Shown: positions 1-64,000 of the stretch, in pieces
Layout of the letters: each line of letters begins with the position of its first letter
Position numbering within the stretch: the stretch's first letter is position 1
Assembly (NCBI RefSeq): GCF_040938485.1
Contig: NW_027271037.1
Span: 868,001-932,000, forward strand
Length of the DNA: 64,000 bases
Reading direction: 5' to 3'
DNA from: Diadema antillarum
Lineage: Eukaryota
Notes under the pieces: generated by a model
Told to the model about the DNA's origin: nothing
The model's database searches: none
What the model saw: the letters and a program-made list of their open reading frames with translations, nothing else
Position numbers and translations under genes: made by a program

Positions 1-2200
1 ACCATTTTTAAAGCTTGAGAAAAAGCGAACAATTCGTTCAAAAGTTATCCATTTTCAACAGAAAATAATGGTTGACATAAAGATAAATGTGCTGATCAAG
101 AATATTGTTTTGACTCAATAGGGGAAAGATGTCACGAACACGAAAAGGCAGAGGATTGAGGGAACGTCACTATTTGTTACTCTGCTAACAAAACGAAAAA
201 GAGCATATGCACTCACACACACACGCACACACGCACAAACAAACACACACACACACACAAACAAACATAAGCAAACAAGAAATAGAATCGCCTCTTCCTG
301 GAAAGAGGTCGACACAACGTAGGTCAGTTACAAAGGAATGGACGAATGAATATTTTGAAGAAAATCATTGGAATCTTGTGAATTACACTTTTATCATAAT
401 TCCCTTCCCCAGGCCAAATACAACCTCGTCTGCACTTGTCAGATTGTGTGATTATGTGGGGAGTATTTAAGTGACCAGATAATCGTTAAGACGTGTTTAT
501 TGCTTGTGATTCTTTGATATATCGTTACACTCTCGAAGTATAATTTGTTTCATGTTTACTTGCATTTGTTAAAGTTTCTGTATTGTCCTGACATTCCTTC
601 ATTTCATTTTTTATCCTGTAAATACTTAGGATAAATTTTGCTACAAATCCACATTGACTTGTACATTGTACTTTCTTTGTGACATATTTCTCAACGGTTA
701 AAAAGTGATGACGCATTAGAAGATACTGCCCATGGAATGCATATTATTTTTCATTTGTTTTGAACTCAACTGAAAACCAACCATTATATTGACATCCAGC
801 TTTCGTAATTTCTCTTGTTTGGCGAAGTTGTGTAGTTCATTATGGGCACGTCGTTGATCTCAGAGAAACATGTCCGCAATACAGACAATTTTTTCCTTGA
901 AGCCCTTTCTCCTGGCTTTGAAAATGGCGTACCCTTCAGCTCATTATCTGCTACTGATTTCAAACTATGCTATTAAACTTTGCAAAGATACATCCGCCTA
1001 TTCAACAGGGAGTTTTCGCAAGCACGACGCGGCCGGGATTTGAGCATACCATGTGCAAATTTGCATCTGCGCATGATCAAATCAGAGAAACGTCCCGTGG
1101 GGAACACTGGTGCGCGAGATTCAGCCAAAATAGCGTTCGGTCCCGACGCTGGGCATGAGTGAGCCAGTCAGCCAGCCAGCCAATCAGCGATCTTGTCCCC
1201 ACGCCTCGTCCTGTACAGGAAAGCGAAACTGCTATGGTGACGGGAGTCCGAGTACGGGTACTTTCACAGTTGATTGCTTCCGCGTACCCTCGGTCTGTCC
1301 TTCGTGTAGCGAAAACTTGATCAACGCCTTTCAAATCAGCAACAACACGTAATCTTCCATCAATACCTTTTGTCTCGATACGGAACAATACGCCATGGCA
1401 AGCGATTGGGTACATAAGTGTCAATGTATTGAAAGCACCAAGATTACCACTCACGCAACCTCTTGGTAGACCTCGTCATTACATCATTACAGTGACGAGA
1501 GGGAGAGAAAAAAAAATCGATTTTGGTAGAACTGAATATATCACATCTCGTCATTTAGATCCATGGTGGTGGAAATTAGCGTAACAATTAAGGTGATAAA
1601 ATGCTACTTTAAATCTGTTTTCAATATAAAACAGCAGAGAAGTGGTTCACGCATGATGGCGTGAACAAAACGGCTTAGGAACAGCATGTCACACTGCACG
1701 GCTTCTAATACAATCTTTTCATACTAATTTTAATAGCTGTACGTCGTGTCAATCATGACTTCGTGAAAATGAATTATGGCTATTACAAATGAAGACAGTA
1801 TGTAATCATACGGTGCTTCAGCAATTCAGGAGAAGTAACAATTAAGATGAAAGATTGTAATACCTTTATATGTAATACATAATACCACTCGAAGGCCTAC
1901 TTCAATTTGTACCATCATTTACAAGTGCTACCTCTACATGCATGTTTTAGTACTTATCGTCTTTCAGTGTACAGAACAAGGCAGATTTTTCTTTTGTTTT
2001 CAATTACAGGCAGGATTTTGTCTCTGTGTGTGTTCTCGTCAGTGTATGTTTGTTTGTTTGTTTGTTTGGACGAGGTTAGAGTGGACATCATTAGCTTATT
2101 CGACCCCTGTTGAGTCTCGCATAAACTATAGTTAGCTATTCTTTCTCAATTAAAATTCATGCGCATTGGTGGGAACTATAATTGTATGCATGTAATTCTT
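1..2200. repeat. Segmental duplication block X, copy 1 (paralog at ~7037-9020)
   Basis: Colinear similarity, e.g. agcttgagaaaaagcgaacaattc at ~12 and ~7038, and ctcgaaggcctacttcaatttgtacca at ~1888 and ~8698. The repeat continues left of the window. Confidence 0.9.
1007..1318. mobile_element. Short GC-rich MITE-like insertion, absent from the paralogous block
   Basis: Imperfect terminal inverted repeat (gagttttcgcaagcacga / tcgtgtagcgaaaactt). The paralog at ~8070-8100 runs from gcctattcaa to caaatcagcaac without it. Confidence 0.5.
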
Positions 2201-2339
2201 ACTTTCAAAGAAAATCAATGGAAAGGAACCGCGTAAAAGATATTCCTCATAGCTGCGATTCACCTTTCTCTGTGTCATTTACACCTACAAATTGCAATAC
2301 ATGTTCTCATCTCTTCTTCACGACTACTTTGTACTTTAA

Positions 2340-3331
2340 GTTTCCTGGTGTATCCTGTCGCTGCTACGCAGATGACACACATATGTATTTGTCGTTCACA
2401 CCTGACGCACATGCTCAGCAGCAAAGCGTCACTCACATGGAAATATGTGTCAATTATGTACGTGAATGGATGCTGCTAAACAAACTCACGCTAAATGACA
2501 GTAAGACTGAACTGTCATTGATTTGCACATCAAAGCAAATATCCAAACTTTCTTTTGATGGGATATGGGTTAGAAGTTCTGTCATAAAGTCATCTTCCAT
2601 TGTTAGGAATCTTGGAGTGTGTTTTGACACGCATCTGAACAGGGAAGCACACGTCACAAATGTGTGTAAATCATCATACCATATGATTTATAACCTTAGA
2701 CGTATCAGGAAATATTTTGATGAGAACAGTATGAAAATGATTGTCCAAGCATGTATTGTTAGTAAAATGGATTATTGTAATGGGTTATTATAATGGACTC
2801 CCTGATTCTCAAGTTGGGAGCCTGCAGCGAGTCCAAAACTCCTGTGCAAGGCTTATCTGTGACAAACCTAGGTTTTCAAGGATTACTCCTCTTCTGAAAG
2901 ATTTACACTGGATTCCGATTCGTAAACGAATATTGTTTAAAATCTTGTTGATTGTGTATAAGCCACTTATCGGTCAAGCCCCCAGTTACATATCCGAATT
3001 ATTAGTGTTTAAATCTCATCGACATACTCATGATTTGCGCAGTTCTAAGGACACTCTCCTTTTACAGATTCCAACATGTAAAACAAAAGTAACATTGGGA
3101 GACAGAGCATTTGCCTGTGCAGCTCCCAAACTCTGGAATGATCTACCATTAGAAGTCCGGAAATCCCCAACAGTAGCAGTCTTTAAATCACGACTCAAAA
3201 CACATCTTTTCATTTAACTGCTCTTTATTATCAAGCACATCAGAAGCTTTTGCAGCGCAGAAGAATATATGTCTATAGGTTTTGCGCTTTCTAAATTGAT
3301 ATAATTTTATTATTATTATCATCATTATTAT
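2340..3331 (+). mobile_element. 5'-truncated non-LTR retrotransposon (CR1/L2-group LINE) RT remnant with a frameshift
   Basis: YADDT RT motif, LNDSKTE and RNLGVCFD motifs in ORF 2182-2793. Continues after a +1 frameshift at ~2790 (ttattataatgga instead of ttattatatgga; DYCNGLL/YGLP) into LQRVQNSCARL...LHWIPIRKRI...GDRAFACAAPKLWNDLP...FKSRLKTHLF. Short 3' UTR and (ATT/ATC)n tail at ~3308-3331. Confidence 0.92.
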
Positions 3332-4028
3332 GCAACACATACTGCTTTGGCCTATACTGTTATAACAACTACTACCACTATCTATCACTACTTTTTTTTT
3401 TATTACTATCTTTTCCATACCGTAATTGCTATATATGAAACAACAAATAACAAACGTCTCGTGAATGAGTAAACAAAGTAAGACCGATTGATAAATTGAT
3501 ATATTATAGTTATATAGAAAGTAGAGACATAGCTAGACAGCTTGATATATATACATGATGACCACAGTTTTTAGAGATGAGATCGCTGAAAGGGATTAAT
3601 GTTGATCATCGAAGTGGATCTTAAGAGCCTTTGATACCAACAAAGTTATATGAGTATTCGTAATCAGAATTTAATGAATATACATTGAACTCAGATGCAG
3701 AATACAGTGCACACTTGTATACCACTTCTCACTCTCTCTCACTATTAAGACTCTGTTATCTTTTTTTATGTGATGTGCTGTTTGTTTTAGTATGTGCTGT
3801 TTTTTAGTTGCGTGTTGCATGTTTACATACTATGTACTATATGTATATACACATACATATGGAATCAATATATGTTTTTGCGTGGGGGTGCGTCTATATA
3901 TACATAACATGTGTGAGAGCGTTCTATGTGCATTCTATTTGCACTTGTTACATATAGGACTATTATTCTTTCTTGATCATATGATGGCTCTGAAAAGAGC
4001 CGTTTGGGTTCGATAGAGAAGGGCGAAT

Positions 4029-4733
4029 TCACGCCGTTGAAATCCTCCTCTTTCGACGGATTTTACGACATTTGCCGTTCACCGTGTCTCGCAAAATGCG
4101 GATTTCGTGAGGACCGTCATATCTGGGATATGACTTTGCCACTTGGCTGCTGATAGCCTTGAAACGCTGGTCATCGATGAGGGCAGAAAGCGGTGGGTCA
4201 ACAGTGCGATCACCGTTGAAGCTGAAACCGGCCAACTCATCGCCTTCGTAGACCAAGCTCATTGTCTTCAACAGAAGAGATTGACCGCACTTTACTCTTG
4301 CAAGCACATGCAGGAATCTCTTTCTGTTGACCACAATGCCGTGCTCATCATCACCGATCCTCACGCTCGTGTTGTTGCCCTGCAATTCTTCTACGACGTT
4401 TCTCTGCGCCGTTCGGGACTTTGCGATGACTACAGCGTGAAGTTCTTTGAGGAGTCGTTGCTGTGAGTCCACTTGTTGACGGAGTGCTTTGATTTCAGCA
4501 GCCAGGGAAGACACCGTCGCTCGATGACCATCTTCTTCGTCTTCAACTTGATATCGGCTTCGATCTTCTGTAAAACTGTCAGCCTCACTGGAAAGGTCTT
4601 CTTCTGCACAGAATCCAGAGTCATGCCGTTCCCGACCTTGAACGAGTCCCGACTGCTCGTCATCCGATGATGCTTCAGAATCGCTTAGATGCAGATGAAA
4701 ACTATCGCTGTCGCTTGAAGTATTGCTATCCAT
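4029..4733 (-). CDS. Putative BEN-domain protein, 234 aa (acidic N-terminus, coiled coil, C-terminal BEN-like domain)
   Basis: Uninterrupted GC-richer ORF. D/E/S-rich N-terminus; heptad segment LAAEIKALRQQVDSQQRLLKEL; C-terminal LLKTMSLVYEGDELAGFSFNG...LIDDQRFKAISSQV...VNGKCRKIRR fits the BEN pattern by eye. A polypyrimidine+AG acceptor (ttttcttctcctctgtag, AG at 4749-4748) lies 14 nt upstream of the ATG, with an in-frame TAA before the ATG. Confidence 0.7.
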   Translation of the reverse strand: MDSNTSSDSDSFHLHLSDSEASSDDEQSGLVQGRERHDSGFCAEEDLSSEADSFTEDRSRYQVEDEEDGHRATVSSLAAEIKALRQQVDSQQRLLKELHAVVIAKSRTAQRNVVEELQGNNTSVRIGDDEHGIVVNRKRFLHVLARVKCGQSLLLKTMSLVYEGDELAGFSFNGDRTVDPPLSALIDDQRFKAISSQVAKSYPRYDGPHEIRILRDTVNGKCRKIRRKRRISTA

Positions 4734-4754
4734 GATGATATGTTAAACTACAGA

Positions 4755-5815
4755 GGAGAAGAAAATTTTTCGGGTATTTATTGAGCTTTAATACTTCTAA
4801 ATAGAGGTTGTGAACTAATCTGCATGTTGCTGGAAATGCACCACGGAGCTGACCAATCACGCAGTGCTTCAGCCTCCGTTGCTATCACAACAAAGGTTTG
4901 TTTTGAGAAAGACAATGGCTAATGATCGATTCACGGTGCCCATCGCGGAAGTGTCCATCTGCTCCGGACATAACAATGGGATCGGAGATCTCACTATGGA
5001 CAGGTCAGGGTGTCTGAAATCTATTGTACCTGTACCACCTATTTTGCATATGCCGAATTCTATAGGCATTTGGTTGGCATTACATTCTATACCCCATTGC
5101 GCTCTTCCCGCGGTCCTTTGGTGGGTTTGGCTGCGGCCTTTTCAGTCATAATCTCGCAGCCCTTTTGATCATTTTGCAGCAGCCCTGTCCACTCTTTGAT
5201 CGAGCTTTCCCAATCGTTTGGCTCTAGCCTTCTCGATCACTATCTTTTGGCTGCAGTCTCTGGCTGCCCAAACTTCATACAGGACTTCGATGAAAACAGC
5301 TGCTAATATATTCGTTCTTCCTGGATTTAAAGAAAATACAGATTGAAATCATTTCCGCGACATTACACATGTAGTTTGGAAACCTGGGAGTTTATCACAT
5401 CGAAGCATGACGGTGAATAAAAAACTTAGACAGTGGGAAAGATTTCGAGAGATACTTATTATAAAAAGTCATAGAGCGATCATGGAGGAGAAAAAAATAA
5501 TCACGGAATCGTAGATCATACAAAACTATACACGGGGCTACAATGCATACCTAATGNNNNNNNNNNNNNNNNNNNNNNNNNNNNNNNNNNNNNNNNNNNN
5601 NNNNNNNNNNNNNNNNNNNNNNNNNNNNNNNNNNNNNNNNNNNNNNNNNNNNNNNNNNNNNNNNNNNNNNNNNNNNNNNNNNNNNNNNNNNNNNNNNNNN
5701 NTTGATGTCATTGAGATTGCAGTATGCATATCAATATCAATACATATGGACGTTCAACTAATTACTTTTTAATAGTATAAATGACAAACAAGTCAACTCT
5801 TACACAAACACACAC

Positions 5816-5847
<32 letters not shown>

Positions 5848-6107
5848 AACAAACAAACACACACATGCAACATATCCACAGACGAAAGATATTTTGGAAA
5901 GTTTGTATTCTTCTCCCATCATTCTTTCCGCGACCATTTTGGTGTTTGTGTTCTTCACATGCAATGCATGCGTGTTTATTCTGTCTTTTTTCTTTTTAAT
6001 ATATCAGAAAACGTCATATCTTCCGGCATTTCGTAGGACTGTAATTATCAAATATACCTGCGAAGAATTTGATCTTCGGGACTACCTAGAGTTTATACCT
6101 GTCATTC
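4755..6107. repeat. Segmental duplication block Y, copy 1 (paralogs ~11145-12305 and ~12314-12885)
   Basis: ctccggacataacaatgggatcggagatctcactatggacagg occurs at ~4962, ~11154 and ~12522, with colinear flanks. No consistent ORF across the copies. Confidence 0.9.
5557..5701. other. Assembly gap (N run); others at 9026-9208, 11748-11896 and 13130-13263
   Basis: Runs of n in the sequence. Confidence 1.
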
Positions 6108-7036
6108 GGAGGTTTAATTTCTATGTATCCTCTATATAATTGTTTATAGTAATTAATCCCATACTGATACATCAAACGAGATTTAAAAAAAAAATACGAG
6201 CAACAAAGGGAGTCAGTGGCGAAATACAAACGGATGCGTGTGATGATTTTACAAGTCCAGTGCTCTTGAACGAAATCGAGACGTGTTTTTGTTTTAATAC
6301 ATGAGGAGTACGTGATGTAGTACTACCCCCTCCCCGTAGGGTTATGTTCGTATAATACGGGATTGTTTTATAGGGGATAAAAAGGTTTAAAGACAGGAAG
6401 GGGGACGTAGGGAGAGACAGACAGAAATGCACAGACAGACAGAAAGAGAAATGTAGTATCTGTTTTATCGTAAATACAATGTGGATCAAAACGACATTTA
6501 CCGTTGAAATGGAGATGATTTCTTTAAAACTTTTTTTTTTCAAAGTCTAATGATAATTATCACAGATCGAGAAAGATATGAATGATCGCCGTATCAATGA
6601 ATTAAATTTTCTTAAAGGAGAAAGTTTTGTTCTGTCGAAAAAAAGAAACAAAAATGAATTTTGTATGCGTAATCGAAGAAAAAAAGTATGTTATTGTGCT
6701 ATTCTTTTCGTCTAAAAGCAATGAAAGAATTTCACGATCAAATATTGATTTGGAATGACAATTTCATGTTTAGATAATGTTTCATGCTTGTTATTTTACA
6801 TACCGTTATCATCATGTGTCATTCTTAACTCTCTTTGCTATAAAAGCGGATTGGAAAGACAGCTGCCCGTATAGAGGTGAACCACTACAAAAATAAATGA
6901 TAAAACAGGTAACGATAATGATACTGCAAGTGTAAAGTAGATATTAAAAACCTATAGCTACACCTCTACCGACAGCAACGTCATGCACTTTTCCCTGTGT
7001 GTCTAACGTGAATGTTGAAAAGCAGACCAGTTTATG

Positions 7037-7258
7037 GAGCTTGAGAAAAAGCGAACAATTCATTGAAAAGTTATCCATTTGTAATAGAAAATGATGGTTG
7101 TTAAAAATCAACATCCTGATGAAGACCATTGTTTTGACTATTAAAATTGGGGAAAGATGTCACGAACACGAAAATGCAGAGGACTGAGGAAACTTCACTT
7201 AAAAAATTGTTACTCAGCTAGCAAAACTACAAAGAACACACGCACTCACACACACACA

Positions 7259-7303
<45 letters not shown>

Positions 7304-8258
7304 GAAGTAGAATCGCCTCTTCCTGGAAAGAGGTCGATATAATGTCAGTTATTAAGGAATGAACGAATGAATACCTTGAAGAAAAAAGTTGGAATCTTGT
7401 GGAATACACTTCTATCATACACACCCTTCCCGATCCAGGGCAAATACAACCTCGTATGCCCTTGTCAGGTTTTGTGATAATTTGGGGTGTGTAAAACTGA
7501 CAAGATAATCGTTAAGACATGTTCAATGCTTGTGATTCTTTGATATATCATTACACTCTCGAAGTATAATTTGTTTCATGTTTACTTGCCTTCGATAAGG
7601 TTTCTGTATTGTCCTGACATTCCTTCATTTCATTTTGATTTTCTTTATCCTTTCTATCGCCGCAAATACTTTGGATAAATTTTGCTACAAATTCACATTT
7701 TCGTCTTGACTTCGCGGTATATTGTACTTTCTTTGTGACATAGTTCTCAAAGAATAAACAGTGATGACGCATATTTCACACATAAGAAGTTACTGCCCAA
7801 GTTATGCATATTATCTTTCATTTGTTTGGAATTCAGCTGAAAACCAAGCATAATTATATTGACACCCAGCTTTTGTAATTTTTCCTTTCTTGACGAAGTT
7901 GTGTAGTTCATTATGGGCACGTCGTTGATCCCAGAGAAACAGTCCCATATACAGGCATTTTTTTCCTTGAAGCCTTTCCTCCTATCTTTACGAAAGGCGT
8001 AGCCTCAGTTTATTATCTGCTACTGATTTCTAAGTATGCTATTAAACTTTGCAAAAGACGCGTGCAGCCTATTCAATAGCTGATTCATGCCTTGCAAATC
8101 AGCAACAGCACCTGATCATCCATCACTACCTTTTGTCTCGATACGGAACAGTACGGGATGGCAAGCAATTGGGTACAAACGTGTCAATGTATTGAAAGCA
8201 CCGAGATTACCACTCACCCAACTTTTTGGTAGAACTCGTCATTACATCATTACAGTGA

Positions 8259-8304
<46 letters not shown>

Positions 8305-9020
8305 AGGGGGGACTGAAATTGATTTTTGGTAGACCTGAATATATTACATGTTGTCATTTTAGATCCAAGGTGGTGGATAGCGTATTAAGTTGATAAAATG
8401 CTACTTTCAATCTGTTTTCAATAGAAACAGCAGAGAAGGCGTTCACGCGTGATGGCGTGAGCAAGTATTCAAAACGGCCTTTACAGCATGTCACACCGCA
8501 CGTCGACTAAACACATACAATCTTTTCCTACTATAGCTACATTGTGCAAATCATGACTTCGTGAAATGAATTAGGGCTATTACAAATGATGACGGTATGT
8601 AATTATACGGCGCTTCAGCACTTCAGGAGAAATAACAATTGAGCTGAAAGATTGTAATAGTTTTACATGCAATACATAATACAGTACAGATGTACCACTC
8701 GAAGGCCTACTTCAATTTGTACCATGATTAACAAGTGCTAACTGTACATGCATGTTTTATTATCGTTCGTCTTTCAATGTACAGAACAAGGCAGATTTTT
8801 CTTTTTTTTTCAATTACAGGCAGAATTTTGTCTGTGTGTGTGTTCTCGTCAGTGTATATGTCTGTTTGCTTGTTTGTTTGGACGAGGTTAGAGTGGATAG
8901 CATTAGCTTATTCGACCCCTGTTGAATCTCGCATAACTATAGTTAGCTTTTCTTTCTCAATTAAAATTCATGCGCAATGGTGCGAACTATAATTGTTTAC
9001 ATGTTCTTACTTTCAAACAT
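7037..9020. repeat. Segmental duplication block X, copy 2
   Basis: Colinear with 1-2200, with an expanded (CA)n at ~7245-7300 and (GA)n at ~8262-8297. Confidence 0.9.
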
Positions 9021-9315
9021 TCACCNNNNNNNNNNNNNNNNNNNNNNNNNNNNNNNNNNNNNNNNNNNNNNNNNNNNNNNNNNNNNNNNNNNNNNNNNNN
9101 NNNNNNNNNNNNNNNNNNNNNNNNNNNNNNNNNNNNNNNNNNNNNNNNNNNNNNNNNNNNNNNNNNNNNNNNNNNNNNNNNNNNNNNNNNNNNNNNNNNN
9201 NNNNNNNNATTGGAACAAGTTCACTCGGTTGACAGCAGGTTCATCCGTATAAGTATGTCTAAAGCTCTTCCTTTCAGGATATCGAGCACTCTTCATAGAA
9301 GGATAGAATCACCAA

Positions 9316-9359
<44 letters not shown>

Positions 9360-11144
9360 GCATGTGACATAGATAACTTTTAGCATACTCAATTGGAAAC
9401 GAACCAGTGGTCTTAATTACTGTATTCATTGAGAGATCACAACCATTCATTGCGTCATTCATTGACTTCACTGTATTATTACAGGTAATGTATTACCTCA
9501 ATAATTCTTTCAGTCGTTTGCAAAAACATGCTGTCTCAATGCATACAGGCAAGTACGAACAATGACACGAAAAGAAATAAAGTACTTCGGCTTATATGTC
9601 TCACTGTGAAGTGCGAAGGAATCGATGGACAGTGACAAACGGTTCTAATGTAAATATTATTAATATTCACATTTGTAAGACAAATTGAAACTTGCACTTT
9701 CAGTCGTCTGACAATCAGTCCGTGGATTACATGTGGCTTGTACTGATAATGCGATTATCAGTGGGAAACATGAATTAAGGTGTCATTCCTTTTAAACGTT
9801 TAATTCTTGCATTAAGCCTGAATGAGCACAGAAAAAGTAATAGAAAGGGTAAGAATTATAGGGTAAGATATTCTAATATAGCACATGCACCTGGTTATCG
9901 CATATAAATCTATGCTTGAATATGTGTGCATGTGTATGATCTCCATTTATGCATCGGTGCAGAGAGGTGACTCCTCCCTGATTTGTGCGAGTTCTCTGCA
10001 GTGTCTGTGCAATGCGTAGTTTGTTTGTTTGTTTGTTTGTGTGTGTTTTTTTTGGCATTCCACTGGAGCAACTTCTTGTATGGCATGGTGTATGCAAGTC
10101 TCATTACGCCATGTCATCGCCAATTTCAGAGTTACAGGCTGCTGTGCTACCACTTGGTACAGCCTGTCTTTTTCGTGGACTTTCAAATCCATGCCGTTGT
10201 TAAATACAAAGCTAAAATCTCACGAGACTGGACGACTTGCTTCTAATTATTTCCAAAAGCGTGCGTAGGACCCTCGTCGGCACTGCACCACTCATTCACT
10301 CATAGGGAGATATGGATGCGTACAGTTCTTTTTTTTTACCATCCCCGTACAATACAATACACATAATCATGAGAAATAAATCGAAGCGGAGAAATGCTCG
10401 CAATCACATGAAGACGAACTTATCCAAGCAAATTCAGCAAATACGCACACTGTGCAGCACTTGCATTTTTGCTTATTACAGCAAAATAGACAAAACTGGA
10501 CCAATGAGACTCATACATGTACATTGATTATTGATTATAGCCATTATAAAATCTACCATGAACACTTCTCAACTGTTGTTCTCCCCCCCCCCCCCCACCC
10601 ATGTTGTCTGCCGATGAAACCTATCAATTGATAGAGAGCAATTCGGCATTTGCTTATAAATGGACAAGGCTGTAGCTCGATATGGAAGTGGTATTGAATA
10701 CGTTGAGTCATGCGAAAAAGATAAACAAAATAGAGCAACCTTCGGCGCTCTGCTGTCAGAGTCTAGGAAGTCTTCATGGTATGATAAGGGTGGTTTTTCC
10801 CTGAACTGTTATGATACTATCAGACGATGGTCAGTTACCCTCAAGAATAGCCATCAAAATATCATTTTACCTGAGATCAACAAAGTTCGACCGTATGTCT
10901 CCCCCCAGAAAAAGAAATACAATCGAACCTTCCGCAATAATTGTGTAAAAGTAGTGAATCAATCCAAAACCAATTTTAAGGAACAAAACTATAACTATTA
11001 CCCCCATCTTTATACACGATACAGGAAATATCATCCAATTGGACTTTGTGGTAATGAAGAGAAAGGGGATCTTTGTATGAGAGCATGTCAGGAATACCTT
11101 CCTTCCAAGTTGTATGCAATGACTGTGTTCATAATTCCAAGATC

Positions 11145-12885
11145 AGCCATCTTCTCCGGACATAACAATGGGATCGGAGATCTCACTATGGACAGGTTGG
11201 GTGTCTGAAATCTATTGTACCTGTACCACCCACTTTGTATTATGCCGAATTCTATAGGCGTTTGGTTGGGATTACATTCTATACCCCATGGCGCTCTTCC
11301 CGTGGCCTTTTGGTGGGTTTGGCTGCGGCCTTCTCAGTCATAATCTCGCAGCCCTTTTGATCATTTTGCAGCAGCCCTTTCCACTCTTGGATCGAGCTTT
11401 CCCAATCGTTTGGCTCTAGCCTTCTCGATCACTATCTATTTGCTACAGTCTCTGACTGTCCAAAATTCATACAGAACTTCAATGAAAACAGCTGCTAATA
11501 TTCTTTCTTCCTGGATTTAAAGAAAACACTGATTGAAATCATTTCCGCGACATTACACCTGTCGTTTGGAAACTTGGGAGTTTATCACATCGAAGCATGA
11601 CGGGGAATAAAAAACTTAGACAGTGGGAAAGATTTCGAGAGATACTAATTATAAAAAGTCATAGAGCGATCATGGAGGAGAAAAAAAATAATCATGGAAT
11701 CTTAGATCATACAAAACTATACACAGGGCTACAATGCATACCTAATGNNNNNNNNNNNNNNNNNNNNNNNNNNNNNNNNNNNNNNNNNNNNNNNNNNNNN
11801 NNNNNNNNNNNNNNNNNNNNNNNNNNNNNNNNNNNNNNNNNNNNNNNNNNNNNNNNNNNNNNNNNNNNNNNNNNNNNNNNNNNNNNNNNNNNNNNNTCTC
11901 ATTGAGATTGCAGTATGCATATCAATATCAATGCATATGGACGTTCAACTAATTACTTTTTAATAATATAAATGACAAACAAGTCAGCTCTGACACAAAC
12001 AAACACACACACGCAACATATCCACAGACCTGTCCCTCAAGAAGAAAGATGTTTTGGAAAGTTTGTATTCTATTCCCGTCATTCTTTCCGCGACCATTTT
12101 GGTGTATGTGTTCTTCACATGCAATGCATGCGTGTTTGTTCTGTTGTTTTGTTTTGTTTTTTGTTTTTTTTTGTTTTTTTTTTGTTTTACATTTTAATAC
12201 ATCAGCGACGTAATATTTTCCGGCCTTTCGCAGGCCTGTGATTATCAAATATACCTGCAACAAATTTGATTTTCGGGACTATCTAGAGTTTATGCCTGTC
12301 ATTCGTCATTCCGAGGAGAAGAAACTTTTTTCGGGTATTTATTGAGCTTACTTCTATAATAAATAGTGGTTGTGAACTAATATGCATGTTGCTGGAAATG
12401 CACCACGGAGCTGACCAATCACGCAGTTTCAGCCTCCGTTGCTATCACAACAAAGGTTTGCTTTGGGAAAGATAATGGGTGATGATCGATTCACGGTGCC
12501 CATCGCGGAAATGTCCATCTTCTCCGGACATAACAATGGGATCGGAGATCTCACTATGGACAGGTCGGGGTGTCTGAAATCTATTCCCTGTACCACCAAC
12601 TTTGTATACGCCGAATTCTATAGGCGTTTGGTTGGCATTACATTCTCTTCCCCTTGGCGCTCTTCCCGTGGCCCTTTGGTGGGTTTGGCTGCGGCCTTTT
12701 CAGTCATAATCTCGCAGCCCTTTTGATCATTTTGCAGCAGCCCTTTGTACTCTTGGATCGAGCTTTCCCAATCGTTTGGCGGCAGACTTCTCTATCACTA
12801 TCTTTTGGCTGTAGTCTCTGACTGCCCAAAATATGTTCACATAGGACTTCGATGAAAACAGCTGCTAATATATTCTTTCTTCCTA
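11145..12885. repeat. Block Y copies 2 and 3 (copy 3 partial, directly abutting copy 2)
   Basis: 11145-12305 matches ~4955-6107. At ~12305-12314 the sequence jumps to a match of 4755-5325 (gaggagaagaaa..ttttttcgggtatttattgagctt). Confidence 0.9.
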
Positions 12886-14679
12886 GATAAACGTTTGAAT
12901 GACTAACTAACTAAATGAATATGTTAATGAATAGTTTAATAAATAAGCAGATAAATGAATGAATAAATGAATAAATATATAAGTACATTGAATAAATGAG
13001 TGAATAAATAAAGAGATTAATAAATTATTTAATACTTGACATGTCCAATTTAACAGTCTTTAATAGTCACACAATATACATCAGTTCGCTAGCTGACCGA
13101 AAGAGTCGGATTCAAATTTTAGGAGATACNNNNNNNNNNNNNNNNNNNNNNNNNNNNNNNNNNNNNNNNNNNNNNNNNNNNNNNNNNNNNNNNNNNNNNN
13201 NNNNNNNNNNNNNNNNNNNNNNNNNNNNNNNNNNNNNNNNNNNNNNNNNNNNNNNNNNNNNNNGGTTTCCATGTGTAAATGTTTACAAGGTGAAATTTGC
13301 GCTTCATCCATCACGTCCCATGCATGTATGTTGTTGTTGTTGTTCATTTTCTACACCAGTAGTATATCTTTATACTTTTGTAATGATTTCGTACATAATT
13401 TTACACAAAGTACAGCCGCTTTGCCATATAACAGTATAAAAGAGCGATAAAAAGAAAACGACAGGTAACCGCGTTCTATGGTGTGTATCAATACATGCGT
13501 GCGTGATGTGGCTGTGGATGTTTAAACTGCCGTGTTGATATTCAAAGTCGAATGATAGTTCGACAGCTGGTATGGACTTGAAATTGCTTTTTGACATTGG
13601 GTGTTTTAAAACGCGTATGATTGACTTTGGTGTTGTTCAAAGGAAATACTGATTGAAATAATTTCAGCGTCATGATACTGTAGCTTGGAGTCTTGAGAAT
13701 TATTGATGTAGAAGCATGACGGTGGGAAAAATACGATGTGGATCAAGACGACATTTATTTCACTATTCATAGTCTATATAGATTCACTGCAAGGTTGCAG
13801 GAGAAGAGGAGAGATTTTTGTTTTTGGAATGACTCACTCCAAAGAGAAAAAGGCACACACACACACACACACAAAACACACAAAAAAACTTGCAACTCCA
13901 TAGATCAAGATGATGGGGAAGAATGTACAAACCTGTATATGACACAACACAGTAACTAAAAGTCACGAAAATGTTGGATAGAATGCGTATGTTTTGTGTA
14001 TATTTTGCTTTTATAAAGTTGTTGAGTTTCCCGGTTGTCAGAGTGGACTGAAGTCGTAGAATAGGTGGACACCATGAGATTATTAAACAGGTTTTCTGTT
14101 CCGAGGTGTTATTCATATTCTAACGGAGAGGGCGCTATATTGCTAAAACGAAACGTACGCACTCTGACGCTCAGATTTTGTGAATGGTCGGCTCCTTAAA
14201 AAAAGCGCCGCACGGGCCAAGTGCTAAAAGCGCCGCGCAGCGGGCTTTTGAATGGGAGGATTTAAAAGAACGCGGCGAAACAATAGAAGACCGCTGAGCG
14301 GGAGCGCCGCTGTTTTCCTGGAGCGTGTAATCTGCCAAGGCGCCTAAATGTACAGTAACAATGAGCTTTACATGGTGATGATGCGGAAAATAAGGCTAAG
14401 AATAAAGAGATATATCCTCAGTAATGATCAATTTCTGAATGGAAATGTCCTCTTTTATTTAGTGGCCTCGTGATAATTATTGAAAGGGACGAGACTACTA
14501 AAGACTAGTTCTTCTCAGCAGTTAGAAACGTTATGAAATATGTCTTCCATAAACATTATAACAATAAGATCGAGTGGAGGCTTAGATATTATGTTTTACT
14601 ATTTTCAGCTTATCTATGTTGAAAGCGTAAAGAAACATTCGGACACTCCCAAACTGTCAATTTCCCTATTTAATCCTTC

Positions 14680-15395
14680 TTCCGATCATGGAAAGTAATT
14701 GGTACTCACGAAAATTCTATGACGACAGCCGTTCAGAACAGATTGGAGACAATCTTCAGAAGGACCAGGGGTAGACTAATAGACACTGGGGTAGTTTTCA
14801 TCTCCTTTATACAAACTTGTTCCAATCAGCCCACGAAAGCCACATCCCTCTTGCATCAACCTCATCCCCCCCCCCCTCTCTCTCTCTCTCTCCAATCATT
14901 CTTCGATTCATATCCCTTAGAAGTTCAGTTTTTACTCATAAAAACCATTATACATTGATGACGGCTCAATGATATAAAATAACCAAAGGGACAGTAACAA
15001 ATTCTGGGTAGACGGCGCGAATGTCAATGATCACGGCGCCGTCAAGGAGAGACAAACTATAGGTAGATCTGTTTTAAAATCAGAAATCACAACGCTCTTA
15101 TCCTCATCAAAATTGATGTGACCCCGACAAATATTCTCTTCTTCTCTCTCGAGTGGCTGTTTATCAACCTTGTATAGTACTAGAACAGAACTGCGAGTAT
15201 TTTCCAAGGCTGTTAAAGGATGGATAGCTTCATCAAATTTCAGGGTCATTCCATGATTCAAGTACAAGGGACCCCACTTGTATTTGCCTGCTAAAGAGTG
15301 GAGATTTAACACGTTTAACCTAAACAGATAACTCTGGAAGTCAGAAAGAGACACGGCTACTGGCATAATTCCTATTCCTGCATAAAATGATATCT
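14680..15395. repeat. Paralog of the lectin upstream block (others ~34740-35490, ~45730-46480, ~56450-57240), with no lectin exon next to it
   Basis: Shared gacgacagccg..gattggagacaatcttc, gggtagttttcatctcctttatacaaa and tcagaaagag.cacggct motifs. Homology resumes at 21836, after the large insertion. Confidence 0.85.
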
Positions 15396-16253
15396 TAGTC
15401 CAGCGGATATAGAAAAAATCATGCACTTAATGGTAAAAGCACCATATTTGGTACACATGTACATGATGCCAATACAAGTCATTTCTGATATGGAAGCCAC
15501 TCTGATTCTGCCAGTGACTCTCGCTTTCTCTGGTCCCTGGACTTTGGAATGAAAATCATAGTTTTCAATCAATTAGTACATCTGTTTTCTTTGGAAAAAT
15601 GACACTAAGTGTGAGAAAACTTCTAAAACTTCTTGGGTCACTTACATCAAATGTAAACACACTATATGTATGTCTATAAAATCCATGATTGACCAGGCTG
15701 TTCTGATACTTATAACTACACTGAATCTTATACATCAAACGATAAAGTAAAATTAATAGTGGCAGTGGGCAGGTCCTTCTGGTCCTGTACGGGTAGAAAG
15801 ACGTTCCCGCCCTCCACGAGTCTTCCGCTTCCTTGCGGGCAGTTTTCTGGTTAATCAAAGGCTAGGGAGTAAACCTTATCCAAATCCGGAGCGGAACCCC
15901 TATAATGCCCCAGTCACACAGTGCTTTACGATGGATTACGTCCGCCGCGGATAGATACGAATGAGTGGACGCAGGGGGACGCAGCGTGGACGCAGGCATC
16001 CGCAGGGACGTATGTAGACGTAACTGTCCGTAACTCATCCGTAAAGAAACGCAAAATGACGTCGCCGAACCTGCGAAATTTTGAAATGTTCAAAATTTCG
16101 CAGAGGGACGCCACGGACGCAAACTTACGCAAGTAACCGTAACCAAACGTAACTATCCGTAACTGAACGTAACTACCCGTGGCTTGGTCGCAAACCATCC
16201 GCAAAAAAATTTACCTCCCGTCCGTTTGCGTTCACTTACGTCCACCGTAAGTA

Positions 16254-17473
16254 CTAGGTGTTTCAAAAAACATTTCCCACTTTTGATCATTAATAGTGCA
16301 AAACCTATTCATCCGATAAAACTGTCATTAATATGAGTAATAGCTGAATAGTGTACAATTTTGTTGAAGGTGATTTAAATGTGAAAGCATAAATCAGTTT
16401 CATTAAATCTAAGATTGATTTTGAAGTAAGGTTTCAGATTTTGGTCAAATTTTAACCCTCTGTACAAAAATTGAACTTTGCACAAGAACCAATGATGTGT
16501 ATGTGAGTGTGTGCTGACAATGGCCATGAACAATGGACATGCCTGAACCACCTGTTGCCTAGGCGTCAGTCTCGCGCTCCCTGGCACATGAATGCTTAAT
16601 CAATAATTCATGTGGATTGCCCTGGGCACTGCTAGTCTGAATTCATGCACGGTAAAGGGTAAAATGTATGCACATGGAAAAAGTAAGCACATGTTTCCAT
16701 GTGCTTGCAAACACCACATTTCATTCCAGCTGGCAATCATTTTCAAATTTTGCTTCACATATCACTAAATTTGGGATATAAATAAGCATAAATGATCTAA
16801 AGTTCCTCATTTTAATACAATTGTCTTCTAATTAGATAGTTGACAAATTTTTCGCTTTTTTGATAAAAAGATATTATTTTTGGTAAAGAGTTCAGCAGCA
16901 TTTATCATTGGGGCGATTTGTTTCACAGTAGATTTATTTAAGGCTCCATATACACAAGTGTATAGTCCAATTGATTTCTTTGCTTCGTGTCACCATGTTT
17001 ACGATAGAACAGAAGGTATTCATTGTAATTTCGTTTTTCAGAAGTAGGGAGAACACTGTCGCGACTCAACGACAGTATTGGCAGGCGTTTGACTTTACAC
17101 AGATACTGCCAGAGGCTGAATAAAGACTAGTTGTGATAGTGAAATTTCTCATGAATAAATAATGAAGCATTCAAAGCCTGGCCATTGTTCAGGACCATTG
17201 TCAGGGTGTTAACCACACACTCCCATACACACCCATTTACCCCTGTGCAAAGTGAAATTTTGTACAGAGGGTTGAAAATAGAGCAAAATCTGGAACCTAA
17301 CTGTGAAATTAATCATGAATTTCATGATACTGATTTATGCTTTCATATTTAAACCACCTTCAACCAAATTGTACACTATTCAGCTATCACTCATATCAAT
17401 GACAGTGTTATCTGATAAATAGTTATTGAATTATTAAGAATCAAAAGTGGGAAATGTTTTTTGAAACACCTAG
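16254..17473. mobile_element. Tc1/mariner-type fold-back MITE nested in the Harbinger-like element
   Basis: Termini ctaggtgtttcaaaaaacatttcccacttttgat / atcaaaagtgggaaatgttttttgaaacacctag. Long imperfect inverted arms of about 280 bp. TA TSD on both sides. Confidence 0.88.
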
Positions 17474-18441
17474 TATCTGAAATTAACCGGAAGTTAACGT
17501 ATTACAACAGTTTTATCCGCTTACGGATACTTACGGACAGCTACGGATGTTGCGGACAATTACTTCCTTCGACGTTTTCCGTCTTCCACTCGCATGGGAA
17601 CACAGAGACCCGTGGGAAGGCACACTACTCCTGTTGCCAAGCTGCAGCGCCTTAGAATGCTACAACACAGTCGGAACGGTGGAGAGGCAGAACTGCATGG
17701 ACAAATTATGACACATCTCCCACAATTAATGGTCATTTTAAGTGGCACCCATATAACATGACTGTATACTCATGACATCGGTTGACTCTTGGTGCTGAAC
17801 TTTTTTTTTGTACTCTTCGAATGTATATTTTTCGAAAAAAGCAATATTTAGCGTAGGGGATGGGGTGACAGCATTTTATTAACTTTTCTGGCCGGGGAAG
17901 GTGTGGGACAAGGGCAGCTATATAAAATGAGAACGAATTTGGTATTTCTATATAGTCTTACCCATGCACTTTACGCTCCATCGAATGTGTATTGCATTTT
18001 TTTATAATAATACTACTACTAATAATAATAATACTAATACTACTACTACCACTACTACTAATACTACTACTACTAATAATAATAATAAAGGACATCTATA
18101 TTGCGCAGCTACTATAATAATATACTCTACTGCGCATTACAAAATGACATGCATACAAGAAATTCAAACAGAAAATACATTACTTCAAGAGATGACTTGA
18201 TGTGGTACTTGGGTGTGGGAGGGGTGTTTAAAGGTTTTGATGTCTTTTTTTCTGTAAATTTAATAAGCATTGCTTTATCATAAATATCTCCTTAACATAA
18301 CCCAGTAAGTCATGAATATCGCTGAACAACGACAGCGTAACCACAGTTTGTCTATTCCATGACTGCAAGTAATATTTTCTTACTCTAATGTTTAACTTTT
18401 TGATCTATATTGTATTTTATTTGTGGTATAGTGATGTTATA

Positions 18442-18803
18442 TGTGACCCTGCACCACAAAACACACAAAAAGTCGCCACACATGAAATTTTAGTCGGAGC
18501 ATGTTCTGAAAGAGCAGACTTTAAGCTTTAAAATGATGAATTACTCAAATCAAATGGACTCTCCTAACCTATCTAAATATTGGAAAGAATGCACACACTC
18601 AGAAAAAGTGTAAACTGAGAAAAGAGGCTCTGAAGTACAGTGTCTATTCAAGCGCTTAATCTTTATCAAGCCGTGCTGGTTGTGCGATGAATGGGACAAA
18701 AAACAGGATGGAAACCACCGGAGTAACAACAATGAGGGGATTATCAGATTAAACTGAAATTAATAACAATAATGATAATGATAATAATGATGATAATAAT
18801 AAC

Positions 18804-18838
<35 letters not shown>

Positions 18839-18963
18839 TAAGGCCTTATTTACCCAGGGTAGCCAAGTCAAGATCGGCTCGGTTGACCCATTTCACCTAT
18901 TTTCAGTCCCCACACAAAATCAGTGTGTGCGATTTTTTGTTCGTTTTGTGATGCACGGTCACA
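18442..18963. mobile_element. TA-flanked MITE (TGTGACC termini), internally deleted, containing (AAT)n; same family as 47312-48387
   Basis: TIRs tgtgaccctgcaccacaaaac / gttttgtgatgcacggtcaca flanked by TA. Its interior is the reverse complement of part of 47312-48387. Confidence 0.82.
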
Positions 18964-21900
18964 TACATTCTTTACATTTATGACGTTTATTCATATTTGA
19001 GTTGCACAAACAAAATTCAAACTTCAAGTTCAAAATTTCATATATCTTTTATTATTGTAAAGTAAATTAAAGGATTACGATTTTTTCACAACTTGTACGT
19101 AATTCAATTTCAGTTTTCCCCAGTGTACAATGTAAGACAGTCCTAAATGTGATAACCTTGCTGTCATAATACACTGACTTAGCAGGGATCGTAAGAGAAA
19201 ACCAAATTGTCCATAATTATTCATAACAATCTGTAACTATCCGTAACTATTCGAAAAAATGCGCAACTCTCCGCAAGTGTTCAGAACTATTATGTGCCAA
19301 TTCGTAAGAATATCCGCAAGTGGACGCAAGTATTCGCATCTGGTCGTATCTGTCCGTATCGCCCGCATTTTTTGCCCGCATGTTTTGTACAAATTTCTGG
19401 TGACGGCAAAGGATCCGCGGGGGTCCGCGGAAAAAATGACTTTTTTGGACGTAACGCCGGACGCAGAGCATTATGTGACTGGGGCTTAAGGCAGTTAGGT
19501 GTTGTAGTTCATCATCTCTCCGGCAAATATGATAGGTATTATACAATACATCTTTATAGGTTTACATCTAATTGTCATTTGCAGCTCCACATGAGTCTAC
19601 TAGCAAAATATAAACTACATGAAAAATTATGCTAATTTATGAATTTAAGGAAAACCTCAAAGAAATACAAATGTTTAGGTTCATAATTATTGGAAGATAA
19701 AACTGCAGAATAAAATATTCAGTAAATCGATCTTACTTACCGGCACCAGTAGAAATACTGAAGACATTCTCTAAAGCGCACCTGCATCTATATATGCATT
19801 CACGTTCATCACCGCTCAGCAATGGATGATCAGGAACAATAATTGTTTTGGATTGTCAGAGCAGGGAGGTGTCTCACCTCCCTGGTCAGAGCTAATTCGA
19901 TTCCTTCATATGATTCCTTATAATTTTGTGTAACAGTTTTGACAAGGTCATACTATGAAATAATGAACAAGAACTTAAAACAAACTGTAGAAATCAGTAG
20001 GTCTTATAAGGCTGCAATAATCATGTCTTTGTGGCTGGAAACTATGCCAGTACACTTATTGTACTCTCCTGTCTATGCATCCAAAATTGGGGGGAAAGTC
20101 TTCTATTCCATTCTCACCATTTTATTCTACCTTTGATATTCAACATAATTATCTTTAGTATTCCACGTATGCAACAATTGTACTTATGTGATGTTCAACA
20201 CCTACTTGAATAGTGAATGTGATAGAGGTATGGTCAATCAACAACAATCAATGAACAATAAAGAACTAAACGCCGCAACGACATAGGAGGTTCATTTACC
20301 AATAATAGGTGAACGATTCTTGTCAATGGGACAATACATAATGGCAACTGAGGGTGTATTTATAATACATAGAGGGTGGCCCCTCAGAAAATGGAAACGA
20401 ATATTTTTCCAAAACCAACACGAAATTGTCCAATTTGGTTGAGTACTTTTCTTTCTAGACATGTTTTTGTTAATCATTAATTTCTTACTTTATTTTATCA
20501 AAGCTCAGCAACGGAGACTACCCAACAATTGAAGGTCAATCTTCGACAATAATCCTATTCAAGCATTCCACATTGTGATGTGCGGCCTCAATTCTTTGTT
20601 AGTCTCCCAAGTGGCTTTTGTTCAATGCTGAAATTTGTTGAATTGAGCTAAGAAATTTACGCTCGACCCGTCTTTACAAAAAAAATCTGTAGAATGAAAA
20701 CTGCTCAACCAAATCGGATGATTTTGGTGTCATTCTTCTCACAACTCTATGTCATTCATTTTGGCATCAAAGTAATGCAAATGTGCAAATATTTGCGAAA
20801 ACTCGCGTTTCCGTTAATTCTAGGCCACACTGTGTGTGCATACTCTATGTAGTGCGGCAGGCATATTTATCAAAATGGACATGAAAACGAAATATGTTAG
20901 TTCTATTCATCAACAAATGCTTGTTTTGAATCATTGACCCCAATTAGTTTCAAAGACGTACAGTATAGTATATATTGCGGTGGCCATATTTTAAAATGGC
21001 AGCCAAAACATAGGATGTGATGGTTGTATACACGAAAAGATGTATCCATTTAAATAATTGAACCTCAAAAACATATTTTTGTACCAGAATCATGAAGATG
21101 CATCCATTGGTTTTAAAGATATATGAATAGAATGTACAGCGGCAGCCATGTTTAACTGGAGGGAGGCCATATTTATTAAAATATAATGGCCACCAAAACA
21201 AAGGATGTGATGAACCTATTCACTTTGCTAAAACATCATTATATTGAAAACCTTCACCCCAAATCTATACTTTTACACTTGAATCGTGATTATATATTCA
21301 TTGAGTTCGAAGATATACAATATTCATTATCCGTTGTATGGCAGCCATATTTATTAAAATGGCCGCCAAAACGTAGGATGAAACTATTCATTCTCACTTA
21401 CAGTTGAATTTATCGGAGTCCTTGACGCCAAAAACATATAAGTTGGTATCATAGTCATGACCCTTTGTCCATACGTTTTAAGGAGATGTTATATCTAGCA
21501 TGGTGGCCATATTTTTTCAAAATGGCCGCCAAGAAGTAGGTTGCCATGGTTTTATCCACTCAAAAATTATTTTATTGGAATCCTTGACCCTCAAAACCTA
21601 TACTTTGGTACAAGAATAACGACAATCGGACTTATAGTTTCCAAAATACACAGCATTGCTATATCACATAGCGGCCATTTTGAAAAATGGCCGCCACGGC
21701 CGCCACAGGCAGAATCAGAGTGGCTTCCATATCAGAAATGACTTGTATTGGCATCATGTACATGTGTACCAAATATGGTGCTTTTACCATAATGTGCATG
21801 ATTCACCCTATATGTGCCCTATATCCGCTAGACTATCTGAACTGGTAGGCAGAACGTAGAAGGACGCACTCTGTTGAAATAAGTTTTGCGTAGCAAACCT

Positions 21901-22392
21901 CTCAAAATGAAAGTGTGACCGACGTTATTGCCGCTACCGCTCTTTCTCTCTCTCCCTCTTTCCTGGGTTCCCCTTTATATACCCTAACAAGCCCCTTACT
22001 CTCCTCCGTTAGGTCCTCTTAAATATACTTGGCACCCATTTTAGAATGACAATTTTCTGAATGTCTAATTCAAAGTCTACACCAACAAATTCTATAAAGT
22101 TCCCTCAATAAATTATAAACTTACTACATATCTCTTATACGAAAATTTCCGGATCTTCCACTAAAAGTGTGCTCCAGATTGTTGAATTTCAATTCTAAAA
22201 ATGCAAAAGCTCCCTCGAATGGGAGGTGTGATACCCCACCCCGTCCGACCCTCCCCTTATCCCGCTCTATGGACTATTTGGGAGTGTAAGTTTTCCAAAT
22301 ATGCAACAAAATCTGTGCATCAGAAAGTTATTAAAATCATAAAATATTCCCCGAGACACTGTATGCTTGTATGTATATACACATATAATGTA

Positions 22393-22395
<3 letters not shown>

Positions 22396-22453
<58 letters not shown>
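22396..22453. repeat. (TA)n microsatellite; further tracts at 25475-25520, 25761-25826, 26346-26390, 36016-36067, 47190-47227 and 9316-9358
   Basis: Direct reading. Confidence 0.98.
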
Positions 22454-22455
<2 letters not shown>

Positions 22456-22512
22456 ACATCAAATCTTGCACATTAATAGACGTGGCTGGTGTTGGGTAGC
22501 ACCCCTTTAATC

Positions 22513-22547
22513 ATCGAGCTTTCGGGCGAAAAGCCCTTCTTCAGGAT
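22513..22547 (-). ncRNA. Minimal type I hammerhead ribozyme at the 3' end of the Penelope-like element
   Basis: Minus strand reads ATC-CTGAAGA-A-GGGC-TTTTC-GCCC-GAAA-GCTC-GAT: core CUGANGA and GAAA, 4-bp stem II, 3-bp stem I (ATC/GAT), palindromic AGCT in place of stem III, predicted cleavage after CUC. Confidence 0.8.
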
Positions 22548-23433
22548 CTATACAGTCAATGACAACAACGTATAAATAAAATCAACCTAGGTATAAAATC
22601 ATACTAAACTCAACTAGCCTCATATACTATACATTTCAAAATATACTCAACATAAAACATACCTCAATTCAGCGCATTTTATAACAAAAAACAAATCAGC
22701 ATACTATTACTAAATACAATCGCAAAAACAAAACTTACTGTGTTGGTGCTGAGTGTGGTCTTGTAGTGTTGTCTGTGTGAAGATTGTGGTCGGGTGTATC
22801 TTATATGTATTTGTGTATATGGGGGGGGGGGGGGGGCGTTCCTGTACTAAGGCTCGTTCTCAATAATCAATCAAAAACTACCAATACTCAAGAATTTTCA
22901 CCATCCAACAATACAAAAAAACTTCCAAATTACCATTACAATTTCTACATATTAATACACCTCTTGTAATACATACAAACATACATATCCGCATACATAA
23001 TATAATTTATACACATGAATCTATTTATCCAAATACTTACATACTTACAACCACGTTACTTTAACTACAGTTCAACTTTCCCAAAATACATATACCATTA
23101 TTACATTACCTATTATATATCTACCTACACTTACATCAATCACTAATTCTATCTGACTAAAAATTATTCTAACCTTCTCAAACGATAACATATTTATCAC
23201 ATACTAACATTCAATTAATCTGACAAATATCATAATAATCTAAAAAATAACATATTTTTATACACTAACATTCAATTAATCTCCTCTCATCTATCTCTAT
23301 ATAATACACCCTCATACATCTATTCAATACTTTCCCATGATTCAAAAACAAAATATATATACAAACATACATACATACTTACATTTATTTCTACAATTAC
23401 TCATACATATCTGACAATCAGTAATAAAAAACA

Positions 23434-25401
23434 TTAAGGTTCTATGTTAATTCCGTTTGGGTGGAGGGTTTTTAACTTGTCAATCCAAAAGGATTCTCGG
23501 CGTAATGTTGTCGTGTGTGATTTGCTCTCGATAGCTTCGATGGCTGTAAGTTGTAGGTTGGATAATGAGTGTGAGGGTAGGTTGAAATGTTTGGTGTATG
23601 GGAGTGTTTTGTGATGTGGGTTGTGGTAGTTACGTATTTCTGATAGTGTGTTGTTGATTCTTGTGTACAGTGTTGTTTCTGTTTTCCCGACGTACTGTTT
23701 ATGACAGAGTGAGCATGTTAGGAGGTATATGACGCATGTGGATTTGCAGTTGATGTGTGAGGAGATCTTGAATTGTCTACCTGTGGTTGTGCTTTGGAAT
23801 GTTGTAGTTTCTACGATGTGTTGGTGAAGGTTACATTTTCGTGAGTTGCAACGGTAGAATCCGTTAGGTTTGTGTGATGGCGTGCTGGGGGAGGGGTCTT
23901 TGGCCCGAACTAAGAGGTCTCTTATTGTGCGTCCACGGCGGAAGGAGATGGTAGGGGGTTTGGGGAATAATTCCCGGGTGTTGTCAGATTGTTGTAGAGT
24001 CTGGTGGTGTTTGTGTGTGATGTGAGGTAGTTTGGCAGTGGCAGGCGAGTATGTGATTGGAAAGAATATGTCCTGTTTATGTGTGTCGCCTCCCTTTCTG
24101 TAGGAGAGAAGTTCATCACGTGGTGTGTGTCTTGCCCGTGTTATCTGGTTGTGGACCATTTGTTTGTTGTAGCCTCGTTGGATGAAATGTTGTGCGAGTT
24201 GTTGTAGGTGGTGTTCCAGTGACTCTGTGTTTGAGCATATCCGTGTGACGCGTAGGGCTTGGCTGTAGACAATACCCTTGAAAGAGTGTGCTGGGTGACA
24301 GGATGTGGGGAGGAGGTATGTGTGGGTGTCAGTGGGTTTGGTGTAAAGTTCTGTGTGAAGTTGTGAGTCCGCGTGTTTGATTGTGACGTCGAGAAAGTGT
24401 GTTTGTTCGGGTGAGGAGTCAAACGTGAATTTGATGGTTGGGTGTATGTTGTTCATTTTCTCTTGGAGTGATGCGAGGGAGCGGGGGGAGCCGTTCCATA
24501 GGAAGAAGATGTCACCAATGTAGCGTCGCCATGAAGTTTTGAGGAGAGGAGGATTTGTCAACGATAGTATGGCATGTTCTACTTTGCCCATAAAGATGTT
24601 GGCGTATGTGGGGGCAACCGGGGTTCCCATAGCGGTCCCTTGGATCTGTAGGTAATGTTCACCATTAAATGAGAAGTTGTTGAGTGTGAGTACGAGATGG
24701 AGGAGGCGGAGGAGTTGGTCTGTCGGTGGGTGTGTATTTGTTCTGGTGTTGAGTGCTTCTTTGCATGCTTGCATGCCTTCTTGGTGGGGTATGTTTGTGT
24801 ACAGCGATGTGACGTCTGCAGTGACGAGGAGTGTTCTTGAAGAGAGTGGGGTGTGATGTGTGTTGATGTCGAGGATGTGGTTCAGGAAGTGGGTTGTGTC
24901 TTTTAGATAGGATGGCAGTCGTTGTGCGAGTGGTCTGAGGTGAAAATCTAGGAACCTTGAAATTTCTACAGTAGGGCAGGAGCAGCCAGATACGATAGGG
25001 CGCCCTGGGTTGTTTTGCTTGTGAATCTTTGGGAGGAAATACAAGCTTGGGCATACTGGGTTTTTTGGTACCAGATACCTTTTTGTGTCAGAGTCTACAT
25101 CTAAAGACTGGACTGCATCTTTCACTTTCTGTAAGTGTTGTGGGGTGGGATCCGCAGGGAGTTTTTTGTATGTGGTACTGTTTGATAATTGTCTGTCTCC
25201 TTCTGCAATGTAGTCATTTGTGGACATTATGACAACCGCCGAGCCTTTATCAGCTGGTTTGATGATAATATCCTTCTTTGACTTCAGTGCCTTCAGTGCT
25301 TCCCGTTCATCCTTTGTGAGATTATCAATGTGTCGCGATGAGTTATATGATTTGGCATTGTCCTCCATTTCTGACTGTATATTGCTGAGGTAGACACTCA
25401 A
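23434..25401 (-). CDS. Penelope-like RT plus GIY-YIG endonuclease, 655 codons, 5'-truncated (no ATG start), catalytic Asp mutated
   Basis: IIIKPADKGSAVV, YFLPKIHK...PGRPIVS, LVTADVTSLYTNIP, QIQGTAMGTPVAPTYANIFM, WRRYIGD (normally YIDD), FLDVTI, LYTKPTD, Cys/His linker CNSRKCNLHQH, VIYLLTCSLCHKQYVGKT (GIY-YIG) and RESFWIDKLKTLHPNGIN. Confidence 0.95.
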   Translation of the reverse strand: MSVYLSNIQSEMEDNAKSYNSSRHIDNLTKDEREALKALKSKKDIIIKPADKGSAVVIMSTNDYIAEGDRQLSNSTTYKKLPADPTPQHLQKVKDAVQSLDVDSDTKRYLVPKNPVCPSLYFLPKIHKQNNPGRPIVSGCSCPTVEISRFLDFHLRPLAQRLPSYLKDTTHFLNHILDINTHHTPLSSRTLLVTADVTSLYTNIPHQEGMQACKEALNTRTNTHPPTDQLLRLLHLVLTLNNFSFNGEHYLQIQGTAMGTPVAPTYANIFMGKVEHAILSLTNPPLLKTSWRRYIGDIFFLWNGSPRSLASLQEKMNNIHPTIKFTFDSSPEQTHFLDVTIKHADSQLHTELYTKPTDTHTYLLPTSCHPAHSFKGIVYSQALRVTRICSNTESLEHHLQQLAQHFIQRGYNKQMVHNQITRARHTPRDELLSYRKGGDTHKQDIFFPITYSPATAKLPHITHKHHQTLQQSDNTRELFPKPPTISFRRGRTIRDLLVRAKDPSPSTPSHKPNGFYRCNSRKCNLHQHIVETTTFQSTTTGRQFKISSHINCKSTCVIYLLTCSLCHKQYVGKTETTLYTRINNTLSEIRNYHNPHHKTLPYTKHFNLPSHSLSNLQLTAIEAIESKSHTTTLRRESFWIDKLKTLHPNGINIEP

Positions 25402-25473
25402 GTGGGGGTTTACAACAATAGATTTACTGTTCTTGCACCGCCCGCCATGTTGTGGTTAAGTCTTTTGATGCCA

Positions 25474-25520
<47 letters not shown>

Positions 25521-25524
<4 letters not shown>

Positions 25525-25760
25525 TAATATCGATGAAGGGCATGTACCTTGTACAGACGAAGTGTATTCCACACACATTGTACCTCTACGTCCCGTAAGC
25601 ACTGTTTTAGGCAGAGTGATGGTGTAAGGAGTCATTTCTCTTGTCTGTTAATGCAGCCCTGATGAAGGTCCACTAATTAACCGAAAGCTTGGCATTAGAA
25701 TACCTCCTAAAATCAAGCCAGGCGTACTGCTCCCTCTTATTTCTCATAATAAACGTATGA
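25521..25760 (+). mobile_element. ~235-bp non-coding hammerhead-containing element (solo Penelope LTR or retrozyme-like), copy 1
   Basis: Near-identical to 36068-36303, bounded by (TA)n, and containing a hammerhead core. Confidence 0.7.
25656..25693 (+). ncRNA. Minimal type I hammerhead ribozyme
   Basis: GCC-CTGATGA-A-GGT-CCACTAATTA-ACC-GAAA-GCTT-GGC: stem I GCC/GGC, stem II GGT/ACC, AAGCTT palindrome at stem III. Confidence 0.8.
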
Positions 25761-25779
25761 ATATATATATATATATATA

Positions 25780-25829
<50 letters not shown>

Positions 25830-25869
25830 ACAAGAAAGGGAAAACTGATCAGAAACAAATAATAATAGA

Positions 25870-26028
25870 TAGTGAGAACTTTGAGCAAAGAAAATGGGTT
25901 TTCATCGGGATTCGAACCCGAGACCTTCGGATTACTAGACCGGTGCTCTACCGACTGAGCTAAAGCCCTAGATCGGTGTTCGTCCCAAACCCTTAATTCT
26001 CTTTGCTCGTATGGTCAGAAGCTCACTA
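25870..26028 (-). mobile_element. ~160-bp MITE-like unit with TAGTGAG termini enclosing a tRNA-derived sequence (copy 1)
   Basis: Ends tagtgag..gagcaaagaaaat / attctctttgctc..ctcacta are imperfect inverted repeats. An inverted second copy lies at 26214-26347. Absent from the paralogous site near 36300. Confidence 0.75.
25896..25968 (-). pseudogene. tRNA-Thr(AGT)-like sequence, TE-borne, probably not a functional tRNA
   Basis: GGGCTTTAGCTCAGTCGGTAGAGCACCGGTCTAGTAATCCGAAGGTCTCGGGTTCGAATCCCGATGAAAACCC. Intact A box and B box, perfect D stem (GCTC/GAGC) and T stem (TCGGG/CCCGA), loop CTAGTAA, but mismatched anticodon and acceptor stems. Confidence 0.8.
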
Positions 26029-26213
26029 CTTATTATAAATAGTAGCTCACTATTAATATTTGTTTGTGGTCAGTTTTCCCTTTGTTTCAAAATATATTAC
26101 AAAAAGTTGCATCGCTTCGGCGATCCCTCGCATTTATTCCAAAGTTGATTTACATCCTTTGGGTTTATGTCAGGTTAATGTGTGTGTGTGTGTGGCACAC
26201 ATACACACACTAT

Positions 26214-26341
26214 AGCTTCTGACCATACGAGCAAAGAGAATTAAGGGTTTGGGACGAACACCGATCTAGGGCTTTCAATAGCTCAGTCGGTAGTCTCGGG
26301 TTCGAATCCCGATGAAAACCCATTTTCTTTGCTCAAAGTTC

Positions 26342-26347
<6 letters not shown>
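26214..26347 (+). mobile_element. Inverted copy 2 of the tRNA-containing unit, with the anticodon arm deleted
   Basis: Reverse complement of copy 1 except for a 4-nt insertion (caat) and a 24-nt deletion (agcaccggtctagtaatccgaagg). A and B boxes retained. Confidence 0.8.
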
Positions 26348-26391
<44 letters not shown>

Positions 26392-28874
26392 ATATATAAA
26401 TTATATATGATATTATACCTGAAAGAAATATCTTTGACTTCATGTTATTGGTAAAACAGAAATGGCCGAGTGAGATACAAGCCAATTCATACGCACTCAA
26501 ATTTCTCCTTCTCTCTTTTGTGATGCAAGTCCCCATCAAGATTTTAGAAAAATATGCATATTCTTCCACTCTTTTCTCATCAAACTTTCCATGATCATAT
26601 AAATAGGCGGATTGAGATTCAAATCAAACTTTATTTCTTATACATACCAACACTATTACAAAAAGTATGCATTTCCAAGATCTAGGAAAAAACATATTGT
26701 CCAAATCATGGTATCAATTCTCTTTCTTTTTCTTTTCTTTTTTTGCCTGCCAGAAAAGCAAGTACCTTACCCTATCTACTTAACAATCGCCAATTTCCAC
26801 AATCTTAGAAATCAATTCCAGTTAGATATCTTCTCAAGGGAGTTTCTGCAATGCGGTATATATCATAACGTCTGTTAAACTGCGTTCTAGAGTATAACAT
26901 CGTCTGTCATCATAAACAAAAAATACCAAAGACATTATATGAAGAACGTTTACTTCGACGGTATAGAGGAAGCAAAAGATTAAAAAGTTATGAATTTTTA
27001 AAGTTTCCGTGCCGTCATCACCGGATAAGAAGAATGCTACACAATGCTACACTTGATGATGCCATTATAGACAACAGCATATAACAAACAAAAAATATGA
27101 GGAGAATAACACGAAGTTTCGGTTTCAATGAAAAGTACACACTCCATTGACTTTTTACTGACATAAATGCAAGTATTATTCCCCTTTCCTTCTGAAAGAG
27201 GTAAATCAAGTGTTCTTCCGTTATGCTAGAAGAACGAACATAAATTCTGTTGAATCATTCATAATTATAGCTGTCAAATTTCTACGTATGCACAACAGAA
27301 TTTCACAGTTGCATTTGTCCCTTTTTATATCGTTCAGCGTTCGATGCCGCCATCTTTCTGAGTAATTTGAAGATTCATAATTGACACTGACGTCGTATGG
27401 GATGTTTTACTTTTTTTATATATTTAATGAAATTAAATTTCACTTCAACGTTAAAGCATGTAAAACAAGATTCAATCCCATCCAAAATATGTGCAAGAGT
27501 GTAAATCTGAGTTTTACGGTATGAAAGTAAACGTTCCTGTGTTTTTACAATAGGTTATCATCTACCTCTCGATCTTTACAAGTATGATTGGTTTGCCTTC
27601 ATAAAGACAGAGAGTGGCTGTTCATTGTTTAATTAAACAAGATTCAAGATTCAAAATTATTTTCATTTCCATCAAACAAACGGAGAAATCATATATAATG
27701 TATATGCAGAGGATATTAAGTATACATATGAACTTGAGAAACAGATGAAGAAAACACAATTGTATTTTTAGCAAATGCATATAGTAAACGTTAACTAAGG
27801 ATTTGGGATGGAAATGGAGGGTCCCACTAAGAAGCAAAGCTTGTACGATATGGGACCCTCAGAAAATACACAAGACAGCTTAAAATGACTGCCAAAGACC
27901 GATATAAAATAAAATAAAATGAACCGATGTCAACTGACATGAAATCAAATTGGGAAGGGGAAGAAGAAAAAAGGGGAAAACAGAAACTACAGCACGTGCT
28001 ATCGTGGACGCAAGCAAACTGGACTCCATGATGTAACAGTAAAGATAAAATACAACCTGGATTGAATATGATGCAAACAAATTTATACGTAAGTATACCG
28101 GTAAGAAGGCAGAAGAAGGAGAAAAAAGACACAATGGTATATACGAAACAATAAGAGAAACATCTGAGGAGGACTTGTGTTTAACAGATTATTTTTCTTT
28201 CTTAAAAAAATATGAAAACATAATTGTTTGATGTTTGAAGAAATAAGGACTTGACTGAGCTGATAAAACGATCCTAACTTGGTTGTTAGGTTAACTTTTA
28301 ATCAATACTGTCTTCCTATCTGTGGGGCAGATCCAGTTTGACATATACTTTGGCACATACTACTATAGTGTTTTGAGTGTGGGCATGGAGCATGGGATCA
28401 GAGGGAATAGGACTGCTGTAACTCAGTCACTCGAACCTCCTTGATTATCTAAATCGGAATTCAATGGTGGTAAATTATTGCGTTGTTGTTCCTGGAACTC
28501 CCCTGGACTTCCTTACAAATTTAGGTTAAGCGTACAAATAATACGGAAATAGTCAGATGGATTCGTCAATACGGAAGATACGTCAGATTTCGAGTGGGGG
28601 TATATGGACTTTTCAAAATGATATGATATGATATAAGATATGATATGATGTGATATGATAATTTATTATAATATGATTATGATTTACGAGACGAAAATGA
28701 TAGAGAATAGGCCAAGTAGAATTGTGTGAAACTAAAAATAGATGAAATAGTCGGCGCAAATACTAATGCAAAAAAAAACAAACACACAAAAATGACGCAA
28801 TAATCGACGCATATCACTAACGCAAAAACGGAAGCAATAATAGACTCATTACGTCGCTGCATGGGTCCTACAAA

Positions 28875-29108
28875 TCAAAAGGTCAGCTTGCAGATGTAGT
28901 CTCCAAGTCTTGTGCATGTGCCATCATCCCAGTCTCTGGCTGTATCCGACACGCTTCCTGTGTACCAGATTTTGCCGCAGTCTTGGTTCCCACCGTAGCT
29001 GTTCGGCTGACCAGCGCGCCAGTTGGTGTACGGCGTCGTAGAACTGGACTGGTCACTCCAGACCCAATCGCCCTCAGTACTTCGGTCATTGTAACCAGTC
29101 CAGAAGCC
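28875..29108 (-). CDS. C-type lectin CTL-A, coding exon 2 (joins 33555-33809); QPN motif
   Basis: Acceptor ctag|GGC, phase 0. My translation (not the frame in the ORF track): GFWTGYNDRSTEGDWVWSDQSSSTTPYTNWRAGQPNSYGGNQDCGKIWYTGSVSDTARDWDDGTCTRLGDYICKLTF*. Confidence 0.95.
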   Translation of the reverse strand, partial: GFWTGYNDRSTEGDWVWSDQSSSTTPYTNWRAGQPNSYGGNQDCGKIWYTGSVSDTARDWDDGTCTRLGDYICKLTF

Positions 29109-29212
29109 CTAGTGTAGGTGTTATACAAGCAAAACCTGTTGGTTACCCATGATTAGTTGTGAGTTACGATGATAGACAAATAGAAGAAGATCGAATTAAT
29201 AATCCAGACGAT

Positions 29213-32141
29213 GGGCCGAATGCATAAAACTAGCAATTGCTTATAAGCAATTGCTTCAAGCACAAGCACAAGCTCGTCTAGAAAAAGGTCTAGCTTAAAT
29301 CAATATGCATAACCTTTTGCTTAATATGCTTACACCTTTTGCTTGTCCCGCACAAGCCATTGCTTGCGTTTTAAACAAAAGGGACGTCATGCCTGTGCAA
29401 ACACAAGAACAAAAGGCGGGTGTGACAGCATGCATTTGAAAGGGTGTGGGTGAGCGAAAACATTTCCTGACATTGCAAAAGAGCTGTGAAATGACACTCA
29501 TAATAAATGCACACACACAGACGCACACACATCTTCACCCACACACGTACTGGCTAATTCCCATCATTGCTTGTAGTAGCCCGGATCTGCTAGGTCGCAC
29601 GTGGGGAGAGGTCTCCTTGCTCTCCAAAAATGGGCCGGATGCATAAAAGCTAGCAAATGATTGTGCTAGCCTTTTACTTGAATCCGTATCCATAAAAACA
29701 AGCAATTGCTTGAGAGCAAAAGCTTTTGCCAGGAAGCACAAGCAATTGCTTGCATGCTGTCCGCAAGCAATTGCTTAGAGACCAAGCAGTTGCTTAAAAA
29801 CGTTTGCATAAAACAGACCTTTTGCTTGTTCTTGCTAGCAACTGCTTACGATTTTCCAAGCTCTGTAAACTGAGCTTAAGCTTTTTCTTAACTGGAACGT
29901 TCCCTTTTAAGTATCATTTTCATATTCATAAAAAAAACCAATGAAATGATGAAAAACAGGTAAGATGTCTGACTTCGGTGGAGCGCAAGGAGGCCTCCTG
30001 TCTCTCCACGTGCGACCTGGCAGATCTGGCTACTGTAATGGGCCGGATGCATAAACGCTAGCAATTGCTTGTGCTAGCCTTCTACTCGAATCCGTATGCA
30101 TAAAAACAAACAATTGCTTGCAAGTAAAAAGCTTTTGCTAGCAAGCACAAGCAATTGCTTGCTGCCCGCGTTCTACTTAAATTATATTTGCGAGTATACT
30201 GTGTGACCTTTGTAACAGTCGCGTGGGGGCTGACAACTCAGTGAAGGAATTCCTCTGATGGAATGGCTGAAATCCCACAGAATTTCATTATCTTGGCTGC
30301 ATACGGGACTGCGAAGTATGTGCGTTGGAGTTGCCTGGGAAGTGCTGCCGCTAAGGGCCCTCCTACTGGCGTTCTGCGTGGACCTGTCCGGGCATTCCCG
30401 CGACTCACCCGGAAAAGGTTTTGGCCATGCTCAAAACTTGGTTGCGGTTAAATCGGACTTGCGTGAGCACCTCCGGGCAACTACAGGCGAGATACGCGCT
30501 AGATACTGTTAGGTGCGGACCAACTGCGGAGAGCTCCGGGGAGTAAATTTGTTTCCCCGCAAGTCAAGCCGCAAAACTTCCCCAGAGACGGTATGGCAAA
30601 TCATGAATGAAAATTGCAAACATTCGTGTTCGCCCGCTCAAAATCTTCTACGTGCTTGAAACTATCTCCTTGCCACAAGCCCGCGTAGCTTGCCCGGAAC
30701 AGTGTGACACGGCCTTTAGAGACCAAGCATTTGCTTTTCTTCAAGCAAAAGGGATGCAGTGGGCCGAATGCATAAAACAAGCAATTGCTTGTAAGTAATT
30801 GCTTCAAGCAAAAGCACAAGCTCTTCTAGCAAAAGGTCGAACTCAAGCAATTGCTTGAATCCATATGCATACGCTTTTATACCTTTTGCTTGTCCCGCAC
30901 AAGCAGTTGCTTGTGTTTTCAACAAAACGGACGTCACGCCTGTGCGAATACAAGAACAAGGCTAGTGTGACAGCATGTATTTGAAAGGGCGTGTGTGTGC
31001 CAAGTCATTTCCTGACATAGCAGAAAAGCTATGAATTGACACTTATAAATGCACACACAGACGCACACATGCATTTATAAATACATACGCACTGGCTGAT
31101 TCCCATCACTGCTTATAGTAGCCCGGATCTGCCAGATCGCATGTGGAGAGACGTTTCCTTGCTCTCCACCGAAGTCAGACATCCTACTTGTTTTTCATCA
31201 CATTTTGCGTGCTTACCATTGGACATTCCCGTTGTCGAAACGAACAAGTTTTTTACACTACTTAGGAGTAATTTCTTGTAGATTTATACCACTCCTGCAG
31301 TGTGGTCTTTCTTTCATGAAAATGACGTCCCAGTTAAGCAAAAGCTTAAGCTCATTTAACAGAGCTTGGCAAATTATAAGTAATTGCTAGCAAGAGCAAG
31401 CAAAAGGTATGTTCTATGCATACGTTTTTAAGCAATTGCTTGCACTTGCTAGCAAAAGCTTCTGCTCGCAAGCAATTGCTTGTTTTTATGCATATGGATT
31501 CAAGTAAAAGGCTAGCACAAGCAATTGCTAGCGTTTATGCATCCGGCCCATTATATGAATTCAAGCAAGTGCTTGAGCTAGACCTTTTGCTCGACGAGCA
31601 TGGTGCTTTTGCTTGAAGCAACTGCTTGTTTTATGCATTCGGCCAATGTAATTTGCCCTACCTATTTCTCATCACATTTTGCGTGCTAACCACTGGACAT
31701 TCTCGTTGTTAAAAACGAAAAAGTTTCTTACACTATTTAGGAGGAATTCCTTGTAGATTTATGCCACTCATGCACAAGTTTGGTCCTTCTTTTATGAATA
31801 TGGAAATGATTCTTAAAAGCGAACGTCCCTGATAAGCAAAAGCTCAAATTTGTTTTACAGAGTTTGGATATTCGTAAGCTTTTGCTAGCAAGAATAAGCA
31901 AAAGGTCTGTTTTATGCATAAGTTTTTGGGCAAATGCTTGGTCTCTAAGCAATTGCTTGCGGGCAGCAAACAATTTCATGCAAACTTGCAAGCGAAAGCT
32001 TTTGTTCTCAAGCCATTGTTTGTTTTTACGCATGCAGATTCAAGTTAAAGACTAGCACAAGCAATTGCTAGCTTTTATGCATCAGCCCGATGCTTCCGGG
32101 CAGCAAGTAATATCTTTTGTTTGTTCTTATGCATTTGGCCC
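29213..32141. mobile_element. Cluster of nested Harbinger-type MITEs (TIR GGGCCGRATGCATAAA) in the CTL-A intron
   Basis: Left ends at 29213, 29632, 30040 and 30761; right ends at 31549, 31644, 32088 and 32141. Interiors are full of AGCAATTGCT palindromes. Related ends occur in the CTL-B intron at ~39143 and 42227. Confidence 0.78.
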
Positions 32142-33554
32142 ATTGATTAACTAGATCCTTTGATTCTGTATCTTCTTCCGGGTACGTTCCCGGTTTTAAT
32201 TCTATTTTGATTTTGTACTGTTAAACAATAAAACAGAACAAAGACACAAATATGACAAGAAAACAAAACATAAATCCCAGAAATCCGATGTACTTCATCT
32301 CCGTTCCTTTTACCCATTACTCACGGAAGAAATCAGAATTCTTGCCTATAACTTGCAGGGAGGCTGCTTTCCTGTTCGATAATAGCGTTCTACTCAATCG
32401 CAGAGTGACTTGAGTCCCTAAGTGTACAAGCAGAAAGTCTAAGTGTTACCTTTATCAAAGGCCAAAGAATCGAATGAAATTCTTAAAGGTAATGCTTACC
32501 TTTGAGAGCAGTGATTTGAAAAAAATAGTTTCAGTTATTTCATTTGATGCATATCGGCAGGTCAGTTATATCACAAAACATCTTACCATATTCATATATA
32601 ATAAAAATTTCTAGTAAAGCATAAAAATAATATACTGAGATATCACTATTTTTCTCATTAAACCATGTCTAGACGGTTTAGTCTAGAAACAGTATTATCA
32701 TAACTGTTGTTCACATTTTGTAAATTTTACAACACTAAACATTGATTATACTAAGTAACTTTTACACTGCTTGTTTCTATCCCTAACTCACATTACAGAA
32801 CTGTTTTGAAGCACCAAAGCTGGGTTTTTGTTTCATCTGCAAAAATGGTAAACAAAGCCTTTAAGAGTCAATTCATCAGTTTATGATGATATAAGCCTCA
32901 TACACTTACAACCACTGATAAATGGAACGTCTCCATCAAGCAAATTACAATCGACAGTTTAAAGCTCACTAATTTCACCCTCAGGAGAGATTTCTGTGAC
33001 AAATTGAAGGTAATCAGTATTTGTTCTCAGACTGTACTTCGACCACTCGACCTCAGACAACTTAGTATGCAATCACTTTCTACTGTCAGTTAAAATACAC
33101 ACTGACCTAACATCAGGATTTTAACTGCTTTCTATAATAAGCTTTAGGCCTATAAACCGCTTTCATCCCAATCAGCATTTCAAACCCTTCGGCTGGAATG
33201 GATGAAACACTGTGTTCCCCTGTCCCTCATTATAAAAACCTAGAATATGATTATCAAATACAGAATGAATCTGCTGGAACACAGCGTCTTTGATATATAT
33301 TGGTATTGCACATTGCATGAGACGGAAATGAAAGAAGGAAGCAAATCACAAAGTATAAAGACCCATATTGGTAGGATTGAATAGGACAGTTTTGACTCAT
33401 TTATTCCAATGACATTGAGCTTATCCTATATAGCTTTACTCGTCGTGGGATTTTACACATATAAAAACGGAAGACTTTATACTCTAGATTTTCCCAGCCA
33501 ATTACCAGTATTATAGTATGATACAATGTATTACATCTACCCTACTTGGCTTAC

Positions 33555-33809
33555 CCATGCAGGAGTTGGAACCGTATATCGCCAGTAATTGTAGAGGAAA
33601 GTGTTTTCTGCCTCGCTCAGCACCGACGTCAAATGACCACCGAGTTCGACACAGTGGTTCTCAGCTTCCTGCCAGTTTTTCTTCACTAAGAAGAGCCGAT
33701 AGCAGGAGCCGTGGAACCCAGTCCAGTACTCCGGACAGCACCCAAACGCCTGGCCACCGACGGCCATGTAGGACGCCAGGACCACGAGAAAAGCAATTGT
33801 CAGCTTCAT
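33555..33809 (-). CDS. C-type lectin CTL-A, coding exon 1 (signal peptide + N-terminal half of the CTLD)
   Basis: MKLTIAFLVVLASYMAVGGQAFGCCPEYWTGFHGSCYRLF...WQEAENHC...GHLTSVLSEAEN...PAW, then donor gtaag. 85 codons; the spliced protein is 162 aa with the full long-form CTLD cysteine set. Confidence 0.95.
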
Positions 33810-34909
33810 GATTTCAGGATTCAAGGCTTATTTGCTCTTTTTTTTTTCTGTGACATCAATGAAACAAAAGAGGGAAAATTGAAATACATGTCAAATTATG
33901 ATTGAGGGCATGACTGAAGAATATTGCCCATATATGTATCGTACATGCTCTTGGCAAAAATCTTCTTACAGACGAAACAGAAAAGACGAACAATTTAAAA
34001 TCAAATCCCCATCTTTAAACGAAAAGACGCCTCAAAGGGCATGACAAAAGCAATTAGTTGATGATGGAGGGGGGGGGGACTTTTTGTCTTTGCCTTGTCC
34101 TTCAATTGCCTGTACAATCTTCGTATTTCCTATCAAAAATCGTAATGATCATTAATGTGCTCGTCATAACAATGACAATGAAAATTACATGATATTGATG
34201 CAGAAATAAGATTAAAGATAAAGATATGAATTATTCAATAACCATGGATAATGGTATTTCCTAATAGGAAATCGTCCTTTATCAAGTGATATCTCATGGT
34301 ACAAACTGGTATCAATAACAGCGTCATATTTCTGGCGAGCCTGTCTTTCCACCTGTGCCTGTAGAGAAATTTAGCAGTTTAATTGACGGTTGACGATGTC
34401 AACGTTACTAGACGGGGACATCAAAAAGCGAGTAGAATAAATTCACGTATAACTATGCTGTCATTAATAAGTAGCAACTACCATTTTTCCAGAAGGTGGC
34501 GTATAGTCAGTCCTGTGTTCAGCTTTAGATTAAGCTAGTTAGCAACTTTCTCTAAATCTCCAAGTGTTAATTTTCCCCATTGAATTCTTCTTGAGATCAT
34601 GGCGATGAACTTTATAAAAGATACCATTTTTCTGTTTTTAGTGTATTCAGATTCAATAAAAGATATCTGAGCACTTGAAGTGCTGGATAATTTACTCTCG
34701 TCAGTTAACGTGAACTAATTCTTATTCCTATCATAGCGATGCAGTATTGATACTCACAAAGAATCTGTGACGACAGTCGTTCAGATGCGATTAGAGACAA
34801 TCTTCTGAAGAACCAGCGGTGACGAATGAACACTCGGGTAGTTTTCATCTCCTTTATACAAACTTTTTCCAATTAGCCAACGGATGCCACACCCCTCCAG
34901 CGTCAACTT

Positions 34910-34952
<43 letters not shown>

Positions 34953-36024
34953 TGTGTCGATGTGTCTCTATGTGTCCTTCATCTCCTCAAATTCATTTTT
35001 TTTTATTTCTATCCCTTACCAGTTGATTTTTCACAGAGCTATCAATTTCCTCTTGTATTACAATAATACTATAAAAAACATGGTTATTATTTATACTCAG
35101 AATAACCAAAAGACGGTAAACAACTCAGGGAAGACTATACAAGGGTCAGTGATACCGGTGTCGTCGGGAAGCGACAAAGTACAGGTAAACCTGAATCCAG
35201 AATTCACAACTCTCTTGTCCTCATCAGGGTTTGATGTGGCCCCGAGAAATATTCTTGTTTTCTGCCTCGAGTGGTTGTTTATCAACCTTGTACCAGAACA
35301 GAACTGTGAGTATATTTTCGTTTTTATGGTTATTAACCGAGGCTGTCTTAAGATTTATAGTCTCATCAAATTTCAGGGTCGTTCAATAATTAAAGTACAA
35401 GGGACCCTACTAGAATTTGACCTTAACCTAAACAGAAAACAGTGAAAATCAGAAAGAGGCACGGCTGCTGTCGTTATTCTTTTATATCTGAAGTGGAAAG
35501 CACAACGAATGAGAGCGCCTTCTGTTGGAATCAGTTTTGCATATTAATATCGAATCTCTCAAAATGAAATGTGAGACTAACGTTATTGCCACTATTTTTT
35601 TTCTCTCTCTCCCTCTTTCCTACGTCCCCCTTTATAGACCTTACCCTTTACCCTCCTCTGTTAGGTCCCTTTAAATATACCAGGTACATGTTTTAGATTG
35701 ACAATTTTCTGAATATTCAATTCAAAGTCTGCACCTCAAAATTCAACTTCCCTCAATAAATGACAAACTTACCATACATCTCTTACACAAAAATGTCCGG
35801 ATGTGCTACTAAAAGTGTGCTCCATATCGTTGAATTTCATTTCTTAAAATGCCAAAGCTCCCTGGAACGGGAGGTGGATACCTGACCCCATCCGACCCTC
35901 CCCTTATAATAAGTACCGCTCTATAGAATATTTGGCAGTTGACAATTTTCCAAATATTCAACAAAATCTGATAGTTATTTCAATAATACAAAATGCAAAA
36001 CTGATCTGACCCCGCTGATATATA

Positions 36025-36067
<43 letters not shown>

Positions 36068-36070
<3 letters not shown>

Positions 36071-36303
36071 CCGATGAAGGGCATGTACCTTGTACAGACG
36101 CAGTGTATTCCACACACATTGTACCTCTACGTCCCGTAAGCACTGTTTTAGGCAGAGTGATGGTGTAAGGAGTCATTTCTCTTGTCTGTTAATGCAGCCC
36201 TGATGAAGGTCCACTAATAAACCGAAAGCTTGGCCATTCGAATACCTCCTAAATCAAGCCACGCCTATTAATACTGCTCCCTCTTATTTCTCATTGTAAA
36301 CGT
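36068..36303 (+). mobile_element. Hammerhead-containing ~235-bp element, copy 2
   Basis: Near-identical to 25521-25760 and preceded by (TA)n. Confidence 0.7.
36197..36234 (+). ncRNA. Minimal type I hammerhead ribozyme
   Basis: GCC-CTGATGA-A-GGT-CCACTAATAA-ACC-GAAA-GCTT-GGC; differs from the 25656 copy only in the stem II loop. Confidence 0.8.
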
Positions 36304-37825
36304 AAATATACCTGAAAGAAATGTCTTTAACTTCATGTCACTGGTAAAACACAAATGGTCGAGTGAGATACAATTCAAGTCATACGCACTCCAATTTCTC
36401 ACTGTCTTTTGTAATGAAAGTCCTCATCAAGATGAAATGGAATGTGCATATTCTTCCACTCTTTTCTCATCAAACTTGTCATGATGATATCAATAGGCGG
36501 ATTGAAATTCAAATCAAACTTTATTTCTTATACATACCAACAAAATTTCTAAAAGTATGCATATCCAAAATCTGAGAAAAAACGTAAAATTGTTCCAAAT
36601 CATGGTAATAGTTTTGTTTTGTATTTCTTGTTTGTTTTTTACCTGCAAGAAAAGCAAGTACCTATATCTAATTAACAACCAATTTTCATCATCTTAGAAA
36701 TCAATTCCAGTTAGATATCTTCTCAAGGGAGGTTCTGCAATCCGGTATATATCATAACGTCTGTTAAACTGCGTTCTAAGAGTATAACATCGTCTGCCGG
36801 GATAAACAAAAAATACCAAAGACATTATATGAAGAACGTATGTTTCGACAGGAAGCAAAAGATTCAAAAGTTAGGGATTTTTAAAGTTTCCGTGCCGTCA
36901 TCGCTGGATAATAAGAATGGTACACAATGCTACACTTGATGATGCCATTATAGTCAACAGCATATAACAGAAAAAGAAAATATGAGGAGAATAACACGAA
37001 GCTTCGGTTTTCTTGAAAAGCACACATTAAATTGACTTTTTTCCGACATAAATGCTAGTCTTATTCCCCTTTCTTTCTGAAAGACGTAAATCAAGTGTTC
37101 TTTCTTTATAGAAGAGCAAACATAAATTCTGTTGAATCATTCATATGGCTGTCAAATTCCGACGTATGCACAGAAGAATTCCACTGTTGCGTTTGTCCCT
37201 TTTTATATAGTTCAGCGTTCGATGCCGCCATATTTTCTGAGTAATCTGAAGAGTCATAATTGATGCTGACGTCATATCGGATATGTTTTACTTTTTTGTT
37301 TATATATCTAATGAAATGAAACTTCGCCTCAACGTTAAAGCATGTAAAACAAGATTCAATCCCATCCAAAATAATTGTGTGCACGTGTGTAAAGCTGAGT
37401 TTTAATAAGGTATGAAACTCCACGTTCCTGTGTTTCTACTATAAATCATATAACCCTCGATCTTTATAAGTATGATTGGTTTGCCATCATAAAGACAGAG
37501 AGTGGTTGCTCATTGTGTAATTAAACGTTTAATCCATACTGTCTTCCTATCTGTGGGGCAGATCCAGTTTGCCACATACTTTGGCACTTACTACTATAGC
37601 GTTTTGAGTGGCGGCACGGAGCATGGGATCAAAGGGAATACGACTGCTGTAACTCAATCACTCGAACCTCCTTGATTACTTGATGGTAAATTATTGCGTT
37701 GTCGTTCCTGGAACTCCCCTGGACTTCCTTACAAATTCAGGTTGATATACATATATAGAATACGGAAATAGGGTTAAAGATCTGAAAATTAGTCAGATTT
37801 CGCGTTAGGGCATGGAATTTTCAAA

Positions 37826-37880
37826 ATGATATGATATGATATGATATGATATGATATGATATGATATGATATGATATGAT
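37826..37880. repeat. (GATAT)n pentanucleotide microsatellite downstream of CTL-B; degenerate paralog at ~28617-28660
   Basis: Direct reading. Confidence 0.95.
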
Positions 37881-38063
37881 TTACGAGACGAAAATAATAG
37901 TGAGCAGGCCAGGTAGAATTGTATGAAACTGAAAATAGATGATGACATAGTCGGCGCAAATACTAATGCAAAAAAAAAAAACCACGCAATAATCGACGCA
38001 TGTCACTAACGCGAAAATTGAAGCAATAATCGACGCGTTACGTTACTGCATGGGTCCTACAAA

Positions 38064-38297
38064 TCAAAATGTCAGCTTGCAGATGTAGTTTCCAAGCACT
38101 GTACAAGTGCCATCATCCCAGTCTCTGGCTGTATCCGACACGCTTCCTGTGTACCATATTTTGCCGCAGTCTTGGTTCCCACCGGAGCTGTCCGGCTGAC
38201 CAGCGCGCCAGTTGGTATACGGCGTCGTAGAACTGGACTGGTCACTCCAGACCCAATCGCCCTCGGTACTTCGGTCATTGTAACCAGTCCAGAAGCC
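38064..38297 (-). CDS. C-type lectin CTL-B, coding exon 2 (joins 44501-44755); QPD motif
   Basis: Acceptor ctag|GGC. Translation: GFWTGYNDRSTEGDWVWSDQSSSTTPYTNWRAGQPDSSGGNQDCGKIWYTGSVSDTARDWDDGTCTVLGNYICKLTF*. Confidence 0.95.
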   Translation of the reverse strand, partial: GFWTGYNDRSTEGDWVWSDQSSSTTPYTNWRAGQPDSSGGNQDCGKIWYTGSVSDTARDWDDGTCTVLGNYICKLTF

Positions 38298-40399
38298 CTA
38301 GGGTATGCGTTATACAATCAAAACATGTTGGTTAGCCATGATTAAGTTGATGGGGTACGATAATAATATACACAGAAGAAGATCGACTTAATAGTCCAGA
38401 CATTATAGAACGTATCAGCATCACACAGCATCACACTGAACAACAATCGTCGTATTAGATTTGTGTGTTGTTTTGTTTTTTGTTTTTTTAGCTGCATTTA
38501 CACCATGTTCTCAGCGGCCACGGAAGCCTCATTTGCCCGAAACGCAGTGCGCCGTGGACGGATGAGACATCTTGCTGTTTTTCTCCCCCTCGCATTCTAG
38601 TCTTGTTTGTTCTAGTTCTCGCCCCGGTGAACAGTTAGCTATCAGACGCTTTTCTCACGGCGTCCGGTCAGGCTAGACTATCAATATTTTCAGTCGCGTC
38701 CCGCTACGGACAGCCTCCACGTCTTGTTACAACCTATTACGCGCCGCCCCGCTTTGTTGCGTTCACCCCGTTTATTACAGCATTCAAAATTCCTCACTAG
38801 CGCCGGGACTGCAGTGGCAAATTTTTGGACAGTTTAAAAATCTGACAAGGCATCCACGGCAATCAGGGCCGGTCGCATTTGCCTATTTCGTCTCACCTTA
38901 AGTCCATCCCGTTTTGACAACGATGGCCTGAAACGGGGCCAACGACAATAACTGAAATGGTGTAAAAGAAAGCAGAGGGGTGAAGGTTGAGATGTGAGAT
39001 TTCTGCTATTTTTCTCCCTTTACAAATGAAATTTGTAGGATATGGTTTATAATTTTAACAAACATGTCGGAAAAATGTCTGCTTAAAAATCTCTTGCTTT
39101 CATTAATGCCTTATCCGCCATGGACTACTAAACATAACAATGGGGCCAGATGCATAAAAACTAGCAAATGCTTGTGCTAGCCTTTTGCTTGAATCCGTTT
39201 AAAAACAAGCAATTGCTTGCCAGCAAAAGCTTTGTAAGTATAAGCACAAAAGCAATAGGGGCCTTATTGCTTGCTATCAGCAAAAAGAAAAAAAAAATGC
39301 TTTACAGACCAAGCATTTGCTTGAAACGTATGCATAAAACATACCTTTTGCTTGTTCTTGCTAGCAATTGCTTACGATATTAAAAGATCTATAAAAATAA
39401 TGAACTCGGACGTTCCCTTATAGAAGTGCAATTTTCACATTCTTATAAAGAAAGACCAAACTTGTGCAGAAGTGGTATAAATCTACAAGTAATTCCTCCT
39501 AAATAGTGAAAGAAACATTTTCGTTTCAACAACGGGAATGTCCAGTGGTTAGCACTCAAAATGTGATGAGAAGGTAGGATGTCTAACATCTGTGGAGAGC
39601 AAGGAGACCTCTCTGCACGTGCGACCTGGCAGATCCGGGCTACATAATCAGTGGTGGAAATCAGCCAGTACGTGTGTGTGTGTGTGTCATGGGCGTAAAT
39701 CCCTGGGGGATGGGGGTATGCATCCCCCCCCCCCCCCCGAACTGGAGGAGGGGGGATGGCCTGTACAGTCTCCCCCCCCCCCCCCCTCCCTGAAATTTGA
39801 AAAAAGAAATGGAGGAAGCAAAAATGTGATTGTATCAATTTTGGCATATTGCATGACGTTCGTACGCCCACCTTCACAGAGGTAACAGTGCTGAACAGCA
39901 TTCTATCTTGCAGGATAATGGCTGTATACACAATTTTCTCGAGCATGTTGTTGCTTTCTTAGAATATTGACACAGGAATAGTATAGTCACTCAGACATTG
40001 GGTTACTTCAGATGCTGCAACAACATTTATTCAGATCTTTTCCTCAAGACGGCAAAGCTCAGACTCCCCTCTCCAAGAAGTCAAACTACAGGCTCGTACA
40101 ATCACCCTCCATCAAGGCATCTGCCTTGGTCTTATAAGGGTGCTAATCCTTGCACAATCATGCAGTGGGCCACAACTGCCCTACATAGAATGACAAGACT
40201 AGTGCAATGTTAAACACCGAAAGGCTAAGCTACACAACAATGGGACAAAGGAACATAACACAGGTTTACTACAGAAGGTGCATAGCAACTTCGTTTACTC
40301 CCAGTTTATATTGGGCTGTGTGGTCGATTACTGATTGATAGGACGTTGAATTTGACTGTAAGCTAGCTGCAGCAGGACAGGTCATAGACTTTAACAATA

Positions 40400-41900
40400 T
40401 CATTTTGATCCGCAATGATTCCCGAAATTAGGGGAAAAAATTGCGTTTTTATAGAAAACTGTCCAAATGTTTTATCCAAAGTGTGCACCAGATTACAGAA
40501 TTTCAATTCTAGAAATGCAAAAAAAAAAAAAAAAAAAAAATCTCTCTCGCGTGGGAGGGGGATACCCCCTCCCACATCTTCCTTCTTTCGGTCATTTTCC
40601 TTGTTTCTTTTTAGGTTTGTCTGTCACTTCAGTTACAAAAAAACAAAAAAACAAAAGATTCACCGCGGGTGGGAGGGGATATCTTCTTTCCCTCAACCCT
40701 TTCCTCGCTTGGGTTCCCATTAAAAACTTTAGTATACTTTGGGTATTGACAGCTTTCCGAATTCCATCAAAACTGTTCATTTGTGTTTGTATTCTAAGAA
40801 TGCAAAAGCCCACTCGTATGCAGGGACGTTGGTCCTGGGGGACTAGGGGGGCAAACATGTGATATTTTTGTCCCCCAGTAATTCCCGAAATGAGGAAAAT
40901 TTTCTTGTATTTTGTCCAGGTATCTTATCCAAAGTGTGCACCAGATTGCTGAATTTCAATTCTGAAAATGCAAAATCTCTCTCGCGTGGGAGGGCAATAC
41001 CCCTCCCACCTCTCCCCCGTTTTCTATTAACTTAGTACAGATTTAGATTGACAGATTTCCAAATGTTTCATCAAGTGTGTATCAGATGTTCATGTATTAT
41101 TTCAATTCTAATAAATCTAAAAATTCCCTCATCCTCTTTTAATCTACTCCCCCCTCCCTCCCCCCCCCCCCCACCCGCTCGGTTCCTATCCATTGATTTA
41201 GACTCTGCACACTTTGGGGATTGATAATTTTCTGAATATTCAACAAAAGTGCACATCAGGTCATTGTGATACGTCAATCCTAAAAATGCAAAAGCTCCGT
41301 CGTGTGGGAGGGGGCTACCCCCATCCCCATAACTTCCATGGCGTAGCGGGGGGGGGGGGGGGAGGGGGCGATGGAGCGGTCCCCCCCCCCCCCCCCCCAA
41401 GATTTGAACCGGGGATTTGGAAGCCGGAAAAAAATTGCGTTTATACTGTATGTATGTATATGAAGCGGGTCTCCCTTTCAACCTTTCCTCAAGCAAGATT
41501 GTAATCTTTTTAATATTTCACTCAAAGTGTGCACCTCTCGTGCTTGGGAGGGGGATACCCCCTCCCAAACCCTCCCCCACTGTGCCCCTTTCCCTAGCCT
41601 TAATACACTTGTCAGATTTACAACAACAACAAAATCTGAATAATTCTGAGTGCACAAGACTTATCACTTATGTTTCGAAAAATCGAAAGTTCCTTCATGT
41701 ACAAGGGGAATATCCCCTTTTAATCAACCCTTTCCTTTTCAATAATTTCCCAAATATTCCATCAAATATGCGTATACGAGATATCTCAATTTCAACTTTA
41801 AAAAGGCAAAAGTTCCCTCGTATGGGAAGGGTGGTGATAGCCTTCTCTCTGCTCGTCCCCTATTTAGGGATTATTGAGGGCGACGCTACTTTTTTTTAAG
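40400..41900. repeat. Several copies of an abundant dispersed repeat family (aaagtgtgcaccagattgctgaatttcaattct.aaaatgcaaaa...gggagggggatacccc)
   Basis: The motif recurs in both orientations at ~22160-22330, 35810-35960, 40470-40570, 40930-41010, 41230-41330, 41520-41830, 57440-57600 and 61080-61450. No ORF. Confidence 0.75.
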
Positions 41901-44500
41901 TGGGGGGTCAAATCGCCTGTCAGTCAAGAAGAAAGAAAATCAAAAGACAAGAGAAACATTAACAACAAAAAAGTCTTAATACTTTTAAGGTCTGATTTTC
42001 CGCCGAAAGTCGGCTGACAAGCAAAAAACAAACAAACAAACAAAAACAAGAACAAAAAGTCTTCATATTTTTGCATGCCACTTCCCTCACACTTTATATT
42101 TCATGCAAAAGAGTGGGGGATGCAAACATTCGATCCCTGTAAACTGTGTGTGTGCTTATTGTTATGCATGTACGGATTCAGGTAAAAGGCTAGCACAAGG
42201 AATTGCTAGTTTTTATGCGTTCGGCCCATTGATTATATAGGATCCTATCATTCTGTATCACTTTACTCCTCTTCCGGGTACTTTTCCAGGTTTTGATTTT
42301 ATTTCAATTTTGTACTGTAAAACAACAAAACAGAACAAAGACACAAATATGAAGAAAAAAATCCAAGCGATCAGTTGTACTTCATCTGCGTTTGTTTTAC
42401 CCATTACTCATGAAAGAAATCAGAATTCTTGCGTAAACTTGCCAGGATGGCTGCTTTCCTGTTCTAGCGTTCTACTCAATCGCAGAGTAACTCTAAAGCC
42501 CACCGCACATTTGGACGACTCACGACTATACGACTGACAGACTTTGTACCCGAAATAAATCACAGTATAGCTTCAGAATAAACACGCTTATTTATTTCAG
42601 ATCCAAAGTCTGTCAGTAGTAGGCCTATAGTCGTGAGTCTTATAGTGTACTACGGTGGGCTTATGCTAGAATTCTTGACTGTACTAGTGTTAGCTTTTTC
42701 AAACGCCGAGGAATCGAATGAAATTCCTAAAGGTACTGTTTACCTGTGAGAGCAGTGATTTAGAAAAAAAAAATGTTTGAGTTATCACATTTAATGCATA
42801 AATGTGCAGGTCAGTTATATCACAAAACATCCTATCATATAAAAATGTACTTAAGACCACTGATAAATGAAACGTCTGTATGAAACAAATTACAATCGAC
42901 AGTATAAAGCTCACTAATTTCACCCTCAGGGGAGATTGTAATTTAATTGGCTATCAACCTATTAGGTCAATATAAATGGAACTTTACGCATAAATGAATA
43001 CATTCTTTTTTGTCCTCTAAAAGGCACAAAAGTAAAAATTGCAAAAAGTGACATGCTGTCTTTCATTTGCAAATGCCCTTCAAGATGACAATGATACCAA
43101 AAGAAACAGTTTAACACAACAGGATACATGAATGAAATGGTAAGAATAATTTTTCGTTCTCTTTATCTCTTCATGATCTCAAGCAAAATCAAAGTGAGAA
43201 GCTAAAAAAGGGAAAAAATTGAAATTTTGTCAACTCAAACATCAAATGAAAAAGAGGGTAAGGACACGAAGAAGGTTAAATAAACAGAATATCTTTATTT
43301 CATTCTTTAATTTAGTAATTTGAGCATTCATGAGACAAATTCACCAACCAAATATTACAATTTTCAAAATTTGAGAAATCACTTCAAATTTCTGCTATTT
43401 CTGTTATTATTGCTTCTTCTCTCACTTCATTTGAATTTGTTTTTGACAGAAGATTCTTCCTTTTCCTCCATGATTTCTTACCTTTATTGATCTTTTGAGC
43501 TTCAAGGAATATTATACAGATAGATCTTTTGGGGGCAACTTAATTCATCTTTTTTATTGTGTAAAATTTGCCTTTTGTTCTTATAACATGGAAGAGCACT
43601 TACGCATGAATGACAACTTGTTCATTTTTGCAACCTTTACTTTTGTTTCTTGGAAGAAAAATACAAAGGTGTTCACCCATGCGCAAAGTTTCCCTTCAAG
43701 CTTCTAGCCAAATATCTATGAGAAATATAAACTTGAAAAAAAAATGGTTACTTTCTCTTTTCGCTGAGTGTATAATAAACTTTAACCGTTTTCATCTCAT
43801 CAGAATTTCAAACTCTTTGGCTTGAAAGGATGGAACACTGTATGTTCCCCTGTTCCGCCTGATAAGACCTAGAATATGATTATCAAATACATGCGGTAAT
43901 CTACTGGAACACGGCGTCTTTGATATATTGGTATTGCACGTTTCACGAGACGGGAATGAAGTAACGAAGCAAATCACAAAGCATAAAGACCCATATGTAT
44001 AGGAATGACTTGTGATTAATCCGCGTCTGTATACATGATACAGCGGCAGGACAGAGTGGATCGGTAAGAATTGGATGCGCGAGTTTACAACAAAGTTAAA
44101 CGAGAGCATCCAATTCTCACTGATCCACGAATAGGCCTGTGCATCATCATTGTGTCATAAGATATAATTCATGAAATAAAACCATTTTCCCCATCATGCG
44201 TTCGGTACACCTACAACACTTTACAAGACTTGAGACATGCATTCGGACTTTACCCTTACGCATCGCTCAGTGTGGATCAGTAAAAATCAATGCATCATAA
44301 TTGACCAATCAGATTGAAAAGATTCTAAAGACCATTTTATAATAATTCATATAAAATTATCTATTCCAATGACATCCTGCATATCCTACATAGTTTTACC
44401 TGTAGTGAGACAATACATTCTCAAAAAAACGGAAAACTTTATACTCTGAGGTTTCCCAGCCAATTATAGAATGATATTATTATAGAAAAACTTGGCTTAC

Positions 44501-44755
44501 CCATGCAGGAGTTGAAACCGTGTTTCGCCAGTAATTGTAGAGGAAAGTATTTTCCGCCTCGCTCAGCACCGACGTCAAATGACCACCGAGTTCGACACAG
44601 TGGTTCTCAGCTTCCTGCCAGTTTTTCCTCACTAAGAAGAGCCGATAGCAGGAGCCATGGAACCCAGTCCAGTACTCTGGACAGCATCCACACGCCTGGC
44701 CACCAACGGCCATGTAGGACGCCAGGACCACGAGAAAAGCAACGGTCAGCTTCAT
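44501..44755 (-). CDS. C-type lectin CTL-B, coding exon 1
   Basis: MKLTVAFLVVLASYMAVGGQACGCCPEYW...NTVSTPAW|gtaag; 255 nt, phase 0. Confidence 0.95.
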
Positions 44756-45905
44756 GGTTTCAGGATTCAAGGCTATTTTTTTTTCGGTAGCATCAATGAA
44801 ACAAAAGAGGGAAATTGAAAACATGTATCAAATTATGTTTGAATACATGACAATATAATATTACCCATGTATGTATCTTACATGTTCTTGGCAAAGTTAT
44901 TCTTACTGAAGAAATAGAAAAGACGAACAATAAAATCAAATCGCCATTTTTCAACGAAAAGACGCATCAAGCGGCATAACAAAAGAAATTAGATGAAAAT
45001 GGAAGGGATGACTTTTTGTCTTTATCTCCTTTCTATACATTCTTCATATTTCCTATCGATAATTGTAATGATCATTAATGTACTCGTCTAACAATAATGA
45101 CAGTGAAAATTACATGATATTGATGCAGGAAATAAGAATAAAAATGAAGACATGAGTTCAATAATCATGAATAATGATATTCCCTAATTGAAAATCGTCC
45201 TTTATCAAGTGATATCTCATGGTATACACAGGAAGGAAGGGTTAAGATTGGATATCCCTAATTCTTCTCAGCAGCTTGGAACTAAAACCTGTCTTCAATA
45301 ACAACGTCACATTTCTGACTAGCGTGCCTTTCCACGAGTAGAGAAATTTACAAGCTTAATTGATGGTTGACGATGTCAATGTTACTAGACAGGAACATCA
45401 AAAAGCGAACAGAATAAATTCATATATAGCTACTCTGTCATGATAAATAAGTCTGTAATTACTTTTTTTTTTCAGAAGGTGGCGTAAAGTCAGTCCTGTG
45501 TTCAGCTTTAGATTAAGTAAGTTAACAACTTTCTGTAAATGTCCAAGAGTTAATTTCCCCCACTGAATTCTTTTTGAGATCATGACGATGAACTAAAAGA
45601 TACCCTTTTTCTCTTTATAGTGTATTCAGATTCAATAAAAAATATCTGAGCAATTCAAGTGTGAAAATCTCTGCTGGATAATTTACTCTCGGAAGTTAAC
45701 GTGAACTAATTCATATTCCAATCATATCCATGAGGCAATCATACTCACAAAGATTCTGTGGTGACAGCCGTAGGTTCAGATGCGATTGGAGACAATCTTC
45801 TGAAGAACCAGTGGTAGACTAATGCACACTGGGGTAGTTTTCATCTCCTTTATACAAACTTGTTCCAATCAGCCAACGGATGTCACACCCCTCCAGCGTC
45901 AACTT

Positions 45906-45946
<41 letters not shown>

Positions 45947-47191
45947 TGTCTCGATGTGTCTCTATGTGTCCTTCATTTCCTCAAGTTCATTTTTTTTTAT
46001 TTCTATCCCTTACCAGCTGATTTTTCACCAAGCCATCAATTTCCTCTTGTATTACAATAATGCTATAAAAAAACATGGTTATTATTTATACTCAGAATAA
46101 TCAAAAGACGGTTAACAACTCAGGGAAGACTATACAAGGGTCAGTGATACCGTTGTCGTCGGGAAGCGACAAAGTACAGGTAAACCTGAATCCAGAATTT
46201 ACGACTCTCTTGTCCTCATCAGGGTTTGATGTGACCCCGAAAAATATTCTTGTTTTCTGCTTCGAGTGGCTGTTTATCAACCTTGTACCAGAACAGAACT
46301 GTGAGTATATTTTCGTTATTTTTGTTATTAACCAAGGCTGTCTTAGGATGGATAGTCTCATCAAATTTCAGGATCGTTCAATAATTAAAGTACAAGGGAC
46401 CCTACTGGAATTTGACCTTAACCTAAACAGAAAACAGTGAAAATCAGAAAGAGGCACGGCTGCTGTCGTTATTCTTTTATATCTGGACTGAAAGCACAAC
46501 GAATGAGGGCGCCTTCTGTTGAAATCAGTTTTGCACAATTATCTAACCTCTCAAAATGAAATTTAAGACTAACGTTATTGCCGATACCTCGTTTTTTTTT
46601 CTCTCTTTCTCTCCCTCCTTCCTAGGTCCCGCTTTAATGCCCCTCCCCCCCCCCATCCCTTAGGTCCCCTTATACTTAATAGTACCCATTGAATTGACAA
46701 TTTCCCGGTATTTCATCAAAATTCGCACCTACAAATTCCAAATTTCTGTGCCTAAACGACTAACTAACTATACATTTCTTTCACACTAATTGTCTGGATA
46801 TTCCCTTAATTGTGCTCCAGGGGGATATTTCATCAACATTAATCAGCGGTGACAATTTCAGCAAAATCCTTGGTTTTGATTGGATGAGATGCTCTGGTCA
46901 CTGACTGTTACTATGGTGATTGTCAGCGCTGACAACTTGTCGGCGCTGACTAACGTTGATGAAACACCCTCGAGATCTTTGAATTTAGATTTTACATATG
47001 CTAAAGCTTCGTCATATGGAAAGGAGATATCCCATCGCCTTCGAAATTCCTTGATAGGTCCCTGGCAACAGACGATTTGAGAATTGACAATTTTCCGAAT
47101 AGTCCACAAAAAGTCTGCATCCGACCGTTCTATTTCAATTGCGAAAATGCAAAAAGGATCGACGCCCGTGATATATACACATAAACATGAA

Positions 47192-47237
<46 letters not shown>

Positions 47238-47311
47238 TATATGCAAAATACATATTATATGCAAAATACATATGAATGCATATAAGCATATATATATATA
47301 TATATATCATA

Positions 47312-48387
47312 TGTGACCGTGCACCTCAAAACGAACATAAAGTCGCACACACTGATTATGCGTGAGGACTGAAAATAAGTGAAATGGGTCAACCTTGCCG
47401 AACTTAACTTTTTCATATTTTCTAAAAGAGCGGGTCTTCTTTTACATTATGCTAAAATTTGGTATCATAAAACGGGCAGGAAAGTGTGGGTTTTTTTAGC
47501 AGTTTATCTCAAACATTTTTGGTAGAATAGTGTGATTAGGTGTGTCTTTAGAATCCTTTTTTCATTTCTGAAAAACCTTGTCCACATTCTTCACTTTCAA
47601 CTCTACTAACTTTTGAAAGGATAGTGCTACTGCCTTGAAAGTTGGCATTAATTATGGACAGAATGTGTTAAAGAGACATGCTCAATTTCAGTTTAATTTG
47701 ATAATCCCTTCATTGTGTTACTCTGGTGGTTTACTTCCTGTCCATTCATCGCACAGCCAGCACGGTTTGGTAAAGATTAAGCGCTTGAATAGACACTGTA
47801 CTTCAGAGCCTCTTTTCTCAGTTCACACCTTTCCTGAGTTTGTGCTTTCTTTGCAATATTTAGATAGGTTAGGAGAGTCCATTTGATTTGAATTATACAT
47901 CATTCTAAAGCTTAAAGGGACTGTACAGTACTGGTTGAGGTGGGGATTCACGTTTATAACATTCCCAAGTGAGATAATGAGAAACCTCTTACGAAATATG
48001 AAAGAGCATGTAATTCTAAGAAGGATTCAACGTTTATTTAATGAAAATTGGTTTCCAAATGGGTGAGATATCCAAAAAAGTGATGATAATAATAAAGGCG
48101 ACAGGCCACACCTTTTATTAGGATATCTTTGATTTAGCTTGTTTTTGGATATCTCAGCCATTTCAAAACCGATTGTCATCAAATAAACTTATGATTCCCC
48201 TTAGAATTGTACTCTCTTTAACATTTCATAGAGTGATTTCTGAATATCTCACAAAATGTTAAAAGCTAAATCCTCACCTCAACAAGAACTGTACAGTCCC
48301 TTTAAAGTCTGCTCTTTCAGAATATGGTCTGAACTAAAAATTCATGTCTGGCGACTTTTTGTTTGTTTTGAGGTGCAGGGTTGCACA
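47312..48387. mobile_element. TA-flanked MITE (TGTGACC family) with a nested TTAA MITE
   Basis: Left end tgtgaccgtgcacctcaaaac, right end gttttgaggtgcagggttgcaca, TA flanks. Confidence 0.8.
47916..48301. mobile_element. Kolobok-type MITE (TTAA TSD)
   Basis: TTAA-agggactgtacagt ... actgtacagtccct-TTAA. The empty site (ctttaagctttaaaatgatg) is present in the sister element at ~18522. Confidence 0.85.
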
Positions 48388-50376
48388 TATATTCAGTCAA
48401 AAAAAGAAAGTAAAAACTTTTTCAAGTTTATATTTTTCATAGAATATTTGTCTAAAGGTTCATTTATTATAATATACAATATAACAGGTAATGTAATTGG
48501 CTATCAACTTGGTAGGTCACTAAAAAGTACATTTTATGCATGAGTAACATTTCGCTTTTCTTTTCAAAGGCACAAGGGTAAATATTGCAAAAATTAGCAA
48601 GTTGTAATACATGCGTGTTCTTCGTAATTGCTTTTCGATGTAATAAAGGGTAACATTTAAACACAATGAAAAACATGACTTTAGTTGCAAAAAAAAAAAT
48701 TGAACTCTATTATATCTCTGAATTCAAAAAGCTCAATAAAGGCCAACAATGAAGAAAAGTGAAGAATCTTCTGTCAAATTCAGATTCAAAGGAAATGAGA
48801 GAAGAAGCAATATAAACCAAAATGGTAGGAATTTGAATTGATTTCTCATATCAAACAATTGTATATGATATTTGACTCTTGAATATGTCTTATGAATTCT
48901 TGAATTACTTAATTGAAATAATGAGATAAAGATATTCTGTTTATTCAATCATGTTTCATTGTGCCCATGCATGCTACCTATGTCATTTGACGTTCGAGTT
49001 TACAGGAAATTCTAATTTCCCCCCTTTAGTGTCCAACTTCGCTTTTGATTGAGGTTATAAAGTCATAACGAGATCGAAAACTTATTTTTGCTATTTCATT
49101 CATGTTTCTCATCGTATTAAAGTGATCATTATTTTGTTGTCATTGCTATCTTAAAGGGTATTTCCAAATGAAAGACAACATGCCATTTTTTCCCAATTTT
49201 TACTCTGTGCTTTGGAAGACCAAAACGAATTTGTTCACTCATGCGTAAAGGTTCCTTTTTATATTGACCACCTAGTATAATAACCAATTAGATTTTCTTT
49301 GATATGGTATTTAATACAGTGATTTTCATCAAAATTTTCCATGAAAAAAAAAAAGAACTCGAAAAAGGTTTTGGCTGAGTTTCGTATAAATGTATATGAG
49401 GAAAGAAGTTCGTTTTTGATCAGCTATACTAGTTTAGCCTGAAAACAATCATTGTATTGATTGTCATTTTCAACCTTGAACAACTCCAAAATGTAACATA
49501 CATGACATGATCTCCTGAGTGGGGTTTTTGCTGGTGGCGTAATGTACGAAGGATCAAAAAGAAAATGTCACAAAGTGAGCGATGTATTTTGCTTTGGGCA
49601 TGCTTGATACTGTTCGTAAAAATTGCTGATTTGAATTTAATTTCAAATTATTCGCCACATAAACTAGCACTTTTGAAATACATAATTTCTGTGATTATTT
49701 TGTTTATCACTGATCGGAATCAATTGGTATCGAACATTCAAAGTCATTTTAAGCCAATAACACAAAGAAGACACTTTATTTTTATCCCGTGTTTATGATA
49801 AGATTAGTTGGGTCTACGAGGACATTCTCACTATTTAAATCCATTACCGTATGTCATTTATTTCATTCAAATGGCGTTTTGTAGTTAAGTCAATTCCCAC
49901 CAACGTATAACTTCCACTTACCTTCCACTTCCATCATGCCAAGACTGGCAGATTTTGATATAAAAGGCAGGTGGCGTTGAGAAGATTTAAACTGGGGTTT
50001 TATTTGTCAGTGTATACTTGAGCATTCAATGAGAGTGCTTTTCAGGTAGTGTTGTATTGGGGTATTGGTGGGTGGGTTATGATCGGGGAGGGATGGGATG
50101 GAATAGAGGGGCTACGTATGTGTTGCGGTGGACGGTACGGGTGTGATTTGGAAATTGATTTGGATGAGAGCTGTTATAGTTCTTTGGTCGGTAGTTACAA
50201 TAAGGTTGGATTAAAGGGGGAGAGAAGAAGTGAATGTGAATGGGGTTTGATGCGTTGGATAGTTGTAAAGGAGTATTCTGAGGATGGGTAGTTGTAGGGA
50301 TAATTGTTTTGAAGGTTTTTTGTGTGTGTTTTAAGTATCAGCTTTTTTGTGTGTTTTTGGTTATCAACTGAAGACC

Positions 50377-50889
50377 TGAATATAAGAACGACCCAAATCC
50401 AATTTTTGGCCAAATTCAGTTTGACATGGGAAATTGTAGCTTATGCATGGACTCATCTTGTGTGTAAATGATAAATCCTAATTACCCTCGGAAGTGCCTG
50501 AAATGAATGAGTTAAATCTTATTTGATGTAAGAATGAAGGACTTGGGTAATTCTTACATTCATATTATAGCGCCCTCTCTCATCCTTCTCTCATCTCAAT
50601 AGCAGAATATCATGTATATGAATCAAAGAACGATCCAAGTCCATATGAATCATAGAACGACCCAAGTCCATATGAATCAGAGAACGACCCAAGTCCACCA
50701 CACAAAATGGCCTCTCCACAATTAATGTTTATGTTAATTATCACAATAATATATGTTCTAATTTGTATACATTGTTGCCTTCCCATCACAGTTATATAGA
50801 ATATTATTGGACAAACAAAAAAGATAAGAAGTTTTTTTTTAGTTTACTCGAAATGGTCTTCCATGGACTTGGGTCGTTCTTATATTCAT
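50377..50889. mobile_element. MITE with TIR tgaatataagaacgacccaa and three internal ~27-bp tandem copies of the TIR motif
   Basis: Inverted termini, and agaacgacccaagtccatatgaat repeated three times at ~50620-50700. TSD not clear. Confidence 0.6.
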
Positions 50890-63783: not shown

Positions 63784-64000
63784 AAATTGTCTCATTATGG
63801 CATACGGGAGAAGGCCTTGGAGTGGTTCAGGAGAACCGAAAAACAACATTCTCAGAACGAGAATAACTCAAGTTTCAATTTATTAAATGTGGCGTCCCTC
63901 GGGGCAATATAAATTAGGTCCTTTGCTTTTTATAGTTTATATCAATGACTTCTGCAAATCATCTGACATATTCTCATTTATGCATTTTGATGATGATTCA
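63784..64000 (+). mobile_element. Degenerate LINE RT fragment running off the window end
   Basis: KLSHYGIREKALEWFR...IKCGVPRGN/LGPLLFIVYINDFCKSSDIFSFMHFDDDS (cf. GVPQGSILGPLLF.IYIND...FADDT). Confidence 0.85.

What the first reader, a model, noticed from the sequence alone, without database searches (positions are those of the whole stretch)
25826..26347. tRNA-Thr gene-like cassette packaged inside MITE-like inverted termini, present as a head-to-head pair
Seen: a 159-bp unit with its own inverted ends (TAGTGAG...GAGCAAAGA.AAT) encloses a 73-nt tRNA-Thr(AGT)-like sequence with intact Pol III A and B boxes. A second inverted copy lacks exactly the anticodon/variable arm (24 nt). A further ~45-bp inverted repeat (25826-25876 vs 26046-26088) brackets copy 1. 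This fits neither a SINE (tRNA is internal, no LINE tail) nor a plain MITE. It is absent from the paralogous locus. Inference: a hybrid tRNA-bearing mobile element that could spread TFIIIC sites or produce long hairpin RNA.
Basis: partly seen in the sequence, partly recalled or inferred. Interest (0 to 1): 0.7.

Follow-up and report, generated by a model that had tools for sequence, protein, structure and literature searches.

The report
tRNA-bearing repeat inserted Penelope-style
The "tRNA cassette in inverted ends" is one recent, haplotype-specific insertion of a 324-base tRNA-carrying repeat with more than 2,000 copies, laid down as two head-to-head copies in a (TA)n tract the way Penelope-like retrotransposons insert, so it is not a new SINE/MITE hybrid.

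Summary
The sequence features are real. The unit and its "termini" were misread.

- **The repeat.** The true unit is 324 bp. It occurs in tandem arrays (L030) and has at least 2,152 tRNA-bearing copies in this 1.75-Gb genome. A tRNA-Thr(AGT)-like module lies inside it. ARAGORN calls this module in typical copies but not in the two damaged window copies.
- **The window locus.** A 5'-truncated inverted copy (25827-26023) abuts a copy of 1.04 units (26045-26347). (TA)n lies on both outer sides.
- **Family-wide anatomy.** The 3' ends are fixed at two sites 47 nt apart, which defines an optional "tail". The 5' ends vary. Partial tandems are common. 16 of 16 close inverted pairs are head-to-head. 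11 of 11 composites carry the tail on exactly one arm.
- **Match to Penelope-like elements (PLEs).** This is their published insertion signature. An intact PLE 400 bp away shows the same logic.
- **Polymorphism.** A second contig (C371) lacks both the whole composite (62 bp versus 629 bp) and the PLE, so each is one recent presence/absence difference.
- **Still open.** No sequence similarity to the sampled PLEs was found, there is no hammerhead, and there are no RNA data. The partner element and the role of the tRNA module therefore remain open.

Other agents of this scan reached the same reading at other loci of this genome.

The parts
25764..25826 (.). left (TA)n tract abutting the tail end of the inverted copy
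25827..25864 (-). 'tail' of copy 1 (unit positions s278-s315), the optional 3' extension
   Evidence: the tail 23-mer is rarer in the genome (801) than the tRNA part (2152)
25865..26023 (-). body of copy 1, 5'-truncated at s115, with the tRNA-Thr(AGT)-like module at about 25898-25966 (private 4-nt deletion)
26024..26044 (+). junction filler: an aborted short restart resembling s270-s286, then AGTAG
   Evidence: (family D3)
26045..26101 (+). partial upstream unit (about s266-s324, includes the tail) ahead of copy 2, equivalent to a pseudo-LTR.
26102..26347 (+). copy 2, full unit s1-s277, ending at the no-tail 3' site ...CTCACTA. The tRNA-like remnant at 26271-26321 lacks 24 nt
26348..26391 (.). 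right (TA)n tract
22455..25410 (-). intact canonical Penelope-like element (ORF 23434-25401, RT plus C-terminal GIY-YIG), lying between (TA)n tracts and absent from contig C371
25416..25476 (+). the PLE's own ~60-nt tail, lying inverted at the PLE's 5' side while its 3' end has none
36296..36325 (+). empty site at the in-window paralog (...AAACGTAAATATACCTG...)

Best explanation
The locus is one insertion of a high-copy, non-coding 324-bp retroelement. Its RNA carries, in order: a UUCG hairpin, a GT/CA palindrome, a tRNA-Thr(AGT)-like cloverleaf with A and B boxes followed by T4, and a 47-nt optional tail.

Inferred mechanism: a transcript of one or more units is used in trans by a Penelope-like RT/GIY-YIG enzyme.
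1. The enzyme cuts both strands of TA-rich DNA, here a (TA)n tract.
2. Each 3' end primes reverse transcription at one of two UA-rich sites in the RNA (...CUCACUA or ...GUUUCAA).
3. The two cDNAs run toward the 5' end of the RNA for different distances and are joined head-to-head.

In the window this produced a 197-nt inverted arm with the tail and a 1.04-unit arm without it.

Shown: the anatomy, the copy statistics and the presence/absence polymorphism. Inferred: PLE dependence, the priming steps, and any role of the tRNA module (Pol III promoter or protein/RNA-processing handle).
For: **Family size and unit**
- At least 1,828 first-look candidates.
- 2,152 matches to a 23-mer of the tRNA part at two or fewer mismatches.
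- 324-bp tandem period.

**Ends**
- 5' ends vary and cluster at the GT/CA palindrome.
- 3' ends sit at only two sites, about s277 and s316-324.

**Tandems and inversions**
- Partial tandems reach 3.4 units.
- All 16 close opposite-strand pairs listed are head-to-head.
- Arms join directly without (TA)n between them. The two tail-to-tail neighbours are separated by (TA)n.

**Tail**
- 11 of 11 independent composites carry the tail on exactly one arm.
- The tail 23-mer (801) is rarer than the tRNA part (2,152) and the 5' hairpin (1,185).

**Target**
- Nearly all outer ends abut (TA)n.

**Match to PLEs**
- Published PLE features are 5' truncation, partial tandems, an adjacent inverted 5'-truncated copy, a one-sided 30-40-bp tail, (TA)n bias, cleavage and extension of both strands, and two RT start sites (PMC8557442; PMC11167929).
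- The autonomous PLE family of this genome ends either at ...GTCAATA|(TA)n or after a 57-nt tail at ...GCCAG|(TA)n.
- That family has many 98-100% identical intact copies.

**Polymorphism**
- Contig C371 has 62 bp where the window has 629 bp, and 27 bp where the window has the 3.1-kb PLE.
Against: - blastn and local alignment find no similarity between the unit and the 30 sampled PLE loci, the neighbouring PLE's 3' end and tail, or the neighbouring hammerhead-like element. The usual 3'-end sharing with a partner is therefore not shown.
- The tail is 47 nt, not 30-40 nt.
- Both 3' sites are UA-rich, so simple annealing to (TA)n could define them, whereas PAc (the Anolis PLE assayed in PMC11167929) initiates without homology.
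- No RNA evidence exists: only assembled contigs of public runs were available.
- C371's letters could not be read, so the empty site is known only by length.
- The copies analysed are the best-scoring ones and some are allelic duplicates.
Confidence: 0.77

Rival explanations
1. An ordinary tRNA-derived SINE mobilised by a LINE, with inversions made by twin priming and tandems made by later unequal exchange.
For: - The tRNA-like module has A and B boxes.
- Copies are 5'-truncated.
- One copy (L010) has A20 after its 3' end.
- A 9-bp TSD is present in L009.
Against: - The tRNA is internal (s172-246) and 5' ends do not cluster at its start.
- T4 follows the tRNA directly.
- The two arms duplicate the same 3' region, whereas twin priming gives non-overlapping segments.
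- The one-sided tail (11 of 11) and multi-unit insertions are not LINE features.
- There is no poly(A) apart from one copy.
Confidence: 0.08
2. A DNA-level element: a foldback or MITE-type transposon, or a satellite spread by recombination or circular-DNA reintegration at fragile (TA)n tracts.
For: - Inverted arms flanked by TA-rich DNA.
- Tandem arrays.
- Palindromic junctions.
Against: - Arm lengths and inner junctions differ at every locus, while the outer ends are always one of two fixed 3' sites.
- Solo 5'-truncated copies are common.
- There is no transposase-related terminal motif and no uniform size.
- The strict head-to-head polarity (16 of 16) is not expected from recombination.
Confidence: 0.07
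3. One reading: a new hybrid class in which a 159-bp TIR-bounded package moves a tRNA gene cassette.
For: The inverted motifs TAGTGAG...CTCACTA and GAGCAAAGA...TCTTTGCTC flank the tRNA-like segment in copy 1.
Against: - Family copies extend far beyond the 159 bp on both sides.
- The CTCACTA at 26022 is junction filler specific to this locus.
- The GAGCAAAGA stem is internal to the unit.
Confidence: 0.03

Closest known systems
Non-autonomous passengers of Penelope-like elements: animal non-LTR retrozymes (bioRxiv 10.64898/2026.07.22.740005) and non-autonomous Chlamys elements such as MRC1 (PMC8557442)
   Same: Short non-coding units occur dispersed and in head-to-tail multimers. They show pseudo-LTR-like partial tandems and co-occur with active PLEs. 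Here there is also the inverted 5'-truncated partner, the one-sided tail and the (TA)n bias.
   Different: There is no hammerhead ribozyme. A cloverleaf-competent tRNA-like module is present instead. No sequence shared with a PLE pseudo-LTR or 3' end was found.
SMalpha of Schistosoma mansoni, a 335-bp SINE-like, tandem-and-dispersed repeat with a type I hammerhead (Ferbeyre 1998, as cited in PMC8490949)
   Same: Similar unit size, both tandem and dispersed copies, and a small structured-RNA module inside a non-coding retroposon in a genome rich in PLEs.
   Different: SMalpha carries a hammerhead and this unit does not. Pol III boxes in SMalpha are from my memory and were not checked here.
tRNA-derived SINEs, including sea-urchin SINE2-1_SP/SINE2-2_SP (MetaSINEs, aligned beside vertebrate tRNA-Thr in the paper's figure; PMC4824008)
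   Same: A tRNA-like module of Thr type with A and B boxes. In public-run contigs this module is about ten times deeper than the rest of the unit, so other repeat families share it.
   Different: In SINEs the tRNA part is the 5' head and is followed by a body and a LINE-type tail. Here it is internal, is followed at once by T4, and the insertion anatomy is PLE-like. The Repbase sequences could not be compared.
Naiad and Neptune PLEs with (TA)n insertion bias (PMC8557442)
   Same: (TA)n targets hide the TSDs. Insertions are complex tandem/inverted structures. Naiads lack a hammerhead.
   Different: Those are autonomous 3-4-kb elements. Whether a Naiad exists in this genome was not tested. The PLE next door has a C-terminal endonuclease.

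Membership tests
PLE-dependent non-autonomous retroelement | Frequent 5' truncation with defined 3' ends | tested here: met
   5' ends range from s4 to s314. 3' ends occur only at about s277 or s316-324.
PLE-dependent non-autonomous retroelement | Partial or multiple head-to-tail insertions (pseudo-LTR) | tested here: met
   Spans of 1.04 units (window copy 2), 1.2-2.5 units (L004, L007, L020, L023, L028) and 3.4 units (L030). Units within L030 are 99.8% alike.
PLE-dependent non-autonomous retroelement | Inverted 5'-truncated copy directly adjacent at the 5' end | tested here: met
   16 of 16 close opposite-strand pairs are head-to-head. 11 independent composites have 0-12-nt junctions, plus one with 95 nt.
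PLE-dependent non-autonomous retroelement | Optional short tail present at only one end of an insertion | tested here: met
   11 of 11 composites have a 47-nt tail on one arm only. Genome counts are tail 801 versus tRNA part 2,152. The tail is longer than the published 30-40 bp.
PLE-dependent non-autonomous retroelement | AT-rich or (TA)n target preference | tested here: met
   (TA)n abuts nearly all outer ends. The empty allele keeps 62 bp at the site.
PLE-dependent non-autonomous retroelement | Sequence similarity to an autonomous PLE at the 3' end or pseudo-LTR | tested here: not met
   No hit against 30 PLE loci of at least 2 families, nor against the neighbouring PLE's 3' end plus tail. 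Other PLE families, including Naiads, were not sampled.
PLE-dependent non-autonomous retroelement | Mobilisation in trans by PLE RT/endonuclease | not testable with these tools
   Needs an in vitro or in vivo assay.
Non-LTR retrozyme | Type I hammerhead ribozyme in every repeat | tested here: not met
   Rfam finds no hammerhead at E<=1 (window 25500-26700) or at E<=5 (L030 array). No CUGANGA...GAAA core was seen in the unit.
tRNA-derived SINE (LINE-mobilised) | tRNA-related Pol III promoter region at the 5' end of the element | tested here: not met
   A and B boxes are present, but the module lies at s172-246 of 324. Copies extend up to 171 nt upstream and across unit borders.
tRNA-derived SINE (LINE-mobilised) | 3' region shared with a partner LINE, or an A-rich or short-repeat tail | tested here: inconclusive
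   3' ends run into (TA)n and one copy has A20. No LINE library was available.
MITE or foldback DNA transposon | Conserved terminal inverted repeats at both ends, uniform length, fixed TSD | tested here: not met
   Arm lengths run from 25 to 970 nt and differ per locus. Solo copies have no inverted partner.
Functional tRNA-Thr gene | Intact cloverleaf with a fully paired acceptor stem | tested here: not met
   The window copies carry 4-nt and 24-nt deletions and ARAGORN finds nothing. Family copies fold as a cloverleaf but with a C2-A71 mismatch and an extra D-region base.

The most novel reading that the evidence does not exclude
The family would be a true 'PLE-SINE': a non-autonomous element that parasitises Penelope-like reverse transcriptases. 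In this reading the retained tRNA-like module, lying about 30 nt upstream of the first RT start site, has one of three functions: a Pol III promoter, an RNase P/Z processing signal that replaces the hammerhead of retrozymes, or the handle recognised by the telomerase-related RT. Earlier notes of this scan report other tRNA-headed families (Thr and Arg types) with the same geometry in this genome. If that holds, it would point to repeated recruitment of tRNA modules by PLE passengers.
Probability: 0.3. Interest if true: 0.6.

Novelty: new variant of a known kind. Interest (0 to 1): 0.4.

Why it matters
For annotation:
- More than 2,000 'tRNA-Thr(AGT) genes' and many 'foldback' or 'MITE' calls in this genome are copies of one retroelement.
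- (TA)n tracts here are landing pads for it.

For transposon biology:
- The family is an abundant, short, young natural reporter of the poorly understood PLE integration reaction (priming from both strands, two start sites, one-sided tail).
- The window offers a filled and an empty haplotype for both an intact PLE and the passenger within 400 bp.
- If PLE dependence and a role for the tRNA module were shown, it would extend the SINE concept to the third class of retrotransposons.

Tried and rejected
**Searches that found nothing**
- Rfam found no hammerhead or other family in the unit. There were only tRNA hits and spurious miRNA-hairpin hits on palindromes.
- blastn (word 8) and Smith-Waterman with shuffles, unit versus PLE loci, PLE 3' end plus tail, and the neighbouring hammerhead-like element: no similarity.
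- Literature string searches for three 21-23-mers of the unit returned nothing. The MetaSINE supplements are not held. Nisson 1988 is not held.

- Public runs were contigs only and none is on record as RNA, so nothing can be said on expression or RNA ends.

**Leads that did not hold**
- An empty-site search with the L005 and L017 flanks failed because those flanks are themselves other repeats. This makes my tentative L005 TSD unsafe. It also explains L017's 3'-cut arm as a later insertion.
- Private shared substitutions between the two window arms were sought as proof of a single event. None was decisive. The C371 comparison settled that point instead.

**Not tested**
- Species identity.

Full report
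**1. What is at the coordinates**

The region 25764-26391 reads as follows:
- a (TA)n tract;
- a 197-bp block whose minus strand holds a tRNA-like segment;
- about 21 nt of filler;
- a 303-bp block in the opposite orientation;
- a second (TA)n tract.

The arms match over 62 nt at 100% and over 60 nt at 98%. Rfam's tRNA model scores copy 1 at 44 bits, above the gathering score of 29, over model positions 8-63. ARAGORN finds no tRNA in the window.

An alignment with other copies shows why. Copy 1 has lost 4 nt at the acceptor/D junction. Copy 2 has lost 24 nt, from the 3' side of the D stem through the anticodon arm into the variable loop.

**2. It is a copy of a large family whose unit is 324 bp, not 159 bp**

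- A search of the window's own 1.75-Gb assembly with 25865-26030 gave 1,828 first-look candidates. The 40 scored were 94-96% identical.
- Exact and near-exact 23-mer counts give 566 copies of the tRNA 3' part with no mismatch and 2,152 with two or fewer.
In L030 the repeat is tandem with a 324-bp period, and its units are 99.8% identical to each other.

I set a sense-strand coordinate system, s1-s324:

| Positions | Feature |
|---|---|
| s12-34 | UUCG-loop hairpin |
| s80-112 | GT/CA palindrome |
| s128-165 | stretch that aligns to the reverse complement of the T-arm plus trailer (score 37 versus 17 ± 3.5 in 500 shuffles, max 33) |
| s172-246 | tRNA-like module |
| after s246 | T4 directly following the module |
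| about s277 | first 3' end (...CTCACTA) |
| up to s316-324 | 47-nt further stretch ending ...CTTGTTTCAA |

With the tRNA they fold to -53.8 kcal/mol, z = -5.3. They look like the fossil of an older inverted duplication.

In typical copies ARAGORN calls a 75-nt tRNA-Thr(AGT), and the minimum-energy fold is a cloverleaf. The best-scoring copies differ from the majority sequence by 1.8% on average, and the window copies by about 2%.

**3. Anatomy of the window locus**

- Copy 1 (25827-26023, minus strand) covers s115 to the end of the tail.
- The filler (26024-26044) looks like an aborted restart of s270-286.
- Copy 2 (26045-26347, plus strand) starts with the last ~59 nt of a preceding unit, including the tail. 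It then runs s1-s277 and stops at the no-tail site.
It appears once at the outer end of copy 1 and once as the partial upstream unit of copy 2.

**4. Family-wide rules**

- **3' ends.** They fall only at the two sites, each followed by (TA)n.
- **5' ends.** They are scattered, with a cluster (12 of about 25) in or next to the GT/CA palindrome. This is what is expected if reverse transcription stalls there.
- **Multi-unit insertions.** They are common, from 1.2 to 3.4 units.
- **Polarity of inverted pairs.** All 16 loci listed are minus-then-plus, that is 5' ends facing each other (two-sided binomial about 3e-5).
- **Junctions.** Among the fetched loci, 11 independent head-to-head composites join their arms directly, with 0-12 nt of filler and 95 nt in L027. 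The two tail-to-tail neighbours (L021, L016) are separated by (TA)n, as independent insertions would be.
- **One-sided tail.** In all 11 composites exactly one arm carries the tail.
- **Tail is optional.** Genome-wide the tail 23-mer (801) is rarer than the tRNA part (2,152) and the 5' hairpin (1,185), so it is not the obligate end.
- **TSD.** One solo copy (L009/L029) shows a 9-bp duplication, GAATATTTA. Elsewhere (TA)n hides the TSDs.

**5. This is the published signature of Penelope-like elements**

Craig et al. 2021 (PMC8557442) describe:
- high 5' truncation;
- partial tandems that form pseudo-LTRs;
- a 30-40-bp tail often present at only one end;
- TSDs obscured by a (TA)n bias in Naiads;
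- non-autonomous relatives that make multicopy head-to-tail insertions.

Frangieh et al. 2024 (PMC11167929) show in vitro that a PLE protein:
- cuts and extends both DNA strands;
- prefers AT-rich DNA;
- starts reverse transcription at two internal sites whose spacing is the tail.

**6. The same logic is visible in an autonomous PLE 400 bp away**

- Its family has many intact 98-100% identical copies, often in tandem or head-to-head.
- These copies end either at ...GTCAATA followed by (TA)n, or 57 nt further at ...GCCAG followed by (TA)n.
- The window's PLE copy has no tail at its 3' end but has the tail inverted at its 5' side (25416-25476). This is the same arrangement as the tRNA-bearing composite.

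**7. One event, and recent**

A second contig, C371, carries the whole region in reverse.

| Window segment | Position on C371 | Identity |
|---|---|---|
| right flank 26395-27900 | 768311-769818 | 99% |
| hammerhead-like element 25522-25765 | 769881-770125 | 94% |
| left flank 21834-22390 | 770153-770719 | 94% |

Two gaps follow from this:
- C371 has 62 bp where the window has 629 bp. The difference of 567 bp equals the 521-bp composite plus 46 bp of TA-rich sequence.
- C371 has 27 bp where the window has 3,131 bp (the PLE, its tail and the (TA)n tracts).

The head-to-head pair is therefore a single presence/absence difference between haplotypes or very recent duplicates, and so is the intact PLE.

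The older in-window paralog (86-92% identical) has only ...GTAAATATACC... at the site. A TA-rich tract therefore seems to have arisen before the insertion. I could not read C371's letters.

**8. What is not shown**

- The unit shares no detectable sequence with 30 PLE loci of at least two families, with the neighbouring PLE's 3' end and tail, or with the neighbouring 235-bp element. The partner is therefore unidentified.
- There is no hammerhead, so the element is not a retrozyme.
- Both 3' sites are the two most UA-rich patches of the unit. Annealing of a nicked (TA)n end could therefore define them, unlike the homology-independent initiation reported for PAc, the Anolis PLE assayed by Frangieh et al.
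- A Pol III transcript starting at the tRNA would meet T4 at once, and it could not template the up to 171 nt found upstream of the tRNA in copies. Templates must therefore start upstream, in a preceding unit or outside the element.
- The role of the tRNA module is open. It could be a promoter for read-through transcripts, a processing signal or a protein handle.
- Only contigs of public runs were available. They show that the tRNA-like core is about ten times deeper than the rest of the unit, so other repeat families share it, and that related organisms hold it. They say nothing on expression.

**9. Comparison and novelty**

The element works like a PLE passenger (retrozymes, MRC1). In size and tandem/dispersed habit it resembles SMalpha (PMC8490949). 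It differs in carrying a tRNA-like module and no ribozyme.

It fails the tests for three other classes:
- a classical SINE, because the tRNA is internal, is followed by T4, and no LINE tail is shown;
- a MITE, because it has no fixed termini;
- a functional tRNA gene.

I found no paper in the held library that describes a tRNA-bearing PLE passenger or holds its sequence. Repbase and Dfam could not be searched.

Other agents of this scan reached the same reading at other loci of this genome (s1-229829, s1-211249, s1-211258, s1-232525). The Penelope lead came to me from the first of these, and I then tested it independently. One of those notes calls the organism a sea urchin. I did not verify that.

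**10. Verdict**

The feature is real. It is an ordinary member of an abundant family. The family itself is a modestly new variant of a known kind.

Noticed in passing
window 22455-25410 (-), with (TA)n at 22396-22454 and 25477-25521: An intact canonical Penelope-like element (655-aa ORF, RT plus C-terminal GIY-YIG). It belongs to a family with many 98-100% identical copies. It is absent from the second contig C371 (27 bp versus 3,131 bp), so it is very recently inserted and probably active.
   Followed up: partly
window 25521-25763 (+) and paralog 36068-36310: A 235-bp non-coding element holds a CUGAUGA...GAAA hammerhead-like core near 25660-25700. Rfam reports no hammerhead there at E<=1. It is present in both haplotypes and in the paralog. 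The genome holds only about 54 first-look candidates, mostly 73-87% identical.
   Followed up: partly
window 25476-27638 vs 36018-37526: An in-window segmental duplication, 86-92% identical. It is mirrored on contig C371, which therefore looks like the other haplotype of the whole region. Left of the composite the two contigs are 94% identical and right of it 99%.
   Followed up: partly
window 3962-4006 (-) and ORF 4029-4733 (-): A histone 3' UTR stem-loop (Rfam, 37 bits) lies just downstream of a 234-aa ORF with no Pfam hit at E<=0.01. This may be a replication-dependent histone (H1-like) gene.
   Followed up: no
window 2182-2793 (+): An ORF with a weak RVT_1 match (21.8 bits, below the cut-off), probably a fragment of another retroelement.
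   Followed up: no
L017:1929-2450 (C316): A repeat of at least 520 bp with 40 or more copies at 96-98% identity, often in inverted pairs about 4.4 kb apart (for example C531, C1540, C132, C624, C552). It appears to be the terminal inverted repeat of a ~4.9-kb element. Here it has inserted into a copy of the tRNA-bearing repeat.
   Followed up: no
L005:1000-1445 (C1434): A ~445-bp repeat at 95-100% identity, found in same-strand pairs 4-9 kb apart on several contigs (C45, C213, C113, C94, C2, C254, C75, C102). It looks like an LTR or pseudo-LTR. Its end abuts the (TA)n that holds the tRNA-bearing repeat.
   Followed up: no
L016:1700-1715 and L012:1413-1440, L020:1120-1144: Very short inverted arms (12-28 nt) start exactly at the no-tail 3' site, next to (TA)n. 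They look like abortive second-strand priming events.
   Followed up: partly
L010:1440-1466 (C190): One copy ends inside the tail (s312) and is followed by A20 and then (TA)n. It is the only poly(A)-like end seen.
   Followed up: no
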